This document shows, piece after piece, positions 1 through 64,000 of a stretch of 64,000 nt of DNA (positions are counted from its first letter, which is position 1; every line of letters starts with the position of its first letter). Under the pieces are notes generated by a model. That model had not been told where the DNA came from. It saw only the letters and a list, made by a program, of their open reading frames with translations, and searched no databases. The stretch lies in sequence record EU863409. One strand, 5' to 3'. A program made the translations under genes and the position numbers. The stretch comes from Escherichia phage JS10.

Positions 1-14
1 AATATTTCCTTAGA

Positions 15-2225
15 TTAAGCCGCTTCCACGGCTTTCATGAATTTAACGATTTGAGCTACAGAAGCCTCGGTAATGGATGTTCCACGACGATACATGTAGT
101 CCGAAACTAAATGGTAATCAGATTCAAACTGTACAGTCATTTTATCATTGTTACTTGAAGCATTATTGGTTAACGTATTGAACGTAGTGTTACAGATTTT
201 CTTGATAACAGAAAGTTTGTCATCAGTTATATACCCATGGAAATTCATATAACGGAATATATCATAGAAATTGCTCAGACGAGTATATGCTTCAGACACC
301 GGCTTATCACTGAAATATTTAGTCATAAAACCAAGCTCAGGGAACTTAGCAATGATTTCAAGATAATACCTTGCACGGGTATTACTACCAATATAATCAT
401 CAATATCTACAGCATCTAATGCTTCAGCATAAGCTTCTAACGTGGTTTCCATCAAGCATTCACATTGGCCTAACTTTTTAATCTTTTTGGCAATCTGAGG
501 GCGAATGATATGGAATTCGGTAGCACCAATCAAATTAGCCATACGGCACATGGTAGTGGTGTTGATGTCAAAGATACCATAAGCTTCATCCATTCCCATG
601 ATATCAGAACGACTACCAAACAATACGTACCCTGTAATTTCTTCTGCTTCTGCAGCAGTTAAGTATAAGGTCTCTTGTTGCCAACGTCCATCTTTAATGA
701 ACCAACGATAAGCACTTGGTGTTTTAGGACGAGGTTCTGATGAACGGACAGTAACCGGAATCCATGGCTTAACAATTTTATTCAGTTCAGAGACTTTATA
801 AAAATGAATAGTATCACCTTTAAAAAGTTCTTTAACCTTTTCAAGTTGTTGCATTTGCAGCATTGAATTTGGGTCGACAAAAATAAGGTCAGTTCCGTAT
901 TTAGGAATATTGTTCTCTTTAACAATTTTCTTAGCCGAAGCACTGTTGTCCATTGCCAGAGCCCAAAGTCCTCGAACTAGTGGCACACGACCCTTTTCAT
1001 CATCATAAACAATATGGATTTCTTTATTATTAATGCCTAATAGGCTACTAAGTCCTGCCACCGAAGAAGTATTACCACTCGGCTTAATTCGTTTCAAACG
1101 TGGGTCTGAAACGATTTCGTAAACAACACCCAAATTAATAAGGTCGTTTTGAAGTGTATAACGTTGGTACAATTTCTCGTATGTCAATTTTTCTGTAGTA
1201 AACAGGCTAGTCCCACCTTTTTTGGTAAGATAGTCACGAGCACTGTAACCAAGGTTAGAAAGGTCGCGATAAACATGGCGTGGATTATCAGATTCAACCC
1301 ATTCTTGTGTATCGTTTTTAAAGACCACTGCATCCAGTGCTTCGATACGGGTTGCAATATTTTCCATCGTACGTTTATCAAGAGACAACACTTCACGAGA
1401 CGGAGCAATATCCAGCGAGCCCATAGGGAACTTAATATAAACTACATCATGGCGAGTACGCATCCATGTGCCTTTATTATAAGCAGAATCCAATGGATAA
1501 ACAATACCACCATAAACTGCATAAAGTCCTGAACGTTCGAAGCTGCCATAATTTGTAGTGGTTACAGGATAGTAGTCTTCAAATTCAGGGAAATAATCAA
1601 CTTCAACACCGTCAACATCGCCAAGTCCAATGAACGGACGCATGATATATCGAACTTCAGTTTCAAACTTACGGAAATCTTCTTCATCGACAGGAACCGT
1701 GATTTCGATACCTGTTTTATCACCTGGCTGCATAGGTTCTACGAAAGTAGGTTTAATCTGCGGCCCATCACCATCCATATAAGCTACATAACCGCGAACT
1801 TCGCCATTGTGCCATGAGGTAATATTAAACGTTTCGGTATAACTGAACGGAGATTTTGAACCAAGGCCAAAGCCACCGATGAAATCGTTAGAAGCGGTTT
1901 TGGATGATGCGAAATAAGAGTTATACAAACCGGTTTCGTTTTCATCGCCACGAATCTGGAAATCACTCATACCCGGACCGAAGTCACGGCACACAAAGCG
2001 AGGGTCGAGCTTACCAGGAACCTGTACTTTCCAACGTTCTTTATTACCATTCAGAATATGAGCATCAATCATGTTGGTAATTAGTTCACGAACTACGGCA
2101 CGTACCTTATTACTATAAAGGTCTGATGAAAGAATTTTAAAGACCTTAGGCGAGGCCTGGATGGTAAATCCTGTGGACTTAGAGCCGTTGCCAATGATTT
2201 GTTCTTTTTCGGTTTCAATAATCAT
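15..2225 (-). CDS. rIIA: rIIA protein
   Basis: 736-aa ORF; N-terminus MIIETEKEQIIGNGSKS and downstream blocks match T4 rIIA as I recall it; first gene of the T4-collinear block. Confidence 0.85.
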   Translation of the reverse strand: MIIETEKEQIIGNGSKSTGFTIQASPKVFKILSSDLYSNKVRAVVRELITNMIDAHILNGNKERWKVQVPGKLDPRFVCRDFGPGMSDFQIRGDENETGLYNSYFASSKTASNDFIGGFGLGSKSPFSYTETFNITSWHNGEVRGYVAYMDGDGPQIKPTFVEPMQPGDKTGIEITVPVDEEDFRKFETEVRYIMRPFIGLGDVDGVEVDYFPEFEDYYPVTTTNYGSFERSGLYAVYGGIVYPLDSAYNKGTWMRTRHDVVYIKFPMGSLDIAPSREVLSLDKRTMENIATRIEALDAVVFKNDTQEWVESDNPRHVYRDLSNLGYSARDYLTKKGGTSLFTTEKLTYEKLYQRYTLQNDLINLGVVYEIVSDPRLKRIKPSGNTSSVAGLSSLLGINNKEIHIVYDDEKGRVPLVRGLWALAMDNSASAKKIVKENNIPKYGTDLIFVDPNSMLQMQQLEKVKELFKGDTIHFYKVSELNKIVKPWIPVTVRSSEPRPKTPSAYRWFIKDGRWQQETLYLTAAEAEEITGYVLFGSRSDIMGMDEAYGIFDINTTTMCRMANLIGATEFHIIRPQIAKKIKKLGQCECLMETTLEAYAEALDAVDIDDYIGSNTRARYYLEIIAKFPELGFMTKYFSDKPVSEAYTRLSNFYDIFRYMNFHGYITDDKLSVIKKICNTTFNTLTNNASSNNDKMTVQFESDYHLVSDYMYRRGTSITEASVAQIVKFMKAVEAA

Positions 2226-2232
2226 ATTTTTC

Positions 2233-2436
2233 TCAATTCAGGTTACGTTTAAAAATATCTGCTACTTCAAGGAGCTCTTCCTTAGTAGCGATGTCGTTGA
2301 GTATTTTATATCTGATTTCTTTAAAGCGTTCTTTAAAATCTTCAGCTGCATTGATATCAAAAAATCTCTGGATTAGTCGGAATTCTTTGTGGACAGCTTT
2401 ATCAAACAAATCAATGTTGACTTTAAAGTTTGTCAT
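2233..2436 (-). CDS. hypothetical small protein (rIIA.1 position)
   Basis: 67-aa ORF tightly packed between rIIA and the upstream ORF. Confidence 0.4.
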   Translation of the reverse strand: MTNFKVNIDLFDKAVHKEFRLIQRFFDINAAEDFKERFKEIRYKILNDIATKEELLEVADIFKRNLN

Positions 2437-2746
2437 TTTTAACTACCTCATGTTGAACATATTCTCTGGTAGAACCCAGTTCAGCCAGAATTCTTCTCAT
2501 AGAACCCATCGTACTTTTGTGCTCTCTGTGACGATACAATATCTCTAGAACCTTTTCCTGGACAACAGGAGAGAGCGCCTGGTTATCTTTAATCTTTAAG
2601 GCAATAGATTTTACAGCCTTAAGATATTCTAGTCCCTTGCCGCTTGTAATCACTACTCCTTCGTCTTTACAATTACGAATTGCAGTCTCCATAAAAGACA
2701 AAGCCAAGTTATCAGTGTTCACTATACTATTATCTTGCATAATCAT
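2423..2746 (-). CDS. hypothetical protein
   Basis: 107-aa ORF; early-promoter-like element lies just upstream at 2765-2794. Confidence 0.45.
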   Translation of the reverse strand: MIMQDNSIVNTDNLALSFMETAIRNCKDEGVVITSGKGLEYLKAVKSIALKIKDNQALSPVVQEKVLEILYRHREHKSTMGSMRRILAELGSTREYVQHEVVKNDKL

Positions 2747-2764
2747 ATTCTCACCTCTTAGAGA

Positions 2765-2794
2765 ATCGTATCACACTTTTAATCTGTTGTAAAC
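2765..2794 (-). promoter_or_regulatory. early-promoter-like element
   Basis: minus strand reads GTTTAC, 18-nt spacer, TACGAT. Confidence 0.45.
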
Positions 2795-2796
2795 CC

Positions 2797-2820
2797 CGAA
2801 AAGGGCCTTGCGGCCCTTAA
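2797..2820 (-). terminator. intrinsic terminator-like hairpin
   Basis: GC stem agggcc/ggccct with 4-nt loop, U-run on minus-strand RNA; directly downstream of the 53-aa ORF. Confidence 0.5.
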
Positions 2821-2982
2821 TTAGTTGCTTGAATCGACTCTATAAACTTGACCACGGGTTTGGTAAACTTCGCCGTCCCATGTTTCAACTGTGATAGTAA
2901 CGTACTCGGCAAAAAGAGGACGTGTATCTGTCCAGAGATAACCATATTCACCTGTGACGAGCGTAACCCAGTACTTTCTCAT
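2821..2982 (-). CDS. small hypothetical protein (53 aa)
   Basis: ATG at 2980-2982 preceded by AAGGAG 5-6 nt upstream; stop at 2821-2823; below track cutoff. Confidence 0.45.
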   Translation of the reverse strand: MRKYWVTLVTGEYGYLWTDTRPLFAEYVTITVETWDGEVYQTRGQVYRVDSSN

Positions 2983-3024
2983 AAAGTCTCCTTTTATACG
3001 GTACTCATGTACCGTACGTATTTA

Positions 3025-4842
3025 TTATGACATCCAAGCCTTGCGCAGCTGTGGGTCGTTTCCAAGGAGCATTTCGAACTGGTCTTTCCAATCTTCAGGT
3101 AATTGAACTACATCGAATTTAGGGTCTTGAATCATTCGACGGTATTCAGCCTTCTCAAGAGAACCGAGACCTTTAATATAACGAATAGAATGTTTTGGTA
3201 GAGAGTCCTTAGCTTTGGTATAACTAGGTACATCATAGAACCATTCCTGTTCTTTACCAACCTGAGCAATGATTACAGGAGTCTTACAGAAACGAATTCG
3301 TCCCTGTTCAAACAATTCCGGCCACTGACTAAAGAAAGCTAATAACGAAGGATAAATCGAACCAGTACCATCCACATCGGCGTCAGTCATGATAGCGATA
3401 TTGCGATAGTTGGTTTTATCTGCAGGTTCACCAATAACCAGTCCAGTGATTGCACAGATATCAAACAATTCTTTGTTCTTCATGATATCGGCAGCAGTCA
3501 TACCCCAGGTATTCATAACCTTTCCGCGTAACGGATAACCACCTTGGAGGTCTTTATTACGAACTTCAATGAAAGGACCCATTGCAGAATCACCTTCCGT
3601 AAGGAATAAAGTCGTATCAGCATCTTTGCCATACATATTGGCTTTAATATGCTTATGGACCTTGGCTTTCAAAGCTTTCTTAGCAGCTTTTGTTTCGGCT
3701 GCTTTTTCAGCAGCGAGTTTACGTGCTAAAGCTGCTTCGACAATAGGCATAATCAACCCATCGACCTTAAGAATAGCCGTTGCAATTTTCTTAGCATCAA
3801 TTTGGATATGGTTACGAATCTCACCAAACGGAGAGGTCAATCGCTCTTTAGTCTGTGAATCAAAACGCATATTGCTCATATCACGAATGAACATGACCAT
3901 CGTAAGGCATTCTTTAACACGAGCCTTAGTTACTTCGATTCCTTTATATTTCTTTTTAATACCAGGCAGAAGGTGCTCACAGATATCGTCAAACACACAT
4001 TCAACGTGATGGCCGCCATTCTTAGTATGGATATTGTTTACATACGTCAGTTGACGGAACCCGTCCGGAGAAGGAGTAAATGCCATCGAAACATTATCAG
4101 TTTCTTGGATTACAAAGTCTTCACCAAATTGCTTAGCATACTTTTTAAAGTTGCCATCTACTTTTTTACCATTAAAAGTAAATTGGATATCCGGATAAAT
4201 TACGGCCAGTGTTTGAAGACGGTCTAATGTAATATCCAGATAAATTTGGGACAGACTATTTTCTTCGAAATGGTTAAAGTCTGGGGTGAATATAACCGAA
4301 GTACCCTTACCTTTAGATTTCTTAGTAGACCAACCTTTGTTTTCCATTCCATTGGAACAGTTAACAGTAATCTCATTCTCACCATCAGAGGTGATGCCTG
4401 TGAACAAAACAGAGAAGATATTAGTTAAACTACTACCAACACCGTTCATGCCGCCTGTCTTACGCTCAGCGTCATCTCCAAAGTTACCACCGGCTTTTGG
4501 AATAGTCCATGCAGCTACAGGACCCGGAATTTGTTCACCGTTTTGGTCAGTAACCATTGCTTGAGGAATACCACGGCCATTATCAGAAACTGAAACCTGA
4601 TTATTCTTAATTTGAACATCGATTTTATTTGCGAATTTAAAATTGGTACGAATAGCTTCATCGACAGAGTTATCAATGATTTCGTCAATTAATTTAACCA
4701 GTCCAGGAACATAGTTCACCTGGGTAAAATTACCAAACAGGAATCGACCGTGAGCTTCATTAGCACTTGAGCCAATATACATCCCACTACGTTTTTTGAT
4801 ATGTTCAATGTCGGACAGTACTTTAATTTCATTCTTAATCAT
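3025..4842 (-). CDS. 39: DNA topoisomerase II large (ATPase) subunit, fused 39/60 type
   Basis: 605 aa; GyrB-like ATPase N-terminus; T4 synteny upstream of rIIA. Confidence 0.85.
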   Translation of the reverse strand: MIKNEIKVLSDIEHIKKRSGMYIGSSANEAHGRFLFGNFTQVNYVPGLVKLIDEIIDNSVDEAIRTNFKFANKIDVQIKNNQVSVSDNGRGIPQAMVTDQNGEQIPGPVAAWTIPKAGGNFGDDAERKTGGMNGVGSSLTNIFSVLFTGITSDGENEITVNCSNGMENKGWSTKKSKGKGTSVIFTPDFNHFEENSLSQIYLDITLDRLQTLAVIYPDIQFTFNGKKVDGNFKKYAKQFGEDFVIQETDNVSMAFTPSPDGFRQLTYVNNIHTKNGGHHVECVFDDICEHLLPGIKKKYKGIEVTKARVKECLTMVMFIRDMSNMRFDSQTKERLTSPFGEIRNHIQIDAKKIATAILKVDGLIMPIVEAALARKLAAEKAAETKAAKKALKAKVHKHIKANMYGKDADTTLFLTEGDSAMGPFIEVRNKDLQGGYPLRGKVMNTWGMTAADIMKNKELFDICAITGLVIGEPADKTNYRNIAIMTDADVDGTGSIYPSLLAFFSQWPELFEQGRIRFCKTPVIIAQVGKEQEWFYDVPSYTKAKDSLPKHSIRYIKGLGSLEKAEYRRMIQDPKFDVVQLPEDWKDQFEMLLGNDPQLRKAWMS

Positions 4843-4891
4843 GTTATTTCCTCATGTAGTAGGAGAATATTATCCCATTTCACTTAAAGCA

Positions 4892-4912
4892 TAAAAGGGC
4901 CGAAGCCCTTAA
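4892..4912 (-). terminator. UUCG-loop hairpin
   Basis: agggc-cgaa-gccct with flanking A/T runs. Confidence 0.45.
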
Positions 4913-5169
4913 TCAAATCGAATGGTCGACTTTTTAAAGAATAACCCAGAACAAACTGTTCCTTCAACCCTTTTACCTGTCGGCCCTACAGCAATAAAAC
5001 CTGTACGCTGGAAATCATCTTCAGAACAACCAAATAGGTTGTATCCTGTGATTTGGATTTGTTCGTAGCCATTTGCATCCAATACACGGGTGGCATTATC
5101 AGCATCAGTACAACCAGCCAACGAAACTGCTAGTACAAGAGCCGCAATAGAACGATTAACATATTTCAT
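4909..5169 (-). CDS. putative lipoprotein
   Basis: 86 aa; signal peptide with lipobox LAGC. Confidence 0.55.
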   Translation of the reverse strand: MKYVNRSIAALVLAVSLAGCTDADNATRVLDANGYEQIQITGYNLFGCSEDDFQRTGFIAVGPTGKRVEGTVCSGLFFKKSTIRFD

Positions 5170-5175
5170 AATTTC

Positions 5176-5352
5176 TCACTTAGTTAGCAGGTCATAGAAC
5201 CCGCCGTTAACATGTTTAGGAGCTGAAACTAACCGAACAGCCAGCCGATGGCAATCAGGGCAAACATCATTATCTCTTTCAGAGATTTTCTTGATTTTTT
5301 CGTATTCTTTTGCACAGTCTTCGGATTGGCATTTGTAATCATAAAGTGGCAT
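5176..5352 (-). CDS. FmdB-like zinc-ribbon protein (58 aa)
   Basis: MPLYDYKCQSEDCAKEYE...CPDC; AAGGA RBS; below track cutoff. Confidence 0.5.
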   Translation of the reverse strand: MPLYDYKCQSEDCAKEYEKIKKISERDNDVCPDCHRLAVRLVSAPKHVNGGFYDLLTK

Positions 5353-5353
5353 A

Positions 5354-5725
5354 TTATTCCTTAAAGTGGGCTTTCAACATCTGGTAAACTGTCCAGGCTT
5401 CAGAATTATTAGAGATAGTGATTTTAGTCAAAGGGAAATCACTCGGTTCCGATGGGCCCACGTCTTCGCATTCATCTTCAGTATCGTCATCTTTTTCTTC
5501 TTCAAAGAAACGACGCTCATCTTTCTTTATGAATAGGCTCGTAAATTCACCAGTTGATAATTCCATTTTATACACATCACCATCTTCAATTCTGACTGGT
5601 CTAAATCCCTCGCCATTGATTATAGTATTGGCTATATTATCATTATCTGTACATAACAAACGGAATTTGCTTTCAGCATCATTATCTTTAAAATAATACC
5701 ACTTATCAGTTTCAAATTTGGTCAT
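5354..5725 (-). CDS. hypothetical acidic protein
   Basis: track ORF 5354..5818 trimmed to internal ATG at 5723-5725 (MTKFETDKWYYFK), which avoids a long overlap with the upstream ORF. Confidence 0.45.
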   Translation of the reverse strand: MTKFETDKWYYFKDNDAESKFRLLCTDNDNIANTIINGEGFRPVRIEDGDVYKMELSTGEFTSLFIKKDERRFFEEEKDDDTEDECEDVGPSEPSDFPLTKITISNNSEAWTVYQMLKAHFKE

Positions 5726-5936
5726 TATAAGTTTCCTTCCAGAAGTCGGTGCCTTCAGCAGTGATTTCACGGAACACTGCATAGATAGGGTTTTTATCAC
5801 CTTGATTTTCGTATACATAAACCGACGATAAATGAGAAAACGTATCAGAATGTTCCTTTTGAACCACGATTAAATCAGGGTTGAACAGAACATCTTCAAA
5901 TTCTTCACGAGTCGAGTTCACAGTAACTTTAGCCAT
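5712..5936 (-). CDS. hypothetical protein
   Basis: 74-aa ORF; promoter-like element at 5955-5996 upstream. Confidence 0.45.
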   Translation of the reverse strand: MAKVTVNSTREEFEDVLFNPDLIVVQKEHSDTFSHLSSVYVYENQGDKNPIYAVFREITAEGTDFWKETYNDQI

Positions 5937-5954
5937 TTTATTTTCCTCTCATTT

Positions 5955-5996
5955 GTTGATAGGGTAATAGTATCACTACCCTACCGTATTGTATAC
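5955..5996 (-). promoter_or_regulatory. early-promoter cassette (variant -35)
   Basis: gttgatagggtaatagta...gtatac; minus strand gives GTATAC-N17-TACTAT. Confidence 0.45.
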
Positions 5997-6009
5997 TGTT
6001 TTTTAAACT

Positions 6010-6573
6010 TTATGCACGGTGAATGTTAGCATATTCAACAATAAAGCTTTCAGGAACAACCTTAAAGGTTCCAAGGAACACGATGTTATAGAGCTTAACG
6101 CCACCTTCAACCCACTGGTCTGTGATGTAACCAGACATGCTACTGGTTTCGTAAGTACCAAAAGGTTCGTCAACATATTTGAACGGTTTAGGAGTATTAA
6201 AACACACTCCTCGACCTAATTTCCATTTGAAATCAACGCCGACATGAGATTGGTCAATAGTTTCAACGTCTTGAGCTACTACGCCACGGATATCATTGCT
6301 TTCACATACATACCCATCATGGGATTCAACTTCTTCAACCACTGGGGTATGAACAAGTTCAGGAACTATTGGACGCGCTTTCCATCCCTTGGGAACCAAA
6401 GTGACATAACGTTCTTTAACGTAACCTACAAAAGAAGAAACGAAACCACTGGAACGAAATGCCTGGACTTTAACAAGGCCACGAGAGAAATTGAATCCAA
6501 TAATAATACATTTTTTACCAGCAACTTTAGATTTAGAATCTTCGGAAACCGTTACGATATCACCAATTTTCAT
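6010..6573 (-). CDS. hypothetical protein, paralog A
   Basis: 187 aa; C-terminal about 40 aa resembles the next ORF (DQWVEGGVKLYNIV...VVP). Confidence 0.55.
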   Translation of the reverse strand: MKIGDIVTVSEDSKSKVAGKKCIIIGFNFSRGLVKVQAFRSSGFVSSFVGYVKERYVTLVPKGWKARPIVPELVHTPVVEEVESHDGYVCESNDIRGVVAQDVETIDQSHVGVDFKWKLGRGVCFNTPKPFKYVDEPFGTYETSSMSGYITDQWVEGGVKLYNIVFLGTFKVVPESFIVEYANIHRA

Positions 6574-6650
6574 AATATTACCTTTTGTTTAGGAATTAGG
6601 TTTATTCTCCATAAGAGCCATTATAACATGGCTCTCGATAAAGTAAACTA

Positions 6651-7199
6651 TTAATTCAATACGTTAACCACTGCACTACGAGGTACTACGCTAAAATCAC
6701 CAGCATGTACAACGTTCAGCAGTTCAACACCATCTTCAATCCACTGGTCTGTTACCCAACCACAGATAGGATTATCAAAAGGACGACGGATAGCCACAGC
6801 AGCACACAACAGGTCGGTAGGGTCTTGTTCTTCAACTTCTTGGAACAGGATGAACTCATCTTCATAAACCAGGTTTTTCTCTATTTTGTTATTATCTAAC
6901 CGGCGACCGTGGATGACGTAAGATTTGTCAAACCAGTCACTTTTGGCGAATTCTTCAACAATAAATTCGCCTTCGCCAAAAACATCAGTCAGAGTTTTAT
7001 AACCAGAAATCAAGGCCTTAATTTTAATTTCAGGTTCAACCAGTTTGTAGGTTTTGCCGATTTCGATAGTCTGAGTAGTCATAGTGGTTTCCTTAATTTC
7101 CAGTGGTTTAACAGGGCATACATAAGTGCTTAAAACATCAAAATCAATCAGTTTAGCTGCCGGATTCGGGGTGTATTTAGGGTTGTAATTAAATTTCAT
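6651..7199 (-). CDS. hypothetical protein, paralog B
   Basis: 182 aa; C-terminus DQWIEDGVELLNVV...VVP shared with 6010..6573. Confidence 0.55.
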   Translation of the reverse strand: MKFNYNPKYTPNPAAKLIDFDVLSTYVCPVKPLEIKETTMTTQTIEIGKTYKLVEPEIKIKALISGYKTLTDVFGEGEFIVEEFAKSDWFDKSYVIHGRRLDNNKIEKNLVYEDEFILFQEVEEQDPTDLLCAAVAIRRPFDNPICGWVTDQWIEDGVELLNVVHAGDFSVVPRSAVVNVLN

Positions 7200-7705
7200 A
7201 TTGTTCTCAATTCAATAAAATCTACGAGTTCGGCATAGGATTTGCGGAACATTACTTGGCGCCCACCGATGACAACCTCATCTTCAGGTATTTCGTAAAC
7301 AGCAAGATAGAATCCTTTAGAAGATAATTCTTCGCGCTCTTCACGAGTGAACCAGCGCATCATATCATACTCACTGGCAAAAGCAAAATGGTAGAGGTTA
7401 ACAAACCAGCCTGGAATATAATCATCACAGCCTTCATAATCAGGCTGGTTCCACTTAGTTCTAATGGTTTTATTAGAATTTTCCACCAACAACTTGTCTT
7501 GACCTGGTAGCGGAATATTTTTATTATTGGTATGGTGGTGTCTAAAATTAGGTTTGTCGAAACCTACTTCTAATAACCAACCTTCGCTCCATTCATCAAA
7601 CGAGCCTCTATATGGTGTTAATTGGCGGCACTGTTGGTGAGTGATTGCTATGACATCGCTGTTATCTAAGATACTGAACGATGACTCAACTCGATAAATT
7701 TTCAT
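7196..7705 (-). CDS. hypothetical protein
   Basis: 169-aa ORF; promoter cassette upstream. Confidence 0.5.
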   Translation of the reverse strand: MKIYRVESSFSILDNSDVIAITHQQCRQLTPYRGSFDEWSEGWLLEVGFDKPNFRHHHTNNKNIPLPGQDKLLVENSNKTIRTKWNQPDYEGCDDYIPGWFVNLYHFAFASEYDMMRWFTREEREELSSKGFYLAVYEIPEDEVVIGGRQVMFRKSYAELVDFIELRTI

Positions 7706-7719
7706 TTTGTTCTCCTCAT

Positions 7720-7761
7720 GTTGATAGGGTAGATAATATCATGTCATGAGGAGAAGTAAAC
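7720..7761 (-). promoter_or_regulatory. early-promoter cassette
   Basis: minus strand GTTTAC-N17-TATTAT, then conserved leader with GAGGAG RBS. Confidence 0.55.
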
Positions 7762-7765
7762 ACTT

Positions 7766-8440
7766 TTATCGATTTTTTATACTTAATGGGTCTGGGTTCT
7801 CAGGAACATCTTCCAGGTTTAAAGCATATCGTTGAGCATATTTCAGCATCAAGATATCCTTAGCACAGTCATGGATAGAGTCATGAGCAACAAAGCCATT
7901 CAAGGTTCCGTTAGGCAGAGGGCACATGCTCAATCCACGCGTCAGTGAATAGGCTTCAATGGCCGTACGGATATCGCGTTGGTTCCAGAATTTAACCGGT
8001 TCCAACTTAGTGGTATCGATTTCGTTCTCAGGAACACCTTCAGAACGATAAGCATCACGAATAAGGTCCACTAAGATTGGAAAGTCAAAGGACATTCCGC
8101 GGCACCACATCTGCGATTTCCATTGGTCCACTTCGTTTTTACGGCAGTATTCCAGGAAATTACCAATGCCGATAGAAGTACTCACATCAATTTCGGACGG
8201 AGCCAGGTTTTTACGTGCTTCAGGTCCTTGTTCTTTCCACCACTGCAATGTGCTTTTAGAGAACAGACGTTTATCGCGTTGAGAAGCCAAATCGAATTTA
8301 ATACGAAGGCCGCGTTGAGTAAGCTCTTCAAACGATTCTACTACTTCTGGATTGGGGTCATAAGCAATTACGGCGAGGTCAATAACCGCTGCATTTTGGG
8401 TAGTGGCAAAGGTTTCGAAGTCAATAATTATATCTTTCAT
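7766..8440 (-). CDS. dexA: exonuclease A (DnaQ-like 3'-5' exonuclease)
   Basis: 224 aa; N-terminal IIIDFET exonuclease motif; T4 synteny next to dda. Confidence 0.75.
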   Translation of the reverse strand: MKDIIIDFETFATTQNAAVIDLAVIAYDPNPEVVESFEELTQRGLRIKFDLASQRDKRLFSKSTLQWWKEQGPEARKNLAPSEIDVSTSIGIGNFLEYCRKNEVDQWKSQMWCRGMSFDFPILVDLIRDAYRSEGVPENEIDTTKLEPVKFWNQRDIRTAIEAYSLTRGLSMCPLPNGTLNGFVAHDSIHDCAKDILMLKYAQRYALNLEDVPENPDPLSIKNR

Positions 8441-8727
8441 TTAACGTACCTCATAAGGTCTCGGATTTGGCCGACCGTATAGTCTTCAATATAAACCGAA
8501 GAGATATTGTCGTCCATCAGTTTTTGCACTGCAATAAAATCACTTTCAATCTCTTTAAGTGAATGCAAGACCTTATGAGCCTTGCCACGGATATTTGTAT
8601 CGTCTGGGTTGACCTTAATAATATATTCCGTCTCGAATTTCAACTTATAAAACTGGTCTTTAGTTACTTTAATCATATTTTCCTCAAACATAATAGGCAT
8701 CAGTACGAGCACGGGTAATACTAACAT
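8437..8727 (-). CDS. hypothetical protein
   Basis: 96-aa ORF between dexA and dda. Confidence 0.45.
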   Translation of the reverse strand: MLVLPVLVLMPIMFEENMIKVTKDQFYKLKFETEYIIKVNPDDTNIRGKAHKVLHSLKEIESDFIAVQKLMDDNISSVYIEDYTVGQIRDLMRYVK

Positions 8728-10015
8728 AAGCCAGCTGTGAAGCTAAATTGGCATCTGCCATGTGCATGCACGGAGTATAGATGAAACTGTTTTGGACAGT
8801 AAGGCCTTGTGATTTATGAACAGTGCTCACCGGAAGAGCTCGAACCTTAGTGAACATTCGCTTAGCTTTCCAGAAATCAGCCCACTTAGGTTTCTTACCA
8901 GTTCCACGCATAGCCTTGTACTCAGTAGCCACCTTAGCCAAGAAATAATGGAACTTCTCAACTGAAGCCTCATCAATAACTTTCAAGTGTTCTACATAGT
9001 ACTCGTCATCCTCATCAACAGATTCAACCTGGAGGTCCCAGTAATTAATCATCTGGCGAGTGCCTACATCCTTGGCAGACAAGAACAATGAGGTGTGGTT
9101 CACATCTAAAATACGAACCATTTGTCCGTTATTAAAAATGGTTTCAGAGAATTTCTTACCGTCGTATTCAAGTTCCTTAATAAAAGGCTCTTGCATCACG
9201 AGGATTTCGCCTTTGATATAAGGCGCATCGGTTTCATAAAGCTTTTTACGAATAATGCTATTCAGTTTTTCAACTGATTTATTTGTATAAGCAAACATCC
9301 TATTCTCAAACAAGGCATCTGCATCTTTTACGATGGAAAAATAATTCATCATAAAATCTTTTAAAGCCGTTTGAGATTTAAAACCATGGACACCGTGACC
9401 TTCGAATATACAATCTCGGAACCATCCACCATTACGGATTTCAGTAGCAACCTCAATGATAGGAGCATTACTACGCATTACTTCAGTAAGGTGTAGCTGT
9501 TTAATTTTAGGATGAGTAAAGAATGGAGACAACTGAGGACTTCCATCACTTCCTGGTTCTACAGGTTGTAACTGTGCTCGGTCGCCAATCCCTAGTACAG
9601 TGCACCACGGCGGAACCGAAGCTTCGATAATCTTAAACAACTTACCGTCAATCATTGAGCCTTCGTCGACCACAAGAACATTACATTTGCTCAAATCAGG
9701 AGCTTCACGCTGTTCAAAAATATCCTGGTCTTCGTATGTAGTCGGGTTAATCTTTAAGATTCGGTGGATTGTCGATGCTTCTTGGCCTGCGAGTTTCGAC
9801 AATACCTTCTTGGCCGCGTGTGTAGGTGCGGTCAAAATAACTCCGAGTTCGCCATTCTTGACTAAGTGGTCAAGGATAAATTTAGTAAGGGTCGTTTTAC
9901 CTGTACCGGCAGGACCATTCAATGTAATCCATTCGCCCTTACGTCGTTTAATAGCTTCAATGATTTCTTTAAAGGCCGTCCGTTGCCCAATATTCAAGTC
10001 TTCAAATGTAATCAT
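8684..10015 (-). CDS. dda: Dda DNA helicase (SF1B)
   Basis: 443 aa; Walker A GPAGTGKTT; N-terminus similar to T4 Dda. Confidence 0.85.
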   Translation of the reverse strand: MITFEDLNIGQRTAFKEIIEAIKRRKGEWITLNGPAGTGKTTLTKFILDHLVKNGELGVILTAPTHAAKKVLSKLAGQEASTIHRILKINPTTYEDQDIFEQREAPDLSKCNVLVVDEGSMIDGKLFKIIEASVPPWCTVLGIGDRAQLQPVEPGSDGSPQLSPFFTHPKIKQLHLTEVMRSNAPIIEVATEIRNGGWFRDCIFEGHGVHGFKSQTALKDFMMNYFSIVKDADALFENRMFAYTNKSVEKLNSIIRKKLYETDAPYIKGEILVMQEPFIKELEYDGKKFSETIFNNGQMVRILDVNHTSLFLSAKDVGTRQMINYWDLQVESVDEDDEYYVEHLKVIDEASVEKFHYFLAKVATEYKAMRGTGKKPKWADFWKAKRMFTKVRALPVSTVHKSQGLTVQNSFIYTPCMHMADANLASQLAYVSITRARTDAYYV

Positions 10016-10311
10016 GCCAATTTTACTCGCTTAACATATAAAGTGTCTAAAATCAATTTTAATTCTCGAGCCCGTTCTTTGGTAGGAAAAACTGTTTTAG
10101 TTTCCCACTTATCAAACCACCATTTTCTTGGCGTGCACACTGTTTCAAGGCGTCCAAGCCGAAGATATCTTTTTGTTGAGATTTCATAAGCCTCTAAAGC
10201 AGTGTCGGCTCCAATCTTTGTCGAATACAAAGTCACTTCACCGGCATCTTCTAACGGAATTTCATACCCGTCTTTGTCCTTGTGAACCAATACGTATGCA
10301 TAGTACATCAC
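10012..10311 (-). CDS. hypothetical protein (dda.1 position)
   Basis: 99-aa ORF. Confidence 0.45.
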   Translation of the reverse strand: MMYYAYVLVHKDKDGYEIPLEDAGEVTLYSTKIGADTALEAYEISTKRYLRLGRLETVCTPRKWWFDKWETKTVFPTKERARELKLILDTLYVKRVKLA

Positions 10312-10312
10312 G

Positions 10313-11062
10313 TTAACCTCTAATCAGTGAAAAAATTGAAGCATTCAGCGGAAGACCTTTTTTCAACTTCAATTTGTCAATAAAAGAAAGGTGTTCTAAA
10401 CGCTCCAGACCTTGAATAATTTTATCATACATATCGTAACGCGTTTCTGCTTCAGACAATTTAAACTTAACACGCCAATCAGGTCCACCAATTAAAGATT
10501 TAAGACCTTTTTCCATAGTACCGATTGAAGCATTAGAACCGTGGATACGGGCCTTAACTGCGATAACAGAAGGAGTCTTATCAGTAGCTCCCGATTTAAT
10601 AAGGTCTTTAAGACGTTTTTCACGTTTTTTAAGACCTCTTTGGGTATCTTTTATATTTTTAACGATTTTACGGATTTTATAATAGTTGTCAGGAGTAACT
10701 TTAAAACTATTAGGCATTTTAGAACTACCTGAAATACGAACTGCTAAACGAGTCTGAGCACGTTTCAGTTCATCAAGGGACAAATCGGCACGTAAGCTGT
10801 TATACTTAACTTTAACTGGGATTACATTACCCTCAATATAGCCGATATCGTTGTTAAAACGTTCAAATGAAATCTTATCATTAACTGAATTTTCATCAAA
10901 GTACTCGCCTGAATAAGCGCACACTTTTTGTTCGAGAAGTCTACGAACATACTTACTAGACAGATTGAAGTCCTTACCACGTTTATAAGCAGAAGCTTTG
11001 GTGTGTTTGCGGCGGTTGTAAACCTTTAACTCAAATTCATCGTTAGTTTTAATAGTAGGCAT
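10313..11062 (-). CDS. Srd-like protein (by position and size)
   Basis: 249 aa, basic; sits in the T4 srd slot between dda and modA; no motif confirmation. Confidence 0.4.
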   Translation of the reverse strand: MPTIKTNDEFELKVYNRRKHTKASAYKRGKDFNLSSKYVRRLLEQKVCAYSGEYFDENSVNDKISFERFNNDIGYIEGNVIPVKVKYNSLRADLSLDELKRAQTRLAVRISGSSKMPNSFKVTPDNYYKIRKIVKNIKDTQRGLKKREKRLKDLIKSGATDKTPSVIAVKARIHGSNASIGTMEKGLKSLIGGPDWRVKFKLSEAETRYDMYDKIIQGLERLEHLSFIDKLKLKKGLPLNASIFSLIRG

Positions 11063-11089
11063 GATATTTTCTCATCTTACGGACGATTA

Positions 11090-11130
11090 GTTGATAGGTC
11101 TATAGTATCATGTTGCTTGATAAAGTAAAC
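11090..11130 (-). promoter_or_regulatory. early-promoter cassette
   Basis: gttgataggtctatagtatca...gtaaac; minus strand GTTTAC-N17-TACTAT. Confidence 0.6.
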
Positions 11131-11199
11131 ACTTTTTTGCTTTAAATTTTCAACGGTATAATGAATCAAGGACTTTGCCTTTCAATTAAACCGGGCGGT

Positions 11200-11814
11200 T
11201 CAGTAAGAAAGAACGGAAAGATTCCAAATGGTGTAATTATTCCATTTAGGATTTCTCTCAATAGAGTCTACGCGTAGCGTAGTTCCCGCAGGGAACATCA
11301 TCTCATCTTCATCATTAATTAATTGTAAGTTTGCTACACGTGTAGATTCAGGAAATGCGCCTGGGAACTCTTCAGGGGGCGCAGCACATAACATTTTAAA
11401 GATTTCTTCCTGATAATTGTACACAAATGGTGCATCATTAATACAAAAGATATTAAATGTGCCGTAGAAGTTATAAGATGCGAAATTCCTTGCTACGTTG
11501 AAGTCTTTAGAGAAGCTCATCACACGGTCGAATTCAATTACCGCACCCACACACATTGTGGACTCTAGATACTTCAGGGTCTTTTTAGATATACCGCGAT
11601 AGAGCTTATCAGGCACTACAGAAGTCAGGTTCTTACGAATAATTTTGTTCAGAGTTTCCTGGATAGAATCAGGTTTATTTTCCATACACTGCCAGAGCGT
11701 GCTCTGTTCTAAATCAGAATACACCTCATCAATTTCTATCTGGGTATTCTCACGGAAATCATCGCATTTGGCATTGTTGATAAATTCTGCTAATTTATGG
11801 CTTGGATATAACAT
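11200..11814 (-). CDS. modA: ADP-ribosyltransferase ModA-like
   Basis: 204 aa; LYRG motif; paralogous to next ORF; T4 order srd-modA-modB. Confidence 0.65.
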   Translation of the reverse strand: MLYPSHKLAEFINNAKCDDFRENTQIEIDEVYSDLEQSTLWQCMENKPDSIQETLNKIIRKNLTSVVPDKLYRGISKKTLKYLESTMCVGAVIEFDRVMSFSKDFNVARNFASYNFYGTFNIFCINDAPFVYNYQEEIFKMLCAAPPEEFPGAFPESTRVANLQLINDEDEMMFPAGTTLRVDSIERNPKWNNYTIWNLSVLSY

Positions 11815-11827
11815 ATTATTCTCCTCA

Positions 11828-11869
11828 GTTGATAGAAAGATAGTACCACAAGCTTCCTTGCCTGTAAAC
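11828..11869 (-). promoter_or_regulatory. early-promoter cassette
   Basis: gttgatagaaagatagta...gtaaac, overlapping the modB stop. Confidence 0.5.
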
Positions 11870-12438
11870 TAAAAATCCAACATTTTTAAATGAATTATTT
11901 TGTACTCGATTTCGTATGGGTCTCTTTTGATAGTTTCGATTTCCACAATCTCAAACCGTGATAGACTAGAGACCATGAACTCACATTCAGTTTCAACCAT
12001 ATCATAGAGGTCAATACGGGTTTCATCTATTTCAAGTTCGTCCACATTCCCTGCAAGAACAAGGTCGATAGCATGATTGTAGTAGTCAAAAATGAAGGGT
12101 GCATTCCTGAGACTTAAGATGGTTTTGGTTCCATATTCCCATGCCCCTGCGAACTGACGAGCCTGAGAGTATTGTGTACTAAAAGAAGTAACCCGACCAG
12201 GAGACCAGTGGCACCCTACTGAAAGGAGCTCTAATTGCTCAAGTTCTCTGGTGGTAATCCCACGATAAAGCTCTACCGGAACCACTGAAGTGACATGCTT
12301 ACGAACCAGTTTGTCTAGGTCGTAATGGAAGTTAGGGTCTTTTTTGGCATCCAGACATTTCTCTAACAACGCTTGTTCAGATTTTGAAAATTTGGAATTG
12401 ATTCGGTCTTGATAAAGACATTTTTGTTCGATGTTCAT
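11869..12438 (-). CDS. modB: ADP-ribosyltransferase ModB-like
   Basis: 189 aa; ELYRG motif; paralog of the modA ORF. Confidence 0.65.
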   Translation of the reverse strand: MNIEQKCLYQDRINSKFSKSEQALLEKCLDAKKDPNFHYDLDKLVRKHVTSVVPVELYRGITTRELEQLELLSVGCHWSPGRVTSFSTQYSQARQFAGAWEYGTKTILSLRNAPFIFDYYNHAIDLVLAGNVDELEIDETRIDLYDMVETECEFMVSSLSRFEIVEIETIKRDPYEIEYKIIHLKMLDF

Positions 12439-12440
12439 AT

Positions 12441-12462
12441 GACCTCCGGTGATTTAGAGGTC
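12441..12462 (-). promoter_or_regulatory. RBS-sequestering hairpin in modB leader
   Basis: inverted repeat gacctc/gaggtc (6 bp) with 10-nt loop; the GGAGG RBS lies in the 3' arm. Confidence 0.45.
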
Positions 12463-12491
12463 ATTATAACATGAAGGGAAGGGTTGTAAAA
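12463..12491 (-). promoter_or_regulatory. early-type promoter of modB
   Basis: minus strand TTTTAC-N17-TATAAT, directly abutting the hairpin. Confidence 0.5.
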
Positions 12492-12493
12492 CT

Positions 12494-12682
12494 TTATTTT
12501 ACCCAAGGAGCCCAGGGTGGAGGGTCTTGATAGTAAGAAGCAAGGTCACTAAGAACATCTTTAGGCAACTTAAAACCGTGCTTCTGTATAATCATATCAA
12601 GTTCATTGACAAGGTCAATAGGCGGCTCCTGAGTTGTTTCAGGCTCAGGGTCCGGAATGACGAACATATCAAATAAGTCCAT
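12494..12682 (-). CDS. hypothetical protein
   Basis: 62-aa acidic, Pro-rich ORF. Confidence 0.4.
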   Translation of the reverse strand: MDLFDMFVIPDPEPETTQEPPIDLVNELDMIIQKHGFKLPKDVLSDLASYYQDPPPWAPWVK

Positions 12683-13173
12683 TAGTAACCACCGATAGGA
12701 CCATAACCATACATACGAGCTCGTAACTTAGCATCACGAATAGCTTCTTCGGTCAGGGTAAAGCGCAAACCGATATCAAAGTGTTTCCAAATCTGACATT
12801 CTACTTCCGTCAGGTCTTCGACCGTAGAAATCAGATAAGTACGACCTTTAAGACGTTCATTAGCCATTTTATCTCTATCTTTATAGAAAATATCCGTTGT
12901 TCCTTCGGCATACGGGTCTGCCGGATAACGATAGCCTTTGATATGCAAGGCTTGAGCCACACTAAAAGGACACCCATCAGCAACATCAACGTTTTGATTA
13001 TGGCGTACTTTCATCATAACATTTTCAGGAAGCTTGATATCTTTTAAGCGCGTTTCTAACTGGGTGATAGAATTCATACCATTGTCAACAAGGATAAGAC
13101 TTGCTGTAGCATCATAAGGACTCGTTTGACCTGATGAATCACGCACATGGAATTCGAGTTCATAGACTTTCAT
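12682..13173 (-). CDS. hypothetical protein (T4 mrh position)
   Basis: 163-aa ORF; assigned by synteny only. Confidence 0.4.
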
Positions 13174-13323
13174 TATGTTTTCCTCTTTTTAGTTTACCTA
13201 CTAAAGGACCATCCGGAATTTTATTTTCCTGGATGTATTTCTCGTTTTCTTCCATCATTTTACTACCAATTTTAAGAAGCAAATCCATTGCCTCTTTAGT
13301 ACGTGCTTCAGCTTCTTCAATAG

Positions 13324-13524
13324 TCATGATTTATCCCCATAGATATCACGCATAATCCTAAGGGCCTCGCGTTCTAATTTCTTTTCGCGTTCGTCACGGA
13401 TGCCTTTAAGAATCCATTCCTCGGATTCACGCTTCATTTCTGCATTAGCTTGGTCTAACCAACCGTCATCAAGATAATCACCTGGGCGGTCCAGCCAATC
13501 TTTAAGCCATGATAAAGGTTTCAT
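13324..13524 (-). CDS. hypothetical protein
   Basis: 66-aa ORF. Confidence 0.35.
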
Positions 13525-13841
13525 TAATCACACGAGCTTGACGAAGAGTCACAGCTTCCCGAGTCAGAATAAGACGAATCGCCGGTCCAAGAACTAACGG
13601 CAGCCGCTACTACAATAGGAGTGGTATCAATATGGCTTGTTCGACTAGCTTCTAGATGTTCTTTAAACTTTTTAGAATTCAAAGGAAGGGCCTTGGCATC
13701 CACATTACCCGCCTTTTCAGGTTGACGGGTAACTTCTTCCATCATACCATCGCCTACATAAACATATTCCTTCGGGCCTGAGATAGGAACTACACCTTCA
13801 CCAGGAGTGGTCTTGAAAAAATTTTTAAGCCAACGAATCAT
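13524..13841 (-). CDS. hypothetical protein
   Basis: 105-aa ORF with Ser/Cys-rich C-terminus. Confidence 0.4.
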   Translation of the reverse strand: MIRWLKNFFKTTPGEGVVPISGPKEYVYVGDGMMEEVTRQPEKAGNVDAKALPLNSKKFKEHLEASRTSHIDTTPIVVAAAVSSWTGDSSYSDSGSCDSSSSSCD

Positions 13842-14047
13842 AGGAAACCTCGTTTAAATTCAACCTTATCAATATCATCAGTCTCGTGACGGATTTCGGC
13901 GTTAAATTCGATAGAACCGTCTTCATGCATCATAAATGAATGGACAATAACTTCGGTATACCAAGGAGTATAGAAGTACTTTTTCAATACGTGATTAGCG
14001 ATAATTTCATCCAAAGTTTTATTTGGTTTAATCCAACGATTTAACAT
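13838..14047 (-). CDS. hypothetical protein
   Basis: 69-aa ORF. Confidence 0.4.
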   Translation of the reverse strand: MLNRWIKPNKTLDEIIANHVLKKYFYTPWYTEVIVHSFMMHEDGSIEFNAEIRHETDDIDKVEFKRGFL

Positions 14048-14114
14048 AGTGTTCTCCTCTATAAGATACGTCTATCTTAACATGGTCTACTCGTAAAGTA
14101 AACTACTAAAACGA

Positions 14115-14143
14115 AAAAAGGAACCCGAAGGTTCCTTATAATT
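14115..14143 (-). terminator. UUCG-loop intrinsic terminator after soc
   Basis: aaaaaaggaacccgaaggttcctt: 7-bp stem, cgaa loop, U-run on minus RNA. Confidence 0.6.
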
Positions 14144-14149
14144 AATCTA

Positions 14150-14383
14150 TCATGCCGCTGGAGTTACTTTAAACAAGTCTTCGTTTGCCGTAATCCATGC
14201 CTCCCGGTCATCCTTCTCAAAAACGGTAGAATATGCTGCATCTTTAGAAGGGAAAGTCTGGTAATGAGAGCCCGCAATTTTGTGGACATCTGAATACAGA
14301 GTAAAATCAATGGAAATTTCTTTGCCTTCTACAGTACCACCGGTGACGTCACGGGTAGCTGTTTTGATATTAACATAAGCCAT
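14150..14383 (-). CDS. soc: small outer capsid protein Soc
   Basis: 77 aa; MAYVNIKT...GKEISIDFTLYSDVHKIAGSHYQTFPSKDAAYSTVFEKDD matches T4 Soc closely. Confidence 0.85.
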   Translation of the reverse strand: MAYVNIKTATRDVTGGTVEGKEISIDFTLYSDVHKIAGSHYQTFPSKDAAYSTVFEKDDREAWITANEDLFKVTPAA

Positions 14384-14413
14384 GCAATTCTCCTTTATGA
14401 TTAATTACAAATG

Positions 14414-14421
14414 TATTTATA
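14414..14421 (-). promoter_or_regulatory. late promoter TATAAATA for soc
   Basis: plus-strand tatttata; about 30 nt upstream of the soc ATG, with AAGGAG RBS in between. Confidence 0.6.
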
Positions 14422-14423
14422 CC

Positions 14424-14447
14424 AAAAAAGGAACCCGAAGGTTCCTG
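14424..14447 (-). terminator. UUCG-loop intrinsic terminator after soc paralog
   Basis: same aaaaaaggaacccgaaggttcct hairpin as at 14115. Confidence 0.6.
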
Positions 14448-14451
14448 GTAA

Positions 14452-14682
14452 TTAAAACATATCGTCGACAAACATTTTACTATTTAAAGCAATCCATTCC
14501 TCCCTTTGGTCTTCTTCAAAGACCGGAGTATAAATTGGTTTTTCAGTAATAGAAATTGTATAGTTTGCACCAGCAACACGGTTAACATTGGAATAAAGAT
14601 TAAAATTAACCGAAGCTTTTCTGTTACCAATAGTCATATCGCCGTCAACATGAACGAAGGTCTTGATGTTTACATAAGCCAT
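14452..14682 (-). CDS. Soc paralog (divergent second copy)
   Basis: starts MAYVNIKT at ATG 14680-14682 (track gives 14694); 76 aa, alignable along its whole length with the soc ORF. Confidence 0.7.
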   Translation of the reverse strand: MAYVNIKTFVHVDGDMTIGNRKASVNFNLYSNVNRVAGANYTISITEKPIYTPVFEEDQREEWIALNSKMFVDDMF

Positions 14683-14724
14683 GCAATTCTCCATTTTATT
14701 AATTACATGACTTATTTATTAGTA

Positions 14725-15246
14725 TTAATAACCTCGGTCTTGACGAGCAAAGTTCTCGGCATTTTTAAGATAATACAGTTTAAAGATTTCTTCAGCAGTC
14801 AGTCCAAGACCCTGGAACATATTCAGAACAAAGTGCAGAATATCAATCATTTCGAATTTAATTTCGAGCTGGTCTTCAGGAGACAAATCATTAATCAGGG
14901 TTTCGCGACGTTCAGCATGTTGAGCTTTCCAAGGCTTCCATACTGCAGATGCATCTTTTTCACCATTGCTCATACCACCAAGAGAAGTCAGAAGTTCACG
15001 GAATTCGTCATCAATATAATCTTTCTGGTTGCGAAGCCAATCGACAACTTCACCCGCAGTGGCCAAATCATCAGGATGACGATTATATTCAGGCTTATCT
15101 TTAGCTAAACGAACCTGTAATGATTTCTGCATATCAAGCATAACCTGCAGAGGGTCTTTATCTTCGTGAATCAGAGCATTAAAATAAGCTTCTTCAGCTT
15201 TATCGGCACCGGCAATCAGTTGAGAACATTCATTAAAATGAGCCAT
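14725..15246 (-). CDS. 56: dCTP pyrophosphatase (dCTPase)
   Basis: MAHFNECSQL... matches T4 gp56 start; MazG-like; track start 15264 trimmed to ATG at 15244-15246. Confidence 0.85.
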   Translation of the reverse strand: MAHFNECSQLIAGADKAEEAYFNALIHEDKDPLQVMLDMQKSLQVRLAKDKPEYNRHPDDLATAGEVVDWLRNQKDYIDDEFRELLTSLGGMSNGEKDASAVWKPWKAQHAERRETLINDLSPEDQLEIKFEMIDILHFVLNMFQGLGLTAEEIFKLYYLKNAENFARQDRGY

Positions 15247-15340
15247 TATATTTTTCCTTATCAATTCATTTGTTAGTAAGTGAGATAATTATAAACTGCT
15301 AGATTAAAGCGAATAAATATTAATTTAACAGGAGGATAAC

Positions 15341-15541
15341 ATGGGTAGTATCTTTTATCAAATTTGGAAATTGGCTGAAAAGAAAGACAAGAAAATGATG
15401 TTAGGTTTTCTTGCGCTGGACGTATTCCTTTGGAATCTTCTGGTAGTCCCTGTAGCCGCTAGCCAAGGGATAATTTTACCAGCGGTTACAATGGAGCACG
15501 TAATGAGCATTATAGGATTCTTTACCGGAATCCCTGCTTAA
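15341..15541 (+). CDS. small hydrophobic protein (66 aa), plus strand
   Basis: AGGAGG 5 nt upstream of ATG; two predicted hydrophobic segments; lies in the 56-61 intergenic space. Confidence 0.4.
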   Translation: MGSIFYQIWKLAEKKDKKMMLGFLALDVFLWNLLVVPVAASQGIILPAVTMEHVMSIIGFFTGIPA

Positions 15542-16566
15542 ATCTTGGAATATTTCGAAAGTCTCATTTTTGCCATTAAACCCTGGGCTATATTAGCTTT
15601 CATATATGCCAATACATCATTTATATCAGCTTTATCTTTCATAACCATATCATTTATATCTTTAGAAGGCCATGGAGCCTTGTCCCAGAATAGAACCCTT
15701 TCGCCGGCATCAACTAATCGTTGCATACGCTTAATTGTGTCAGGATGACGGGGTTCATTGTCCATTACCCAAGCACGAGTTTCTTTACATGGAACCATAG
15801 CCAAGTCCAACGACCCACCAGTAATTGCTATTGCATTAGGTACGAATAATGAATCAATAGGACCTTCCATTACCCACACCAATTGACGTTCGTCAACTGT
15901 ATCCATTCCATATATTTTTGTAGCTTGGTCGTGAGCTTTTATTGTAATATATTTTTGTGGAGCATCTTTACGTAAGGCTCGGCCCTGAAAACTTTCAATT
16001 TGTTTATTCTTATTGAAAATCGGAATAACCAAACGTGGTTCAGGCATTTCTTTGGAATAGGTCCCTGGATTAACAGAATTCACCAATGCAGGCCATTCTT
16101 TAGTAAACCATAACCGATTCCATTTATTTTCAGGAATGCACCGCAGAGTTACATACTTAATAATAGGATGGTCTTTCGGCATTCTATCTAATCGTTCACA
16201 GAAATTAAGCTTTTCAATGACAGGCATCTTAGCTTTAATTTTTTCAGATATCTCCACCTTAGGTGCAGCTTGTCTCCCGAACGATTGCTCTTTATGTTTC
16301 TCAAGAATATATTCGCGATATAAATCAGGCTCATATTCGTATAGGTACTTCTTAATTCCTGCTGAATAATCGCAGTTAAAACAGTGTAGCATTACAGAGC
16401 CGTCATTGGCCGGATAGGCCCAGAATCGAGCTTTGTTCTCATCCTTTTGGGAGTCGCCACATACACGACAACGACAGTTTAATTTAAAATCACTACCAGT
16501 TACTTGTCTGAATTTAGGTTGGTAATTCAAGGCACGTACAGCAAATTCTCTATCGACATATGACAT
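15538..16566 (-). CDS. 61: DNA primase
   Basis: 342 aa (same length as T4 gp61); N-terminal Cys4 zinc ribbon CRCRVCGDS...CFNC. Confidence 0.85.
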   Translation of the reverse strand: MSYVDREFAVRALNYQPKFRQVTGSDFKLNCRCRVCGDSQKDENKARFWAYPANDGSVMLHCFNCDYSAGIKKYLYEYEPDLYREYILEKHKEQSFGRQAAPKVEISEKIKAKMPVIEKLNFCERLDRMPKDHPIIKYVTLRCIPENKWNRLWFTKEWPALVNSVNPGTYSKEMPEPRLVIPIFNKNKQIESFQGRALRKDAPQKYITIKAHDQATKIYGMDTVDERQLVWVMEGPIDSLFVPNAIAITGGSLDLAMVPCKETRAWVMDNEPRHPDTIKRMQRLVDAGERVLFWDKAPWPSKDINDMVMKDKADINDVLAYMKANIAQGLMAKMRLSKYSKI

Positions 16567-16782
16567 TATTTTTCCTTGGGCTCTAAATTAATAGAGCCAT
16601 TATATCATTCGTTTTCGGATTTTTCTTTACGCTTTTTAGATGGGATTTGTTCAGGCCCTTTGTTGACGACTGCGCCTGAGGTAGTTCCGGAGGCAATATT
16701 AGATGGATTTCCACCAGCATCGCCTGCGACCATATCTTCGTTCATAACTTCTTTAAAAGATTTCATAGGCTCCTGGCCTTAT

Positions 16783-16974
16783 TTATATTACGAAAATAGC
16801 TTTATCACCATTTGCATCAGTGACTTCATATGTATCTTCGTGGTAAAGTGGGATAATCCAAGTTACGCCATCACCGGCAATAATATGGATAGCTTCTTGG
16901 TCTTTTGATACGATTTCATATTCTTCGAACAGTTCGAATACAGAAATCTTAGAGCCCGTACACATTGCAGTCAT
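16783..16974 (-). CDS. hypothetical protein
   Basis: 63-aa ORF. Confidence 0.4.
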   Translation of the reverse strand: MTAMCTGSKISVFELFEEYEIVSKDQEAIHIIAGDGVTWIIPLYHEDTYEVTDANGDKAIFVI

Positions 16975-16975
16975 A

Positions 16976-17416
16976 TTAACCTCGGTTCATAAAGGCATTA
17001 AAAATCTGGTCGTCAATTGAATAAACCGGAGCTTCCAGAATTTTCAACAGACTGTTTTTGATATACTTGCTAGGGATATCCATATTAACAGCATCATTCA
17101 ATTCGTTGTCCGGGAGGATGTCTTTAAATTCGAATCCATCAAACTCAACCTTGTCAGGAATACCTTCAGCGAAAAAATAAACCAATTGATGCATTGCATT
17201 ACACGAAAATAATTTAGACCTTACCGCAATAAGTTCTTGCCAATGGTTTAATTCTCTGTTAAGAAGTTTATGGGCCATTGTAATTCTATCATCACTATCA
17301 ACAAGAAAATAGCCCAGGTACTGGTGGTCGTCGCTCCAAAACATCCTGTATGCTTGTGCATTTGGATTTTTGCAACGGAGCTTTTTGATAACCAAATTTC
17401 TGTTAATCTTATTCAC
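16976..17416 (-). CDS. hypothetical protein
   Basis: 146-aa ORF. Confidence 0.5.
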   Translation of the reverse strand: MNKINRNLVIKKLRCKNPNAQAYRMFWSDDHQYLGYFLVDSDDRITMAHKLLNRELNHWQELIAVRSKLFSCNAMHQLVYFFAEGIPDKVEFDGFEFKDILPDNELNDAVNMDIPSKYIKNSLLKILEAPVYSIDDQIFNAFMNRG

Positions 17417-17702
17417 CTGTCACCTCTTTAACAATATTTTTGTTATCGAAATTAGCATCACAGTACAGAACATAGTTATACTGCATAACACCGCTGGAAG
17501 CCAATTGGTCGGATACTTCTTTAACCATATCAGGACGGTCCCGTTTAGTGATATTCATGATATCAGCGTAAATCTGATGTTCAACTGATTCTTGGTCTGC
17601 AGTCATAGACCATTCACAAAGGTCTTTATCCAATCCAGCCGTAACTGGAGCTGTACCACATGATGCTACTGTAAGGATTGCTGCGATTAATAACTTTTTC
17701 AT
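17409..17702 (-). CDS. secreted/periplasmic protein, Spackle-like by size and position
   Basis: 97 aa with N-terminal signal peptide MKKLLIAAILTVASCG; T4 sp is about 97 aa in the 61-41 interval. Confidence 0.45.
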   Translation of the reverse strand: MKKLLIAAILTVASCGTAPVTAGLDKDLCEWSMTADQESVEHQIYADIMNITKRDRPDMVKEVSDQLASSGVMQYNYVLYCDANFDNKNIVKEVTGE

Positions 17703-17718
17703 TTTTAACTCCTCATTA

Positions 17719-17760
17719 GTTGATAGGTCTATAGTACCACTACCATAGACCGATGTAAAC
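17719..17760 (-). promoter_or_regulatory. early-promoter cassette
   Basis: gttgataggtctatagtacca...gtaaac. Confidence 0.6.
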
Positions 17761-17761
17761 T

Positions 17762-18001
17762 TTATTTTAACGAATCTTCCAAATAAATTTTACGGAATTT
17801 ACGTTTTGTCTGACGAATCTGACGCTTAGTAGGCTTCACAGGAAATTCGAAGAACTCTACGTATTCTTGTTCATAATCGTTGTGGCCGACTGAAAGAACT
17901 AGTTCCCAGCTGCTTACGGTGCGTTGGATAAACATATTATGCTTACCAAAAGATTTATTCCAAAAAGAGCTAGGGGTTGGCTTCATTAATACAATATTCA
18001 T
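17762..18001 (-). CDS. hypothetical protein
   Basis: 79-aa ORF. Confidence 0.45.
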   Translation of the reverse strand: MNIVLMKPTPSSFWNKSFGKHNMFIQRTVSSWELVLSVGHNDYEQEYVEFFEFPVKPTKRQIRQTKRKFRKIYLEDSLK

Positions 18002-18142
18002 TTATTCCTCGTCTTCATGTTTATGAGCAATTTCTTCGTATTCGCTATCGCAGTCTAAACAAGTTGCGTTGTCCCAAGCATCAAATACTGCCTGGTCTTC
18101 ACATACCGAACAACCACATACTACACATTCAACCTCTTCCAT
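18002..18142 (-). CDS. small Cys-rich (zinc-ribbon-like) protein, about 41-46 aa
   Basis: CxxC...CxxC (CSVCEDQ...CLDCDSEYEE); exact start uncertain by a few nt; stop at 18002-18004. Confidence 0.3.
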   Translation of the reverse strand: MEEVECVVCGCSVCEDQAVFDAWDNATCLDCDSEYEEIAHKHEDEE

Positions 18143-18346
18143 TTAGATTTCCTCAATGCGGGCATCATATTCAAAAACTTTATTATCATTAACAAAGGCT
18201 TTCACCAGTGCATTATTCACTTCTGCATACTGCACTGTAACCCATTCAATCATTTTTTGGTCACTAACATCCAGCGCAGTTTCTTTGGTAAACATATTAC
18301 CATTTTCAAACCAACCAATAAACACTACGTTCTCTAATTTATACAT
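18143..18346 (-). CDS. hypothetical protein
   Basis: 67-aa ORF; start overlaps stop of upstream gene (TAAATG junction). Confidence 0.45.
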   Translation of the reverse strand: MYKLENVVFIGWFENGNMFTKETALDVSDQKMIEWVTVQYAEVNNALVKAFVNDNKVFEYDARIEEI

Positions 18347-18664
18347 TTAGATTTCCTCACAGAAGGCCCATTCAGCGTGATAAACCGTAGCGCCTTTGGT
18401 ATCATTTAAACAAACCACATCTACCGGAGCAATTACACGATAAAGACGAGGTTCTCCTCCCACCGAACGAGCAGCTCGTCCAGCATAAATCTTAGCCAAA
18501 CCGATATCTTCAGTAAAGAACACACGATTTAGGTTTTTCTTACGACCAGTTTCAGACAGAACTCCTGTTTCCTCAGGAGGACAAAGCATATTACCAATAT
18601 TAGCAACACTACAACTTCCATGGTAATACACTTTATATTCCGCTTTACAGTCGATGGTTTTCAT
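18347..18664 (-). CDS. hypothetical protein
   Basis: ATG at 18662-18664 (MKTIDCK); track start 18676 is a TTG inside the promoter leader. Confidence 0.5.
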   Translation of the reverse strand: MKTIDCKAEYKVYYHGSCSVANIGNMLCPPEETGVLSETGRKKNLNRVFFTEDIGLAKIYAGRAARSVGGEPRLYRVIAPVDVVCLNDTKGATVYHAEWAFCEEI

Positions 18665-18676
18665 TTTGTTCTCCAA

Positions 18677-18717
18677 GTTGATAGGTCTATAGTATCATGC
18701 CTACAGGAGAAGTAAAC
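18677..18717 (-). promoter_or_regulatory. early-promoter cassette
   Basis: minus strand GTTTAC-N17-TACTAT-AGACCTATCAACTTGGAGAAC-ATG. Confidence 0.6.
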
Positions 18718-18727
18718 CCTTAAAACA

Positions 18728-18748
18728 AAAAAGGAGCCGAAGCTCCTT
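18728..18748 (-). terminator. UUCG-loop hairpin after gene 41
   Basis: aaaaaaggagccgaagctcc. Confidence 0.55.
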
Positions 18749-20186
18749 AAAATTTGATAGATGCTGCTAAATCGTCTAAATCGCTTCTATTAACACGCGA
18801 CTGGCGATTGACCTCTGCTTGGCGGTTCATTTCACCTGTAGCCTCACGAACGGTGTTCACTGGGCCTGGGTTAGAATCGTCTTCAACTTCATACCAACGT
18901 TGGTTTCCTTTCTTAACACCAATCTTAAATTTGTTGTAGTAGCTCTTATCGCCATAACGAGATTTAAGCTGCTTGACCATCTGCATACCCATCTGAGCAA
19001 ACTCTTCTGTCTCGACCACGCCTAACATGAAGTCTGCAGTATGTGCAATACCAAAGGATTCAGCAATATCAGCCATATCGATTTCGGCTGCAACGTTCGC
19101 ACCACGAGTAGTCTGGGCTGCAGTCCACAACAATAATTTCTTCTCTACTGCAAGTCCGCGTAGTTCTTCGGCAACCATCTTAATCAATCCATAACTGTTT
19201 TCAGAGAAAACTTTCGTACGGGATGAAGCACAGATAGCCAAGTAGTCGACGATAACGACCTGTGGAACAAAGTTTTGTTTGAGCTTGTATTCGTTTAATA
19301 ATGCACGGAATGTATCGGCATTAGCACCACCGGTAGGATACTGTTTAATCTTTAAACGACCCAAAGTAGCAGTTGAACGCCACTTATCCATCTTAGCTTT
19401 ATATTCAGGCCATGAGACGTGACCATCATCAATATCATCCAGTGATACATCCAGAAGGTTGGCATCGATACGCTTAGCACATACTTCCTCTGCCATCTCC
19501 ATGGAGATATAAAGAACATCGTAACCGGATTGAAGGTAATCAGCAGCCAATGAACACAGACCCAGAGACTTACCTACGTTTGTTCCTGCCAACAATACGT
19601 TTTCAGTACCAAACTCAGCGCCACCCTTAGTAATCTTATTCAGAATATTAAGACGGAATGGAACCTTACGTGCTTTATCGGAATAACTTTTGAATCGTTC
19701 TTCATAGTCATCCATCCAGTCATGGCCTAATTCAGAATCGAAACAAATCGATAATGCATCACGCATGATATCTGGAATAGCACCAATACCTGGGAGTTTT
19801 CTATTTTGTTGCTCAACCGGAAGGTCGGCATTAGTTTGAATTTCAATAATTTTTGAAGTGGCATTATACATCGCTGCCTTCTGAACATATTTCTCTGTCT
19901 CTTTAACCAACCATTCTTGGTCTTCAGGGCCAGCGTTCAGTGAACTTAAAAGCTCTTTAGCTCCTTGATGTTCAACTTCTGAAAGGGTGCTGTTATCTAA
20001 TGCAATACTCAAAGCATTTTTAGAAGGCACCGCATTATATTCATTGACATGTTTTTTGATTTCTTTGAAAAGGGTCTTTGCTGGACCCTGGTCAAAATAA
20101 GAATCATTCATATAAGGCCAGACCTTAGTAAAATAATCACTATTGCCTAGCAGTTGAGCCAAAATAGTTTCTACCACTTCCACCAC
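18747..20186 (-). CDS. 41: replicative DNA helicase (DnaB-like)
   Basis: 479 aa; Walker A GTNVGKS; T4 synteny with 61 and uvsX. Confidence 0.85.
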   Translation of the reverse strand: MVEVVETILAQLLGNSDYFTKVWPYMNDSYFDQGPAKTLFKEIKKHVNEYNAVPSKNALSIALDNSTLSEVEHQGAKELLSSLNAGPEDQEWLVKETEKYVQKAAMYNATSKIIEIQTNADLPVEQQNRKLPGIGAIPDIMRDALSICFDSELGHDWMDDYEERFKSYSDKARKVPFRLNILNKITKGGAEFGTENVLLAGTNVGKSLGLCSLAADYLQSGYDVLYISMEMAEEVCAKRIDANLLDVSLDDIDDGHVSWPEYKAKMDKWRSTATLGRLKIKQYPTGGANADTFRALLNEYKLKQNFVPQVVIVDYLAICASSRTKVFSENSYGLIKMVAEELRGLAVEKKLLLWTAAQTTRGANVAAEIDMADIAESFGIAHTADFMLGVVETEEFAQMGMQMVKQLKSRYGDKSYYNKFKIGVKKGNQRWYEVEDDSNPGPVNTVREATGEMNRQAEVNRQSRVNRSDLDDLAASIKF

Positions 20187-20500
20187 CTCTTAGATTTAAT
20201 TTTATCCAGTTCTTCTTGTATTTGCATTGTAACACATTTTTCTACATGAAGCGCTAGCTCTTCTTTTCGGTCTTCGGAAGGCGTTCCGAAATCAACCGAC
20301 ACTTTTCCATCTTTCTCAATAACAATATTCATCACATAAACGATGTGAGCAGTGCCATCGGGTAATGTAAGCATAATTTCCTGCTTAACAGAACCCATTG
20401 ACTTACGGATTATATCTAACGATTTCTCATAATAACGAGGGTCACTAGGACCCTCTTCAGTATCTTTAACAAAATTATCTAAATCAGATAAATCAGTCAT
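20171..20500 (-). CDS. 40: gp40-like protein (by position)
   Basis: 109-aa ORF between uvsX and 41. Confidence 0.5.
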   Translation of the reverse strand: MTDLSDLDNFVKDTEEGPSDPRYYEKSLDIIRKSMGSVKQEIMLTLPDGTAHIVYVMNIVIEKDGKVSVDFGTPSEDRKEELALHVEKCVTMQIQEELDKIKSKRWWKW

Positions 20501-21665
20501 CTAAATCCATCTCTTCTAAATCGTTTTCGATATCAGCTGCGCTTTGAGTGTCGCCACTCAATTTAACTGCAACGTTCTTAGAGACACGAGAGTTAATAAG
20601 GTCGTTCACCGCATCATCGACTTCTTTAATAGAATTAATTGCACCGAGCTTATACTTATTCTCGATTGCTTCACGGAATGGAGCATGTTTAAACAGCGGT
20701 CCCCAGAACTCGACACAATCGGTAGCTTTAGCACGCCATGATTTTTCTTCTTGAACCATTTCACCCGTGGTTTCGTCAAGGAATGCACGATTATACCAAC
20801 CAGCTTTAGGTTTCACGACAAAGCCAATATCAGTAGCCATTTCGAGCAGACCACTAAATGGGTCGATACCACCTTCAAAGTTCACAGTAATTGGGAACGT
20901 TGATTTCTCTTTAACAGTACGAGATTTTTCGGCCTTCAGGGTGAAGTCATAACCAGTGAGCTCGGTACCATCTTTAACCTGACGTTTAGAGATAAAGAAT
21001 ACGGTAGAAGCAGAGTACAGAATACCAGTACCACCACCCATAATCTCTTTAGGATACATTCCACCAATTTCCATAGCCGTATGGTTAATTGCTACACAAG
21101 GAATATCCTTGATAGTCAGATAAGGTGTTACGATACGGAACAGAGATTTCAGAGACTTAGCACGAGTCATATCACCTACAACTTTCTCGTTCAACGCATC
21201 TTCGGTTTCTTTCTTAGAAGCAGTGTTACCGATGGAGTCGATAAAGATAATAACCTTTTCGCCACGAGTAATTTCTTCTAATTGGTTGGTCATGTCAACC
21301 TTCAGTTGTTCGACTGACTGGATTGGTGTATGAACCACACGTTCCAGGTCAACACCCATTGAACGGAAATAAGATTCTGAAGCACCGAACTCAGAGTCAT
21401 AGAACAAGCAAATTGCGTCTGGATATTTCTTCATATATGCCGCAACCATAGTTAATCCAAACAACGTTTTAAAGTGTTTAGACGGTGCAGCAAAGATTGT
21501 CAAACCTGATTGTAAGCCTGCATTCAACGCACCGCCCAATGCAATATTAAGCATAGGAATACGAGTAGGAACTTCGTCACGACCATTAAACAATTTAGAT
21601 TTGGTCAGGTCGGCAGTCATTTTAGAAGTAGAAGCTTTAATCAAACGGGATTTTAAATCAGACAT
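20493..21665 (-). CDS. uvsX: UvsX recombinase (RecA-like)
   Basis: 390 aa; RecA-fold ATPase; T4 UvsX is about 391 aa. Confidence 0.85.
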   Translation of the reverse strand: MSDLKSRLIKASTSKMTADLTKSKLFNGRDEVPTRIPMLNIALGGALNAGLQSGLTIFAAPSKHFKTLFGLTMVAAYMKKYPDAICLFYDSEFGASESYFRSMGVDLERVVHTPIQSVEQLKVDMTNQLEEITRGEKVIIFIDSIGNTASKKETEDALNEKVVGDMTRAKSLKSLFRIVTPYLTIKDIPCVAINHTAMEIGGMYPKEIMGGGTGILYSASTVFFISKRQVKDGTELTGYDFTLKAEKSRTVKEKSTFPITVNFEGGIDPFSGLLEMATDIGFVVKPKAGWYNRAFLDETTGEMVQEEKSWRAKATDCVEFWGPLFKHAPFREAIENKYKLGAINSIKEVDDAVNDLINSRVSKNVAVKLSGDTQSAADIENDLEEMDLDD

Positions 21666-21699
21666 TATATTTTTCCATAGGCATCATTATATTTTTCTC

Positions 21700-21745
21700 A
21701 CGTTTTAAGATAGGGTAATTATATCACTTCACAGTTACAGCATTA
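21700..21745 (-). promoter_or_regulatory. possible middle (MotA-type) promoter of uvsX
   Basis: minus strand AATGCTGTAA box 12 nt upstream of a perfect TATAAT. Confidence 0.3.
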
Positions 21746-21867
21746 CTTAATTCCTCGGTTGATAGCCTTATCGACTATCTTCCGAACTTCTCGTTTCTCG
21801 AGCCACCCTAATAATAGCAAGGCTCCGAAAGAGAATAATAACAAACCTATAAAAAGCAATAGAGGAC

Positions 21868-22761
21868 CTAGCATACTACGTCCTCATAACGTGGCATTTC
21901 GTATTCAGAATGAATATTGGCACCGAAATAAATGAATTCAGCCAGACCAGGATGGAATACTAAACCTGGGTTCTCATGATAAATGATATGTGGTCTTGAT
22001 TTCAGAATTTGATAATATTCAACCTTACTCGGTTTGAATTTAATAATCTCTACATCAGGACGATAGTCTTCGCGCTTAAATGAATCATTCGGGTCGGTGA
22101 TATAAAGACGAGCACCTTCAGCGGCAGCTTGGTCTACAACTCTTTCGAATTGATAGCACTTATCCGAAATACGGAATGGATGGAAAATACCATCAATTTT
22201 AATAGGCGCTAGACCTTCAGAGTAACGCTCAATTACTGCAGGATTAATTACCTTTTGGTCTACAAAAATCTTATCAGAGGATGCACCTCGTGACACCAGG
22301 ACGTCTTTCTGGCATTGATTCAGGACTGTAGTATAAAGTGAACGTTCAACCGAAGCCACATCAATATCAATGAACTCGTCGATATAATAACGAGGAACTT
22401 CAGGGTCCATTGTGATATTAAAGTTGAATTGTACAGTGTGAGCACCATCATAACCGGTGATATCGGTTACCAGTCCTGAGCAATCGTAGTATTCGATTAG
22501 TGAATCGACTACAAACTCATTTTCAGACCAGAAATGTTTACGGGTTTCATAAGCATTTTCTTTATACCAAAGTGGTACGAAATTCAGTTCTGGGAATAAT
22601 TCAATGCATTCTTTGATATCGCTCGAATTTCTAGGATAAGCCAGATAATCACCTGGACGAGCACGATTTAAATGGAGTTGAAAATTACCGTCCTTAAGGA
22701 CGGCATATTCACCTGTTTCGTAACTACGCATACTGAAAATAGGAACGATAAACAAACTCAT
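21868..22761 (-). CDS. hypothetical protein at the T4 beta-glucosyltransferase locus; candidate DNA-sugar transferase
   Basis: 297 aa; sits between uvsX and gene 42 where T4 has bgt, but does not resemble T4 bgt. Confidence 0.5.
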   Translation of the reverse strand: MSLFIVPIFSMRSYETGEYAVLKDGNFQLHLNRARPGDYLAYPRNSSDIKECIELFPELNFVPLWYKENAYETRKHFWSENEFVVDSLIEYYDCSGLVTDITGYDGAHTVQFNFNITMDPEVPRYYIDEFIDIDVASVERSLYTTVLNQCQKDVLVSRGASSDKIFVDQKVINPAVIERYSEGLAPIKIDGIFHPFRISDKCYQFERVVDQAAAEGARLYITDPNDSFKREDYRPDVEIIKFKPSKVEYYQILKSRPHIIYHENPGLVFHPGLAEFIYFGANIHSEYEMPRYEDVVC

Positions 22762-23456
22762 TTCAGGAAACCTCGGACGTAGTCAAAATCACGTTCAAAC
22801 ACGTGTGCACTTACCATGGTGTGAGAATATGTACCTAAACCGACACCACACTGTTCAGCAATAAATGCCATCAGTTTACCCTGCAGATAGAAATCCAGCT
22901 GCATAACAACAGCACAGTTTTGTGAACGCATATGGGTGTGTGCATACAAACGTCCGTCACGAATATAATACGTTACCGAATCGGTGCACGGATATTCTAA
23001 GGATTCGTCAGAATCAAGGAGGGCTTGGTCTTGTTCTTGGAGAATCTGGAACACAACTCTTCGCGAGTTAGCCTTTTCTTTAAGCTCTTTAAGTAGGGCT
23101 GGGAGTTGGGCCACAATTCGAGGTCCATAGAAAGTGTTGAAGTTTGCAGGCAATACGTCACTTTTCGGCTTATCAATGAACTTAGCAACATTAGGATATT
23201 CCTTAAATGCTTCGGCGGCGTCAGTACCACCAGAAATCATAAATTTCCAAAAGGATTCGGCATATTCATAACTAATACGATTGATACGTGGGTCGGTGAA
23301 TTTATAGGTGCTTGCATCCAGTACTTCTACAGAAGCAGAACCAATTTCATAACAACGTCCGATACGAGAATCAACTGCAAACTGTGGAGCTTCCAGGATT
23401 TCTTCGTTCATTTGTTTAAATGCATTTTCAAAACTAACAGCGGTAATGTGTTTCAT
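22758..23456 (-). CDS. 42: dCMP hydroxymethylase (thymidylate-synthase fold)
   Basis: 232 aa; NSRRVVFQ...THMRSQNCAVVMQLDFY...HVFERDF align with T4 gp42 blocks. Confidence 0.8.
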   Translation of the reverse strand: MKHITAVSFENAFKQMNEEILEAPQFAVDSRIGRCYEIGSASVEVLDASTYKFTDPRINRISYEYAESFWKFMISGGTDAAEAFKEYPNVAKFIDKPKSDVLPANFNTFYGPRIVAQLPALLKELKEKANSRRVVFQILQEQDQALLDSDESLEYPCTDSVTYYIRDGRLYAHTHMRSQNCAVVMQLDFYLQGKLMAFIAEQCGVGLGTYSHTMVSAHVFERDFDYVRGFLK

Positions 23457-23989
23457 TTATTCACCTTATTTTCAATATATTCGTTCAGACGTTTTAATTC
23501 TACCATATCAACATTAAGCAAATTATTATGGCCGTCATGATTTAAGATTTTAAACACGTTTTCAAAACATGTTTCGTATTGCCGGATAGTTAGGTTGAAC
23601 TCATCTTTGGTTAATTTAATAAGGTCGTCTTCGAAGTCTTCGTCTAATGGATTACGAGTTAAAATAACCTCGATAACGTTAAATTCGGATTTAAACCCTT
23701 TCCAATCTTCCAGTTCTACATAAGGGTCCATTTCACCACGAAGGAATCCTGAGTAAACAATATTACTTGGATAACCACGGTCAAGGATATAAACGAAATT
23801 AGGGTCTAAAAACTTATACAGAGTTTCAACTAAAGCCTTATCGTTATCGGTTCCTAATGAAATACACTTGCCATTAATCTTTTTAGGAAAATCAATAAGG
23901 CGGTATTTCTTATTGGATAACAGATTTTTAATTAAAGTGGACTTCCCGGAATTATCCGGGCCGTCTATAACAATGATTTTTGGATTCAT
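23453..23989 (-). CDS. P-loop kinase, thymidylate-kinase-like
   Basis: 178 aa; Walker A IVIDGPDNSGKST typical of Tmk/dNK-type kinases. Confidence 0.55.
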   Translation of the reverse strand: MNPKIIVIDGPDNSGKSTLIKNLLSNKKYRLIDFPKKINGKCISLGTDNDKALVETLYKFLDPNFVYILDRGYPSNIVYSGFLRGEMDPYVELEDWKGFKSEFNVIEVILTRNPLDEDFEDDLIKLTKDEFNLTIRQYETCFENVFKILNHDGHNNLLNVDMVELKRLNEYIENKVNK

Positions 23990-24384
23990 GGATGATAGGC
24001 CTTATAACTATCAAGAGTTCCTTCACGAACCATTTCTTTAAAGTGGTCAGGACGGATTGCTCGGTCATCGATGATAAAAGTATAACTCGGCTTGTGTGTA
24101 AGCAAATTGTGATATTTCAATCCAATTTTTTCAAGGTTCTTAACCAATGCAGGAACTACTTCAACCAAGATTCGACCTGGGCCACATGAAGTCATGCCAC
24201 GGGCGGTGAACAATGTAATCTCGTACCCTTCATCATAAAGCTTATTAATCATGGACACCATTTCGGTGTCCGGTTTAAAGTTCTCATAATCACGGTCATG
24301 GTTCCAAATCGTGATTGTGTTATCGATATCAAAACATAAGTGTGGCTTATTTTCTACTCGATGCGACATTAAATTTTCTTCCAT
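23986..24384 (-). CDS. HAD-superfamily phosphatase
   Basis: 132 aa; motif I CFDIDNTIT (DxDxT). Confidence 0.6.
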   Translation of the reverse strand: MEENLMSHRVENKPHLCFDIDNTITIWNHDRDYENFKPDTEMVSMINKLYDEGYEITLFTARGMTSCGPGRILVEVVPALVKNLEKIGLKYHNLLTHKPSYTFIIDDRAIRPDHFKEMVREGTLDSYKAYHP

Positions 24385-26042
24385 TGTTTGTGGAGTTCAG
24401 TAGAACCTGTAGGTTTATATTTTACACCAGTTTCCTGGTCAAGCAAAACCCACTTATCAGGACAACGAGTAATAATTTGGGCCGTAATAGGGTCACGAAC
24501 TTCATCGACAAATTCACCTGTAATAAGCTTACGCTTACGAGGATGCCGCTTCAGCAGCACACTCAGTTGGTACAAACCGTTATAATAAGCACCCAGAGCT
24601 TTCAGAGGGTTATTCTTAAAGTAACCTGCCAGAGCCATCCAAATAACAGCAATCCAGAGCTTGTGCTTAAATGTGCACATAGGGATATCGTCTAAAGGCA
24701 TAACCTTTTCGATATCAACGAATACACGAGTTCCGTTACGAGTTAATCCACCCCATAGAGGGTCTGAGTTAAATTTGTCATAGCCATCGATAGAATAAAG
24801 CACCTTAGCTTCATCATAAATCGCAGGGCCTTTAGAACTATTACCGAAATAACCGCGTGGGTCGATGATTTTAATATCACCTTCGTCCGACAGCATAATA
24901 TTACTGTAGTGCGGGTCACCATGAATAAGTTGGTACGGTTCTTTATGTTCAGACAGAATTTCTAGTGCATGGCGGAGAAGTTTTTCAGGGTCGCCTACTT
25001 TGAAATCGTTAACATGGGTAATGCCTTGTGGAGCAAAGCCTTCAATCAATCCGGCAATAGAAGCATTACGAATAAGGACCTTGTCCAATACTTCTTTCTT
25101 AACATCAGAATACCATTGCTCATCGGACGGGTTATCGATAGTTCCACCGAATGAACGTAATGCACTAATGACCTTATAAACCATGAGGACTTTAGTTTCT
25201 TTGGACATAAACCGGTAGGCATCTGCCATGGTCCGACCAAAGATACGTTCCATTTTAATGAATTCGCCTGGAGAAAAGTCTACAATGCTAGGAACGAATT
25301 CAGAATCAATAGAATTATACCAATTGATTTCTTTAGATTGAATTTCTTTACCTAAATCGTTAGTTGGTACTTTAATAGCCAGATTCTCGGTGAATTCTAA
25401 TTTATTAAATTCACGGTTAATTTCAGATTCTTCATGGGCCTTAGCCAGTTTCAATTTGTCACCGACATCAACTACAAAGTCCAGTTTACGTTCAGTCAAA
25501 TAGACCATTGAATCCAGGTTATCAGCAAGGTCTTCACCGTAATTAGAACGGTCGAAACCTGTCCAATTAGCCACCTGATACAAACCAACTACACCGCCAC
25601 CGGTACCAATTTCACGTAAGTACGGTTCTTCAAATGTAAAACGACAATCGGTTCCATAAGTATAGCAGTAGTCGTTACCCCACTCAACTTTATGACCTTC
25701 AGGAATGATGTCACACCAGTTAAACAAGACATTATGACCAATGATATCTTCGGCAATGCAATCGATAGCATGAGCTGAACCATTAGCAACATCAACGTTA
25801 CGAATAGTGAATTTAGGCTTATCACCAGTAATCATGTTAATGGATTTAATATAGCCTTTAACGAGGTCGTTAAATTTGCTGTGAATAACCAGAATAATTT
25901 CATCTGATTGGTTACTATACAAATCATACAAATGCTTTAATACTGTATGTTGTTTGTAGTTAACCAATACCTTCGGGATTTCGTTAGTAATTGGGTACAA
26001 ACGTGAGCCAAGACCTGCGCCTAAAATAACAACCTTTTTCAT
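24369..26042 (-). CDS. bifunctional sugar-1-phosphate nucleotidyltransferase / APH-fold sugar kinase
   Basis: N-terminus VVILGAGLGSRL (NTP-transferase G-x-G-x-R); C-terminus HGDPHYSNIML...IIDPRGYFG (APH/choline-kinase catalytic loop); start trimmed to ATG 26040-26042 with GAGGAA RBS. Confidence 0.65.
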   Translation of the reverse strand: MKKVVILGAGLGSRLYPITNEIPKVLVNYKQHTVLKHLYDLYSNQSDEIILVIHSKFNDLVKGYIKSINMITGDKPKFTIRNVDVANGSAHAIDCIAEDIIGHNVLFNWCDIIPEGHKVEWGNDYCYTYGTDCRFTFEEPYLREIGTGGGVVGLYQVANWTGFDRSNYGEDLADNLDSMVYLTERKLDFVVDVGDKLKLAKAHEESEINREFNKLEFTENLAIKVPTNDLGKEIQSKEINWYNSIDSEFVPSIVDFSPGEFIKMERIFGRTMADAYRFMSKETKVLMVYKVISALRSFGGTIDNPSDEQWYSDVKKEVLDKVLIRNASIAGLIEGFAPQGITHVNDFKVGDPEKLLRHALEILSEHKEPYQLIHGDPHYSNIMLSDEGDIKIIDPRGYFGNSSKGPAIYDEAKVLYSIDGYDKFNSDPLWGGLTRNGTRVFVDIEKVMPLDDIPMCTFKHKLWIAVIWMALAGYFKNNPLKALGAYYNGLYQLSVLLKRHPRKRKLITGEFVDEVRDPITAQIITRCPDKWVLLDQETGVKYKPTGSTELHKQWKKI

Positions 26043-26102
26043 TATCTGTTCCTCAAGTGAATGTAGGTACATTATACACTATTTTTAATAAATTTCTATT
26101 GC

Positions 26103-26603
26103 TTAAATCTTATCTTTACCGTATTCCATGCACTGTTCTACTGCAGCAGGCACTTTGGACTTAAGCTTGTTGATTTGTTTCTTATAATCACGAGCCTTAT
26201 CGAAGCTCTCGGTTTCAAGCATTTCGTAATAACGGGCCTCGTGGACGGAAATCTGTAGATTGATATGGTTTACACACATAGAATACAGTTTCTGCTTTTT
26301 GTACAAATCATCTTGGCGCTTCATTTCTGCCTGGTGTTTGGCTAGTACCGCTTCACGCTTAGACTCTTGTTCACGTTGGAATTCGATTTCCCTTTGAGCA
26401 TATTTTGCACAGTTATTACCGCATTGATTATTAGCTCGGGTATACACAAGTCCAGAACCAGCACGGAATTTCATTTCGCCGTCGAATTGTTTCTGTTCAG
26501 CTGCGATACGAGCTTTACCAACTTCATCAGCAGAAACTGCATCACCGTATTGGACTGCGCAACCTGATAGGAGCATACTCATTGCGATAATTAACTTTTT
26601 CAT
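26103..26603 (-). CDS. putative lipoprotein
   Basis: 166 aa; signal peptide with lipobox LSGC. Confidence 0.55.
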   Translation of the reverse strand: MKKLIIAMSMLLSGCAVQYGDAVSADEVGKARIAAEQKQFDGEMKFRAGSGLVYTRANNQCGNNCAKYAQREIEFQREQESKREAVLAKHQAEMKRQDDLYKKQKLYSMCVNHINLQISVHEARYYEMLETESFDKARDYKKQINKLKSKVPAAVEQCMEYGKDKI

Positions 26604-26610
26604 AATATCC

Positions 26611-26748
26611 TCAATTAAAACAGTTATACTTAATTTGTGCTATAAGAATAATCCATCCCATGATTAATGTTGGAATCATTGGAGGAATTGCCACTGCCCA
26701 ATAAACAGTAAAGGCGGCCATTATAAGAAATAAAATAATTATCTTCAT
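26611..26748 (-). CDS. small membrane protein (45 aa)
   Basis: MKIIILFLIMAAFTVYWAVAIPP...; ATGA start/stop overlap with next gene; below track cutoff. Confidence 0.4.
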   Translation of the reverse strand: MKIIILFLIMAAFTVYWAVAIPPMIPTLIMGWIILIAQIKYNCFN

Positions 26749-26981
26749 TGTTTAACGATAATGATTTGTGCGTTTGATTTACGTTCAGCGACGATAGCCC
26801 AGATTAAAGCCACTACCCAACCAATCATCGTCCACCCTAACAGGAGATTAAGGAAGAAGATTCCGACATTGCTACGAGTGCCTCGCAGAAGAGCCAGAAT
26901 CCATGGTAAAAAGTAACCAATGAACATAATAACCAGAGAACCGAATCCTAAAACACCAGCACTAACGATTAAAGCTTCCAT
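26745..26981 (-). CDS. membrane protein, Imm-like by position
   Basis: 78 aa, two hydrophobic helices; T4 imm lies between 42 and 43. Confidence 0.45.
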   Translation of the reverse strand: MEALIVSAGVLGFGSLVIMFIGYFLPWILALLRGTRSNVGIFFLNLLLGWTMIGWVVALIWAIVAERKSNAQIIIVKQ

Positions 26982-26998
26982 TATAATTTCCTCATGTA

Positions 26999-27041
26999 GT
27001 TGATAGGAAGAATAATACCACGTTCCATGTGGTATGTAAAC
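26999..27041 (-). promoter_or_regulatory. early-promoter cassette
   Basis: gttgataggaagaataata...gtaaac. Confidence 0.5.
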
Positions 27042-27043
27042 AC

Positions 27044-29755
27044 TTAAAAGTCGAACATGTCAAATAATGTTGCTTTTTTCTCGTAGTCGATTTTAGCAGA
27101 CTCAGTAAAACCAGTCAGTGGTTTGATAAAGGTCTTTTGGAACAGTACGTTGTAGTCCATCCAACGGAGGACTTGGTCACGAATCTGAATCGGAAGTTCA
27201 ATACCTGACGGCCATGCCATACAAGCTTCACCGAACGGGTTGCCTTCTTTAAGTGGCAGTACATATACCTTTTCACCATCAACGATACGAGGCATAGTCA
27301 AATCACCAGCAGAAGCACGCATGTAAGCTAAGCAACCTTTGATGTGGTACGGGCATTTAGAACCAGGGAAACCGCCTTCATTATATTTCTCAATGTTGTT
27401 AGCACTGGATACTGCAGCAATGCTTACATAGTCTAGTTCGTTAAATTCCTTATTAAACTGTTTGAAATATTCTTGCAAAGAAGCCTCGCCTTCTTGAAGC
27501 ATACGACGGATACATTCTTTCAGTGCTTTCTGAACCGCTTTAGGCGTACTTGATTTCTGGGTTTCGAGACCCATGATTTTCAAGTGTGGTTCGGCATAAC
27601 GAGTACCTTCCATGTCCCAAACGTTCAGTGCGTAACGTTTCTTGCCTGTCCAGAATCCACCAAGACCTTTAGAACCAAGTGGAGGACCAGCGATAGCTTC
27701 TCGGTCCATGAACATCAAGTGCTGTTTATTGTTCATGTATTCACACATCTCACGGAAGCCTGCATCAATAGCTGGTTCCATACGTTCACGTGCAAATTTA
27801 TCTAAGAAGTCAACCCAGTGGTTAGTATCACGGAATTTGTCTTCGCCTACTTTATTGATGATTGCATCAGCCTTAACATAAATGGAGTCGGTATCACCAT
27901 AGAGCACGAACTTCTGGTTTTCAGTCTTGCACACGCCATTCAGATATTCGTTAACCTTACGTTCAATCCATTGGAGGGCCATTTGACCAAACAATGTGAT
28001 TGCAGTTGCGTTCCTGAGGTCATAGTAACGGAACCATACGTTACCAAGTGCACCATAAAGGGAGTTGATAAGCAACTTACGGTTAATCTGAGCAGTCATA
28101 CCTGCGACTTCAGTGCGTTCGGCTTTGAACAACATTTCTTTTAAAGAAGATGCTGACAATTTTTTAATCTGAGCTTTGATTTCGTCAGAGAAGTCGAAAC
28201 GATAATCGATATCCAGTGGACTATCAACAGACAGATTAGGATTTTCTAATGCTTCTTTAATTAACTCACCATTACGTTGAGCTGCAAGCATATAACCTTT
28301 ATGTTCTTTACGCTGTAAGAACACCTTCGTGATTTCTGTAGGAATCACACCATCACGGTCTTTATAGTACATCATGCCGTTAGGAGAGCAACTGTAGGTG
28401 TCGCTAGGACGCGGAGCAGTTCCGGCAATATATTCATGTATCGGTGCGTTGGCGAATGTCCCTGCGATGGTCTCTGGGCTTATATTCACTTGACGAATGA
28501 TACTCGGGTACAGAGATGTAAGGTCGAAACTCATTACATATTTGTACGCGTTAGGAATAGGTTCCTTAACGAAAGCACCCGGATAAGGTTGAACCGCATG
28601 CGATTTGGCCTGAGGAATAACTTTACCCTGTTCTTTAAGGCTATTAAAGATAATAGCGTCCCAAGTCTTAATTGGACTGAACACCGACTGAATCTGCATC
28701 TTGGCATAGTAACCCATGTCCAGACTAAGAAGAATGAACTGGCGTTTCATATCAATCTGCACAACACGATATACGTCGATAATGTTATAGGAAATATATC
28801 GTTGGTGGTTCGTCTCACGTAACTTGGAGATAGGACCATCATATTTCAACTTACCTACTTTCAATTCATATTCAGAAACATAATCCAGAGAATAAGAAGG
28901 CTGGTTGGTAAAGCTGAATTTTTTATAAAGGTCGATATAATCCAGAACAGAAATGCCGAACAGTGTAATAATTTCACGAACACCGTACATATTCTCGATA
29001 ACTTTAACACGAGTCTTACGATGTGGGCTTAATCGCTTAGCAGTGTTCTCACCAAACAGATTTTTCAGACGGTTATAAACGTATGGCACGTCAAATGATT
29101 CAACGTTCCATCCAGTCAAAATCACAGGAGTTTTCTGTTGCCAGAAATTCAGATACTCAAGCATCATTTCTTCTTCAGAATTAAACGGAAGATAAACGAT
29201 TTTGTCAATGATTTCTTGTGGAACTTCGTCACCACCTTCGTCTTGGAGTTTCTCAGCGATTTTAATCGACCACTCTTCGACCGTACCATAAGGTGAAACT
29301 AAAAGGTCAAATACATAGAATTTATCATCAATCGAGTCGTAGTGAGTAATGGCATCGATAGGATGTTTAGCCTGGGCAGGTTCAGGGAATCCATCAGGAG
29401 ATGTTACCTCGATGTCGAAGTTAGCAATACGAATCTTGGAAGAATCATACTTGATTTCTTTACGATAGGTATCAGACAAATAGGCTAATTTATAGTCGTC
29501 CATACCAAGGGCTTCGAGACCCATATCGTCCATGCGCTTCATCCACTGAGAAGCATCGCGCATTGAATCGAATTCTTTCTTAACACAGCCCTTACCGTAG
29601 ATGTCAATATATTTTACGGCTTGCTCTGGGTTGGCATGCATAAACATTGTAGGCTTGTAAGGAACTTCACGACTACGTTCTTTACCATTTTTATCGATGT
29701 AACGTTCGAGAATATTATCACCGATTTGTTCGACTGTCAAATAGAATTCTTGCAT
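27044..29755 (-). CDS. 43: DNA polymerase (family B)
   Basis: starts MQEFYLTVEQIGDN as T4 gp43; YGDTDS motif; track start 29815 trimmed to ATG 29753-29755. Confidence 0.9.
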   Translation of the reverse strand: MQEFYLTVEQIGDNILERYIDKNGKERSREVPYKPTMFMHANPEQAVKYIDIYGKGCVKKEFDSMRDASQWMKRMDDMGLEALGMDDYKLAYLSDTYRKEIKYDSSKIRIANFDIEVTSPDGFPEPAQAKHPIDAITHYDSIDDKFYVFDLLVSPYGTVEEWSIKIAEKLQDEGGDEVPQEIIDKIVYLPFNSEEEMMLEYLNFWQQKTPVILTGWNVESFDVPYVYNRLKNLFGENTAKRLSPHRKTRVKVIENMYGVREIITLFGISVLDYIDLYKKFSFTNQPSYSLDYVSEYELKVGKLKYDGPISKLRETNHQRYISYNIIDVYRVVQIDMKRQFILLSLDMGYYAKMQIQSVFSPIKTWDAIIFNSLKEQGKVIPQAKSHAVQPYPGAFVKEPIPNAYKYVMSFDLTSLYPSIIRQVNISPETIAGTFANAPIHEYIAGTAPRPSDTYSCSPNGMMYYKDRDGVIPTEITKVFLQRKEHKGYMLAAQRNGELIKEALENPNLSVDSPLDIDYRFDFSDEIKAQIKKLSASSLKEMLFKAERTEVAGMTAQINRKLLINSLYGALGNVWFRYYDLRNATAITLFGQMALQWIERKVNEYLNGVCKTENQKFVLYGDTDSIYVKADAIINKVGEDKFRDTNHWVDFLDKFARERMEPAIDAGFREMCEYMNNKQHLMFMDREAIAGPPLGSKGLGGFWTGKKRYALNVWDMEGTRYAEPHLKIMGLETQKSSTPKAVQKALKECIRRMLQEGEASLQEYFKQFNKEFNELDYVSIAAVSSANNIEKYNEGGFPGSKCPYHIKGCLAYMRASAGDLTMPRIVDGEKVYVLPLKEGNPFGEACMAWPSGIELPIQIRDQVLRWMDYNVLFQKTFIKPLTGFTESAKIDYEKKATLFDMFDF

Positions 29756-29812
29756 TTCATTTCCTTTATAGACGAGTGATTGTCTTTTGTTTGTTGATGA
29801 ATAATTATACTC

Positions 29813-29836
29813 CAAAAAGGGACCGAAGTCCCTTTG
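29813..29836 (-). terminator. UUCG-loop hairpin upstream of gene 43 leader
   Basis: aaaaagggaccgaagtccctttgc. Confidence 0.5.
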
Positions 29837-29837
29837 C

Positions 29838-30053
29838 TTAAATTTCTATTGTCAAGCGTTTAATAGTCGGATTGCCATCTTCGCCTTTAGTTCTAATCAT
29901 AGCCTGGAAGACTTGCTGACCTGGATGTAGTAACTTATGGAGGTCCTTTTGAAATTCTATTTGGAGCTCTTCGGAAAGGTCAAAAACAGTTTGAGTTGGT
30001 GAAAGCCCGTACACCTCTTTAAGACGTTCACACGTTTCAATTTCAAGAATCAT
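29838..30053 (-). CDS. small hypothetical protein (about 71 aa)
   Basis: internal ATG (MILEIETCE) just after the regA stop; the longer track form overlaps regA. Confidence 0.3.
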   Translation of the reverse strand: MILEIETCERLKEVYGLSPTQTVFDLSEELQIEFQKDLHKLLHPGQQVFQAMIRTKGEDGNPTIKRLTIEI

Positions 30054-30054
30054 A

Positions 30055-30417
30055 TTAATTACCAATGGTATACTTAGACAATAGTTCCCAGTCATTTTTC
30101 TGTTTAAAGGAAATGACACGGAAATTATTAGTAATTTCGAACAATTCAGAATCGTCTACAATATCAATAAGTCCCCAATCCTTAAGAAGCTGGGCGATAG
30201 AATCACGGCGTTGGTAGTCTTCACCATCGATATCTACCTGGCGACCGTCCATACGCAACATCTCTTTAAAGTGGACAATATAATATCGTCCTTGCTTTTG
30301 CAAAATGTGACAGGATTGATATAGTTTCTTTTCTTTATTATTAGCGATACCCATACGAGTTAGGGTCTCTTTCACTTTCAAGAAGTCTTCAGGTTGTTTC
30401 AGAGTAATTTCAATCAT
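30055..30417 (-). CDS. regA: translational repressor RegA
   Basis: 120 aa; MIEITLKQPEDFLKVKETLTRMGIANNK... near-identical to T4 RegA over the N-terminal half. Confidence 0.9.
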   Translation of the reverse strand: MIEITLKQPEDFLKVKETLTRMGIANNKEKKLYQSCHILQKQGRYYIVHFKEMLRMDGRQVDIDGEDYQRRDSIAQLLKDWGLIDIVDDSELFEITNNFRVISFKQKNDWELLSKYTIGN

Positions 30418-30423
30418 TTTAAT

Positions 30424-30996
30424 TTACCATTCCAATGCTTTCTTTTTCAAGTCTTTTTGTTCTTTCACATTTTTAGTTACGGATTTCAGGAACTCGTCCG
30501 TAACCAACCCTTTCATCTTCTTAAGCATTGCCGGAAGATGGCCTTTAATTTTATAAGTCTCGAGATAACGATAAGCGTCATCATTATTAATTGAATGGTA
30601 TTTCATCAATAAACGAGTAATAAAAACTACACTAACTTCATCATCATGGGCCTTAGCCCATTTACCAAATCTCTTACCCTTAGGAACAGCATGTAAAAGA
30701 TAATTGAAGTGACTTTGGTCGTCAAGTTTAAGACAGTTAACCATCGCGGCTTGCATAATGCAATCTACGTGTTGGCTCAAACTATTATCTAGCCAAAATT
30801 GATTATAGTTTTCTGATTGAGCCAAGTTACGTTGTTTTTTACCGTATGTGATATCGTTCATAATGGCAAACAATTCGTTTTCAGCCTTTTCTTTAAATGA
30901 ATCGGCCAAGGCTTGAATAGCAGCGTCGTTACGTTGTTTCCAAGCAACTTCATGTTCATTCAGTTCAACGTCATCATCAAAAAGACTTATAGCCAT
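30424..30996 (-). CDS. 62: clamp-loader small subunit
   Basis: 190 aa; T4 synteny between regA and 44. Confidence 0.8.
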   Translation of the reverse strand: MAISLFDDDVELNEHEVAWKQRNDAAIQALADSFKEKAENELFAIMNDITYGKKQRNLAQSENYNQFWLDNSLSQHVDCIMQAAMVNCLKLDDQSHFNYLLHAVPKGKRFGKWAKAHDDEVSVVFITRLLMKYHSINNDDAYRYLETYKIKGHLPAMLKKMKGLVTDEFLKSVTKNVKEQKDLKKKALEW

Positions 30997-31946
30997 TGGA
31001 GCTCCAGAGCAAGTTGGATAAACAGATAAGTCAGGTGAATTTCTGGGTTAGCAGCAATACCATGGTATTGGTTATTTTCACCGACGATTTCATACATTCT
31101 AACAATGCTCGGCCCAGGCAATTTACCATAGAGTTCGTTAGCCAATGCCATAATAAAGTTGGCATAATCATTGACATGACGTGGAGCTAATGCACGGAGT
31201 TCTTTAAAGTTTTTATCTTTCAGTGCAGCCACTACTTCATCAATAGGCGAATTGGTATTCATTACAATACTCAAAATGCCTGCATCGATTTTACCACTTG
31301 AGGAATAACGGTCCAGTTGGTTAACTGTTTTACGGAAGTCAGGGAAGTTTTGTTTAACTAAAGCAGCAATAACTTTAAGGTCTTCGACTTCGATATTTTC
31401 GTTTTTACAAATTGCTACGGCACGATGAATCATTTCTTTCATCATGGCTGTTTGGTCAGCTGGAGTGGCTTCACCAAATTTAATTACACGACAACGGGAT
31501 TGAAGTGGACCGATGATACCATCAATATTGTTTGCTGTAATAATTACAGAACAGTTTGAGGAATAGGCCTCTAAGAATGAACGAAGGTGGCGTTGAGCTT
31601 CAGCAACACCAGCACGGTCGAATTCGTCAATAACAATTACCTTACGTTTACCTTCGATAGATTTAGAAGATGCAAAACGAGTAAGTTCGTTACGAACGAA
31701 ATCAATACGGCAGTCAGAACCGTTAACAAACAACATTTCTGAATTTGTATCAGCACACAATGCTTTAGCTACGGTAGTTTTACCTGTGCCTGGTGAAGCA
31801 GAGACTAGGATAATGTTAGGGATTAGGCCCTTATTAACAATGGCTTGGAGAGTTTCTTTATCATGAGCAGGCAGAATACATTCAGATAAAGTACCTGGAC
31901 GATATTTCTGTTCGAACATGAATTCATTATTATTTACTGTAAGCAT
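30987..31946 (-). CDS. 44: clamp-loader ATPase (AAA+)
   Basis: 319 aa; Walker A SPGTGKTT. Confidence 0.85.
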   Translation of the reverse strand: MLTVNNNEFMFEQKYRPGTLSECILPAHDKETLQAIVNKGLIPNIILVSASPGTGKTTVAKALCADTNSEMLFVNGSDCRIDFVRNELTRFASSKSIEGKRKVIVIDEFDRAGVAEAQRHLRSFLEAYSSNCSVIITANNIDGIIGPLQSRCRVIKFGEATPADQTAMMKEMIHRAVAICKNENIEVEDLKVIAALVKQNFPDFRKTVNQLDRYSSSGKIDAGILSIVMNTNSPIDEVVAALKDKNFKELRALAPRHVNDYANFIMALANELYGKLPGPSIVRMYEIVGENNQYHGIAANPEIHLTYLFIQLALELQWL

Positions 31947-32007
31947 ATTAATTTCCTCAGGTTTGTTTTTACATTATACTCCAAGGGAGGAATTTCCTCC
32001 CTATGCT

Positions 32008-32706
32008 TTAGAACGAGTGGCTTGAGCCTGCTTCCATAGCTAATACGTAAGAAGCTTGTGTACCTTCAAACTTAGCTGCAAATCGAGCATCCTGACCTTC
32101 ACCGCGTGCCCATAACAACACATGATAATCGGCAGGCATCATTTTCATATTGGTTTTGTTAATGATGAACTTAAAGTCAGGACCATCATGGTCAGCCACG
32201 ACCAGAGAATACAGTGGACGAGTTAATTCTTTATCGTCGACTTGTTTATAACCGTTGATAACAATTTTACCATCGTCTACAGTGATTGCAAATGTATCAA
32301 TACTCAGACCAGAGGACACACGCATCAACTGTTGATAATCTTCGGCTTTCAGGTCGAAAATAACTTCGGCCACAGGGAACGGAATAGCTTTACTTGGGAA
32401 TGCGATTGTGCTTGGGTCGGCAATAGGCCACTTAATTGTTGAACGTTGGTCTTTAATAATTAATGTTGTTTGGTCTTCACTTACCGAAACTTCAGCACTT
32501 TCCGATACCAAAGACAGAATACTTAAGAAGCCATTCAAATCATAGATTGCTGCTTCGATATCGAAGGTATCACTTACAGTAGCTTCACCATAACTTGCAC
32601 CGGTAACAGATCGGGTCAGAATGGTGTTACCTGGTTTAAGCATAATGCCTGGGTTAATACCGGAGAAGTTTTTAAGAATGTTCAGGGTTTCTTTAGAGAA
32701 TTTCAT
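32008..32706 (-). CDS. 45: sliding clamp
   Basis: 232 aa; alignable with T4 gp45 along its length. Confidence 0.9.
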   Translation of the reverse strand: MKFSKETLNILKNFSGINPGIMLKPGNTILTRSVTGASYGEATVSDTFDIEAAIYDLNGFLSILSLVSESAEVSVSEDQTTLIIKDQRSTIKWPIADPSTIAFPSKAIPFPVAEVIFDLKAEDYQQLMRVSSGLSIDTFAITVDDGKIVINGYKQVDDKELTRPLYSLVVADHDGPDFKFIINKTNMKMMPADYHVLLWARGEGQDARFAAKFEGTQASYVLAMEAGSSHSF

Positions 32707-32731
32707 AATGTTTCCTTATCAAGTCAAATTA

Positions 32732-33166
32732 TTAAGCAATTACGATCATTTGTTTACGGATTGATTCAGGCAGAGATTCAATATACTCTGGAATCTTGGA
32801 AGCAATAATAGAACCGGCTTCAAGCAACTGCTCATCAGGGTCGACGCAATAATCATCTTCTAAACGTTCAGAACCGTCGCGGTCGATAACAAGTTTAGCA
32901 CCTGCAGCCAAAGAATCTTTAAAGTGTTTACGCATGATTTCAATCCACTTATCAGATACATCATTATCGATGATACTGTACAGCATAAACTTGGTTTCTT
33001 GTGGAAGAGACTGCAATCGGCGTGCAGAGTCGGTATCAATATTCAGTACCCATGATTTACGGATACGGTTCTGATTATGTGGGTTGGAATCAGTACGGAT
33101 GGTTTTAACTTGGATATCTTTAACGGTAACGCCATTAGAAGTAGCAAACATAATATTTTCTCTCAT
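32732..33166 (-). CDS. RpbA-like protein (by position)
   Basis: 144-aa ORF between 45 and 46. Confidence 0.45.
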   Translation of the reverse strand: MRENIMFATSNGVTVKDIQVKTIRTDSNPHNQNRIRKSWVLNIDTDSARRLQSLPQETKFMLYSIIDNDVSDKWIEIMRKHFKDSLAAGAKLVIDRDGSERLEDDYCVDPDEQLLEAGSIIASKIPEYIESLPESIRKQMIVIA

Positions 33167-33207
33167 TTAGTTGGTAAATGTATTATAAATCAATATTTTA
33201 AAGCAAT

Positions 33208-33399
33208 TTAATCAAAGTACTCATAGACAAACCATGCTGGATTTCTATTTGACATGATTGTAACATATTCTGACTTAAAAGCATTTTGGAGATAATCTTC
33301 AGTAACAAGATGTTCGTCTCCAGAGAAGTTGTTAACTAAAACATATCTCTTTATTTCTGGAACGGCCAACAAATGCTGGCCTGTTATAAAATCACTCAT
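33208..33399 (-). CDS. hypothetical protein
   Basis: 63-aa ORF. Confidence 0.45.
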   Translation of the reverse strand: MSDFITGQHLLAVPEIKRYVLVNNFSGDEHLVTEDYLQNAFKSEYVTIMSNRNPAWFVYEYFD

Positions 33400-35078
33400 T
33401 CTAACACCGTGAATCGCCCAACTTTCTTCATTTGAAGATGTTGGCCATAAGCTTGTGGGTCATGGTCTCGGTGAGAGATAATGAACACGTTCGTATCCTC
33501 AAGGCTATTCAAGATGGTTGCAATGCTCTTAACGCCTTCAGAATCCGTGGCACTATCAAAAACTTCATCAAGAATTAACGTGCTGATATTAACACCTGAT
33601 ACCTTAGAAGCAATATCACGCCATGTAAAAAGAAGTGCGATATCAATACGTGCTTTCTCACCCTGTGAAAATGAAGCATAACTAAAGTCTTCACGTCCAC
33701 GTGATTTAATCGTCTCATTGAATTCTTCGTCTAGGGTAAAGACGTAGTCCGCTTCCATAATCTTCAAATAAGAATTAATCTGCTTATTAAAGATAGGAAT
33801 GTATTTCTTAATAATGGAACCTTTAATACCAGTATCCTTCAACATTTCTGTCAGAATTCCACGATGATATTTTTCCATTACCAAGGACGATTTGGTAGAG
33901 ACGATTTTATCAAGCTCTGCTTGAAGCGCAGCAATCTCTTCGGCATTACTTACGAACTCAGCTGCTGCCTGGTCAATTAATACCTTAACCTTTTTGGCTT
34001 TCTCTACGGCAGTAATGGCTTGCTGCTTATGAGTAGCTATCTGAGATTTAATAGCCAACGCTTTATTGCGTTGTTCGGTTACTTGGTCTTTAATGAGCTT
34101 GAGCTCTTGGTATTGCTCATTAATCTTATCCAAAGATTTTTGAAGCTCAAAGTTTTTATCCTTAATTTTAGTAAGGATATTACCATGCTCTTCTAACCCT
34201 TGCATACACGTAGGGCAGTGACCACCAGTTTCGTATAACTTAACCACCTTTGTAAAGGTTGCCATATCATTTTTGATTGCAAATCCTTTATTACTCAGGT
34301 CACTCATGGAGTCGCTAGGGTCATCATCTACGATAACATTGAGTAATTCATCAGTCAGGGATTCTATGCTCGCCTTCGCAGTCCTGGCTTCTTTAACGAG
34401 CTCATCATACATTAATTGTAGGCGGGCGGCGTTCTCGCCGGATAATTTACGTTGACGTTCTTCGTTGTCATTATAAATTTTAATTTGTTGGGTAATAGAA
34501 TCTTGCTTAACGTCTATTACTTGGATTTGGCTATTAGTCTCACGAATTAAAGATTTGTTCAACTTATCCATATCCGCTAATACAGAAACCTCTAAGAGGT
34601 CTTCGACGAGTTTTCTTCTTGCAGGAGTGGATAGGCCCATAAAAGGGGTATATCCAGCTGTGCCGAGTACGACAATTTGTTTGAAGCTTGCATAGGACAT
34701 TCCGATAAGCTGTTCAAATTCCGCTTGGAAGTCTTTACTGCTGGCAGATTCATCAAGACGTTCACCGTCACAAGAGATTTCAAAAACGTTGGGTTTTTGC
34801 CCGCGTTTGATATAGTATTCTTTGCCATCATATTCCATCCACAGTTCGACCAAAAGGTCTTTCTTGTTACTTGAGTTAATCAACTGCCCTTTCTTAACAT
34901 CACGAAAAGGCTTACCGAACAGAGCAAATGTTACAGCTTCAAGGAATGTTGATTTCCCTGCACCATTTTTACCAGTGACTAAGGTCTTTTGGACCTTATC
35001 AAGTTGGATTGTAATAGGCTGCTGCCCTACCGACATAATATTTTTATACGTTACTTTTTTTAACTTAAAAGTCTTCAT
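33396..35078 (-). CDS. 46: recombination nuclease ATPase subunit (Rad50/SbcC-like)
   Basis: 560 aa from ATG 35076-35078 (MKTFKLKKV); Walker A GKNGAGKST; closely matches T4 gp46. Confidence 0.9.
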   Translation of the reverse strand: MKTFKLKKVTYKNIMSVGQQPITIQLDKVQKTLVTGKNGAGKSTFLEAVTFALFGKPFRDVKKGQLINSSNKKDLLVELWMEYDGKEYYIKRGQKPNVFEISCDGERLDESASSKDFQAEFEQLIGMSYASFKQIVVLGTAGYTPFMGLSTPARRKLVEDLLEVSVLADMDKLNKSLIRETNSQIQVIDVKQDSITQQIKIYNDNEERQRKLSGENAARLQLMYDELVKEARTAKASIESLTDELLNVIVDDDPSDSMSDLSNKGFAIKNDMATFTKVVKLYETGGHCPTCMQGLEEHGNILTKIKDKNFELQKSLDKINEQYQELKLIKDQVTEQRNKALAIKSQIATHKQQAITAVEKAKKVKVLIDQAAAEFVSNAEEIAALQAELDKIVSTKSSLVMEKYHRGILTEMLKDTGIKGSIIKKYIPIFNKQINSYLKIMEADYVFTLDEEFNETIKSRGREDFSYASFSQGEKARIDIALLFTWRDIASKVSGVNISTLILDEVFDSATDSEGVKSIATILNSLEDTNVFIISHRDHDPQAYGQHLQMKKVGRFTVLE

Positions 35079-35328
35079 CGTTATAAGCATCCTTGATGCA
35101 TGATTCAGCCATATGAATTAATGTTTCTGGAGTATCATCTACCATTACATTAAAGCTAAATTCCACAGCCCAATCGGTAGCAACATAAACTTTAATAAGC
35201 TCGCCGGTATCACGAGTGCTCACGGCTTCAAACCAGAACTTAATTGTACTAGGTTGTCCATCATCATCAATAACTATACAGTCGTGTTCCAGTTCAAGTC
35301 CCGATTTTTTGAATTCATCTAAAGTCAT
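35065..35328 (-). CDS. hypothetical protein (46.1 position)
   Basis: 87-aa ORF. Confidence 0.5.
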   Translation of the reverse strand: MTLDEFKKSGLELEHDCIVIDDDGQPSTIKFWFEAVSTRDTGELIKVYVATDWAVEFSFNVMVDDTPETLIHMAESCIKDAYNDEDF

Positions 35329-36347
35329 CGTGTAACCTCATTATAAAGTTGTGCGGCCATAGTCTTAAGGGCTTTAACGTCTTCTTCAGTGTGGCCATCA
35401 GGAAGGGCGTCGATATAATCATACATCATATCCAAGAGGGATTTAACTTCATCTTCCTCTTCAGAATCATCGATATCAACACTATTATCTACCTTAGACA
35501 CAATACGTAAAGAGTGAACAACCTTTTCAAGCTCTGATTCGAACTTAGTAAGACCGTCATCAATTTTATCGACTATAACACGAACTGCGATATTTGTAAA
35601 ATCTTTGTAATCGATAGTCGCGTTAGGATAATGAATCTTACGGTGCCAACAGGTTTCATTAATGATGAAATCCATTTTATGAGTTTCGGTATCGAAAATC
35701 CAGAAACCACGAGGGTCGTTCTCATCGCCTGCAGTAAGGGTCCATGGAGTACCAATGTACTTGACGTTTGCTGCATCAGAAATAGTATGGAAGTGGCCTG
35801 ACCAAACTTGCTTATACTTTTTAAGGAAATCAGGTTCTAAACCGTGAGATTTCATTCCTTTATAGAAATAGAAACCATTTAATTCCCAATGACCAATACA
35901 GAAATCTGCTGTGGTATTTTTGATATGGTCCATGATATCGGTCGTGTTTTCTTCACACATCCATGGAATCAAATCAATTTCGGTGCCATCAAAGTTAACC
36001 GTAGTAGGTTTTTCAATAACCTTGATATGGTCATATTTACCGAGAACTTCAGAAGCAGCATTAGGAGTCAAGGTATTTTTGTAGTGCATATCATGATTAC
36101 CAACAATGGTATACATGGTAATGCCATTAGCTTTAAGCAAATCAGAGATTTCGCGAGCGAATTCCATACACTTATGGGTAATTGCTTTACGAACGTCAAA
36201 GATATCACCGTATTGAATCCATACGGTAATACCATTTGCTTTAGAATAATCAATAGCGTCTTGGATACCTTGACGTTGGATATTTTGTACCCACACATCA
36301 TCGGCCTTCACTCCAAGGTGCCAGTCACCTGTGTTTAATATTTTCAT
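35325..36347 (-). CDS. 47: recombination nuclease subunit (Mre11/SbcD-like)
   Basis: starts MKILNTGDWHLG as T4 gp47; track start 36374 trimmed to ATG 36345-36347. Confidence 0.9.
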   Translation of the reverse strand: MKILNTGDWHLGVKADDVWVQNIQRQGIQDAIDYSKANGITVWIQYGDIFDVRKAITHKCMEFAREISDLLKANGITMYTIVGNHDMHYKNTLTPNAASEVLGKYDHIKVIEKPTTVNFDGTEIDLIPWMCEENTTDIMDHIKNTTADFCIGHWELNGFYFYKGMKSHGLEPDFLKKYKQVWSGHFHTISDAANVKYIGTPWTLTAGDENDPRGFWIFDTETHKMDFIINETCWHRKIHYPNATIDYKDFTNIAVRVIVDKIDDGLTKFESELEKVVHSLRIVSKVDNSVDIDDSEEEDEVKSLLDMMYDYIDALPDGHTEEDVKALKTMAAQLYNEVTR

Positions 36348-36487
36348 AAGCCGAGCACCGTTATCGCAATGCAAAATAAAATTATTGAGATGAACCCATC
36401 AGGAGTAGAAAAGAATCCTATCCAACAGGCTCGTGTGAATGTGTAGAATGCCATGAATAACACGACATATCCTAAAAGTAATTCCAT
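36344..36487 (-). CDS. small membrane protein (47 aa)
   Basis: MELLLGYVVLFMAFYTF...; GAGGAG RBS; ATGA overlap with gene 47 start. Confidence 0.4.
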   Translation of the reverse strand: MELLLGYVVLFMAFYTFTRACWIGFFSTPDGFISIILFCIAITVLGL

Positions 36488-36530
36488 ATGTTCTCCTCAG
36501 TTGGTTCATTTTATCATCCGAATATAAAGC

Positions 36531-36550
36531 AAAAAAGGAGCCTAAGCTCC
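36531..36550 (-). terminator. intrinsic terminator-like hairpin
   Basis: aaaaaaggagcctaagctcc. Confidence 0.45.
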
Positions 36551-36804
36551 TTTACCAATTAATACCCCGTACAGAGGTTCATGAGAAGACCTGAACTTGA
36601 TAGGCTTATAGGTAATAGTACCTTCATTTTCCGCTTTAATACGAGCAGCTTCAAATTTAAGTATCATCTCATTTTTGTCAGATTTAATCTTATCAAAATC
36701 CATCGAATTCGTCATTCATATAACCTCTTAAACTTTTTCGTATTCGTCATTCATAAGCTTAAAAATCCGGATGTTCATCTTTCATTAGCCACCTGTCCAC
36801 GTTA

Positions 36805-37089
36805 TCATCGTTGCCACCATTTCTTAAGTTGGTGTGAATCCACCCAAACCTTGGCTACAGGCTCAATCCGAAAAATTTCATCGGAATATTGACCCACCAT
36901 TTTGTATTCGGTTTCAGTCTGCTTAATACAAATATTACCGTATGAGCGAAGTCTGAAGGCGGCTCCAATAAGAAGCCGTTTAAAGGGTTTATTTACTAGC
37001 GCCATTGATAATTTCCCAAATCTGTTTACGCGTAGTTTCCCACATAACTCTAACGATTTCGTCAGTAGTTGGTTGACGGTAAATACCAC
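36805..37089 (-). CDS. hypothetical protein
   Basis: 94-aa ORF; real start probably internal because of overlap with next ORF. Confidence 0.35.
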   Translation of the reverse strand: MVFTVNQLLTKSLELCGKLRVNRFGKLSMALVNKPFKRLLIGAAFRLRSYGNICIKQTETEYKMVGQYSDEIFRIEPVAKVWVDSHQLKKWWQR

Positions 37090-37300
37090 GTAATTTAATT
37101 ATAGCATATTTGTAAGCTTCGAAATTGTTTTCGAGAACAGCGCCCTGAGCATGTGTATTAAGACGCTTAATTTCACGGGCATTCTTTTTAAGAATTTTGG
37201 CAGCTTGGGAAGCGGCTTCTTTAGCATTATTCTCTTCTAAACGCTTCTGGGCTTCTTCAATTTGCTCTTCGGTCAATTGAGAAATGTCGGTGCTTTGCAT
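36989..37300 (-). CDS. hypothetical protein
   Basis: 103-aa ORF. Confidence 0.45.
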   Translation of the reverse strand: MQSTDISQLTEEQIEEAQKRLEENNAKEAASQAAKILKKNAREIKRLNTHAQGAVLENNFEAYKYAIIKLRGIYRQPTTDEIVRVMWETTRKQIWEIINGASK

Positions 37301-37301
37301 A

Positions 37302-37550
37302 TTAATCCTTGTAATTCAGTTTTATATAAAAATCTTCGTCGGTAACGTGATAGTTATAAGTTAATGTTCCTTTTTCAGCTTTAATTTCTACCGAATCAGG
37401 GTGTTTTGGGTCTATTACAATAGGAAGCTTGGCAATATCCTTAAGATACATTTTAAGAACATAAGGAATTGCCGAATACTCTCCATCTACTTCTTCTAAA
37501 AGGCCTACCAGGTTAATCTTGAGTTCCATATAAAAAATCCAGCTCACCAA
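37302..37550 (-). CDS. hypothetical protein
   Basis: 82-aa ORF. Confidence 0.45.
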
Positions 37551-38070
37551 CTTTAGATTCGGCGCTCTTATCAGACCCTGGCGCTTTAACTAAAGAGGTT
37601 TCATACTGAGTCATTTTGTCGTAAATATCCTGGATAAAAGTTTCATCTGCGATACCTACCATGTCGTCGTCATTGGCGTCATAAACGTTATGGACGAAGT
37701 AGCTGTATTTCTTTGCCATTTCTTTACGTTCTTTCTTGATACGCTGAACAAAGGCATTAAAACAAGCCATAGTGATATATGCATGTGGGTTGTCGTATTT
37801 TGTTTCGTCGAAGTTATGAAGACCTTTAATAGAGGCTTCGATTCCATCAGCAATCATTTCTTGCTTCCAAGATTGGGTATATCCGGAGAAGTTGAAACGC
37901 TTAGAAAGGCCTTCAGCAATGAGCATAATAGCCAAGCCGATAACGTCGTTCTGACGAACTATTTTATTAGGGTCGGTATTTTCTCGGAGTTCCGTTTTCC
38001 ACTGGGTAATGGCTTTCAGAAGCTCCTTATTATTTACATAGTTATTTTTAGTCAGTTTAATTTCGGTCAT
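37513..38070 (-). CDS. 55: late-transcription sigma factor
   Basis: 185 aa; long blocks near-identical to T4 gp55 ([52 protein letters not shown]). Confidence 0.9.
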
Positions 38071-38136
38071 TGTTACCTCAGATAACTCAAATCATAGGTC
38101 TATTATATCATAGTATTTGGAGACCCGTTTAAAGCA

Positions 38137-38400
38137 TCAACGGAGTAAGCAATAAGCCTGAAATACTGTTTCAAGGATTTGTATGAACTCGGGATAAGAA
38201 ATTGTATCAGTACATCCATGTTCGGACATATATCCGCAAAATTCTTTAAAAAGTTCCGGATAATCCCGATGGTTGTATTTGGAAATATGAGACTTCCATA
38301 CTAAAGAAGTCTCACCACAAACAAACTCAACATCCATACAGTTATCTATTAAGAAAAATCCGAGACCTTCATAAGCGAGGGTGGTGGATATGGGTTTCAT
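38137..38400 (-). CDS. hypothetical protein
   Basis: 87-aa ORF. Confidence 0.45.
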   Translation of the reverse strand: MKPISTTLAYEGLGFFLIDNCMDVEFVCGETSLVWKSHISKYNHRDYPELFKEFCGYMSEHGCTDTISYPEFIQILETVFQAYCLLR

Positions 38401-38663
38401 TGTAGGAATCGAGCTCCTTCTAATGCATCATCAAGATTATCAAACTCATCGACGTAATCAATACCGCCAACTTCATCTTTAGCGTATAGCCAGTACCGTT
38501 TAAATTCATATTCGATAATAAAGTGGTCACCTTCAATCTGGAGAGCCCCATCACCATTAAATTGGACTGCATAACCTGTAAAGCGGACATCATTCAGGAG
38601 TTCTTCTTTCATAGCAATCATTTCCAAGTTTTTATCGTAATTAGAGAGTTTTATTTTAATCAT
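38397..38663 (-). CDS. hypothetical protein
   Basis: 88-aa ORF. Confidence 0.45.
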   Translation of the reverse strand: MIKIKLSNYDKNLEMIAMKEELLNDVRFTGYAVQFNGDGALQIEGDHFIIEYEFKRYWLYAKDEVGGIDYVDEFDNLDDALEGARFLQ

Positions 38664-39031
38664 TTCGCAGCCTTAACAATTTTCAGGTCAACGAATTTTT
38701 TCTTACGCTGGTTCTTCATACGACGGATGGTTTTGTCTGTGATTTCACCCGGATGCCAAGCTTTAGATTCAACACCGAAGGCAGCAACATCAAACTCATC
38801 AAGAATATATTGAACCAGGATTTCACGAATACCATTCTTACCGATTTTTTGGTCTTTAGAATGCATAATTGGTAACAGTTCAGCAACCCATTGGTCAAGA
38901 ACCTGAGGAGTTACAAAGCCAGTTTTCATCAGTTCATTAACTTTATCGAAAGCGAAAGAGTTCAGTACGTTTTTAATAGCTTGTGACATAATAATTTCCT
39001 CAGTTTTAAAATTTATAATCCGTAGGACCAT
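38660..39031 (-). CDS. hypothetical protein
   Basis: 123-aa ORF; may start at internal MSQAIKNV. Confidence 0.45.
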   Translation of the reverse strand: MVLRIINFKTEEIIMSQAIKNVLNSFAFDKVNELMKTGFVTPQVLDQWVAELLPIMHSKDQKIGKNGIREILVQYILDEFDVAAFGVESKAWHPGEITDKTIRRMKNQRKKKFVDLKIVKAAK

Positions 39032-39058
39032 TATACTCTGGTCCCAAGAGTTTGTAAA

Positions 39059-39259
39059 CTATTTTTGTGCTAATGCACCTTTCCAACCTTCATACATCAT
39101 TGCGGCTGATATTAATATTGCTCCTGCGCATTTTGAATATTTGTTATTCCAAAACCAGTTTAGAAAAACTTCGTCATCAATACCTTGAGCTATCATATTT
39201 TCAAAGAATTGACGACGGGCTTCAGCAATTCGTTGTGATAATTTAGATTCAGGATTCAT
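39059..39259 (-). CDS. hypothetical protein
   Basis: 66-aa ORF. Confidence 0.4.
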   Translation of the reverse strand: MNPESKLSQRIAEARRQFFENMIAQGIDDEVFLNWFWNNKYSKCAGAILISAAMMYEGWKGALAQK

Positions 39260-39398
39260 TTAAATTTTCCAGTTGCCGTTTTCATCAATAAATTTAATCC
39301 AGTCATTTACTGACCACTTAGTCGTATCGCCTTTTGGAGCAACATTTAAGGTGTATAATCCTTGTTTAAAAAGCATACGTTTGATATTCATATTTTCC

Positions 39399-39692
39399 TC
39401 AGCTGTAACGATAGCACTCGTTTGATTTACGTTTTGCAACTCGATGAGAAGTATTGTAATCAGGTTCATCGTCGTTGTAAACATCTTTTTTCAGCTTTCT
39501 CACTTCTTTACGAAGTTGGCGATTCATTTCATTCTTAACTTCAGAATCAACGCCACGCATACGTTTCCACTTGTCAGAACGGAAGATATTTTCATTCAAA
39601 GTTTCTTCCGATACGCCATCAGGTGCTTTACGTCTAGCAATGCAATTAAAATCTCTAGATGGCAATTCTTTACGACGGATAGTTTTACCCAT
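39399..39692 (-). CDS. hypothetical basic protein
   Basis: 97-aa ORF, Lys/Arg-rich. Confidence 0.45.
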   Translation of the reverse strand: MGKTIRRKELPSRDFNCIARRKAPDGVSEETLNENIFRSDKWKRMRGVDSEVKNEMNRQLRKEVRKLKKDVYNDDEPDYNTSHRVAKRKSNECYRYS

Positions 39693-39694
39693 AG

Positions 39695-39949
39695 TTACCT
39701 CAACAGTTTGTATCCAATAAGGTTTTTAATGTACTGGATGTCTTTGATATCCAAATCCAACTTAAGGTCTTTCAGACGGTCGGCCAGGGTCAAAAAGGTT
39801 ACATGCTTCCAATTCTTCACTGGGCAGCAATAAGTTTTCGGGCCGTTGGCGATTTCAATATTCTTATCAGTGACGGTAAGAAAAATTAGGCGCTCATCAT
39901 CCAGATTAAGGGTGATGACATTTTTCATTGAATGCAATTTCAGGCTCAT
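39695..39949 (-). CDS. hypothetical protein
   Basis: 84-aa ORF. Confidence 0.45.
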   Translation of the reverse strand: MSLKLHSMKNVITLNLDDERLIFLTVTDKNIEIANGPKTYCCPVKNWKHVTFLTLADRLKDLKLDLDIKDIQYIKNLIGYKLLR

Positions 39950-40138
39950 AATTTAATTTCCTTAGCTATCGAACAAAATACACCACGGTCACAAATCATT
40001 TTAATATTAAGGTCAATTATGGTATACCACACATCCAGGCTAGATATTTCAGTTACTAGAACAGCTTTGCCGTTGATTGAATAATACTGGTTGACTTTAA
40101 TTTCTTTATCTTGGATAGTCATAATGTTCTCCTCGTGT

Positions 40139-40180
40139 GTTGATAGGATAGACTATAACACGTGAGGAGAGGAAGTAAAC
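40139..40180 (-). promoter_or_regulatory. early-promoter cassette
   Basis: gttgataggatagactata...gtaaac. Confidence 0.5.
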
Positions 40181-40181
40181 A

Positions 40182-40499
40182 CTAATCTTCAATTAAATCT
40201 CGGTCATAGCCAAGCTCAATCAAAAGGGATTTGAAGGCAGGAATATTTTCTATTTTCTTATTATCAACAAAGATTACAGGATAGCGTATAGCTAAGCTCT
40301 TGAAGCCAGCACGTTTGGCCAATGATACTATAAGAGGCTTATCATATACTGCGCCTGACGGTGTCTGGTTAATCACAGGATAGAAAGTATATTGGATAGA
40401 AAGGGAATTTAGGAGCGATAGAACTGCAATGCACCCTGGACAGCGCATGACCGTCTCAGGGATACCGTAAATCTCAATTTTAGTTAACTTTTGGTCCAC
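40182..40499 (-). CDS. glutaredoxin/NrdH-like redoxin
   Basis: CPGC active-site motif after KIEIYGIPET; probable GTG start at 40497-40499 with AAGGAG 9 nt upstream; the longer track ORF overlaps its neighbour. Confidence 0.45.
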   Translation of the reverse strand: MDQKLTKIEIYGIPETVMRCPGCIAVLSLLNSLSIQYTFYPVINQTPSGAVYDKPLIVSLAKRAGFKSLAIRYPVIFVDNKKIENIPAFKSLLIELGYDRDLIED

Positions 40500-40776
40500 A
40501 GGAAATAACTCCTTGGTAGTCCCAAGTTTTGATAACTTCGTCTTCATTAGTTCCATATGGGATGTAAATCTGGATAAGGAACCCAGTATCATCAAAAGAG
40601 AAGTAGACGGTAGGTTTAATACCATGAATCTCTGACAGAGCATAGATATCTTTAAGGTCTTCTTCCTTATCTTTAAAGAATTCTGGGTTCAGGTCACAGT
40701 CATGGAAGTACCATTCTTGGCCAAACTTGTCCCAAGCAGCCCAATCAGTAGCTACATACTCTTCAAAACGTTTCAT
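40480..40776 (-). CDS. hypothetical protein
   Basis: 98-aa ORF. Confidence 0.45.
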   Translation of the reverse strand: MKRFEEYVATDWAAWDKFGQEWYFHDCDLNPEFFKDKEEDLKDIYALSEIHGIKPTVYFSFDDTGFLIQIYIPYGTNEDEVIKTWDYQGVISCGPKVN

Positions 40777-41000
40777 TCTTTCACCTTCATCATTTTAGAA
40801 ATAACACTATGAACAGACTGGATTCGTTTTTCGAACTCAGAATCTTCAAGACCCTTTTCAGTACTCAGCGCACCAATCATCACAAACAGCAATCCAAATG
40901 GGATAACCAGGATTAAAAGGCACACAATAAACAGGACAAATGTAATATTGGCCAGGATATCAGAAACAGCATTACGAAATTTATTCATACGATAGTCCAT
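40773..41000 (-). CDS. small membrane protein
   Basis: 75 aa with a central hydrophobic helix. Confidence 0.45.
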   Translation of the reverse strand: MDYRMNKFRNAVSDILANITFVLFIVCLLILVIPFGLLFVMIGALSTEKGLEDSEFEKRIQSVHSVISKMMKVKE

Positions 41001-41094
41001 GTATTAGTTACAACAAATAACCATTGAGCAGGATACTCAACACCCATGCGCCGGATAATATCATTCATAGATTCGGTTAAGGCATAAAAATTAA

Positions 41095-41568
41095 TCATTT
41101 AAGCGATTTCCTCAGTTGTTTTTTAAATGAATCGACCATTTGTTTCTTTGTGTCAGATTCATTATAAGTCATTCCATGTGAAAGCATTTCAGCAATCATT
41201 TCTTCCTTACCTAATCTACTGAACTCTTTGGTTTTATCAGGAACGAAATTAGGATGGATATTGTTTTCAGTATAATCAGATTTCAGATAGACCAGCAAAT
41301 TCTCTAACCATTCGAGGTAGTCAACATTTTGACCTTTAAGACCAGAACGGTTGAACTTATGCTTCATTTGTCCTTCTGCAGCATTGCACAGGTTACATAG
41401 TAAACCACGAACCTTACCAGCTTTTGGCCCGCTCAATTCATGGTCGTGGTCAAGGTGGTTACTTTGAACATCAGGGTTTAATTCACGTTTACAAATCAAA
41501 CACTTACCACATTGTGCATCATAAAGTTTTTGTTTTTCTTCTTTGTATAATTTGCCGGTCAACAACAT
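41095..41568 (-). CDS. 49: endonuclease VII (Holliday-junction resolvase)
   Basis: 157 aa; MLLTGKLYKEEKQK...NHLDHDHEL...GLLCNLCNAAEG near-identical to T4 gp49. Confidence 0.9.
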   Translation of the reverse strand: MLLTGKLYKEEKQKLYDAQCGKCLICKRELNPDVQSNHLDHDHELSGPKAGKVRGLLCNLCNAAEGQMKHKFNRSGLKGQNVDYLEWLENLLVYLKSDYTENNIHPNFVPDKTKEFSRLGKEEMIAEMLSHGMTYNESDTKKQMVDSFKKQLRKSLK

Positions 41569-41603
41569 AATAAACCCTTACCATTATTAGATAAGGGTAT
41601 TTA

Positions 41604-41789
41604 TTATTTTTCAAATGTGCTATAGAACGAACGGTGCAACCGTTTAAATTGACGAATCATCTTTTTGGTAGGACGAGTATACAATCCCACACAGGTGGCC
41701 ATAAACTGGTCAGTAGGGCTTCCTTTGATAAGAAGTTTCCAGACCTTGTCACCGTTTAACTTTTCGGTATAGACTAATGCAGTTTTCAT
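41604..41789 (-). CDS. hypothetical protein
   Basis: 61-aa ORF. Confidence 0.4.
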   Translation of the reverse strand: MKTALVYTEKLNGDKVWKLLIKGSPTDQFMATCVGLYTRPTKKMIRQFKRLHRSFYSTFEK

Positions 41790-42088
41790 GCGACCTCAAA
41801 TTCATTATCATCGTTAGTCCAAAAACACCAGAATGAAGCTTTAGTATCTTCAAACATTTCTTTAGTGTATTCGTATACCTTACCATTGAATTCGATAGCA
41901 GTTACGCCAATGATTCCAGGATTGCCCCATGGAGAAATCTCCACCTTCAAGATTTTAACTTCAGCACCTTCACAGAGCTCGCCTGACTCAAAACCGCGAT
42001 TGCCGTTTAATTCAGGCCAGTCAACATAATGGTCGACATCTTCTTCAGTAATACGAACAGTTTTACCTTCAAATTCAAATAAATTCAT
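41786..42088 (-). CDS. hypothetical protein
   Basis: 100-aa ORF. Confidence 0.45.
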   Translation of the reverse strand: MNLFEFEGKTVRITEEDVDHYVDWPELNGNRGFESGELCEGAEVKILKVEISPWGNPGIIGVTAIEFNGKVYEYTKEMFEDTKASFWCFWTNDDNEFEVA

Positions 42089-42377
42089 CAGAAGGCCTCA
42101 TCAGAAAAGCGGAGTTGAGCTTCAAGCCAATGAATATAATCCGCTGCGGCAAAAATTAAAGCAGATTCTTCATCGGGTAACTTACGAGAATCCGACAATT
42201 CATAAAGCGAATGTTCAATCAGACGGCCTTTATGACGGCCAACTTCAATTTTGGTACTCATATCCAAACTCCATATCGATTAAATCATTGTTTGAAGGTT
42301 CATTATACTCTATTTCGGAATCGTTGTAAACCGGTTCCTCTGGCTCGGTAGTTTCCCACCGAGCGACATACCACGGC

Positions 42378-42686
42378 TTAACGGTCACACCACCAACTAC
42401 TTACTTCAAAATCAGGCTCGCCGTCTTCCCAATACCAAGGGCCGATTGGATGCCAATCACCATGCTCATCTTCTTCAAATTCTTCGGATTCGAGCCCAAC
42501 GTATTGCCATTGGACTTCATAAGCAATGTCACCGATTACAACGGTGTTCTCGCCATATGGGTGAGCTACAACAAAGTCTATACCTTCTGCTTTAGCCAGC
42601 CAAACCATATATTCGTATAGTTTATATTCTAGGTCATCTTCGGTGCCATCACCTAGAAAAATGGTCTGTTCATTTAATTCAATCAT
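42378..42686 (-). CDS. hypothetical acidic protein
   Basis: 102-aa ORF. Confidence 0.45.
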   Translation of the reverse strand: MIELNEQTIFLGDGTEDDLEYKLYEYMVWLAKAEGIDFVVAHPYGENTVVIGDIAYEVQWQYVGLESEEFEEDEHGDWHPIGPWYWEDGEPDFEVSSWWCDR

Positions 42687-42946
42687 TTAAAATATGCTCG
42701 CAGTTGGTCAAAGCCGCCAATAGAAGTTCCATCAGGAGCAAATACCTGAGGCATAGTCAAACCTACTTGAGATTCACGACCAAGAGCAGCCAGGAGTTCA
42801 GCAATCTTCTCATCATCAAATACGCCTTTTTCCGGCATAACGTTAATGAATTCGTAAGGTTGTTTCTTAACATCAAGTAGACGTTTGGCATTATCACAGA
42901 AAACACAACGGTGAATATTTGAATCGTAACCATAAACTTTAAACAT
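42683..42946 (-). CDS. nrdC: thioredoxin (glutaredoxin-like)
   Basis: 87 aa; MFKVYGYDSNIH-CV-CDNAKRLL... near-identical to T4 NrdC. Confidence 0.9.
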   Translation of the reverse strand: MFKVYGYDSNIHRCVFCDNAKRLLDVKKQPYEFINVMPEKGVFDDEKIAELLAALGRESQVGLTMPQVFAPDGTSIGGFDQLRAYFK

Positions 42947-42947
42947 T

Positions 42948-43190
42948 TTAAATTCCTAATACTTGTTTGAATGCTTCAGAACGGTCAAGTTCTGTTCCAT
43001 ATTTTTCTAGGTGTTCGTATTTTAAATCATACACATCAGATAGTATATTATTATACGAACGAGTTAAAGCAGATTTCAATACTGAATAACTGTCCGGGAA
43101 TTTACCATGCTCTTTATAATAAGCCAGAGTAAGTTCGCGGACTGCCTTATCGGCAGCCTCTACATATTCTTTACGCTTTGCCATTTTCAT
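42948..43190 (-). CDS. hypothetical protein
   Basis: track ORF 42948..43367 trimmed to an internal Met to limit overlap with the zinc-ribbon ORF. Confidence 0.35.
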
Positions 43191-43392
43191 CTCGCTCAAA
43201 TCGGTGTTTACAATGGCGGCATTTATACTGAAGCGGATTATGACGCCATTGAACCAACTGGACCTGTTCAGTTCCACATTCAGGACAATTTGGAACATTC
43301 TTAGAAGCTTTTTCACGACGTTCGACAATTTTAATAATTTGATTCCAATCAGGAATAGTTTGGTCAATATCGTCAGCTAATTGGTATTTCAT
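43171..43392 (-). CDS. zinc-ribbon protein
   Basis: 73 aa; CPECG...CRHC. Confidence 0.45.
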
Positions 43393-44399
43393 TTCAACAG
43401 CTCCAGAGCCTGTTCAAGACGGTCTAAACGATTGGTAGACTCTTCCCAAAGTTTCTTGGCAGCAGTATATTGTCCGGTCAGTTTTTTGTTGATAGCAAGG
43501 GCATCTTTATACGCTTTTTCTAAGGCAACGATTTCCGGTAACTTGGATTTAGTAATTGGTGTATGGGCCATGATAGGGCTGTTCAAGTCGTTAATCAAGT
43601 CTTCTAATGTAGCAGGCTCTTTATCAGTGTTCACAATTTCCTCACATTTTTCTTGGTAAATTTCAGCATCAGTTTTTGGAACAGGGCATTTGATTTCGCG
43701 AACTGTTACTAAAACTTCATATCCTTTCCATCCTAAGTGGTGTTTAACTTCTTGGGTCTCATATTTCTCTACTGTATCCATCAAAGCTAAGGCTTGTTCG
43801 ATAGTATTCAAGGTATCGTAAGCAATATCTTGATACTTTACAACTTCCGCATCATCTTTGGGTTTCCTATTTGGTGACCAGATAACAGAAATAAGCACCT
43901 TTCCTTTATAGCCGTTTGTTTTAATCATGCAATTTGCCATAGGATGAATGGTGCGGCTATCACCGGCAACTACTGTTTTAGTGGCGGCTTTGAGGATTAA
44001 TGCAGAGTTAGCCTTGAATTCAGCGGCCCAACGTTGTGGAAATAAACTACTAGGGTCCATACCTTTAATTTTGACATAACCTTTTATGGTATCACCAAAC
44101 CATTTGTAGCTAACAACATGGCTAGAACCTGGGTGTTTCTCTTTGCCAAACTCTGAAAGGATATCCTTATTAACCAACCGCGAAAGCAGTCGAGAACCTT
44201 TAAATGTATCTACGATATCAGGAATAAACAAGCGGCCCGCGATCTTTTCGATTTCAGCTTTGAAACAGCGCGATAATGCATCATCAATTTGGTCTACCCA
44301 TTTATTGATATTAGAAACTATTACCACATATGGGGTTAATGGAGGGGTATTGGCAGTGATATACGTAGTAAAGGCATTGATGTATTCAGTACGAGTCAT
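43389..44399 (-). CDS. hypothetical protein
   Basis: about 336 aa from ATG 44397-44399 (MTRTEY), downstream of the promoter at 44416-44457. Confidence 0.5.
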   Translation of the reverse strand: MTRTEYINAFTTYITANTPPLTPYVVIVSNINKWVDQIDDALSRCFKAEIEKIAGRLFIPDIVDTFKGSRLLSRLVNKDILSEFGKEKHPGSSHVVSYKWFGDTIKGYVKIKGMDPSSLFPQRWAAEFKANSALILKAATKTVVAGDSRTIHPMANCMIKTNGYKGKVLISVIWSPNRKPKDDAEVVKYQDIAYDTLNTIEQALALMDTVEKYETQEVKHHLGWKGYEVLVTVREIKCPVPKTDAEIYQEKCEEIVNTDKEPATLEDLINDLNSPIMAHTPITKSKLPEIVALEKAYKDALAINKKLTGQYTAAKKLWEESTNRLDRLEQALELLK

Positions 44400-44415
44400 G
44401 ATATTCTCCTCAGTA

Positions 44416-44457
44416 GTTGATAAAAGGATTATACTCCATCCATCCTTGGATGTAAAC
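44416..44457 (-). promoter_or_regulatory. early-promoter cassette
   Basis: minus strand GTTTAC-N17-TATAAT (perfect -10), GAGGAG RBS in leader. Confidence 0.6.
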
Positions 44458-44458
44458 A

Positions 44459-45364
44459 TTATTTTAGAGCTAATAGTGCCGCACTGAGCTTGTCACGCTG
44501 GTTTTCCATATTCTTGATGCGGGTCAATACGTCTTGAATACTCTTTTTCTCATCTTCAATCTGACCATTTAAACGGTGGATTGATTCCTGAATGCTATCT
44601 GCATAATAGGTCTCAATAGGTTTCATCGTAGGGTTAGTAACAACCAAAGAATTATCAGGTTTAATTTTCCAATGATACGGTTCGGAATTGAATGGACTAG
44701 GCACAGCAGTGGTTTTGAATTTGTCATAGGCTGCATACTGGCCTACGCTGTCACATGATACTGTAGAGGTAGCGATAGATATACGACGTTCCATTTGTGG
44801 GTCCTTTTGTTGAGATTGATAAGGGGTATAAGACAAAAGATATTCACGAGTTAGTTTAACATTAAAATACACTGCATCGGCTCGCCCAGAACAATCAGCA
44901 TATTCATCGGTTGTAACCTTATATGATTCTACAGCCTTAATACGAGTCATTGCTTCTCTGAATAAGGTTTCGAATGCTTCACGAAGGGCCTTATTACCTT
45001 TTGAGGTAGGACGGAAACGAACTTGAATACCGTCAGCCAGAATATTAATGACTAGGTTACGAGCCGTAAAATTAATATTCTTGATATTAACAGGAACCGT
45101 AGAAATACGTCCTGCAGTGGCCAAGAGGTCTTTGATATTAGCTCGCAATGTTGCACCAAACAGGTGGGCTGGGCAACGGCAATAATCGTTCAAAGAACCA
45201 ATATAAGTTCCTTTACGACCTACACCATAAGTATAATTACCATTACAAATATGACCAAAGTCGGCCAGCCGATCGATAGCGATACGACGAGTCGTGTCAT
45301 GGTCGTATATAGAGTATTCTTTACGTGTTTTAATGTTCATATTAAAGTCCAAATAATTTTTCAT
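44459..45364 (-). CDS. hypothetical protein
   Basis: 301-aa ORF. Confidence 0.5.
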   Translation of the reverse strand: MKNYLDFNMNIKTRKEYSIYDHDTTRRIAIDRLADFGHICNGNYTYGVGRKGTYIGSLNDYCRCPAHLFGATLRANIKDLLATAGRISTVPVNIKNINFTARNLVINILADGIQVRFRPTSKGNKALREAFETLFREAMTRIKAVESYKVTTDEYADCSGRADAVYFNVKLTREYLLSYTPYQSQQKDPQMERRISIATSTVSCDSVGQYAAYDKFKTTAVPSPFNSEPYHWKIKPDNSLVVTNPTMKPIETYYADSIQESIHRLNGQIEDEKKSIQDVLTRIKNMENQRDKLSAALLALK

Positions 45365-45557
45365 AAAATTTAGCGAAAGGCCATGCGATACACATTATAA
45401 TGCCCACTATCCAGAATATAGGCCATACTAGTGTAATGAATACTGCATCATAGCTTGATTCAATTTCGATTGGATTCCAATCACCCGATTTATGAATGAT
45501 AAAGGTCGTCATAAATCCTAGCACAAAGTAAAGGAGAATAAAACCTAAGATTTCCAT
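45342..45557 (-). CDS. small membrane protein
   Basis: 71 aa, two hydrophobic helices. Confidence 0.45.
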   Translation of the reverse strand: MEILGFILLYFVLGFMTTFIIHKSGDWNPIEIESSYDAVFITLVWPIFWIVGIIMCIAWPFAKFYEKLFGL

Positions 45558-45641
45558 ATTAACCTATAATGTTTGAGAAAATTAGCCACAGAATACCTGT
45601 GGCTATGATTACATAACCAAGAACAGCGAGCCATTCCATAA

Positions 45642-46484
45642 TTAATCCTTAAGAAGATTTAGGATATCGATATATTTCTGGCGTTCAGCCTTAGCTTTGG
45701 CATTCAGGCCAGAGAGTCGGAAAATCTCATCATCTTGTTGTTGGATTGTAACATTCAAGCAAGTAAGCAAATTGCTAAAATACTCGATTTGGGCTTGATG
45801 TTTCTCATTGCTGCGCACTGGCACAGGTTCTGGTTTAGGAGCTTCTGAATGCTCTTCAGCCAGGTCTTTAATTTTATAAAGTTTAATACGTTGGCCTACT
45901 CCAGTTTCAGCATCACCAAAACTAAGAACACCGTGTTGTTCTAATTCAGACAGGGCCAAGCGCAGATGGAACTTCCAGTTGTCATATTGACAACCACTAA
46001 AAGTTGAAATGGTATACTCATTTTCATTTCCAGGGTGGTTAACAATATTAAAGATAATCCAATCACCTGAACCGTTAGTCTTAAATGTCATTTGTTTATC
46101 AAGACCTTTTGCAAGGCGAGCACCAAGAGCCAGTAGACGTCGTTGGTTGGCATGAAGGTCTTGAACAACTTCGCCAAATGACATCGCCGGGATTAAACGA
46201 CCGTAGAGGTCGTAGCCTTTGTTATAATTTTTAAGAATAATTTTGGCATTAGCACGAGACAACATACCTGTTTTACGAAGAGTTTTCATGACCCGGTCTT
46301 CTAAGGTAAACAACCCTTTGGTCTTGTCAAAGATTTTAGTGAAGTCATCTTTAACAGTACAAACATTGAACTTGTCCCACATCATATATAGGACCTTTTC
46401 AACCACTTCTTTAGAACTCGGAATACGACCAAATTTAACAACTTTTTTAACTTCAGAACGAATTTGATTAATTGCTTGTGACAT
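45642..46484 (-). CDS. hypothetical protein
   Basis: 280-aa ORF. Confidence 0.5.
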   Translation of the reverse strand: MSQAINQIRSEVKKVVKFGRIPSSKEVVEKVLYMMWDKFNVCTVKDDFTKIFDKTKGLFTLEDRVMKTLRKTGMLSRANAKIILKNYNKGYDLYGRLIPAMSFGEVVQDLHANQRRLLALGARLAKGLDKQMTFKTNGSGDWIIFNIVNHPGNENEYTISTFSGCQYDNWKFHLRLALSELEQHGVLSFGDAETGVGQRIKLYKIKDLAEEHSEAPKPEPVPVRSNEKHQAQIEYFSNLLTCLNVTIQQQDDEIFRLSGLNAKAKAERQKYIDILNLLKD

Positions 46485-46547
46485 AATAATTTCCTCAGTA
46501 AGTAATTAAGAACCTAGAACCATTATACCATCCTTGGTATAAAGCGT

Positions 46548-47072
46548 TTATGCGAGAACCGTCTTTAAACGCTCTTCAAATTTCTGAAGCAGAGCTTGGC
46601 GTTCAGCTCGTTGTGATTTGTACTGCTCGATACGACCTGAAGTGAGGGCGTACTGTTCGTTTACTGATTCCCGCATGAATTCAGGAATCTCTTTACAAGC
46701 TTTGATTTCGTCAAACTTATCAATAACCGCTTGTTGTTCGGCAATCAAGTTATCAAAATAAGCGATATCTGATTTAACGTTTGCCAGGTCAGATTCGGTA
46801 GGCATTAAACGTTTATTACGCTCAGCTTGATAAGCTTGGTTGGTTTCACGACTCCAGTGAAGAGTACGTTTTTTGTTGGTGTTTTTATAGAGCTCTACAA
46901 TACCAACTGAATCGATGATAGCAATCCAGTTCCAACGGTTTTTGTAAATCTCTCCTCCAGATACGGTAATCTCATTACCACAAGCAACATCATTAAAGAA
47001 CTTGCTTTGTTTTTCAGATTTGAAATTACCATTGTTAAAATTAATCAGTGAAAAAATATCTTTAGCGTTCAT
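46548..47072 (-). CDS. hypothetical protein
   Basis: 174-aa ORF. Confidence 0.5.
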   Translation of the reverse strand: MNAKDIFSLINFNNGNFKSEKQSKFFNDVACGNEITVSGGEIYKNRWNWIAIIDSVGIVELYKNTNKKRTLHWSRETNQAYQAERNKRLMPTESDLANVKSDIAYFDNLIAEQQAVIDKFDEIKACKEIPEFMRESVNEQYALTSGRIEQYKSQRAERQALLQKFEERLKTVLA

Positions 47073-47086
47073 GATAACCTCCAGTA

Positions 47087-47127
47087 GTTGATAGGTCTAT
47101 AGTATCATGTCTAATGGAGATGTAAAC
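47087..47127 (-). promoter_or_regulatory. early-promoter cassette
   Basis: gttgataggtctatagtatcatg...gtaaac. Confidence 0.6.
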
Positions 47128-47129
47128 AA

Positions 47130-47471
47130 CTAATAGAAACTTTTTTCACCGGCTTGCCCACTAAACCAGGCGGATTGTGTGTTCTCTTTCCGTTGGTGTT
47201 TAATACGAATAAGGTATTCGTTCCTGATGGCGCAGAGTTCATCTCTGAAGTCGCCTGCCAACTTAACCTGCTTACGGTCTAGATTTATTAAGGCTTGGGT
47301 CTTCGCGGCCAAGCGCAACCTCTTGAAGTCTCCTCCTTCACAACCGGTTTTATAAACCTTCTCAGCGAATTTGTGTTTAGATTCATTATCATAGTCTTCA
47401 ATAGACTGTTTCATGGCATTAGAGTATTTCAACTCTGCTTTTACAAGGTCATAACTAAATTGTTCGAACAT
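47130..47471 (-). CDS. hypothetical protein
   Basis: 113-aa ORF. Confidence 0.5.
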   Translation of the reverse strand: MFEQFSYDLVKAELKYSNAMKQSIEDYDNESKHKFAEKVYKTGCEGGDFKRLRLAAKTQALINLDRKQVKLAGDFRDELCAIRNEYLIRIKHQRKENTQSAWFSGQAGEKSFY

Positions 47472-47481
47472 AATTTCACCT

Positions 47482-48462
47482 TTATTTCAGAAGGGTAACT
47501 TCGGCGATTTCGCTCCAGTCATTTTTATCGGTGGCAATGAAGTCCGCCAGATAAAGAGCTGTACGTAATGATACGTTACGAAGACGAGATACATTGGCCT
47601 TCATCCATGCTAGAGCTTGATAAGTCTCGGCATCAGTCAGACCTCGGTTTTGCATCATATCGGTGGACAGGATAACGTCTTCAACACGAACCATAATCTC
47701 TTCGTTCGAGTGAACTCCGAGGTCTAAGTAAACTGAACGAGATACTAAAGCCTGGAGGTGTGGAGCAAGTTTAGTGCCACGTTCTAATTCACGGTCAATA
47801 TCAACGTTGGTGATGAATACGATGGTGCCTTCATATTCGAATTCTTTATCGATATTTTTATCATCGAGATAAGAACTTGAAGTGCTCCAGCACACCTTAC
47901 GTTTCTCACCGGTATCCAATGCGGCTTTCAGAAGGTTCAGGATATCCATGTCAGAGAATACATCAACATCATCAATAAGAAGAACACTATTAGGGCCGCG
48001 GTTATTCCAAAGTTGCTCGTAAAGACCGATTCCACTAATCTTTCCGTTGATTGATTTATATTCGATAGTTTCATTTTCGTGGGCATTTTGTAATGCTTTA
48101 TCCAAAGAGTATGTTTTACCAATACCTGCGGCACCAGAGATGATAAGGGAACGAATTTTACCATCAATGATTCCGTTAGTCATCATGTTCATTACTTTAA
48201 AACGTTTGTTGATGCGATGTTTCATTTCTTCAGCAGATTCAGTAACCATTGCAGGAGCTTCAGCACCTTCCATTTCAACGTCACATTTGAACACCCATAC
48301 ACCACGTTCAACACCATCAATCTGTACAAATACCTTGCCATCACCGAGGTGAGCTTCAGATTCATGAATTTTATTAGGGAACCAGGTTTTACCTGAACTC
48401 ATGAACGTACCAGAGATTTCATTACCGCGATAGATACCTTTGTTGATTTTGATAGTTAACAT
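47482..48462 (-). CDS. AAA-type ATPase
   Basis: Walker A GAAGIGKT and Walker B VLLIDDVD; ATG at 48460-48462 with AAGGAG RBS (track start is an upstream GTG). Confidence 0.6.
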   Translation of the reverse strand: MLTIKINKGIYRGNEISGTFMSSGKTWFPNKIHESEAHLGDGKVFVQIDGVERGVWVFKCDVEMEGAEAPAMVTESAEEMKHRINKRFKVMNMMTNGIIDGKIRSLIISGAAGIGKTYSLDKALQNAHENETIEYKSINGKISGIGLYEQLWNNRGPNSVLLIDDVDVFSDMDILNLLKAALDTGEKRKVCWSTSSSYLDDKNIDKEFEYEGTIVFITNVDIDRELERGTKLAPHLQALVSRSVYLDLGVHSNEEIMVRVEDVILSTDMMQNRGLTDAETYQALAWMKANVSRLRNVSLRTALYLADFIATDKNDWSEIAEVTLLK

Positions 48463-48485
48463 TTTATTCTCCTTCACTCAGTAGA

Positions 48486-48526
48486 TTTGATAGGTCTATA
48501 ATAACATGTTTAAAGCAGATGTACAC
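48486..48526 (-). promoter_or_regulatory. early-promoter cassette, copy 1 of a duplicated pair
   Basis: gataggtctataataacatgtttaaagcagatgtacac; same 38-nt string recurs at 48797-48838. Confidence 0.5.
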
Positions 48527-48528
48527 AC

Positions 48529-48759
48529 TTATTTTGCAATAATTTCACAGAAGCCATCTTTATAGCGGGCCCATGTTTCACCATTTACTGTATAAAGAGC
48601 AGCTTTACGACCATTAGGCATAACAACTTGTTTACCTTTGTTTTTAGTTACAGCTTCAATAATTTCGTATTCTTCAGCACGATCAGCTTTAAAGGTATCT
48701 TCCAGAGCGATCAAGTTAGTAGTGTAAGAACCGTATTTGTAATTTTTGATAGCGTACAT
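48529..48759 (-). CDS. hypothetical protein
   Basis: 76-aa ORF flanked by two identical promoter cassettes. Confidence 0.5.
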   Translation of the reverse strand: MYAIKNYKYGSYTTNLIALEDTFKADRAEEYEIIEAVTKNKGKQVVMPNGRKAALYTVNGETWARYKDGFCEIIAK

Positions 48760-48796
48760 TTTTATATCTCCGTTTGGTTTAAGTTTTCAGCTCTTT

Positions 48797-48838
48797 AGCT
48801 GATAGGTCTATAATAACATGTTTAAAGCAGATGTACAC
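48797..48838 (-). promoter_or_regulatory. early-promoter cassette, copy 2
   Basis: identical core to 48486-48526. Confidence 0.5.
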
Positions 48839-48858
48839 TACTTTTTTGCACTAAACCC

Positions 48859-48882
48859 AAAAAAGGCCCGAAGGCCTTTTAT
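48859..48882 (-). terminator. UUCG-loop terminator
   Basis: aaaaaaggcccgaaggcctttt. Confidence 0.55.
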
Positions 48883-49892
48883 CATTTATAATACGAGTTA
48901 TGGTTTTCTAGGTAAACCTGCTCAACGAACTTGTCCCAGAACTTCATGTCCACCTTCGCAGGCATACCATTCTTAGCTGCCCAGATGGCATTGGTTTCGA
49001 CTTCATCAACTATAGCTTCGAGCTCAGCCTGTACATCTTTAAAAGCATGTAGCCCTTGTTTGATTTCAAGGATAAATGGTGCTGTTCGTAAAGGATATTG
49101 AAGGTCGCCGGTCATATAGATTTCCTTCAACTGATATCCAGCACGATAAGCATGGCTCAGAGCTTTCCAATCAATGCCTTCATTAGCTTCGGCCTTACGA
49201 GCACGTTCACCATATTCAGCATCAAGTTTATTCAGAGATTGCTTAAGCTCGATTAATGACAAAGTAGTTTGGTACTTACGTCCGAGGACAGTATAGAACG
49301 TTTGAGGACCTGTTTTCTCATGGTTATGAAATACCCATTCACAGAACTCGTTTTCAGGAAGTCGATGTTTGATATCTTCTACCTTAGTGCGACGTTGCTT
49401 AGTAGAACCATCTTCTTGATAATCAACCCACTGTTCAGGAATCTGGTTAACGATAGCCAGTACACCACGCAGAGCAGCCAGACGAGAACCCTTAACACCA
49501 TATTTAGAAGCTTGCTTACGGACGTACCCTAAATAGGCTTTCATGTTAGTTGTATAGAAACGCGAACGGTTATCTTGGATAAATTTCCATACATCAGGTA
49601 AATCAGATTTAACCACCATTTCGGGTGGAGTGTGGAGCATATCCAGAGCAACGGTTTCGCCATCAGCAGCCAGTTTAAAGAAATATTTCAGGCTGTAAAG
49701 CTCATGGTCAACATCATCTTTAGTGTTTTTGGAAGCAGTGTTATTCGTGTTCAGGTTGGTATGGTTCATTGCCGTACCTAACAGAATATCACGCGGATGT
49801 GGAACAAAGATTTCTTTAAAATCGACATCAGATTCCGGAGTACTTGTTCCATAAAGATGGCTACCGAAGTAGCCTTTCATAACTGTTCTCAT
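48882..49892 (-). CDS. nucleotidyltransferase-fold protein (Pol-beta-like)
   Basis: GYFGSHLYGTSTPESDVDFKEIF (hG[GS]...D-x-D); start placed at ATG 49890-49892 forming ATGA overlap with upstream gene. Confidence 0.5.
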   Translation of the reverse strand: MRTVMKGYFGSHLYGTSTPESDVDFKEIFVPHPRDILLGTAMNHTNLNTNNTASKNTKDDVDHELYSLKYFFKLAADGETVALDMLHTPPEMVVKSDLPDVWKFIQDNRSRFYTTNMKAYLGYVRKQASKYGVKGSRLAALRGVLAIVNQIPEQWVDYQEDGSTKQRRTKVEDIKHRLPENEFCEWVFHNHEKTGPQTFYTVLGRKYQTTLSLIELKQSLNKLDAEYGERARKAEANEGIDWKALSHAYRAGYQLKEIYMTGDLQYPLRTAPFILEIKQGLHAFKDVQAELEAIVDEVETNAIWAAKNGMPAKVDMKFWDKFVEQVYLENHNSYYK

Positions 49893-50341
49893 TCTTTGTT
49901 CTCGAAGTGAATTACAGGACACATCTTAGATTTACGAGCTTTAATGTATTGGACGACGATATTTTCTTTAGTTTCTCGGCCTTCACGCTCAGCTTGAATA
50001 CGTTGCCATTCCTTTTCTTCTCTACGTGCATCATACCACGCGTGTAAATTCATCGCACCTAATGCCAAACCAATGGATAGAGCAATAATAAGAGCTATTG
50101 CAATCAACCCTAAAACAAACCCTAGACTCAACAGAACAGGAGTACTTAATACAAAGAAATGCTCTAATACACCAGCTCCTGCAACAGTTAATCCAAAAAG
50201 CGTACTACCTGCAACAACAGCACAAGCAAAACAAGCCCAAACCATTTTCCAGAAATAAGCACACAAAGAGTGTGGTCGAGAATGACGGTCATAAAAACGG
50301 TCGTGTAATTTAACGTGCCAAGAGTTTGAATTGATAATCAT
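49889..50341 (-). CDS. membrane protein
   Basis: 150 aa with several hydrophobic helices. Confidence 0.5.
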   Translation of the reverse strand: MIINSNSWHVKLHDRFYDRHSRPHSLCAYFWKMVWACFACAVVAGSTLFGLTVAGAGVLEHFFVLSTPVLLSLGFVLGLIAIALIIALSIGLALGAMNLHAWYDARREEKEWQRIQAEREGRETKENIVVQYIKARKSKMCPVIHFENKE

Positions 50342-50351
50342 AATATTTTCC

Positions 50352-50912
50352 TTAAGGGTTCATAGTTGGGATAACAGAGTTCAGATAAGAGACTAAAACT
50401 TTTAGCTCGTCTTTAGTAAATACCACTTCATTTTCACCGTCGTGTCTTTGGGTCAAGGATAGCAAATCACGACCCTGGTGTTGATACACGGATAATTCGG
50501 TATCATAATCCAGTTCTTCTTCATCACCTTCAAATGTTTCACTAGAACGAATCACCGCATCTTGACCTGGAACTTTCCATTCAACTTCAGGCTTGCATTC
50601 TTCCTGGAACAGTTTAAAAATACATTTAAAGAAATTACTAGAATTCCTAATGCTTAGACATTCAGTATCAGTTTCGATATTAAATCCGTCTTCATTTTTA
50701 TAAATTTGGGCCCATACATCGTCGTTAATATCAAACGATGCTCTATGGCGTCCATCAAGATACCCATCTTTATCCAAAACCTTTAAATCATAAAGTGGTT
50801 TAATATCTTGGATAGTTAGTACGATTTTATCGTCTTCTTGTGAAAGCACAATTGCATTATCAACTACTTCAGCGGTCAGTTCACCAAACAATTCAGTTGT
50901 TTCAATAATCAT
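50352..50912 (-). CDS. hypothetical acidic protein
   Basis: 186-aa ORF. Confidence 0.5.
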   Translation of the reverse strand: MIIETTELFGELTAEVVDNAIVLSQEDDKIVLTIQDIKPLYDLKVLDKDGYLDGRHRASFDINDDVWAQIYKNEDGFNIETDTECLSIRNSSNFFKCIFKLFQEECKPEVEWKVPGQDAVIRSSETFEGDEEELDYDTELSVYQHQGRDLLSLTQRHDGENEVVFTKDELKVLVSYLNSVIPTMNP

Positions 50913-50922
50913 TTTCTGTTCC

Positions 50923-51195
50923 TCAACGGTTATGTTTTAAAATACTATAAAGTTCTTCGACTTGGCTTGCATTCAGACAAATCATATCATTTTCTTGTTG
51001 GAGCGTGATTCCGCCTTTTTCTTCCCAATCTTTAACAAAGATGTCATCGTCAGACTCTTCAACATCTGCCAAAAGGACAATAATACCGTCTTCAGAATTA
51101 CCACTTGGGTCGTATAACATTACAGTTTCCTCGCTAGCCATGAAAAGAATAAACCTATTAAAACTGGACCAATAAGCATTGTAAGCCAAGCCCAA
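50923..51195 (-). CDS. hypothetical protein
   Basis: 90-aa ORF. Confidence 0.45.
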   Translation of the reverse strand: MGLAYNAYWSSFNRFILFMASEETVMLYDPSGNSEDGIIVLLADVEESDDDIFVKDWEEKGGITLQQENDMICLNASQVEELYSILKHNR

Positions 51196-51211
51196 GGTTC
51201 AAGATAGTAAA

Positions 51212-51469
51212 TCATCTCATGCTCCTGTGCCAACAGTTACGTGGCTCACGTTTAAAAATTTCATCATGCATTGACTGACAACCTATACAATATATCACAC
51301 CTTTGATAGCTTGACGTCGTGCTTCAGGAATCTCTTCATCACAATCAAAACAATATTTAGCCGATTCACGTTCAACTGCTACTTGCTTACGGGCGTGTAC
51401 TATAGCGGCCTGAACGACCGCTTCCATTTCGAGCTGTTCAGCTCCGTCCTTAGCAAATCCAACAGCCAT
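51212..51469 (-). CDS. DksA/TraR-family C4 zinc-finger protein
   Basis: CFDCDEEIPEARR...CIGCQ (C-x2-C-x16-C-x2-C with the IPxxRR signature). Confidence 0.55.
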   Translation of the reverse strand: MAVGFAKDGAEQLEMEAVVQAAIVHARKQVAVERESAKYCFDCDEEIPEARRQAIKGVIYCIGCQSMHDEIFKREPRNCWHRSMR

Positions 51470-51651
51470 TATGCTTTCAACTCATTAAGATACTCAACCA
51501 ATGCTGCTTTAGAGTTAGTCAAATCTCTTTTACACTGCTCTATTCCAGAATATGAATAACCTTCGCAATATTCAACAGCTAGGTCATTGGAGGCGTTTTC
51601 AATATGCTGGGCGAGTTTAATAATTTTCTCAATCTGTTCGGTAGTTAACAT
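51469..51651 (-). CDS. hypothetical protein
   Basis: 60-aa ORF. Confidence 0.4.
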   Translation of the reverse strand: MLTTEQIEKIIKLAQHIENASNDLAVEYCEGYSYSGIEQCKRDLTNSKAALVEYLNELKA

Positions 51652-51655
51652 AATA

Positions 51656-51892
51656 TCACCAGTATTTGTTGATAGTAGAAATTAATTCTTGGGCCTGGGT
51701 AGTCTTCAGTTTACATCCACAACCCTTTAATGTGTCTTTAAGGAGCCATGGTTCCTTGAGCTCGTCCTTTTCTAGACGAATTCTGTATCCTCGATAATCG
51801 GCAAAGATACTTCGGTCGTCGAATATCTTAATCTCAAGGATACGACCGTTGATTTCATATTCTAATGAAACCGTAGTACTTGTAAGTTTCAT
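51656..51892 (-). CDS. hypothetical protein
   Basis: 78-aa ORF downstream of a promoter cassette. Confidence 0.45.
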   Translation of the reverse strand: MKLTSTTVSLEYEINGRILEIKIFDDRSIFADYRGYRIRLEKDELKEPWLLKDTLKGCGCKLKTTQAQELISTINKYW

Positions 51893-51908
51893 ACTGTTCT
51901 CCTCATTA

Positions 51909-51949
51909 GTTGATAGGTCTATAGTATCACGTTCCTAGAGGATGTAAAC
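51909..51949 (-). promoter_or_regulatory. early-promoter cassette
   Basis: gttgataggtctatagtatcacg...gtaaac. Confidence 0.6.
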
Positions 51950-51960
51950 ACTAAAACGAA

Positions 51961-51986
51961 AAAAGGTCCCACCGAAGTGGGACCTT
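51961..51986 (-). terminator. hairpin terminator
   Basis: aaaaaggtcccaccgaagtgggaccttt. Confidence 0.5.
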
Positions 51987-51989
51987 TGA

Positions 51990-52376
51990 TTATTCTAACG
52001 TTAACAAATACTTAGTCTGGTAAAAGACACCAGTGATGTCGTCCAAAGTCGATTGGATGGCCTTAGGAAGATTTTTGTAGATTTTATCAGACGCTTTAAT
52101 AAGTTCATCAAGAAAATCTATGGGGTCTTTAGGCAGTTCTGAAGCAGATGGTAGTGATGCTTTATATTCTTTGCCACTAAATCCTAAATACTGTTCACTG
52201 AACTGGTCTAGTGGTCCTTGAACTTCTGTATAATAGAAGTCATATGCTTTGTGTCTTGCATAGCTTTTGGTTTCCAAATGGGCTGACTTAAAATAGGCTA
52301 AAGAAACCAACAGCCAACCAATATAAGAATCTACTTCAGTCCCTCGACTAAGTACGAAATCATTGAATTTCATCAT
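51990..52376 (-). CDS. hypothetical protein
   Basis: 128-aa ORF. Confidence 0.5.
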   Translation of the reverse strand: MMKFNDFVLSRGTEVDSYIGWLLVSLAYFKSAHLETKSYARHKAYDFYYTEVQGPLDQFSEQYLGFSGKEYKASLPSASELPKDPIDFLDELIKASDKIYKNLPKAIQSTLDDITGVFYQTKYLLTLE

Positions 52377-52653
52377 CTACCTTCATTAGTTTAGCGTATC
52401 GTTCTCCGATAGCCCGACCTTCAATCGAGCAAGACTCTATTGTATTGCAATTTGAAATTTTCCAAGAAGCAGTTACATAAGCCCAGTAGTCTTCGGAGGC
52501 CTTTACACTAGGTTTACTCATTTGCGCATAAACTGGCATCGCACTACTAGCAAAGGCGTCCATCAATTTAGGGTCGGATTTGTTTGCTAGTGAAGATGTT
52601 GGGCTTAAACATCCAATCATAAGGATACAAGCCACTGTACGGAAAATACCCAT
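52360..52653 (-). CDS. rI: lysis-inhibition regulator rI (periplasmic antiholin)
   Basis: 97 aa with signal-anchor N-terminus; resembles T4 rI in size and C-terminal Cys-containing region; correct position upstream of tk. Confidence 0.6.
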   Translation of the reverse strand: MGIFRTVACILMIGCLSPTSSLANKSDPKLMDAFASSAMPVYAQMSKPSVKASEDYWAYVTASWKISNCNTIESCSIEGRAIGERYAKLMKVDDEIQ

Positions 52654-52746
52654 ACAAAAGTCCTTTGTTATTTTATACGAATTTGCCTTTCGGCCTTAAC
52701 CGATAGCGATTACCAAAAGCTAAAGCTCTACGGTTAGTATTACTAT

Positions 52747-53025
52747 TTATAGCTTTTTAAGCTTACGACAATACGAATAGAACACGTCGTTAAAATTATA
52801 TTCAACCCAATTCCTCTGTATAGGCGAGGTAATGGAAAGCATATAATGCGCTTTAATTAAATCCATCCCATTTTTATTAGGGCATTCTTTATTATTAGCA
52901 TTATACGTCGCTGCTACAACTTCTATCTCTCTTTTGTAAGCCGCATCATCCATGATGGGCGAAAGAACAATATAAGAGATGGCCACAGCGAACGCTAGAA
53001 TTAAAATCTTTGAATTTAGGTCCAT
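52747..53025 (-). CDS. small membrane/secreted protein
   Basis: 92 aa with hydrophobic N-terminus. Confidence 0.45.
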   Translation of the reverse strand: MDLNSKILILAFAVAISYIVLSPIMDDAAYKREIEVVAATYNANNKECPNKNGMDLIKAHYMLSITSPIQRNWVEYNFNDVFYSYCRKLKKL

Positions 53026-53032
53026 AGTACCC

Positions 53033-53605
53033 TCAACTCGTTATTTCTATCCAGTGCTTCCTGCACAATGACACGTAAGAATCGTTGCCACCTATAGAAA
53101 CTTGGGCTCCGTCCTTAATTGCGACACCATCTTGGACCCTAGCAGTCATAGTAGCTTTACGGCCGCAATGGCACACACCTTTGTACTCAACGAGTTTATC
53201 TGCCGTAGCGAGTAATTCAGCAGAACCAGGAAACAGTTTACCCTGAAAATCAGTTCTTAGCCCGTAACACATAACTGGAACATTATAATTGTCTACTATC
53301 TTTGCCAGTTGTTTTATCTGTGCAGGTTCTAAGAACTGTGCTTCATCCACAAACACACAGTGGATATCTTTTTGAGATTCAGCCCAACGATAGAACTCGT
53401 ATAGGTCCATATCCGGAGTCACTGCATTAGCCTCTTGACTAATCCCTATACGAGACGAAATGGTATGGCTTGATTCTCTATTGTCTATCGCAGGCTTTAA
53501 AAGGAGCACGCCCATACCACGTTCTTTGTAGTTATGAGCTGCCGTTAGCAATGAAGCGGTCTTACCTGAGTTCATTGCCGCATAATGAAAATAAAGTTGA
53601 GCCAT
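53033..53605 (-). CDS. tk: thymidine kinase
   Basis: 190 aa; Walker A NSGKT, C-terminal zinc-binding Cys pairs (CHCGRKA...CRKH). Confidence 0.85.
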   Translation of the reverse strand: MAQLYFHYAAMNSGKTASLLTAAHNYKERGMGVLLLKPAIDNRESSHTISSRIGISQEANAVTPDMDLYEFYRWAESQKDIHCVFVDEAQFLEPAQIKQLAKIVDNYNVPVMCYGLRTDFQGKLFPGSAELLATADKLVEYKGVCHCGRKATMTARVQDGVAIKDGAQVSIGGNDSYVSLCRKHWIEITS

Positions 53606-53614
53606 ATTACCTTC

Positions 53615-53800
53615 TTAAAGCGTATTCACATAAGCTATTAATTCGTTTTCTTTCTCATCAAACCGATCAGCAAATTCTTCTTGCTGTTCGGGAGATAGCG
53701 GGCCATATTCATCGTAAAAAGCGTTTGCTTCTGTATGCTCATCCAAAAGCTCATGGATAAGCTCAAACAATCTACTTTTCTGACTAATACTTAAACTCAT
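53615..53800 (-). CDS. hypothetical acidic protein
   Basis: 61-aa ORF. Confidence 0.4.
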   Translation of the reverse strand: MSLSISQKSRLFELIHELLDEHTEANAFYDEYGPLSPEQQEEFADRFDEKENELIAYVNTL

Positions 53801-54024
53801 TTAGGTTCACCATATCGCACAAATTTAGGATGTTCGCAATAACCGGAATGAAAACCTTCACCCTTATGATTAGAACATCCTTTATTAGAACAGTACCACC
53901 AGTAATCAAATTCACATTCCATTTCATCGTTGCATAAAGCTGCGATTACCGGCCATTCACATTTTTCGCATTTAGCAGTTTTAAGAATTCGGGCTTGGCT
54001 CATAACCATTGCACCTTTAAGCAA
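53797..54024 (-). CDS. Cys-rich small protein
   Basis: 75 aa with multiple CxxC pairs. Confidence 0.45.
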   Translation of the reverse strand: MLKGAMVMSQARILKTAKCEKCEWPVIAALCNDEMECEFDYWWYCSNKGCSNHKGEGFHSGYCEHPKFVRYGEPK

Positions 54025-54212
54025 TATTCTTCTACATGCTGTTTACGTTTATTTTTATCTATAAAAGTATATTCAACGTATTCACCAATATACCATTTAT
54101 CGGTGTTATGCTGACTTTTTATAGGGCATTTAGTTACTCGGGTTTCGGTCCAGCGCCGAATAATTTCCGCTTTGTTTTTAGGGTCAAACGGATGCGGATA
54201 ATGGGCTTTCAT
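54000..54212 (-). CDS. hypothetical protein
   Basis: 70-aa ORF. Confidence 0.4.
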   Translation of the reverse strand: MKAHYPHPFDPKNKAEIIRRWTETRVTKCPIKSQHNTDKWYIGEYVEYTFIDKNKRKQHVEEYCLKVQWL

Positions 54213-54651
54213 AATCTACCACCACTAAATTAACATCAGGAGTAAACAAATTAATCAATTGATAAACCTTGTCCCAATCACCACCAGCAATACCACAACC
54301 AATGCGAGGAATATAAATTCTTGGTTTAAACAAAAGACCTTTTGCTTGTTGATTTAATTCTATCATACAGTTTACTAAAGCACCATAATCAAGATTAGGG
54401 CCTGGTTCGTATTGGGTGTATAAATTATAGCAAATTTGTCCATTATTACCTGTGGCTTGGGTATATGTTCCAAGTTTTGCTATATCACCTAAATAAGTGG
54501 TTTTATCGATAGCAAGAATAGGTGGATAAGCCTTAGCCAATTGTCCAGCTACACCTGAACCCATTGTGTGAAAGCAGTTACACCCGTGTGCAACATTATT
54601 GCCTTGAAGAAACAGGGCGACGATATCGCCCTTAATATAATCAATAATCAT
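54184..54651 (-). CDS. macro-domain-like protein
   Basis: 155 aa; VAHGCNCFHTMGSGVAGQLA resembles the macro-domain N-x-x-N...G-x-G-V-A-G ADP-ribose pocket. Confidence 0.5.
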   Translation of the reverse strand: MIIDYIKGDIVALFLQGNNVAHGCNCFHTMGSGVAGQLAKAYPPILAIDKTTYLGDIAKLGTYTQATGNNGQICYNLYTQYEPGPNLDYGALVNCMIELNQQAKGLLFKPRIYIPRIGCGIAGGDWDKVYQLINLFTPDVNLVVVDYESPLSASV

Positions 54652-55004
54652 TTAGAGTTTAGCCCTCGGTTGTAAGAGTCAACGAGTCTGTCTACCATAG
54701 ACGCGCACATTTCTTTGTACTTTTTATCAGATGGAACACATTCAGTAACGTTTAGACGTTGCTCGTATCTTTTAGAAAGAGTTTTCTCTTTCATTCGGCG
54801 ATGCTCGACGTCGTTCTGTCCATCTTTAAAAGCAGCTGTTATTTTTGAACTGAATTCAATAACACATTCAGTATTACTCGGATGACAATAATCTTTTGCT
54901 GTACGGGTGGCATACTCGACAATTGAATTATTTGTATCATCAACCTGTGATGCTAATACTCCCGGAGCAATCAACATAAGCGCTATAGTCATCTGTTTAA
55001 TCAT
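54648..55004 (-). CDS. secreted/periplasmic protein
   Basis: 118 aa with signal peptide. Confidence 0.5.
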   Translation of the reverse strand: MIKQMTIALMLIAPGVLASQVDDTNNSIVEYATRTAKDYCHPSNTECVIEFSSKITAAFKDGQNDVEHRRMKEKTLSKRYEQRLNVTECVPSDKKYKEMCASMVDRLVDSYNRGLNSK

Positions 55005-55544
55005 TTAATATACCGCCTCAAACATCTTTTTAGATTTTAGGTAATTGGCCTTTTCTAGAACTTCGGAAGCATATTTACTGCCTGCTTTGACATTCCAGCC
55101 CGCATTATAAGAAGCAATCGCTTTTCTCAGGTCACCTTTGTGAACATCAATCCAATAAGACAGTTCAATGTAGGCCCAAGAGGCACTGTTCTGTCGTTTT
55201 TGGACCATACGGATTATTTCTTTGTCTGTCATCTTCCAACCTACCTGTTTAACACGACTTCTTAACGTAGGCAAGTAATTTTGGAACATGCCATAAGCAT
55301 GGTGCTTATCTTTATTTAAACCCTGATTAATTCCGGCGGATGATTCTTGCCATAGTAATCCGGCCATGATATATCCTAATCCTTTTTGATTAGGGTTTTC
55401 TTTGAACTTTCCCGACTTTTGGTATTGTTCACCGAAAGCATACGCATAATGTAAATTATCGAGTTGTTCATTACTGAAAGTAGGCTCTACGCTATAGGCA
55501 GACATACTAACTGTCAATAGTAAAGTGGCTAATACTTTTTTCAT
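55005..55544 (-). CDS. secreted lytic-transglycosylase-like protein
   Basis: 179 aa; signal peptide; LLWQESSAG and AYGMFQ resemble the SLT-domain E-S and GLMQ motifs. Confidence 0.5.
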   Translation of the reverse strand: MKKVLATLLLTVSMSAYSVEPTFSNEQLDNLHYAYAFGEQYQKSGKFKENPNQKGLGYIMAGLLWQESSAGINQGLNKDKHHAYGMFQNYLPTLRSRVKQVGWKMTDKEIIRMVQKRQNSASWAYIELSYWIDVHKGDLRKAIASYNAGWNVKAGSKYASEVLEKANYLKSKKMFEAVY

Positions 55545-55556
55545 GAGACCTCATTA

Positions 55557-56015
55557 TTAAAGATAGATTACTTTCGTGCTGGTTTTACCTTCTAAACGTT
55601 TAGAGTTAACAAATGCCATACGACATTTTAATGAATACCCTTTATCAGGATGTTTACGATCTACGGTCATACCCAACCATAAGGTTTTATCGGTAATCTC
55701 GAGACGCAGTGGACGATACACTTTACCTGGGACAATTTCAGATTCTACGTCAGGAAGAGGCTCCTGGATTAAAAATTCATGGATTTCTTTAACATGATTG
55801 TGGAGCTTCTTGAACAAAGAGAAAACATATTTTTCGTCAATTTCACGTTGGATAGCACGGTCCAACAAGTGATTAGAGTACTTAATAAAGAAAGCTGGGA
55901 CACCGCTCTTAATGGCGGCTTTTTTGATGGACGCGTTAAGTTCACGAAATTCGGTTTCGAACTGACGACGTAATTTGTTGCGGCGGATGAATACTTCTGA
56001 ATTAATTTCTGACAT
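55557..56015 (-). CDS. regB: RegB endoribonuclease
   Basis: 152 aa; EVFIRRNKLRR-FE-EFR... and HLLDRAIQREID... blocks match T4 RegB. Confidence 0.85.
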   Translation of the reverse strand: MSEINSEVFIRRNKLRRQFETEFRELNASIKKAAIKSGVPAFFIKYSNHLLDRAIQREIDEKYVFSLFKKLHNHVKEIHEFLIQEPLPDVESEIVPGKVYRPLRLEITDKTLWLGMTVDRKHPDKGYSLKCRMAFVNSKRLEGKTSTKVIYL

Positions 56016-56031
56016 TTTGTAATCTCCTGTA

Positions 56032-56072
56032 GTTGATAGGTCTATAGTACCACGTCTACAGGAGATGTAAAC
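56032..56072 (-). promoter_or_regulatory. early-promoter cassette
   Basis: gttgataggtctatagtacca...gtaaac. Confidence 0.6.
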
Positions 56073-56077
56073 TGCTT

Positions 56078-56356
56078 TTAGTATTTTTCTTCAGGTTGGA
56101 AAACGGAACGACAGGCCCACATGGATGCTTCTTTCAAGCGTTCGATTGCCGTACGAATCTGGGCGAGACGTTCATGAGTGAGGTCGAATTCTTCATCACT
56201 CATTTTATCAACACCCGAGCATGTAAAGGCTTCAACATATTCTTCTTCTAGTGCTTTAAAGATTAAGCCTAATCGAACTTCAGCATCTTTAATGGCATTC
56301 ACTTTACTGATTTTATCGTCGGTATGTGGCTTGTAACCTTTGATATCTTCAATCAT
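56078..56356 (-). CDS. hypothetical protein
   Basis: 92-aa ORF. Confidence 0.45.
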   Translation of the reverse strand: MIEDIKGYKPHTDDKISKVNAIKDAEVRLGLIFKALEEEYVEAFTCSGVDKMSDEEFDLTHERLAQIRTAIERLKEASMWACRSVFQPEEKY

Positions 56357-56571
56357 TTCACTTCCTCATCAGATGCAATATCATATTCTACAAAACGAAG
56401 GCCGTCATATCCACCACTAACAGAGATATACGTAGTCGGGTAAACAGTTTCTTTACCATTCCATTGGCCACCGTCCCAACATTCCATAAAGCCTTGTTCG
56501 CCCTGTTCGTGGAACCAGTCAACAAACATCTTCAGAGCTTCATCAGAGCCTTCAATTGTCAATTTAGACAT
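56353..56571 (-). CDS. hypothetical protein
   Basis: 72-aa ORF. Confidence 0.45.
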   Translation of the reverse strand: MSKLTIEGSDEALKMFVDWFHEQGEQGFMECWDGGQWNGKETVYPTTYISVSGGYDGLRFVEYDIASDEEVK

Positions 56572-56860
56572 ATTTTTTCCAGTCAGAAATCATATGAATC
56601 TCTTGGTCATACGTCAAGAGACTACGAGTTATAATACCCTTACAAGGCCCTGAGATGAACTCGAGGGTGAAGTAAGGAACCTGTTTCATTAATCGGATAC
56701 TAGGAGCGTGGCATCTAAAACGAGAGCCCTTAAAGGGCCCTGACATGAATACATATTCTAATGGATAGAAATAAGCATGCTCAAAGTTTGTAGTAAGGTC
56801 CTCTCTTCGAACCTTACGTGAGAAATAACAGAACTCAAAAAGTTCTTCATCGGTCATCAT
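56564..56860 (-). CDS. hypothetical protein
   Basis: 98-aa ORF. Confidence 0.45.
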   Translation of the reverse strand: MMTDEELFEFCYFSRKVRREDLTTNFEHAYFYPLEYVFMSGPFKGSRFRCHAPSIRLMKQVPYFTLEFISGPCKGIITRSLLTYDQEIHMISDWKKYV

Positions 56861-57384
56861 TGCATTCCTATCACAAAGAACAGTGGCAGAGGTTTAGAAC
56901 CCTGGCACATAAATTTGTTAATCATTACCTGGTAAGCTTCATAGAACTTATCCATCGATGGAAGGCGCATTGGCTCTTCGATAATAATCAATAATCGAGT
57001 AACTGATAGACCACGATACTTATGGAAGTTATCTTCGTCTAAAAATGAACGCACGGTATCATATACAACAAATCCAGGACCTTCTACTTGAAGGTGTGGT
57101 TGGGCCTTAGAAACCCTTTTTATTATATTACAGATTTCTCGTGAGCGATGCGAAGAACTTGACATAACAATCACATCATTACCCTTGGAAACCCAATCAG
57201 CTGCGAACTGAGCAAGGGCACTTGTTTTACCTGTTTGACGCCCGCCGTCAAGTCGAAGAGTACCAAATTCTTGCATTCTTGAAGTGGGTTCGTACCAGGT
57301 ATATTGGTCTGAGTCTAAACGTTCAATGGCGCGTTCAGCGAAGGCGTGCATTAAGGTTAGATAAATGGGAGTTAAAAATTTCAT
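56857..57384 (-). CDS. P-loop NTPase
   Basis: 175 aa; Walker A GGRQTGKTS. Confidence 0.5.
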   Translation of the reverse strand: MKFLTPIYLTLMHAFAERAIERLDSDQYTWYEPTSRMQEFGTLRLDGGRQTGKTSALAQFAADWVSKGNDVIVMSSSSHRSREICNIIKRVSKAQPHLQVEGPGFVVYDTVRSFLDEDNFHKYRGLSVTRLLIIIEEPMRLPSMDKFYEAYQVMINKFMCQGSKPLPLFFVIGMQ

Positions 57385-57544
57385 AATGGTCTCTTAGTTG
57401 TGGGGCCGTTCCTTGGCACATAATTCATCCATGTATCCGTATGTAAACCCTTTACCGCACTTGGGCTCGACCTTATTACAGGTAGGGAAAGGTCCATCAC
57501 TCAGAGGACGCGACGTTCATGAGGAGAGGGCCGGCTTGCCTTTA

Positions 57545-57844
57545 TTAGAAAGAACCAGAACCTTTAATTGTATTCTGGCGACCTTTATTTTCTAATTCAG
57601 AGTGGTCGATTTCGTATGCTTGGGCTACACCAAAGGCCTTTTTAACTTTAGCTAAAGAGCCTTTAGATGTAACAATATTAAAAGTATTACCTTTAGTAAA
57701 ATCAACCAAATCCACTTGTACGCCCTGTTTACCGAGGCTTGCTACAATAGCATCAACATATTCTTGGTCTAAGGTGCCTTGGACACCTATTTGGAATGCT
57801 TTAGGAGCTTTGGCTTCTGTAATAAATTCTTGATAGGTTTTCAT
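57545..57844 (-). CDS. internal protein (capsid-targeted), IP family
   Basis: 99 aa; N-terminal capsid-targeting sequence MKTYQEFITEA as in T4 IPs. Confidence 0.65.
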   Translation of the reverse strand: MKTYQEFITEAKAPKAFQIGVQGTLDQEYVDAIVASLGKQGVQVDLVDFTKGNTFNIVTSKGSLAKVKKAFGVAQAYEIDHSELENKGRQNTIKGSGSF

Positions 57845-57856
57845 ATTATTCCTTAA

Positions 57857-57898
57857 GTTGATAGAAGTATTCTATCACGGATTTAATTAAGCGTAAAT
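57857..57898 (-). promoter_or_regulatory. early-promoter cassette (variant -35)
   Basis: gttgatagaagtattcta...gtaaat. Confidence 0.45.
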
Positions 57899-58303
57899 AG
57901 CCTTGCCATAGTGTTTGTACCAGGTAGGGCGTTGTGCAATTTTTTCGTCCAAACGGGCTTGTGAAATAGCGATAGAAGCTTCGTGAGGAACATAATCACC
58001 ACGGAATTCCTGAGGAATATCACTAATGTCCTGGACTGTAGTATCCTTGATATTAAAGCCACGTTTTAAACATTCGGCTATAAGCTCGATTTGACGCTTA
58101 CGTAAAAATTCAAGCTTATCATAAAAGAATGTAACGTGGCCTGTACCAAGGATAAAAGTAGGGCTGATTTTAAAATCACGAACACGTTTACCGTTAGCAA
58201 CATGCTTACGAACTGCACCGAAAACACGTGGTAATTCACGATATTCAGCCATTAAGTGTTGGTCAGCCAATTCAGATACTAAGGTAAGGTTGATACGAGT
58301 CAT
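57887..58303 (-). CDS. denV: endonuclease V (pyrimidine-dimer DNA glycosylase)
   Basis: 138 aa; essentially identical to T4 DenV ([34 protein letters not shown]...). Confidence 0.95.
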
Positions 58304-58318
58304 TTTTAATCTCCTGTA

Positions 58319-58359
58319 GTTGATAGGTCTATAGTATCATGCCTACAGGAGAAGTAAAC
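58319..58359 (-). promoter_or_regulatory. early-promoter cassette
   Basis: gttgataggtctatagtatcatg...gtaaac. Confidence 0.6.
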
Positions 58360-58758
58360 TTATTTGTAAGTTTTCATCCAATTCTTGAACAGAGCTGCAA
58401 CGTCTTTCTCTTTAACGTTCAATTTAACGTCCAGCATTTTGCCACCAGCGGCACGTGTCTGACGAATCTTAGCCGTACCGGTTTCGCCATTCCACTCAAC
58501 ATAATACTGCCCGGTGTTCATAGCGATACCATCGCCATAGTCTTCGTTCTTAGAAGTAGTGAATGCCAACTTCATGGTCTTAGAGACACGGGCCTGCATG
58601 CCTGTCTGCAGAGCGTTACGAACGCGAATAACCTGAGGAGTGGCCTGGGTCAGGTTCTCGTTCAGTTCTTCGGTGAACTCTTCTGATTCAAACATTGCCA
58701 AAAGTTCAGCGGGCGCCGGGATTACAGCTTCGGCGATAAATTCATTGTAAGTTTTCAT
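58360..58758 (-). CDS. internal protein (capsid-targeted), IP family
   Basis: 132 aa; N-terminus MKTYNEFIAEA. Confidence 0.6.
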   Translation of the reverse strand: MKTYNEFIAEAVIPAPAELLAMFESEEFTEELNENLTQATPQVIRVRNALQTGMQARVSKTMKLAFTTSKNEDYGDGIAMNTGQYYVEWNGETGTAKIRQTRAAGGKMLDVKLNVKEKDVAALFKNWMKTYK

Positions 58759-58799
58759 ATAGGTCCTTTAAAGGTAAATGTGTTTAAGTATAGGCTTTA

Positions 58800-59396
58800 T
58801 TAATTACCACGGGCTGCATTAGCAACGGCGTAAGCGTACTGAATATTAGCGTCTTTAAACGTACCTTTAGAGGTATCTAGCTCTGCCTTAAAGCCGGCTT
58901 TAGTCATAACATCGGCAAATTCTTTACGGAAAGCCATTGTATCAAGACCTTTCCATGCTGATTTATGCTTGGCAAATTCAAGACCAGCGAAGTTGACTGC
59001 TTTAGCCAATTTATTATCAATAGTCCATTTACCTGCTTTAGGCACAAATATCGGACCTTTCTGTTTAGAGAATAGTTTTAAATTCCAGCGACGAAGGTCG
59101 CCGTCGGCTTTAACAAAAGCTGCGTCCAAGTTACTAGCAACAACATCTTGAATATGGCCAAATTTAAGCCCATCAGCTTCAATATTTAGGTCGTTACGCC
59201 AGCGAAGTCCTTCCCAGGCGAAAGCTTTAAAGTCGGAAGCTTTTGTAGCTAAATACCGTTCAATAGGAGCTGTTTTAGCGTCAAAGCCGTTTCCTGGGTT
59301 GTCAACGCCGTTTCCTCGGTAGGTCCACTCATCTTTATTAATGCCTTTGACCTTTCCTGCAGTAGCTTCGGTGATAAATTCTTTATACGTTTTCAT
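58800..59396 (-). CDS. internal protein (capsid-targeted), IPIII-like
   Basis: 198 aa; N-terminus MKTYKEFITEA; basic. Confidence 0.6.
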   Translation of the reverse strand: MKTYKEFITEATAGKVKGINKDEWTYRGNGVDNPGNGFDAKTAPIERYLATKASDFKAFAWEGLRWRNDLNIEADGLKFGHIQDVVASNLDAAFVKADGDLRRWNLKLFSKQKGPIFVPKAGKWTIDNKLAKAVNFAGLEFAKHKSAWKGLDTMAFRKEFADVMTKAGFKAELDTSKGTFKDANIQYAYAVANAARGN

Positions 59397-59434
59397 ACGG
59401 GTCCTTCAAATGTAAATTTAATTAGTCTGTTCAA

Positions 59435-59475
59435 GTAACTGTAGATATACTATCACAATTCTAGGAGATGTAAAC
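59435..59475 (-). promoter_or_regulatory. early-promoter cassette (degenerate)
   Basis: gtagatatactatcac...gtaaac. Confidence 0.4.
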
Positions 59476-59480
59476 TGCTT

Positions 59481-59969
59481 TTATCTATAAGCAGCCCAAG
59501 TACCTGTTTTAAAGGTGGCGATAACACGCTTGGCACGATTCGGGGTTTGCTTGTACCAACGAGACTGCGCCAGGTTAACTGCCGCATCGTCCCAACGTTT
59601 CTGTTGGAGCATACGTAAAGAGTTAGTGAACCCTGCCACACCTGCTTCACCCATTTGGAAGACCATATTAATCAATGCGCAACGACGAACTTCGTCCAAC
59701 ACATCATAAACCGGTTTCAATTTAGGATTGCGCATTATAGCTCTACGAGCATTTTCCACTGAACGATTAAAGAGTTGTTCAGCTTCAGCCATAGTAATAC
59801 GACCATTACAAACTCGACCCATAAGCTTATCAAGTTCAGCGCGAGCAACATCTTTAGATGGGTTCTTGGTAACTAACTGGCCAATACCAATAGTCCAATA
59901 ACCTTCGGTGTCTTTATAAAGGTTTAAATCAAGACCTTCGTCTTGACGTAACATATCAAAAATATCCAT
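59481..59969 (-). CDS. e: endolysin (T4 lysozyme)
   Basis: 162 aa; long identical blocks with T4 lysozyme ([62 protein letters not shown]). Confidence 0.95.
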
Positions 59970-59974
59970 AATTA

Positions 59975-59992
59975 CCTCCTGATTATAGGAGG
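59975..59992 (-). promoter_or_regulatory. RBS-sequestering hairpin of gene e
   Basis: inverted repeat cctcct/aggagg around a 6-nt loop; the AGGAGG RBS is in the 3' arm. Confidence 0.6.
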
Positions 59993-60000
59993 TATTTATA
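59993..60000 (-). promoter_or_regulatory. late promoter TATAAATA of gene e
   Basis: plus-strand tatttata immediately upstream of the hairpin. Confidence 0.6.
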
Positions 60001-60450
60001 TCAAAAGAGTGAATCTAAAACCTTAAACATCGACGGGCCCATGACATATTCCCATTGCGGACGTTTAATCAAAGCGAAAGCGTCGAATTCCGGAATCGTA
60101 CGACCATCAGGGAACGTATGGTAAGCTGTACATTTGCAATTCTTGAACTGCTCGTGTTCGACAGGCACAGTATATAAGAACAGGTGTAGATTCTTATTGC
60201 TTGAATATTTGAACTCACCTAGGTCTTTCAGGAACGCAGGGTCATATGCTGTGAATCCAATCTCTTCTTCGGTTTCACGCATTGCCGCTTGAATAGGCTC
60301 TTCACCCGGTTCGACATGACCTTTAGGGATGTCCCATTTATGACGCATGTTCTCTGGATTACGAGAGCCTGTTACACGACCCATAACCAATTCTTTATCG
60401 GCGGTCATGAACAAAATACCAGCGGATAATTCTTTCGCTTTCTTACTCAT
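60001..60450 (-). CDS. nudE: Nudix hydrolase
   Basis: Nudix box [22 protein letters not shown]; start trimmed to internal MSKKAKEL to about 149 aa, near the T4 NudE size. Confidence 0.75.
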
Positions 60451-60679
60451 CGTCTCGTTCCCATGATTGTTTAAAGATATCTCGTATAATAATTTCAACA
60501 CACGTTTCTGTTGACGGACTTTCACTATCAGACACTTGAATCATATAATCAGAAATAGGTCGGAACATATCCAAGTCGCTTTCTAAATCTTCTTTGATTT
60601 TCTCTTCTGATGTTCCTGTGTCATAGGAATACAGATAAGAATCGCATGACTCGGATTTAATATAAATCGCAATACTCAT
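60443..60679 (-). CDS. hypothetical acidic protein
   Basis: 78-aa ORF. Confidence 0.4.
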   Translation of the reverse strand: MSIAIYIKSESCDSYLYSYDTGTSEEKIKEDLESDLDMFRPISDYMIQVSDSESPSTETCVEIIIRDIFKQSWERDDE

Positions 60680-61263
60680 TTACGGCATTCCTCAATAAAA
60701 GAATTTAATGTATTTTTCTTAGTGATATCGTCATACACCTTTTTAACTTTAGAAATACGAAAAGGTACTTCAATAACTGCAGTCCATAAAAATGATGCGA
60801 TAAGTCCTAAGATGGCCGCAGACATCGCTGAAGCGAATACACTAATGGGTAAGTCATTATCTGTTGTCAGGAAAAACCCTAGGAGTGGGAAAAATAATAT
60901 CCCCATCCAAACATAGAACCTAGAACTCACTAATTTGTCGTATTCATCACTCCATGTACGGAAGCCGTATTTTTTACTATAACAAATCAATGGGTCTGGT
61001 GTCTGTTCTTTATGGGGTTCTGGTTGCCAACCATTTACGATATAGCCCATTTTATATTCCTCAATTAAAAGTTGTTTCATTTCAGCAGTACAACCCGACC
61101 AATCTATTGTACTGGCTGAAATTCCTTCATCACCATCATCAATATTTCGCCAGGACTTTTTAATAATCATATTCTCACCACTTGGGATAATGATTCCGGC
61201 ATTTTCTGACCGACGGATGAAGTTTACATCAACACCCATGCAACCAGGTTCATAAAGGGCCAT
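60676..61263 (-). CDS. membrane protein
   Basis: 195 aa with C-terminal hydrophobic helices. Confidence 0.5.
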   Translation of the reverse strand: MALYEPGCMGVDVNFIRRSENAGIIIPSGENMIIKKSWRNIDDGDEGISASTIDWSGCTAEMKQLLIEEYKMGYIVNGWQPEPHKEQTPDPLICYSKKYGFRTWSDEYDKLVSSRFYVWMGILFFPLLGFFLTTDNDLPISVFASAMSAAILGLIASFLWTAVIEVPFRISKVKKVYDDITKKNTLNSFIEECRK

Positions 61264-61949
61264 TACCAGCCCTCCATAGGAAATTCCAGATATACTTGAG
61301 CATTAACACGGATTTCATTAGTAATCTTTTTAACACGGTCAGTATTACGAGAGACACGACCAAACCAGCGCCAACCGTTACTTACCGCACGAGAACCCGT
61401 ATGCCATGTCTGCCAATCAAACTGGAGCAATGTGCGGTCAGGAGCATCCCACTTGGTTAATTCATTGGACTCAATTTTTTCCAGAACTTCTTTATGCCAC
61501 TGGCGATAGATAAGTTCGCCTTCAGGAATCTGACTAAATTGCGCAGTTCCGGTTGCAAAATAAGTAGGACACACATCAGCGTTAACAAGACCAAGAATAT
61601 GTTCAGAATGGTATCGAGGATTATCATAATCAGGTTGGCCTGCGGTAATAAAGTGTTGACCCACCGGAATATCCGGACGTGGTACATCATCATGGTGATA
61701 ACCTGGGATAGCAGGATACCAACCAGGCATAAGCATATGAACTCGGGAATCAAATACAACCTGGTCGGTGTTCCACTCATCTGGCAGGTTCATAATGAAG
61801 CTGCGAGTAATAGGGCCACCATTATCAAAAGCGAAAGCCAATGAGCTGTTGAAGAACATAGTTTCGTTTTTGATTTTATCGTTAGAAATTTTACCGGCAA
61901 AACTACCCACTGCACGAGCTTGAGAATTAAAAGTTTTCGGGCTGTTCAT
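61263..61949 (-). CDS. hypothetical protein
   Basis: 228-aa ORF, His/Asp-rich. Confidence 0.5.
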   Translation of the reverse strand: MNSPKTFNSQARAVGSFAGKISNDKIKNETMFFNSSLAFAFDNGGPITRSFIMNLPDEWNTDQVVFDSRVHMLMPGWYPAIPGYHHDDVPRPDIPVGQHFITAGQPDYDNPRYHSEHILGLVNADVCPTYFATGTAQFSQIPEGELIYRQWHKEVLEKIESNELTKWDAPDRTLLQFDWQTWHTGSRAVSNGWRWFGRVSRNTDRVKKITNEIRVNAQVYLEFPMEGW

Positions 61950-61963
61950 AATATTTTCCTCAA

Positions 61964-62188
61964 TTACTTTTTGTTGAAAAAGTACATTTTACCTTTAGGG
62001 GATAAGGATACACGAAGTGCGTTACCGATACCAACTGAACATTTAACCAGGTCAGCAGATTTCAATTCACCAAATGCTTGACGAAGGTCACCGTCACGAG
62101 TGTTAACCATCAGACATTTAGCACCAGCTGCACGAACTTCATTTAACATGTTGATTGCTTGGTTAGAAAGTTTCATTTTATTCTCCAT
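61964..62188 (-). CDS. hypothetical protein
   Basis: ATG at 62186-62188 or 62174-62176 (MENKMKLSN), downstream of the promoter cassette; track start 62254 lies upstream of that promoter. Confidence 0.45.
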   Translation of the reverse strand: MENKMKLSNQAINMLNEVRAAGAKCLMVNTRDGDLRQAFGELKSADLVKCSVGIGNALRVSLSPKGKMYFFNKK

Positions 62189-62202
62189 TTCACTCTGTTG
62201 TT

Positions 62203-62242
62203 TTGATAGGTCTATAGTATCACACCTATAGACCTTGTATAC
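62203..62242 (-). promoter_or_regulatory. early-promoter cassette (variant -35)
   Basis: ttgataggtctatagtatcac...gtatac. Confidence 0.5.
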
Positions 62243-62254
62243 TGTTTTATGCAA

Positions 62255-63214
62255 TTATTTTTCGAAAGGACGAATTAAATGTTGGTTAGCCTTGAAACGA
62301 TTAACATAGTCTTCGCGACCCAGGGTGTTATACATATTAACCACAGCTTGGTAGTTTTCCCAGGCATACTCACGGAACCATCCAGAAGTAATGGAGGTAC
62401 AGACTTTTTCCAGAGCAACATGGAAGCTCACGGATGGAGAGATATTGAACTCATTAGGAACCTGCGAACGCTCTAGAGCAAGTACACATGCTTCTTCATA
62501 TACGCCAGCCAGTTTAATAGCTTCAGGCAAAGCTTCAAACTTCTCACGTGAGGTCATGACTTCAGAACCATCTTTCATATAAAAGGTATACGCTGGGCGT
62601 CCAGCCAATGCCACAGCTTCATGGATAGAGTCATGGTCTAATGTATAAATGGTATCATTAAAGAACGATGATTTGTTTACATCCAATTTAGGATGAGAAT
62701 AGCTCAACGTTTCTTTCTGGCGTTGCAGCATGATTTCTTGGAGCTCTTCATTCAAGGTTACACCTTTATTACGAAGATATTTGATGTGGGACATCGTCTT
62801 CAAAAAGAACGGGTTGTTCTTCAAATAACGATGGCTCATTTTGATAGCCAGACAGATATCAGGCGTGGCCCAATAGAAACCAGTAAGACGATCCTTTTTA
62901 ATATGATTTTCAGCATATTTCAGGAGACGATAACTTGAGGTGAAATCTTCGTCCTGAAGCTCACCGGTAATTTCTCGTACGTTAGTCAGAGCACGGACAA
63001 TATAAGCTTCAAAATAGGTTTCTTTACCATTGTACATACATTTAAAGGCCTGGACATCTGGATTATCCACAGGGACATGGGCGCCGAACATCCGGGCTTT
63101 AAATTGATTCCATGAGCCTTGGTCGGCAATAAAATCCCAATCAGAATTTTCAATATACTTACTTTCAATCAGACCAGCGTGGTGCAGTGCACGAGAACCA
63201 ATAACTAGCATCAT
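62255..63214 (-). CDS. hypothetical protein, possible nucleotidyltransferase fold
   Basis: 319 aa; N-terminal VIGSRALHH...SDWDFIAD resembles the G-S...D-x-D NTase signature. Confidence 0.4.
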   Translation of the reverse strand: MMLVIGSRALHHAGLIESKYIENSDWDFIADQGSWNQFKARMFGAHVPVDNPDVQAFKCMYNGKETYFEAYIVRALTNVREITGELQDEDFTSSYRLLKYAENHIKKDRLTGFYWATPDICLAIKMSHRYLKNNPFFLKTMSHIKYLRNKGVTLNEELQEIMLQRQKETLSYSHPKLDVNKSSFFNDTIYTLDHDSIHEAVALAGRPAYTFYMKDGSEVMTSREKFEALPEAIKLAGVYEEACVLALERSQVPNEFNISPSVSFHVALEKVCTSITSGWFREYAWENYQAVVNMYNTLGREDYVNRFKANQHLIRPFEK

Positions 63215-63415
63215 AATATTTTCCTCATTAATAAAGACGAGTTACTTCATATTTACCCAGTTCAGATTTTTTGCTTCAATACGCGTTGCGGCTAGATTAG
63301 CAGCCTCTAGTGAAGAAAATTGAACCACTTGGGAAGTATTCTGCCTTACGCCACCTTGTGGGTGAGTAACAAAAACAATAAGAACATTATACATAATATT
63401 TTCCTCAGAGTAAAC

Positions 63416-63664
63416 TTAAATTTCAGCAACGTAATCGTTATGCAATTCCCACATATTATCAGAATTATTCTTAACGATAGGAATTATCTCATTAGAGATT
63501 TCTTCTGCATAAGGGTCATTGATACAGTGAGCATCTTCAAAACGAACACCGTAATCAGACTTCTTATAGGCAAAGCCATAAATCTTTTTAAACTTAGCAC
63601 GACTAATTCGTACCGGCTCATCAGACTTATCAGACTTATCAGACAGCGGAGAGTAATACCACAT
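63416..63664 (-). CDS. hypothetical protein
   Basis: 82-aa ORF containing a short SDKSDKSDE repeat. Confidence 0.45.
   Translation of the reverse strand: MWYYSPLSDKSDKSDEPVRISRAKFKKIYGFAYKKSDYGVRFEDAHCINDPYAEEISNEIIPIVKNNSDNMWELHNDYVAEI
63622..63644. repeat. 9-bp tandem repeat (cagacttat x2.5)
   Basis: tcagacttatcagacttatcagac read directly. Confidence 0.7.
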
Positions 63665-63708
63665 AATGTTCTCCTCATGTTGGTGTACGGTAATAGTAAC
63701 ACGGTTTT

Positions 63709-63984
63709 CTAGAGTTGTACATCACTTCTACAATATTCTAAAAATAATTTATCGTTGTCTACTGTATCCCAACGTCGCCAAGATGGATTCCAGACCAAAG
63801 CGTTGTCACCACAATCATTGAGCTTAAAATGGTCATAGTACATGGCTATGTGTCTAGTCTCGTCACCAGAGAACCCTAGTATAGGCTCGCCGTGGGTATG
63901 ATACATATGGTGATGCATTGAGAGGTCGCATTTATAAAACATCTCACGTTTACCACGAATGAACAAGAAAGCTTGTCCATTCAT
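63709..63984 (-). CDS. hypothetical His/Cys-rich protein
   Basis: 91-aa ORF near the window edge. Confidence 0.4.
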   Translation of the reverse strand: MNGQAFLFIRGKREMFYKCDLSMHHHMYHTHGEPILGFSGDETRHIAMYYDHFKLNDCGDNALVWNPSWRRWDTVDNDKLFLEYCRSDVQL

Positions 63985-64000
63985 ATAGAATTCTTTATCC

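Follow-up and report, generated by a model that had tools for sequence, protein, structure and literature searches.

At positions 23453–23989 on its minus strand, the window (the whole stretch of 64,000 nucleotides that was analysed) encodes a compact nucleotide kinase of the thymidylate kinase (Tmk) fold. This protein of 178 amino acids belongs to the JS98 gp040/RB69 ORF045c family (PHROG 761), is predicted to be active and, on balance, is probably a standing part of the RB69/JS98-type 5-hydroxycytosine (5hoC) cassette that acts on 5-hydroxy-dCMP. The most likely substrate is 5-hydroxy-dCMP or a derivative of it, phosphorylated alongside the gp1 kinase, and the acceptor would be a free deoxynucleotide.

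The pathway to glycosylated 5-hydroxycytosine, the base that takes the place of cytosine in these phages, was worked out only in 2025–2026 and governs how therapeutic phages of the RB69, JS98 and Acinetobacter types evade restriction, CRISPR and modification-dependent defences. Of the conserved cassette genes, the Tmk-like kinase alone lacks a demonstrated activity in the accessible literature, and the identity of its substrate would complete the pathway and settle whether the first sugar is placed on the nucleotide or on DNA. The gene had been noted before, as a member of a known family of cassette genes with a predicted catalytic role: RefSeq already names it, and RB69p045 appears in the literature on this cluster as a putative kinase (PMC8056088, PMC13326640). 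RB69p045, DLP3_078 and RL38J1_214 were labelled “Nucleotide kinase” from fold matches (Lee et al., PMC13326640), while the Thanatos paper does not mention a kinase. The accessible literature contains no enzymology of the family; an assignment of the gene may already exist in He et al. 2026 (Nat Chem Biol) and Mahler et al. 2025.

The kinase gene and its operon

The region 21800–26200 shares 98.6% identity with Escherichia phage JS98 (Dhakavirus, T4-like) and about 93–99% with some fifty relatives. The exact reading frame claimed by the first-pass annotation is present there, beginning with MNPKIIVIDGPDNSGKST and carrying the quoted Walker A motif at G10–T18. Its product matches proteins of JS98-like Dhakavirus phages with 100% identity, among them JS98 gp040, whose RefSeq name is “thymidylate kinase; RB69 orf045c-like”. 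This is a genuine gene and no chance reading frame, since homologues occur in 342 phage records by tblastn (all T4-like genomes among the matches listed), its dN/dS relative to JS98-like relatives is 0.04–0.08, similar to that of the neighboring genes, and 14 residues are invariant in an alignment of 88 homologues. The gene is under strong purifying selection and is kept in essentially all these phages. The phage Tn-seq preprint has no entry on its essentiality.

Five minus-strand genes are arranged head to tail (24369–26072, 23986–24384, 23453–23989, 22758–23456 and 21868–22761), with the predicted roles, in this order, of an AfhE-like UDP-arabinose enzyme, a HAD phosphatase, the kinase, a 5-hydroxy-dCMP synthase and the first arabinosyltransferase. 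The start codon of the kinase overlaps the stop codon of the preceding HAD gene and its own stop codon overlaps the start of the thymidylate synthase (TS) homologue, in both cases within an ATGA, and the genes of the operon appear to be translationally coupled. A scan of the locus for promoters and terminators found such sites no more commonly than in shuffled sequence.

The 567-amino-acid protein encoded at 24369–26072 (minus strand; RB69 gp52:53/AfhE-like, PHROG 4098) is predicted to be bifunctional, with a sugar-1-phosphate nucleotidyltransferase (Pfam NTP_transferase, 3.3e-8) and an APH-type kinase (Pfam APH, 1.2e-5). The 132-residue HAD-type phosphatase at 23986–24384 (minus strand; RB69 gp51/AfhF-like) matches the capsule biosynthesis phosphatase model TIGR01689 (1.3e-14) as well as HAD-IIIA, with weak matches to the Pfam HAD models; its database label “phosphoheptose isomerase” is a misnomer. 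By analogy with AfhE and AfhF of HY126 (PMC13326640), these two proteins may produce UDP-arabinofuranose.

At the other end of the operon, the 297-residue protein at 21868–22761 (minus strand) matches PHROG 3891 (3.3e-159) and is annotated as RB69 orf047c-like. It is an orthologue of RB69 gp46:47, for which the function of first arabinosyltransferase (GT1) is a proposal (PMC13326640), and its family is found beside the TS homologue in every related locus. The equivalent T4 locus reads 43, imm.1, imm, 42, beta-gt, segA, uvsX; in the window the TS-GT pair thus stands where T4 has 42 and beta-gt, preceded by three additional genes. The kinase is absent from this T4 locus.

The first-pass annotation placed the kinase directly downstream of gene 42, the dCMP hydroxymethylase. 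The kinase does adjoin a TS homologue, but it is transcribed upstream of it, since both genes are on the minus strand, and this neighbor is not gene 42. The TS homologue (22758–23456, minus strand; 232 amino acids; Pfam Thymidylat_synt, 3.6e-13) has 25% identity to T4 gp42 and 79.7% to RB69 ORF048c (gp48), and its alignment to E. coli ThyA places C146, N169 and D177 (MRSQN...D) where T4 gp42 has D169/D177. Lee et al. (NAR 2026, PMC13326640) have shown that RB69 gp48 and DLP3 gp80 are flavin-dependent 5-hydroxy-dCMP synthases, for which D169N is diagnostic, and that the DNA of RB69 and DLP3 contains arabinosylated 5-hydroxycytosine and not hydroxymethylcytosine; Dhakaviruses are among the producers of 5-hydroxycytosine predicted there. 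The TS homologue, an orthologue of RB69 gp48, is predicted to be a 5-hydroxy-dCMP synthase rather than an orthologue of gp42 or a dCMP hydroxymethylase. The suggestion that the kinase phosphorylates a modified nucleotide is still the best reading, with the nucleotide changed: the N169/D177 pair and the 80% identity to the proven RB69 gp48 indicate 5-hydroxy-dCMP and not hm-dCMP.

The gene 1 kinase of T4 was correctly said to lie elsewhere. A search with a gp1 sequence gave no match within the window, and gene 1 of JS98 is at 73,517–74,278, outside the window span.

Fold, motifs and the thymine-binding helix

Searches with the single sequence (Pfam, NCBIfam and phmmer against the PDB) returned sub-threshold P-loop matches only, with 15.6 bits for PF02223 (Tmk) at a cut-off of 27 and 18.3 for TIGR00041 at a cut-off of 83.25, and a family profile was therefore required. 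A word-indexed search collected 9 proteins and a profile search 96; the working profile contains 88 homologues. Its best match in the PDB is YorR of the SPbeta prophage (E 3.6e-10), and full-length thymidylate kinases also match, that of vaccinia (2v54) at 2.3e-8 and those of S. aureus and others more weakly. The AF2 model of the kinase (pLDDT 92.9) has the three-dimensional fold of Tmk, PHROG 761 “thymidylate kinase” is matched at 1.5e-39, and the RB69-, DLP3- and CHI14-type proteins are 38–42% identical by tblastn. A profile search thus bears out the assignment as a Tmk-like P-loop kinase. A clamp loader or other non-kinase P-loop family was considered and rejected, as no such match is found near the top of the profile or fold rankings. 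The kinase shows no sequence similarity to T4 gp1 (1dek), nor is gp1 its closest fold.

The catalytic motifs are intact. The Walker A motif, or P-loop, G10-P-D12-N-S-G15-K16-S-T18 (23936–23962, minus strand) has D12 and K16 invariant among the 88 homologues and G10, G15 and T18 conserved in at least 90% of them. D12 aligns with the P-loop Asp of Tmk, which we take to contact the 3′-OH. The Tmk-type “DR” motif and the helix that follows it, D70-R71-G-Y-P-S75-N76-I-V-Y79 (23753–23782, minus strand), align with DRYAFSGVAY of vaccinia Tmk, and D70, R71, S75, N76 and Y79 are invariant. N76 is located where Tmk has a Gly, and Y79 aligns with Tmk Tyr105/101, a residue presumably positioned next to the 2′ position as a 2′-deoxy gate. 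A short LID-like segment, R112 ... F119-E-D121-D122-L-I124-K125 (23615–23656, minus strand), aligns with the LID region of vaccinia Tmk and has R112, F119, D121 and D122 invariant; part of it belongs to a block specific to this family, F119-x-D121-D122 ... F131-N132. The Tmk motif set (a P-loop GxDxxGK[ST] with Asp, DR[YHF] and a basic LID residue) is present as a whole, with R71 followed by G and not by Y, H or F.

The thymine-recognizing helix of Tmk has no counterpart in the profile alignment. The kinase has a gap of nine residues opposite “anrwefasf” of vaccinia Tmk, a segment that presumably bears the stacking Phe and the Arg that binds thymine O4 (F72 and R76 in the human enzyme). The product is predicted to be an active deoxynucleotide kinase and, as this gap suggests, one that is not tuned to thymine. 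The residue-level arguments about the substrate are drawn from the sequence alignment to Tmk and not from a docked structure.

As named in the databases, the protein would be a dTMP kinase that raises the dTTP supply during infection. Its top structural and profile matches are thymidylate kinases, both RefSeq and PHROG use this name, and the P-loop Asp, the DR motif and Tyr79 are all Tmk-like. Nevertheless, this function is unlikely: the scores are far under the curated Tmk thresholds, and the alignment shows a deletion over the helix segment that bears the Arg contacting thymine O4. The gene is also confined to phages with an N169 hydroxylase (342 as compared with 344 records) and is missing at the T4 locus despite an equal need for dTTP, and gp1 already phosphorylates dTMP.

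Linkage to the cytosine hydroxylase

In the phage collection the kinase is found in 342 records by tblastn and the TS homologue in 344 at E<=1e-30, and the counts by genus match almost line by line. The co-occurrence extends to environmental sequences. The kinase profile recovered 80 IMG/VR loci, in which all kinases at least 35% identical to the window protein and with enough flanking sequence have a TS homologue and GT1 within ~2 kb on the same strand, and these TS homologues are all of the N169/D177 type. More distant kinases (24–36% identical) mostly overlap, as adjacent genes, with TS homologues of the D169/D177 or hydroxymethylase type. The reverse test started from 80 loci recovered with the TS profile, not de-replicated, which gave 59 assessable N169/D177 loci and 15 of the D169/D177 type. 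A strong member of the kinase family is present in 40 of the 59 and a weaker Tmk-like kinase in a further 13, with no kinase within 8 kb in the other six, while none of the 15 D169/D177 loci has a strong family member.

The flavin dependence of the hydroxylase prompted the idea of a kinase supplying riboflavin or FMN. It was dropped on two grounds: relatives of the kinase are also paired with D169-type TS homologues, predicted from their signature to be folate-dependent hydroxymethylases, and the kinase retains the deoxynucleotide contacts of Tmk.

RB69-type and environmental phages have the genes in the order TS, GT1, kinase; in JS98-type phages the kinase comes first (kinase, TS, GT1). One group of environmental loci (L022–L032) keeps TS, GT and kinase with neither AfhE nor the HAD phosphatase within 8 kb. 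In Rhizobium phage RL38J1 (Pootjesviridae), whose 5hoC is decorated with galactose and glucose, the TS homologue gp216, the transferase gp215 and the Tmk-like gp214 are in the same order, with a separate dNMP kinase, gp219; gp214 is weakly similar to the family of the window kinase. The kinase therefore tracks the core of hydroxylase and transferase and not the sugar-activation genes.

This bears on whether the kinase serves the sugar-nucleotide branch, either recycling UMP/UDP or phosphorylating a pentose or pentose phosphate that feeds UDP-arabinose synthesis. A sugar kinase for the cluster was raised both by the first-pass annotation, which offered a sugar intermediate as the other possible substrate, and by Thomas et al. 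2018, and in the window the kinase directly follows the HAD phosphatase and the AfhE-like enzyme. This function is highly improbable, however. The kinase still accompanies the TS-GT pair in loci with neither AfhE nor HAD inside 8 kb, RB69-like genomes keep it apart from the sugar genes, and a Tmk-like kinase occupies the same place in RL38J1, a phage that uses other sugars. Moreover, the APH-type domain of AfhE is already credited with the arabinose-5-P kinase step. A sugar substrate is also disfavored by the invariant Y79 and D12, whose aligned counterparts in Tmk we take to contact the 2′-deoxyribose.

Domain fusions among the relatives suggest a connection with DNA. In the closest relatives outside the T4-like phages (E 1e-13 to 1e-21), the kinase is joined to an HhH-GPD DNA-glycosylase-like domain. 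Their genes adjoin N169 TS genes, and their contigs also encode an FMN reductase, a SIS isomerase with an AfhE-like protein, or a GT4 transferase. One remoter kinase of this kind carries a UDG-like domain instead. The window operon contains no HhH-fold aGPT-Pplase/AADT partner; it is in the metagenomic relatives of the kinase that an HhH-GPD-like fusion occurs.

The HhH-GPD-fused relatives count against a free nucleotide as the substrate and hint at action on or near DNA, where the protein might be a kinase or nucleotide-dependent factor acting on 5hoC or might assist the first arabinosyltransferase. The analogy is with the 5-HMUDKs, the 5-hmdU DNA kinases found in phages that hypermodify thymidine; these are small P-loop kinases that co-localize with TS homologues and HhH glycosylase-fold enzymes (PMC5889632, PMC8989533), and the commonest neighbor of the kinase gene is the proposed DNA glycosyltransferase. 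Such a role is quite unlikely, as the proven 5-HMUDK M6 gp54 aligns with the kinase over the P-loop only and belongs to a different PHROG, whereas Tmk aligns over the full length, and the residues aligned with the Tmk contacts to the 3′-OH, the 2′ position and the 5′-phosphate are kept. The window kinase is also acidic (pI 5.06) and has no DNA-binding domain, and transfer of arabinose from UDP-arabinose does not require a phosphorylated acceptor. In addition, the report on virion DNA of RB69 and DLP3 describes arabosylated 5hoC only and no phospho-base (PMC13326640).

Proposed role and relation to known kinases

In the favored scheme, the adjacent synthase would yield 5-hydroxy-dCMP, which the kinase would phosphorylate with ATP to the diphosphate; the host Ndk would then produce the triphosphate for incorporation by the phage polymerase. 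The kinase would act beside the gp1-type dNMP kinase encoded elsewhere, the functions of the two overlapping in part. In support of this scheme, host kinases act poorly on 5hodCMP: expression of the TS homologue alone in E. coli yields only a trace of 5hodC in DNA (PMC13326640). A remote relative, P0148, also supports it, being a kinase fused to a TS domain. RB69 gp159, a gp1-type kinase, converts 5hodCMP to 5hodCDP in vitro, and gp48 together with gp159 is sufficient for incorporation of 5hodC in E. coli (PMC13326640). A second kinase for 5hodCMP therefore looks redundant.

A retained second kinase would be accounted for if the adjacent transferase attached the first arabinose to free 5hodCMP and the kinase phosphorylated the resulting arabinosyl-5-oxy-dCMP, which gp1 may not accept. 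The hydroxylase, the transferase and the kinase would then act one after another, and the polymerase would incorporate a glycosylated dCTP. The commonest gene order (TS, GT, kinase) mirrors this order of reactions and the three genes are inherited as a unit. GT1 is acidic (pI 4.88) as compared with the basic T4 beta-glucosyltransferase (pI 9.05), and the deletion in the base-binding helix, as judged from the alignment, could make space for a C5 substituent. Lee et al. obtained no arabinosylation of 5hoC DNA by single transferases and cannot say which of the two, the mononucleotide or DNA, receives the first sugar (PMC13326640). Their negative in vitro result is, however, given as “data not shown” and concerns the DLP3 enzymes, and the later arabinosylations have been shown to occur on DNA (PMC13326640). 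The HhH-GPD fusions likewise point to DNA, and the phage polymerase would have to accept an arabinosylated dCTP, a step that is assumed. To our knowledge, all characterized phage DNA glycosylation is post-replicative, which adds to the reasons for regarding this function as quite improbable. If true, it would constitute a pre-replicative route of glycosylation of phage DNA, the first of its kind that we know of.

In genome annotation, the names “thymidylate kinase”, “dCMP hydroxymethylase” and “phosphoheptose isomerase” are all misleading at this locus.

With the thymidylate kinases (vaccinia A48R, 2v54; S. aureus, 4dwj; human TMPK) the window kinase has in common the P-loop Asp, the DR motif, the Ser and Tyr of the helix and the LID Arg. 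Sequence identity to them is 12–21%, and the kinase is 25–35 residues shorter, with the nine-residue deletion in the base-binding helix. Unlike Tmk, it possesses the invariant residues F119-x-D121-D122 and F131-N132, and its distribution is tied to the cytosine hydroxylase.

YorR from the B. subtilis SPbeta prophage (2axp/3kb2), the best profile match, has the GPD..K P-loop and the DRF..SN.VY motif in common with the kinase. This protein is uncharacterized and the match is limited to its N-terminal ~100 residues.

The 5-HMUDKs (M6 gp54 and ViI gp67/gp243) are, like the window kinase, small phage P-loop kinases co-localized with TS homologues, and the HhH-fused relatives of the window kinase echo the pairing of 5-HMUDK with aGPT-Pplase. 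However, they act on the hydroxymethyl group in DNA, and hhalign aligns M6 gp54 with the kinase family over 30 P-loop columns only (PHROG 800 as compared with 761). Membership of the 5-HMUDK group was rejected on comparison with this one protein, M6 gp54.

The chemistry of the window kinase is likely to overlap with that of T4 gp1 (1dek) and RB69 gp159, the latter of which phosphorylates 5hodCMP (PMC13326640). Besides JS98 gp040, the nearest counterparts are RB69 ORF045c (RB69p045, NP_861735) and DLP3 gp78, which belong to the same family, show ~38% identity for the RB69-type proteins, match the Tmk fold and share a cassette with the 5hodCMP synthase and the first transferase, as in the window. 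The position of the gene differs, with the JS98-type kinase placed between the phosphatase and the hydroxylase and the RB69-type kinase after the transferase.

Thymidylate-synthase homologue and its neighbours

The gene adjoining the kinase (22758-23456, minus strand) encodes a thymidylate-synthase homologue, which database records name inconsistently as a thymidylate synthase, a dCMP hydroxymethylase or a hypothetical protein. It possesses the N169/D177 signature (MRSQN...D, ThyA numbering) and shows 80% identity to RB69 gp48; on this basis the predicted product is a flavin-dependent 5-hydroxy-dCMP synthase. The first-pass annotation had considered this "gene 42" neighbour a dCMP hydroxymethylase, a reading against which both the signature and the similarity to gp48 speak.

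The putative first arabinosyltransferase, GT1 (21868-22761, minus strand), gave no match in a Pfam search. It is acidic, with a pI of 4.88, while the T4 beta-glucosyltransferase is basic (pI 9.05). The protein encoded at 23986-24384 (minus strand) matches the capsule biosynthesis phosphatase model TIGR01689 (1.3e-14) as well as HAD-IIIA, and is thus a HAD-type phosphatase; the name "phosphoheptose isomerase", assigned by RefSeq and PHROG 1238, was therefore rejected.

No SIS-domain arabinose-5-phosphate isomerase was detectable across the whole 64-kb window. Such an isomerase is present a few kb from the cassette in loci of RB69, Acinetobacter and Pseudomonas phages (L012-L020, L024, L033 and L034). 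In JS98-type phages arabinose-5-phosphate may be provided by the host KdsD/GutQ.

Between the cassette and imm lies an ORF of 166 amino acids (26103-26603, minus strand; JS98 orf43), for which no RB69 counterpart is annotated. Family searches with this protein returned nothing significant, the sole Pfam match, of 16 bits, being under the cut-off. Its N-terminus, MKKLIIAMSMLLSGC, resembles the lipobox-containing signal peptide of a lipoprotein.

Domain fusions and possible mosaic exchange of the kinase

In the QL01-like and IME341-like relatives (L006 and L007, 8001-8534) the synonymous divergence of the kinase gene from the window copy is 0.53-0.76, as opposed to 0.27-0.35 for the flanking thymidylate-synthase homologue, GT1 and AfhE genes. 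This suggests that the kinase was swapped by mosaic exchange inside the cassette, together with the HAD gene in L006.

Three metagenomic relatives of the kinase, P0123 (L086, 8001-9074), P0121 (L087, 1446-2390) and P0128 (L088, 6205-7173), contain a C-terminal HhH-GPD DNA-glycosylase-like domain with the conserved motifs G-[LCV]-G-K-Y and EP[LFM]DKEL. All three fusion genes adjoin N169/D177-type thymidylate-synthase genes. Also encoded on L086 are an FMN reductase, a SIS isomerase and a 624-residue AfhE-like protein. Since 5-hydroxycytosine is excised by the host Nth and Nei, the fused domain could be linked to repair evasion or base flipping.

Remote kinase relatives are fused to other domains: P0148 (L094, 268-1251) to a thymidylate-synthase domain with the D169/D177-type signature, and P0156 (L091, 8001-9035) to a UDG-superfamily domain, the latter fusion gene preceding those of a methyltransferase and a Gtf3-like glycosyltransferase.

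Two kinases in Rhizobium phage RL38J1

In Rhizobium phage RL38J1 (MN549360; L084, 17792-22227) the gene order, thymidylate-synthase homologue gp216, glycosyltransferase gp215 and Tmk-like kinase gp214, is that of the RB69-type phages. A dNMP kinase, gp219, is annotated separately 3 kb away, and the two-kinase arrangement thus recurs in an unrelated phage family.

Follow-up and report, generated by a model that had tools for sequence, protein, structure and literature searches.

What does the small open reading frame at positions 23986-24384 (minus strand) encode, and on which substrate does its product act? The frame is located in the 64,000-nt window, which denotes the whole stretch of DNA analyzed in this study. 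Many T4-like phages owe protection against restriction enzymes and CRISPR to DNA hypermodification, which also exposes them to type IV systems. The original prediction took the CFDIDNTIT segment of this frame as HAD motif I and proposed a small phosphatase inside a DNA-modification cluster. The enzyme was suggested to release free sugar from a host sugar phosphate, such as arabinose-5-phosphate of the Kdo pathway, for the downstream kinase, or to dephosphorylate a nucleotide intermediate.

The ORF is real. In the ORF list it appears in its maximal form, with 132 aa from an ATG. The true start is probably M6 (ATG 24367-24369), because this codon overlaps with the upstream stop in a TAATG, aligns to M1 of the HY126 and RB69 homologs, and gives the 127-aa length annotated in phage dhabil. 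The probable coding sequence therefore spans 23986-24369 (minus strand) and encodes 127 aa. Residues 1-9 are not conserved in the alignment and disordered with low confidence in the AlphaFold2 model, in which no other disordered segment is found.

An alignment of 31 homologs with identities between 99% and 37% showed four HAD motifs, all on the minus strand. CFDIDNTIT constitutes residues 17-25 (24310-24336). Within it, F18 precedes D19, so that the DxDx(T/V) signature follows a hydrophobic strand as is typical for the superfamily. Motif I, D19-I-D21-N-T23 (24316-24330), provides the nucleophile Asp and the general acid/base Asp. It is followed in the correct order by T60 of motif II (24205-24207, in LFTARG), K98 of motif III (24091-24093, in THKP), and the Mg2+-binding acidic pair D106-D107 of motif IV (24064-24069, in IIDDR). 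D19, D21, K98, D106 and D107 are invariant among the 31 homologs. Conservation is at least 90% for both T23 and T60, the latter being replaced by Ser in some of them. Further invariant residues are Y33, N47, Y50, R62 and H92, and the window phosphatase has conserved R31, R62, K90 and H92. The bare hDxDx[TV] pattern is not rare in the window (three occurrences among the 21,810 residues contained in ORF segments of at least 100 aa), and therefore motif I alone is weak evidence. Together with homology and fold, the four ordered motifs bear out the assignment of CFDIDNTIT to HAD motif I. The original prediction had named the disappearance of the DxD pair from orthologs as its refutation; this was not seen.

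A Pfam search with the phosphatase protein at E values up to 0.1 matched no family, SIS included, and the family assignment was therefore drawn from PHROGs, PDB and NCBIfam. The protein matches PHROG 1238 with an E value of 7.6e-42, and its best matches among PDB sequences are 9iqw_A (E 5e-54) and 1xpj_A (E 4.5e-12). An AlphaFold2 model built from the 31-homolog alignment has a mean pLDDT of 85.7 and displays alternating strands and helices. According to this model and Foldseek, they form a Rossmann-like alpha/beta HAD core. The top Foldseek match in PDB is again 9iqw (E 2e-16, TM 0.82). It is followed by 1xpj, the 3'-phosphatase of T4 Pnk, HisB-N and GmhB, which are small capless HAD phosphatases, and every significant PDB match of the model is a HAD phosphatase. 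The protein is thus a genuine, capless (C0) member of the HAD superfamily.

The nearest relatives outside phages are the EcbF/BcbF proteins of TIGR01689 (E 1.3e-14) and Vibrio cholerae 1xpj (E 4.5e-12, TM 0.65). They share the capless HAD architecture and a length of roughly 125 aa, but differ by an identity of only about 28%, and their own substrates are uncharacterised. The phosphatase scored 54.3 bits against TIGR01689 (capsule biosynthesis phosphatase), below the NCBIfam cut-off of 162, and 22.4 bits against GmhB/HAD-IIIA (TIGR01662), below the cut-off of 44.6. The label 'capsule biosynthesis protein' arises from the sub-threshold resemblance to TIGR01689 and was rejected on account of that score. 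The RefSeq and PHROG 1238 label 'phosphoheptose isomerase' (GmhA) was rejected as well; it is a misnomer, since the SIS domain is absent, the fold is HAD and the NCBIfam matches are sub-threshold. Repair of such annotations, including the public label 'hypothetical', is the practical value of the locus.

The 4.4 kb around the phosphatase gene share 98.6% nucleotide identity with Escherichia phage JS98 (Dhakavirus, Tevenvirinae), and T4-type replication genes are found in the flanks (gp41, gp40, uvsX, imm, gp43, regA, and gp62/44). The phosphatase gene corresponds to JS98 gp041, whose annotation reads 'phosphoheptose isomerase' with a note of similarity to RB69 orf051c. It belongs to a group of five minus-strand genes arranged head to tail, in which all junctions overlap, one by TAATG and then three by ATGA. 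This operon, together with the HAD matches, places a small phosphatase inside a DNA-modification cluster as originally proposed. A tblastn match to RB69 gp51 at 14932-15153 (E 0.006) was dismissed as chance, as it lies inside the gp56 dCTPase gene.

Upstream of the phosphatase lies a gene for an AfhE-like fusion protein (24369-26072 as the long ORF, minus strand), with an N-terminal sugar-1-phosphate nucleotidyltransferase and a C-terminal APH-fold kinase according to Pfam (NTP_transferase at residues 13-110, APH at 356-427). It is 43% identical over the full length to XAN60479 of phage HY126, the AfhE equivalent. Its stop codon (24369-24371) overlaps with the probable phosphatase start (24367-24369) in the TAATG junction at 24367-24371 (minus strand), through which the phosphatase gene is translationally coupled to the AfhE-like gene. 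The true coding sequence of the latter is probably 24369-26042, because the homologous start at 26042 (MKKVVILGAG) is preceded by a GAGGA Shine-Dalgarno sequence at a distance of 8 nt, while the ATG at 26072 sits within TATAATG; the start at 26042 is also used in the JS98 annotation. The TATAATG at the long-ORF start may contain a -10 box (26071-26076). The probable AfhE start is preceded by both TATAAT and GAGGA. A scan for sigma-70 promoters and terminators over 21500-27100 gave 18 sites against 18.9 expected in shuffled sequence, that is, no excess.

Three further genes follow the phosphatase on the minus strand. The first, at 23453-23989, encodes a Tmk-like P-loop nucleotide kinase resembling RB69 gp45 (38% identity; PHROG 761, E 1.5e-39), and its start overlaps with the phosphatase stop in an ATGA. 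The second, at 22758-23456, encodes a thymidylate-synthase homolog (Pfam Thymidylat_synt) with 80% identity to RB69 gp48, which was experimentally shown to make 5hodCMP (PMC13326640). It is a predicted 5-hydroxy-dCMP synthase and not a hydroxymethylase. On the basis of this 80% identity, arabinosyl-5-hydroxycytosine is the predicted modified base, and not arabinosyl-hydroxymethylcytosine; in the literature, a chemical analysis of Dhakavirus DNA was not found. The third gene, at 21868-22761, encodes the predicted DNA arabinosyltransferase 1 (RB69 gp46:47-like; 65-70% identity to RB69 gp46/gp47; PHROG 3891), a role taken from PMC13326640.

Is this association kept in other phages? By tblastn, 386 phage records were found to contain the phosphatase; most of them are Straboviridae that infect enterobacteria and Acinetobacter. 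We examined 80 loci from IMG/VR, 28 of them with a HAD protein at least 51% identical and 52 of marine origin with about 40% identity. Each of the 28 close loci encodes, at a distance of no more than 8 kb, the two AfhE domains, arabinosyltransferase 1, the Tmk-like kinase and the 5hoC synthase; in 27 of them, the gene immediately upstream of the phosphatase is that of AfhE. Co-occurrence with the fusion enzyme, which had been put forward as a check of the original prediction, was thus observed. Around the 52 marine homologs, tblastn with the arabinosylation proteins returned no matches, and these homologs belong to other sugar pathways.

The closest characterized relative of the window phosphatase is AfhF of phage HY126 (XAN60478, 128 aa), with 62% identity over 125 aa (E 3e-64). 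The structure that ranks first both by sequence and by fold, 9iqw, is titled 'phage HY126 encoded D-arabinose 1,5-diphosphate phosphatase AfhF'. The two proteins have size, predicted fold, HAD motifs and the other invariant residues in common, and both genes lie immediately downstream of AfhE in a cluster between uvsX and DNA polymerase, although HY126 is a Mosigvirus and the window phage a Dhakavirus. The gene is orthologous to afhF. We consider it, with a probability of about 85%, to be the Dhakavirus AfhF ortholog acting as the phosphatase within the phage UDP-D-arabinofuranose pathway.

The function of the family has been described for related phages. In the account of He et al. (Nat Chem Biol 2026) as cited in PMC13326640, HY126 AfhE phosphorylates Araf5P to Araf1,5P, AfhF is a Mg2+-dependent phosphatase whose product is Araf1P, and AfhE afterwards forms UDP-arabinose. 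Lee et al. (NAR 2026, PMC13326640) equated RB69 gp51 and Acinetobacter phage DLP3 gp81 with AfhF. They reported arabinosylated 5-hydroxycytosine, not hydroxymethylcytosine, in RB69 and DLP3 DNA, described the thymidylate-synthase homolog as a flavin-dependent 5hodCMP synthase, and named the Dhakaviruses among the genera carrying the syntenic cluster. For the window phosphatase, substrate and reaction order would follow this literature on the HY126 ortholog, and substrate specificity is likely conserved at 62% identity. By this analogy, the actual chemistry is most likely the conversion of arabinose-1,5-bisphosphate to arabinose-1-phosphate.

The pathway would then proceed in five steps. D-arabinose-5-phosphate would be supplied by host KdsD/GutQ to a phage without an isomerase of its own, and the kinase domain of the AfhE-like protein would phosphorylate C1 to give arabinofuranose-1,5-bisphosphate. 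The phosphatase would remove the 5-phosphate and leave arabinofuranose-1-phosphate; in this step Asp19 would attack, Asp21 would serve as acid/base, Asp106/Asp107 would hold Mg2+, and Thr60/Lys98 would stabilise the phosphoryl group. The nucleotidyltransferase domain of AfhE would convert arabinofuranose-1-phosphate and UTP to UDP-arabinofuranose. The glycosyltransferase of the cluster would finally attach arabinose to 5-hydroxycytosine in phage DNA.

The original prediction had the order of these reactions otherwise, with the phosphatase turning host arabinose-5-phosphate into free D-arabinose, which the kinase domain of the fusion protein would phosphorylate at C1 before nucleotidyl transfer. 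This order agrees with Table 1 of PMC13326640 for RB69 gp51/DLP3 gp81, where the phosphatase 'dephosphorylates Araf5p to Ara' and the kinase domain 'Phosphorylates Ara to Araf1p'. It also agrees with the AfhE-like domains, which resemble a MurU-type transferase and an APH/glucosamine-kinase-type kinase as in AmgK/MurU-like salvage from free sugar. However, the text of the same paper, with reference to biochemistry on HY126, makes AfhE an arabinose-5-phosphate kinase and lets AfhF act on the 1,5-bisphosphate, and both schemes therefore coexist in print. The structure 9iqw is named for a 1,5-diphosphate phosphatase activity. Furthermore, release of a diffusible pentose would waste phosphate and open the intermediate to host catabolism, and distant relatives of the phosphatase hold the GmhB position in kinase/phosphatase/transferase modules. 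We therefore regard release of free arabinose as improbable. What stands of the earlier proposal is a phosphatase of the sugar branch beside a kinase fusion; its supply of free sugar from arabinose-5-phosphate to the kinase probably does not hold, given the HY126 AfhF literature and the title of 9iqw.

Dephosphorylation of the bisphosphate would resemble the ADP-heptose synthesis pathway of GmhB (D-glycero-D-manno-heptose-1,7-bisphosphate 7-phosphatase) and HldE, where a bifunctional kinase/nucleotidyltransferase cooperates with a small capless HAD enzyme that strips the distal phosphate before the sugar-1-phosphate is nucleotidylated. GmhB structures are among the Foldseek matches of the phosphatase model, but their identity to it is just 11-17%. 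The substrate is a heptose for GmhB and a pentose for AfhF, and the domains of the partner enzyme differ too, with NTP_transferase and APH in AfhE versus PfkB and cytidylyltransferase in HldE.

A profile search against 1.84 billion representative proteins gave 4,320 clusters at E values up to 1e-3 and only 5 at E values up to 1e-30, which makes AfhF proper a tight clade of phage proteins within a large family. At 50% identity the family numbers more than 4,000 clusters, and it is not covered by any Pfam model. Its members are found near or fused to genes of other sugar pathways. In Synechococcus phage S-CAM3, the homolog with about 40% identity (L089, 4355-6415) lies between genes for a PfkB sugar kinase and a cytidylyltransferase-like (nucleotidyltransferase-related) protein, beside an ADP-heptose-6-epimerase-like gene. 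A marine viral contig (L035, 6665-10573), also with a homolog of about 40% identity, contains a cytidylyltransferase-like gene, PfkB, HAD and an epimerase. Both loci look like a split HldE/HldD-type heptose module with a member of the AfhF family in place of GmhB. A tryptophan-halogenase-like gene and 2OG-Fe(II) oxygenases are further neighbors on the L035 contig. The HAD gene lies with a GHMP kinase and an NTP_transferase in a Pelagibacter locus (L092), and with NeuB and a heptosyltransferase in a Prochlorococcus genome; other members are fused to cytidylyltransferase, NeuB or GT2 domains. The recurring position of the family is that of GmhB, between an anomeric kinase and a nucleotidyltransferase. 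This position is consistent with the bisphosphate mechanism and disfavors a nucleotide substrate.

A nucleotide substrate was the other proposal of the original prediction. The phosphatase would in that case be a nucleotidase acting on dCMP, 5-hydroxy-dCMP or a similar deoxynucleotide, with a role in the nucleotide pool. Its gene adjoins those of the Tmk-like kinase and the 5hodCMP synthase, and RB69 gp51 was matched by Foldseek against AFDB to a putative 5'(3')-deoxyribonucleotidase (PMC13326640). The protein also resembles the Pnk phosphatase domain weakly, both in sequence (polynucleotide-kinase PHROG 415, E 3e-6) and in Foldseek. The 3'-phosphatase domain of T4 Pnkp is likewise a HAD core without a cap and has DxDxT and, as motif IV, DD, but differs from the window phosphatase by 15-21% identity, a nucleic-acid substrate and a P-loop kinase fusion. 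JS98 possesses its own pseT elsewhere in the genome. However, the Pnk and nucleotidase matches are remote, with 14-21% identity against 62% to AfhF, and in all but one of the 28 close loci the phosphatase gene is coupled in translation to AfhE. In the cases examined, members of the wider family are fused or adjacent to sugar-pathway enzymes and never to nucleotide enzymes, and dephosphorylation of 5hodCMP would counteract the pathway. A nucleotidase is thus very unlikely, and the proposed dephosphorylation of a nucleotide intermediate is probably wrong, as the reported substrate of HY126 AfhF is arabinose-1,5-bisphosphate and no nucleotide. Least probable of all is a mutase of the beta-phosphoglucomutase type, which would turn arabinose-5-phosphate into arabinose-1-phosphate through a bound bisphosphate without net hydrolysis: such enzymes exist in the HAD superfamily, and the natural intermediate would here be arabinose-1,5-bisphosphate, but the bisphosphate is held and turned around in HAD mutases by a large cap domain that they require, where the window protein is a 127-aa capless core, the neighboring dedicated kinase domain would be redundant, and the ortholog is described as a phosphatase (9iqw title; PMC13326640).

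With the window phosphatase taken as an AfhF-type bisphosphate phosphatase, the source of arabinose-5-phosphate can be considered. The cluster differs from the HY126/RB69 type in being without the arabinose-5-phosphate isomerase, the U32-peptidase-like gene, gp49 and the second arabinosyltransferase. No homolog of RB69 gp55 (arabinose-5-phosphate isomerase), gp50 (U32-like), gp49 or gp3 (second arabinosyltransferase) was found in the 64,000-nt window, nor of any of this set in the complete JS98 genome (170,523 bp). The isomerase is carried by RB69, HY126 and DLP3, and is absent in 10 of the 28 close loci. From the missing phage isomerase we infer that JS98-type phages would depend on host KdsD/GutQ for arabinose-5-phosphate, and they probably add a single arabinose (mono-arabinosylation). 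The absence of the isomerase from the window and the JS98 genome strengthens the part of the original prediction in which the sugar enters as arabinose-5-phosphate from the Kdo pathway of the host. It lends no support to an action of the phosphatase on arabinose-5-phosphate itself.

The arrangement of the cluster has also changed. The Tmk-like kinase gene of the window is relocated directly downstream of the phosphatase, unlike in the HY126/RB69-type cluster; in RB69-type phages it is found at the far end. The same downstream location was observed in all ten lineages lacking the isomerase, and also in one that keeps it (L023).

These features suggest a joint reading, which we consider about evenly poised between right and wrong. 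Under it, the five-gene Dhakavirus module, having no isomerase, U32-like enzyme or second transferase, would be wholly dependent on KdsD/GutQ and would make mono-arabinosyl-5-hydroxycytosine only, and AfhF would belong to a large Pfam-less family of capless sugar-bisphosphate phosphatases that replace GmhB in nucleotide-sugar modules of cyanophages and marine bacteria. If this is true, phage DNA modification would directly compete with LPS synthesis. The literature already contains the enzyme family, its structure and the pathway, and it mentions the Dhakavirus cluster; as the pathway was solved in 2025-2026, the locus adds little new to it. The remaining interest lies in the minimal, host-dependent pathway of JS98-type phages and in the large unannotated family around AfhF. 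Therapeutic coliphages of the JS98 type carry this minimal version and should depend on host arabinose-5-phosphate.

Two minor observations concern the surroundings of these genes. The ORF at 26103-26603 (minus strand, 166 aa; JS98 orf43) occupies the slot of the arabinose-5-phosphate isomerase in RB69/HY126; it has a lipoprotein-type signal at its N-terminus, MKKLIIAMSMLLSGC, and gave nothing significant in Pfam. A 167-kb sequence filed as a bacterial bin (L090, CAVJPU010000002.1) encodes a 59%-identical phosphatase and, being as large as a T4-like phage genome, is probably a mis-binned phage.

Follow-up and report, generated by a model that had tools for sequence, protein, structure and literature searches.

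A nucleotidyltransferase-kinase fusion of Escherichia phage JS10 that very likely supplies UDP-D-arabinofuranose for glycosylation of the phage's own DNA

In the 64,000-nucleotide stretch of Escherichia phage JS10 DNA that we analyzed (EU863409; hereafter the window), a minus-strand gene encodes a single polypeptide in which a nucleotidyltransferase domain precedes a kinase domain of the APH/choline-kinase fold, very likely an AfhE-type bifunctional enzyme providing the UDP-D-arabinofuranose with which the phage glycosylates its own DNA. Our analysis shows both folds and their catalytic residues; it also shows orthology and synteny, coupling to a neighboring gene, domain fusions among homologs, and that the phage encodes no isomerase of its own. 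The original prediction had already proposed the two-domain architecture, a T-even-type phage and, as the purpose of the enzyme, a nucleotide-sugar donor that the host does not supply, and all three are supported, the phage being a Dhakavirus of the Tevenvirinae. If the proposal is true, the enzyme performs the committed step toward UDP-arabinofuranose, a nucleotide sugar that the host does not make, and the sugar would coat phage cytosines, which would thus escape restriction and CRISPR nucleases.

The gene is an uninterrupted open reading frame that runs from 26072 or 26042 to a TAA at 24371-24369, with the following features.

24369..26042, minus strand: whole coding sequence of the putative AfhE-like bifunctional enzyme, 557 amino acids plus TAA stop, ortholog of JS98 gp042 and RB69 gp52:53
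26051..26054, minus strand: Shine-Dalgarno sequence GAGG, 8 nt upstream of the ATG at 26042, read from the sequence
26071..26098, minus strand: promoter-like site just upstream of the gene, TAGAAA, 16-nt spacer and TATAAT, 10/12 matches

The ATG at 26042 is the better start, since it is preceded by GAGG whereas the ATG at 26072 has no Shine-Dalgarno sequence and overlaps the TATAAT box (26076-26071). The 567-amino-acid form starting at 26072 was rejected on these grounds, and most database entries give 557 amino acids. The 557-amino-acid form is annotated in JS98 as gp042 ('RB69 orf052c-like'), which shares 98.5% DNA identity with the gene studied here and agrees with the originally predicted coordinates of 24369-26042. 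The promoter-like site is weak evidence because a promoter/terminator scan returned 18 sites against 18.9 expected by chance, a total not above chance.

The polypeptide divides into domains and motifs as follows.

25428..26042, minus strand: N-terminal sugar-1-phosphate nucleotidyltransferase domain, about residues 1-205
26001..26021, minus strand: NTP-binding loop G-x-G-x-(G)-x-R, GAGLGSR, residues 8-14, with G10 and R14 invariant in 66 homologs
24546..25427, minus strand: C-terminal APH/choline-kinase-fold (protein-kinase-like) kinase domain, about residues 206-499
24900..24923, minus strand: kinase catalytic loop HGDPHYSN, residues 374-381, Brenner motif H-G-D-x4-N with H374, G375, D376 and N381 invariant
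24843..24866, minus strand: IDPRGYFG, residues 393-400, metal-binding Asp segment and DFG equivalent, all eight residues invariant in 66 homologs

All three motifs on which the architecture had been predicted were found, namely VVILGAGLGSRL (residues 4-15), HGDPHYSN and IDPRGYFG. An HMM search placed both domains above their Pfam cut-offs, NTP_transferase with 33.9 bits (cut-off, 21.2) and APH with 25.6 bits (cut-off, 23.2), and HGDPHYSN falls within the APH match (residues 356-427), while the NTP-binding loop aligns to the signature loops of LicC and HddC. Catalytic residues are present in both domains on a 66-sequence alignment, in which 59 columns are invariant over all homologs, distant jumbo-phage proteins included; among these are G10, R14, K24, D111, D192, G194, D195, K198, K224 and E238 as well as H374, G375, D376, N381 and D394-G400. 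Given Pfam scores above the cut-offs and residues invariant in 66 homologs, the motif matches are, on sequence grounds, not due to chance. Structural comparison bore out the kinase fold of the C-terminal half, the PDB neighbors being 4y7t, 1jyk and APH-type kinases, and the best PDB profile match was HddC (E 1.7e-11).

Searches with the RB69 proteins show that the fusion is a full-length ortholog of RB69 gp52:53. In tblastn, RB69 gp53 aligns with the N-terminal part at 44% identity (E 1e-46) and RB69 gp52 with the C-terminal part at 41% (E 2e-72), in contiguous matches, and the protein matches phrog_4098 over its full length. The link to AfhE runs through RB69 and a secondary source: in PMC13326640, RB69 gp52:53 is equated with HY126 AfhE, a D-arabinose-5-phosphate 1-kinase and UDP-arabinofuranose pyrophosphorylase (citing He et al. 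2026). HY126 AfhE, RB69 gp52:53 (ORF53_52c) and DLP3 gp82 have the same two-domain order, the RB69 protein is 561 amino acids long compared with 557 here, and the published PDB neighbors of the RB69 and DLP3 proteins are the identical set.

Of 366 phage records with the fusion, 365 have it at full length. The copy studied here belongs to a clade of Dhakavirus, Klebsiella Marfavirus and Proteus phages that is separate from the other orthologs, and it shares only 42-46% identity with its counterparts in Mosigvirus, Acinetobacter phages and Thanatos. Propagation of Thanatos requires the ortholog TH1_060 (43% identical), and the purified protein showed no pyrophosphorylase activity on xylose-1-phosphate, arabinose-1-phosphate being outside that assay (PMC12838424).

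The genes directly downstream are consistent with a role in DNA arabinosylation.

23986..24369, minus strand: HAD-superfamily phosphatase, AfhF-like, ortholog of RB69 gp51 (62% identity from the ATG at 24369)
23453..23989, minus strand: P-loop nucleotide-kinase-like protein, 38% identity to RB69 gp45, phrog_761 'thymidylate kinase'
22758..23456, minus strand: thymidylate-synthase homolog, ortholog of RB69 gp48 (80% identity), Pfam Thymidylat_synt
21868..22761, minus strand: glycosyltransferase, ortholog of RB69 gp46:47 (65-70% identity to gp46 and gp47), phrog_3891

The ATG of the HAD gene (24369) overlaps the TAA of the fusion gene in the sequence TAATG. The HAD protein matches the NCBIfam EcbF-BcbF capsule biosynthesis phosphatase and HAD-IIIA models and phrog_1238; section 27 of PMC13326640 gives the phosphatase its pathway role, and the phage HAD protein is reported there to be GmhB-like. 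A second HAD-like match at 14932-15153 (E 0.006) was dismissed as chance, the open reading frame there being a gp56-type dCTPase (Pfam dUTPase_2). RB69 gp48 is a 5-hydroxy-dCMP synthase whose activity was shown in PMC13326640, where gp46:47 is proposed as the first DNA arabinosyltransferase. The whole cluster lies between uvsX and DNA polymerase, as in RB69, where it likewise comprises genes for an HAD phosphatase, a 5-hydroxy-dCMP synthase and an arabinosyltransferase; the two phages differ in gene order, the P-loop kinase sitting here between the thymidylate-synthase homolog and the HAD gene. The fusion proteins are only about 42% identical, and the phage studied here has no arabinose-5-phosphate isomerase, no gp49 or gp50 homologs and no second arabinosyltransferase.

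We propose that the C-terminal kinase domain would use ATP to phosphorylate the anomeric C1 hydroxyl of D-arabinose-5-phosphate (A5P), giving arabinofuranose-1,5-bisphosphate, with the 5-phosphate expected to keep the sugar in its furanose ring form. The translationally coupled HAD phosphatase would then take off the 5-phosphate, and the N-terminal RmlA/MurU/LicC-fold domain would convert the resulting arabinofuranose-1-phosphate and UTP into UDP-arabinofuranose and pyrophosphate. In the last step the neighboring GT-B glycosyltransferase would move arabinose onto 5-hydroxycytosine in DNA, this base arising as 5-hydroxy-dCMP from the adjacent thymidylate-synthase homolog, and the outcome would be DNA resistant to host nucleases. 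Which substrates are used, that the nucleotide is UTP and in what order the steps occur are drawn from the literature on orthologs that are ∼42% identical. NTP specificity is not readable from the sequence. For these orthologs section 27 of PMC13326640, citing He et al. 2026, names A5P as the kinase substrate, with the 1,5-bisphosphate as intermediate. The literature searched contained no enzymatic or DNA-chemistry data on any Dhakavirus.

The source of A5P would set this phage apart from RB69. RB69 gp55, the arabinose-5-phosphate isomerase, has no tblastn match at E≤1 anywhere in the window or the remaining JS98 genome, and in Klebsiella phage F48 the interval from DNA polymerase to the fusion gene contains no isomerase. 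In phage records the fusion occurs 366 times and the isomerase 276 times, and Klebsiella and Proteus phages are absent among the main isomerase-bearing groups of records. A phage isomerase accompanies most orthologs and is usual in the family, not defining. Since the phage has no isomerase of its own, A5P is probably drawn from host KdsD/GutQ in the Dhakavirus lineage.

The same observations could be read differently, with the Dhakavirus/Marfavirus/Proteus-phage clade keeping the architecture and logic but using another phosphosugar or NTP, so that its DNA glycan would be unlike the arabinofuranosyl-5-hydroxycytosine of RB69. We regard this as quite unlikely. Identity to all other orthologs of at most 46%, the missing isomerase in JS98 and in the F48 interval, with which the record counts agree, and the lack of Dhakavirus DNA chemistry in the literature searched speak for it, but the acceptor-side gene (80%) and the transferase gene (65-70%) are well conserved with RB69 and therefore favor the same donor, and loss of the phage isomerase is easily tolerated because the host supplies A5P. 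The 59 invariant columns argue in the same direction, as does the grouping of Dhakaviruses with syntenic arabinosylation clusters in PMC13326640. When specificity-changing residues were sought in the isomerase-less clade, 19 clade-specific substitutions relative to other Straboviridae orthologs were found, mostly conservative and often matching distant homologs, and they gave no support for altered chemistry.

Very unlikely, in our view, is a salvage route of the AmgK/MurU type in one chain, in which a free sugar (e.g., D-arabinose) would be phosphorylated at C1 and then turned into the NDP-sugar with no bisphosphate. E. coli keeps a steady pool of A5P for Kdo synthesis and has no known pool of free D-arabinose, both of which count against this route. 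The conserved HAD phosphatase translationally coupled to the fusion gene also counts against it, because a phosphatase would have no role there. In independent support of the A5P pathway, three metagenomic homologs (P0068, P0078 and P0094; 922-946 amino acids) combine HAD, SIS, NTP_transferase and APH domains on a single polypeptide, the SIS domain being that of a sugar-phosphate isomerase, and an SIS protein is encoded directly upstream of the homolog P0070. Together with the A5P substrate given for the orthologs in the section of PMC13326640 cited above, these findings do not bear out the part of the original prediction that had the donor made directly from free sugars, nor does its proposed likeness to MurU/AmgK extend to family membership, since the protein reaches 20-24 bits with the NCBIfam MurU models, whose cut-offs are 250-370. 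AmgK and MurU, which salvage MurNAc to UDP-MurNAc, are moreover two separate proteins that act on a free amino sugar and involve neither a bisphosphate intermediate nor a phosphatase.

Returning to the A5P pathway, its logic is, by analogy, nearer to the NDP-heptose pathway (GmhA, HldE/HddA, GmhB, HddC) than to AmgK/MurU salvage, because of the HAD coupling, the four-domain metagenomic fusions and the published A5P and 1,5-bisphosphate steps. Both would share a four-step logic, in which an SIS isomerase (GmhA for heptose) provides a terminally phosphorylated sugar, an anomeric kinase (HldE or HddA, acting on heptose-7-phosphate) makes the bisphosphate, an HAD phosphatase (GmhB) strips the terminal phosphate and a nucleotidyltransferase (HldE-C or HddC) yields the NDP-sugar. 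HddC, the best PDB profile match of the phage protein, thereby belongs to the analogous pathway. In E. coli, HldE also joins a kinase to a nucleotidyltransferase, but its kinase has a ribokinase-type fold and that of HddA a GHMP-type fold, whereas the phage enzyme has an APH/protein-kinase-like fold. The sugars also differ, a C7 heptose there compared with the proposed C5 arabinofuranose here, and the NDP-heptose product goes to LPS or capsule while the product proposed here would go onto DNA.

A LicA/LicC-like pair of a choline or other alcohol kinase and a CTP:phospho-alcohol cytidylyltransferase, giving a CDP-activated nonsugar head group, is hardly credible: the structural identity of 11-15% is a likeness at the level of the fold only, the LicC alignment covers just the short signature loop (residues 3-53, E 0.0011), no Pfam choline-kinase match was listed at E≤0.01, LicA and LicC are separate proteins with a nonsugar substrate and CTP, and the gene sits in a cluster for DNA-base glycosylation that includes a GT-B transferase, while fusions among the homologs contain an SIS sugar isomerase.

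Filing the protein under MurU, GlmU, RmlA, GalU, HddC or MTR kinase was rejected as well; no NCBIfam family can be assigned because every match is far below its curated cut-off. The label 'bifunctional protein GlmU' on some phage records is a misannotation (TIGR01173 gives 21.6 bits, its cut-off being 366.85), as only the N-terminal nucleotidyltransferase fold is common to both and GlmU has a left-handed beta-helix acetyltransferase domain where the phage protein has its kinase.

The family is already known, having been described in 2018, when PMC6024577 named the homolog gp43 of Dhakavirus IME08, and assigned its function biochemically in 2026. Because the role has been published for relatives (Thomas 2018; Mahler 2025; He 2026; Lee 2026), no new question is opened, and the practical value of the assignment is annotation. 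All Dhakavirus and Marfavirus copies that we saw in public databases are called 'hypothetical' or 'nucleotidyl transferase domain-containing', and some orthologs in other phages are labeled 'GlmU' or named as other transferases. For the HAD phosphatase that partners the enzyme, the label 'phosphoheptose isomerase' is wrong, and the thymidylate-synthase homolog is labeled dCMP hydroxymethylase or thymidylate synthase. What is locally new is the minimal form of the pathway in the Dhakavirus lineage, which probably relies on host KdsD/GutQ for A5P and so predicts a host dependency.

Beyond the kinase domain, the protein ends in a further segment.

24372..24545, minus strand: C-terminal extension of ∼58 residues (500-557), restricted to T4-like (Straboviridae) orthologs

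In these orthologs it is conserved as ITxxxITKxPxKWxLxDxETGxxYxP...QW, and the alignment of homologs shows it to be absent from the jumbo-phage and metagenome proteins. A Pfam search of the extension gave no match, and in the predicted structure it forms short beta strands with a pLDDT of 73-87. It could be a docking module, e.g., for the HAD phosphatase or a nucleotide-synthesis complex, channeling the bisphosphate intermediate.

The fusion gene lies on the minus strand, with the DNA polymerase gene (gp43) and imm upstream and uvsX downstream, in a region (window 21800-26700) that shares 98.5% identity with Escherichia phage JS98 (genus Dhakavirus of the Tevenvirinae) and is covered by about 50 related records with identities of 90-99%. 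It corresponds to JS98 gp042, annotated there as "hypothetical protein, RB69 orf052c-like". The reading frame is unbroken and terminates at a TAA at 24371-24369. A GAGG sits 8 nt 5' of the ATG at 26042, and most database entries use the resulting 557-residue form, so the originally predicted span of 24369-26042 is right; the other in-frame start, ATG 26072, was set aside since it lacks a Shine-Dalgarno sequence, overlaps a TATAAT box and is the minority choice in databases.

The predicted architecture, a nucleotidyltransferase followed by an APH-fold kinase, was confirmed by Pfam, by an alignment and by an AlphaFold2 model. The three motifs on which the original prediction relied can all be located (residues 4-15, 374-381 and 393-400), and both domains score above their Pfam gathering cutoffs (NTP_transferase, 33.9 against 21.2 bits; APH, 25.6 against 23.2 bits). 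We collected 189 homologs and aligned 66 of them, and all of the expected catalytic residues fall in invariant columns: Gly10, Arg14, Lys24, Asp111, Asp192-x-Gly194-Asp195, and Lys198 in the nucleotidyltransferase and, in the kinase, Lys224 on a strand, Glu238 on the next helix, His374-Gly-Asp376-x4-Asn381, and Asp394 in the IDPRGYFG segment. The model has a mean pLDDT of 93.0 and a pTM of 0.89. The chain ends in an additional element:

24372-24545, minus strand, C-terminal extension, residues 500-557 (about 58 residues)

This extension carries the conserved motif ITxxxITKxPxKWxLxDxETGxxYxP...QW, is modeled as short beta strands (pLDDT 73-87) and had no match in a Pfam search. It is confined to T4-like (Straboviridae) orthologs, with no counterpart in the jumbo-phage and metagenome homologs compared, and is part of the small residual novelty of an enzyme that is already known.

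By every available sequence test the protein is a member of the AfhE/RB69 gp52:53 family, although its PHROGs family, phrog_4098, is labeled "unknown function". It falls below the NCBIfam cutoffs for MurU, GlmU, RmlA, GalU, HddC, and MTR kinase, and membership in these families was rejected; some orthologs in other phages are wrongly labeled "bifunctional protein GlmU". The likeness to AmgK/MurU and to LicA/LicC is at the level of the fold only. The best PDB profile match is HddC (E 1.7e-11), the nucleotidyltransferase of the NDP-heptose route, and this route, with the same order of isomerase, anomeric kinase, HAD phosphatase, and nucleotidyltransferase, is the closest analogy in pathway logic.

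In tblastn searches with the RB69 proteins, the N-terminal part aligned with 44% identity (E 1e-46) and the C-terminal part with 41% (E 2e-72), and on this sequence comparison the protein is orthologous to RB69 gp52:53 over its full length. The gene split in the RB69 GenBank record is a sequencing error fixed by Thomas et al. 2018 (PMC6024577), and 365 of the 366 phage records that carry the fusion have it in full length. Its neighbors, orthologs of the RB69 cluster, and one more distant gene of the window are as follows:

21868-22761, minus strand, glycosyltransferase, RB69 gp46:47 ortholog (65-70% identity)
22758-23456, minus strand, thymidylate-synthase homolog of 232 residues, RB69 gp48 ortholog (80% identity)
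23453-23989, minus strand, P-loop kinase, RB69 gp45 ortholog (38% identity)
23986-24369, minus strand, HAD phosphatase, RB69 gp51 ortholog (62% identity)
14725-15264, minus strand, gp56-type dCTPase (Pfam dUTPase_2)

The P-loop "thymidylate kinase-like" protein lies between the thymidylate-synthase homolog and the HAD gene, whereas RB69 gp45 adjoins uvsX; the cluster order is therefore rearranged relative to RB69. Database records name the thymidylate-synthase homolog either dCMP hydroxymethylase or thymidylate synthase. Experiments have established RB69 gp48 as a 5-hydroxy-dCMP synthase (PMC13326640), and the 80% identity to it suggests that the DNA of this "T-even" phage is probably built on 5-hydroxycytosine and not on hydroxymethylcytosine. 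The gp56-type dCTPase is the partner that depletes dCTP in the cytosine-replacement pathway. The HAD protein gave a weak tblastn match to its ORF (E 0.006), judged to be due to chance, the ORF being a dUTPase_2 protein.

The TAA that ends the fusion gene and the ATG that starts the HAD gene overlap (TAATG, 24371-24367), and the alignment with RB69 gp51 begins exactly at this ATG, 24369; hence the pair is translationally coupled. As in RB69, this is probably the true start, and the longer version annotated in JS98 (ATG 24384, span 23986-24384) is probably wrong. JS98, RB69, and PHROGs all label the gene "phosphoheptose isomerase", which also looks wrong given that in NCBIfam it matches HAD-IIIA and EcbF-BcbF capsule phosphatases.

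The fusion was noted by Thomas et al. 2018 (PMC6024577), who named gp43 of the Dhakavirus IME08 as a homolog and suggested that the protein acts in making UDP-arabinose. In PMC13326640, Lee et al. 2026 showed that RB69 and DLP3 DNA bears arabinosylated 5-hydroxycytosine and included Dhakaviruses among the syntenic clusters; section 27 of that paper treats the nucleotidyltransferase-kinase proteins RB69 gp52:53 and DLP3 gp82 as analogs of HY126 AfhE. The two folds, the catalytic residues, the orthology and the gene coupling are observed for the JS10 enzyme and locus, and the multidomain fusions for metagenomic homologs. From orthologs about 42% identical, on a second-hand account of that work, we infer which substrates are used, that UTP is the nucleotide and in what order the steps run. 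The kinase domain would phosphorylate arabinose-5-phosphate (A5P) at C1, the HAD phosphatase would remove the 5-phosphate, the N-terminal domain would make UDP-Araf, and the adjacent GT-B enzyme would pass the arabinose to 5-hydroxycytosine in DNA. From sugar chemistry, a phosphate on O5 should allow the sugar to close only as a furanose, which would explain a furanose nucleotide sugar without a mutase.

The general purpose originally predicted for the enzyme was correct, but synthesis from a free sugar is probably wrong, as the coupled phosphatase and the homologs point otherwise. Three metagenomic proteins of 922-946 residues (P0068, P0078, and P0094) join HAD, SIS (sugar-phosphate isomerase), NTP_transferase, and APH-type kinase domains in a single chain; the APH match reaches the reporting threshold in P0078 only, and a kinase region is inferred for the other two because they align with about 89% of the query. 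On a phage-like contig of 316 kb, the gene directly upstream of another homolog, P0070, also encodes a SIS protein. Together the fusions tie all four steps, Ru5P to A5P to Ara-1,5-P2 to Ara-1-P to NDP-Ara.

The ortholog in Shewanella phage Thanatos, TH1_060 (43% identity to the JS10 protein), is genetically essential and was inactive in vitro with xylose-1-P (PMC12838424). The same study reported the GT-B protein TH1_063 as a "UDP-xylose pyrophosphorylase", whereas PMC13326640 treated it as syntenic with the proposed arabinosyltransferases; this conflict over the roles of the two proteins may stem from the choice of substrate.

Neither the RB69 A5P isomerase (gp55) nor the second arabinosyltransferase (gp03) nor gp49 had a tblastn match at E ≤ 1 in the window and the rest of the JS98 genome, and nothing credible was found there for gp50 (a 21-residue chance fragment, E 0.59). 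The RB69 isomerase position is taken in JS10 by imm and the first of these ORFs:

26103-26603, minus strand, ORF of 166 residues with a lipoprotein-type signal MKKLIIAMSMLLSGC, phrog_1754 (labeled unknown function)
2423-2746, minus strand, DUF7367 ORF of 107 residues between rIIA and gene 39

The second occupies the interval that in RB69 is the site of gp03. With one transferase only, this phage is likely to make a mono-arabinosyl product, by analogy with Thanatos, which likewise has one transferase and whose DNA is reported as mono-arabinosylated (PMC13326640).

In Klebsiella phage F48 (Marfavirus), where the enzyme shares 80% identity with that of JS10, gp49-like and gp50-like genes are retained and no isomerase lies between the DNA polymerase and fusion genes. 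Records with the fusion number 366 and those with the isomerase 276, and the 79 records with a fusion protein at least 60% identical to that of JS10 roughly account for the gap; taken as record totals, these numbers fit a clade-level absence of the isomerase. KdsD and GutQ supply A5P for Kdo synthesis (GutQ reference cited in PMC6024577). Without a phage isomerase, A5P would have to come from these host enzymes. The clade-specific positions were searched for signs of changed specificity, and only 19, with mostly conservative changes often in the same state as distant homologs, separate the JS10-type clade from other Straboviridae orthologs. This divergent isomerase-less clade is also part of the residual novelty.

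Among the metagenomic loci, L004 (14-2854) has a four-domain gene followed by a Sulfotransfer_2 gene, and three phage-like contigs of about 310 kb (L005, 6297-10359; L006 and L007, 7001-12032) encode nucleotidyltransferase-kinase fusions of about 30% identity, adjoined in L005 by a SIS protein. All three encode an Fpg/Nei-type DNA glycosylase (PF01149) a few genes downstream of the fusion, with gyrase/topoisomerase genes close by.

Follow-up and report, generated by a model that had tools for sequence, protein, structure and literature searches.

What is encoded directly downstream of the DNA polymerase gene of this T4-like phage, and do the small genes found there act together against superinfecting phages? 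The window analyzed here, a stretch of 64,000 nucleotides from Escherichia phage JS10 (EU863409), carries three short open reading frames at this place, which a first-pass annotation made from the sequence had described as a lipoprotein and two small membrane proteins. All three lie on the minus strand and were present with the lengths and positions first given for them, tightly packed, conserved, and each matching a phage protein family. In the direction of transcription, they are imm (26745..26981), encoding a 78-aa inner-membrane superinfection immunity protein orthologous to T4 Imm; a gene for a 45-aa Y02C-family micro-protein, a helical-hairpin membrane peptide (26611..26748; PF26865/phrog_3610); and a gene for a 166-aa lipoprotein of phrog_1754 in the position of Imm.1 (26103..26603). 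The set had been called translationally coupled, and both junctions bear this out: the stop codon of imm and the start codon of the Y02C-family gene overlap as ATGA (26745..26748, minus strand), and 7 nt separate the TGA of the peptide gene from the ATG of the lipoprotein gene, where a GAGGA ribosome-binding site overlaps this TGA (26604..26613, minus strand). Hydropathy likewise agreed with the earlier description, with a lipoprotein signal in the 166-aa protein and two hydrophobic stretches in each of the other two. The position given earlier, before gene 43, has to be corrected, as the set is downstream (3') of gene 43 (DNA polymerase; 27044..29815, minus strand) by transcription direction, and a 62-nt spacer separates the stop of gene 43 from the start of imm. 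The next gene after the lipoprotein gene encodes a 567-aa protein and starts at 26072 (minus strand).

The three open reading frames are genes and not chance frames, because they match phage protein families and because purifying selection acts on the peptide (dN/dS 0.04–0.34) and on both halves of the lipoprotein (dN/dS 0.03–0.17 within types). The three-gene stretch is 98% identical in nucleotide sequence to Escherichia phage JS98, and likewise to about 50 other Dhakavirus records. JS98 annotates the genes as imm, orf44 (a 36-aa version), and orf43, and an uncharacterized protein of phage JS10 is 100% identical to the 166-aa lipoprotein. By their family matches, the lipoprotein and the Y02C peptide are members of catalogued, conserved families of T4-like phages. 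The locus is therefore the already-annotated imm locus of a JS98/JS10-like T4-type coliphage, real but ordinary. It adds little, since its genes are annotated in JS98 and relatives, and imm, the only one of known function, is textbook material. We consider it probable that this imm locus of a JS98/JS10-type Dhakavirus is a three-gene envelope-targeted cassette downstream of gene 43, apparently with an early-type promoter of its own.

The sequence identifies the 78-aa protein as Imm, truly orthologous to its T4 namesake. It matched Pfam PF14373 (Imm_superinfect; cut-off 27.9 bits) with a score of 65.1 bits (E=5.1e-18; profile positions 2–42 of 42) and phrog_1039, "immunity to superinfection" (3e-32), and it aligned with T4 Imm over the full length (43% identity, 81 columns, E=2e-22). 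The two proteins share two hydrophobic stretches (residues 2–33 and 39–67 in the window Imm), the residues R33 and W50, and the neighborhood downstream of gene 43, whereas the C-terminus of the window Imm is 5 residues shorter. In the window, imm is the first gene after gene 43, while in T4 it is the second. R33 and W50 are invariant among the Imm proteins of eight T4-like genera, Dhakavirus among them, in our alignments. T4 Imm resides in the inner membrane and blocks translocation of the superinfecting genome by binding the tape-measure protein gp29, a fragment of which co-purifies with it, and the substitutions R33A and W50A weaken its exclusion (bioRxiv 10.64898/2026.03.06.709160). Because both residues are kept, we infer that the window Imm works as T4 Imm does; by homology, it would block genome translocation. 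The earlier reading of the locus as equivalent to the imm region of T4 was right: the 78-aa protein is Imm, the lipoprotein falls into phrog_1754 together with T4 Imm.1, and a homolog of the peptide follows imm in T4. What it missed is the identity of the 78-aa protein with Imm and the presence of the small open reading frame in T4 as well.

A T4-early-type promoter-like site lies in the 62-nt spacer after gene 43, at 27012..27040 (minus strand; GTTTACA, 17 nt, TG-extended TATTAT). It agrees with the consensus at 10 of 12 positions and carries the TG extension, a consensus match only, and promoter-like sites in the region were not more numerous than in shuffled sequences. Of 10 representative T4-like loci, 8 have the pattern GTTTAC-N17-TAnnAT ahead of the first module gene, among them the pair relocated in Mosigvirus and T4 imm.1. 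Inside the promoter spacer is a hairpin (27015..27035, minus strand) with a 7-bp stem, ATACCAC-ATGGAAC-GTGGTAT, and a T-rich tail behind it; its folding energy is −7.8 kcal/mol (z = −1.8). Four other genera have hairpins in the equivalent position, with stems that differ in sequence (6–7 bp, −7.3 to −9.3 kcal/mol; the equivalent sites are those of loci L017, L018, L021, L024, and L025). This hairpin may be the terminator of gene 43, combined with the promoter of imm. A conserved RNA element was also considered and set aside, as the locus had no Rfam match and the spacer hairpins, aligned with MAFFT, gave no consensus structure in RNAalifold.

The 45-aa peptide matched phrog_3610 (E=2.1e-21; residues 2–45 on profile positions 4–47 of 47), and its assignment to PF26865 "Phage_T4_Y02C" comes from precomputed matches of a 98%-identical protein (P0030) and of the homologous gene of a metagenomic contig (L109). 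Its two hydrophobic stretches (residues 1–22 and 19–39) have Pro-Pro between them, and the conserved motif of the family reads PxMIPT..GW...LQ.KY[EN]C[FI]N. A tblastn search with the peptide returned 774 phage records, and among the matches listed, essentially all are T4-like phages of enterobacteria. JS98 annotates this peptide with 36 aa from an internal Met; the 45-aa start is favored because of its conservation across genera and the ATGA overlap. In T4, the homolog is a 49-aa open reading frame (NC_000866.4 26227..26376; 4228..4377 of our extracted locus L003, minus strand) that takes up the 153-nt stretch separating imm from gene 42. Its start overlaps the imm stop as ATGA, and 7 nt remain between its end and gene 42. 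This frame matched the 45-aa peptide with a phmmer E=4e-12 and phrog_3610 with 1.2e-25. The T4 and window peptides share the length class, the motif PxMIPT...GW...KY[EN]C[FI]N, and the overlap with the imm stop; they differ in what comes next, gene 42 in T4 and the lipoprotein gene here. The records of T4 (NC_000866.4 and AF158101.6), T2, and T6 carry no annotation of this frame. As a practical point, the T4 reference records thus lack a conserved 49-aa Y02C gene that fills the supposed gap between imm and gene 42.

The Y02C peptide is not tied to imm, because it has another upstream partner in Mosigvirus and Kanagawavirus, where its gene is ATGA-coupled to a SIS-isomerase gene in place of imm. 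Across five genera, the start of the Y02C gene overlaps as ATGA with whichever gene is upstream. Gelderlandvirus, Moonvirus, and the T4-like Klebsiella phages lack the peptide beside imm. Within Dhakavirus, Escherichia phage vB_EcoM_005 (155 kb; loci L008/L031, 4237..4247) shows a clean loss of the Y02C gene, with the lipoprotein start 9 nt after the imm stop, and the peptide is therefore dispensable, at least in this isolate or assembly. The word-indexed searches and the profile search for wider relatives found no fused Imm-peptide proteins. The peptide would form a small hairpin in the inner membrane, with its synthesis dependent on the gene upstream, and its role is probably independent of Imm.

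The 166-aa protein begins with MKKLIIAMSMLLSGC, in which a positive n-region and a hydrophobic core are followed by the lipobox L-S-G-C, conforming to the pattern used here ([LVI][ASTVI][GAS]C). The lipid-attachment residue C15 is conserved in at least 90% of the family. The mature part is hydrophilic (GRAVY −0.73), and the N-terminal signal is the sole hydrophobic stretch. The residue at +2 is Ala, which by the E. coli rule carries no inner-membrane retention signal, and Asp at +2 occurs in none of the family members examined. The lipoprotein is thus predicted to be exported, lipidated, and sorted to the outer membrane, facing the periplasm; the outer-membrane location is drawn from the +2 rule alone. 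A lipobox was present in every positional homolog examined except that of Yersinia phage MHG19, which has a plain signal peptide and no PHROG match.

How this protein relates to T4 Imm.1 depends on the level at which the two are compared. The window lipoprotein matched phrog_1754 at 1.5e-52 (residues 1–163) and T4 Imm.1 matched the same family at 6e-43 over its full length, the profile having been built from both sub-types. The genes beside imm in seven other genera matched it at 1.7e-15 to 1e-46, and the family covers the homologs of T4, Mosigvirus, Gelderlandvirus, Moonvirus, Klebsiella phages, Gaprivervirus, and Kanagawavirus. DUF5481 (PF17578), the family of T4 Imm.1, scored 239 bits with T4 Imm.1 and 37 bits with the Mosigvirus homolog and gave no hit to the window lipoprotein at E up to 1. 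Between the window lipoprotein and T4 Imm.1, BLASTP gave E=5.8; between the mature domains, hhalign aligned 13 N-terminal columns only (probability 12%), and HMM searches in both directions gave E=0.18. T4 Imm.1 was also not among the results of a BFVD fold search with the window lipoprotein. The mature domains thus showed no significant similarity, and the lipoprotein is filed under phrog_1754 and its position and not under DUF5481. The putative link to Imm.1 is confined to shared membership in the PHROG, the location, and two sequence features, an N-terminal motif and a Cys pair. In concrete terms, both are lipoproteins beside imm downstream of gene 43 that match phrog_1754 at full length, both carry a G-x-VV-x-x-S-[DE]-VGK motif just past the lipid-attachment Cys, and both have a Cys pair in the C-terminal helices. 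The window lipoprotein differs from T4 Imm.1 (125 aa) in 40 additional residues, with a β-hairpin and a QCGNNC motif missing in T4, and it stands on the other side of imm, whereas in T4 the order is gene 43, imm.1, imm. The family is small: a profile search of 1.84 billion representative proteins found only 18 members, and word-indexed searches for wider relatives returned 11, 3, and 2 clusters. A literature search on DUF5481 found no papers. In the T4 RefSeq record, imm.1 (NP_049661.1) bears the product name "iduronate sulfatase", which none of the searches made here supported, DUF5481 being its sole match.

An AF2 model of the lipoprotein (pLDDT 79.6) has a flexible tether, a short helix, a β-hairpin, a 70-residue helix, and two more helices, in that order. 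The single-sequence AF2 model of T4 Imm.1 was poor (pLDDT 61), with only the C-terminal helical region visible. We distinguish a conserved N-terminal module (residues 16–99) that contains the QCGNNC motif from a variable, helical C-terminal module (residues ~100–166). G49, G51, Y54, C110, and C158 are invariant in the family, and the mature protein would be held by two disulfides, C61–C65 and C110–C158. A function based on structure could not be assigned despite the reasonable model, as no solved or predicted structure outside the family was informative: the BFVD search returned family members only, Foldseek against the PDB returned nothing below E=1.7, and a profile search of PDB sequences returned nothing. 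Between lineages, residues 16–99 are 60–79% identical and residues 100–166 are 20–40% identical. A metagenomic contig (L107) has flanks that are 90–100% identical to the window, while the segment that encodes the C-terminal module (26110..26300, minus strand) is only 32–56% identical; in the protein, residues 16–99 are 98% identical and residues 100–166 are 25% identical. The C-terminal third of the lipoprotein is replaced as an unrelated cassette in this otherwise near-identical relative. Cultured Dhakaviruses carry one type of C-terminal module only, 91–99% identical. The pattern of exchange fits a specificity-determining domain.

The neighborhood of the lipoprotein gene was surveyed across 80 Imm-encoding viral contigs, in which a lipoprotein gene within 700 nt of imm on the same strand was counted. 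Such a gene was beside imm in 21 of 21 T4-like loci vs 2 of 59 non-T4-like Imm loci, where the two lipoproteins are unrelated proteins; pairing with imm was thus not enriched outside the T4-likes. The gene order also varies. In Dhakavirus and Gaprivervirus, imm comes first and is followed by the peptide and then the lipoprotein gene; T4, Gelderlandvirus, Moonvirus, and Klebsiella phages have the lipoprotein gene ahead of imm; and in Mosigvirus the lipoprotein-imm pair is found together next to spackle, far from gene 43. The pairing of lipoprotein and imm survives both order swap and relocation. In the Kanagawavirus Entb_45, the lipoprotein and peptide genes follow gene 43 and there is no imm within the surrounding 34 kb, so the two can exist without an adjacent Imm. 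The adjacency of lipoprotein and imm among T4-like phages may be largely inherited synteny. As a separate observation, Mosigvirus ATK47 (locus L019, 3035..4070) has a three-gene envelope "exclusion island", in which a single early-type promoter-like site is followed directly one after another by the Imm.1-like lipoprotein gene, imm, and sp, while the Y02C peptide remains near gene 43.

Other genes of the window belong to the same setting. A homolog of spackle (sp) lies at 17409..17702 (minus strand; E=7e-50 to Mosigvirus Sp), and since imm is also present, the phage has both classical T-even exclusion genes, 9 kb apart. The signal sequence of the window Sp ends in VASC, which is lipobox-like. 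T4 Spackle (Sp, gp61.3) resembles the proteins studied here in that it is an early envelope exclusion protein of the same phages and adjoins the Mosigvirus lipoprotein-imm pair; it is unrelated to them and has a different target, the gp5 lysozyme (PMC7677548). The window also encodes an 86-aa predicted lipoprotein at 4909..5169 (minus strand; MKYVNRSIAALVLAVSLAGC...). The 567-aa gene next to the cassette (24369..26072, minus strand) encodes a nucleotidyltransferase plus kinase-like protein (phrog_4098) that matches homologs of the fused RB69 ORF53_52c, and downstream of it is a gene for a 132-aa HAD-like protein (23986..24384, minus strand). A sugar-nucleotide gene block that includes homologs of these two genes has been proposed for DNA arabinosylation in RB69 (PMC6024577). 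Since the window has both genes of this block, glycosylation of the phage DNA is probably of the RB69 type and not of the T4 type.

The question that is left is what the two companions of Imm do. As candidates for superinfection exclusion, the three proteins fare differently: the proposal stands for Imm by homology and draws some support for the lipoprotein from gene linkage, and the linkage of the peptide to imm is broken in two genera. Among the readings weighed, the one we put first, and hold tentatively, is that the lipoprotein would be a second envelope factor of the infected cell that accompanies Imm, with an N-terminal module that does a common job and an exchangeable C-terminal module that sets partner specificity. 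It is somewhat unlikely, in our estimate, that Imm is the sole exclusion factor and that its two companions are early envelope proteins with no relation to it, placed here by inherited gene order, which might then act in lysis timing, in envelope maintenance, or in countering host defense. The strong synteny of T4-like genomes agrees with such a placement, as do the lack of lipoprotein enrichment beside Imm outside the T4-likes (2/59, both unrelated), the occurrence of both genes away from any nearby imm in Entb_45, and the constant position of the peptide gene at the start of the DNA-modification block, represented by gene 42 in T4 and by the sugar-nucleotide genes in this phage. However, the lipoprotein was relocated together with imm in Mosigvirus and kept its adjacency despite the order swap. 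A spanin or other lysis role for the lipoprotein was rejected on its size, on the early-type promoter, and because no i-spanin is encoded next to it. Membership of a known defense system was likewise discarded, as none of the three proteins matched any family of the PADLOC models.

Cloned T4 imm alone reportedly gives exclusion, a result ascribed to Lu and Henning in 1989, so that Imm would strictly need no partner. It is quite improbable that the three proteins form one machine, in which the lipoprotein and Y02C would position or stabilize Imm at the injection site and full exclusion would need all of them. Such a machine would account for the tight packing and translational coupling of the genes, for the clustering of the T4 homologs around imm, and for the retention of the lipoprotein-imm pair through rearrangements. 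It fits poorly with a peptide whose gene, in Mosigvirus and Kanagawavirus, is distant from imm and has a SIS-isomerase gene as its coupled neighbor, and which is missing from several imm-bearing genera and one Dhakavirus, and with Entb_45, which carries the lipoprotein and peptide without a nearby imm; moreover, the tape-measure fragment co-purified with T4 Imm without other phage proteins (bioRxiv 10.64898/2026.03.06.709160). We give a similarly low probability to the lipoprotein as an independent outer-membrane exclusion factor of the kind of T5 Llp or phi80 Cor. It would then hide the receptor used by the phage itself, or render it inactive, and its C-terminal module would track receptor specificity. 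The receptor-blocking Llp of T5 and Cor of phi80/N15 are phage lipoproteins, as is predicted here, and an exclusion role of the window protein is plausible by context only: an early-type promoter-like site precedes the genes, the lipoprotein is predicted to reach the outer membrane, its modular C-terminal end is swapped as a cassette, and it has a place beside the exclusion genes imm and, in Mosigvirus, sp. There is, however, no similarity in sequence or fold past the signal peptide; the match to the Cor PHROG is confined to residues 1–18 (E=0.015), no solved lipoprotein inhibitor gave a fold match, and a module that follows the receptor sits uneasily with the single, 91–99% identical type in cultured Dhakaviruses. 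Also unlikely is a third T-even exclusion player, in which the Imm.1-family lipoprotein would act on the incoming phage in the periplasm and its C-terminal module would set which phages are excluded; Y02C might contribute.

Every T4-like phage that was examined and has imm encodes a lipoprotein beside it. A role of this lipoprotein in exclusion would matter somewhat if true, the mechanism of Imm having only just been worked out. The locus offers one modest lead: the lipoprotein may be an unrecognized exclusion factor with a swappable specificity module.
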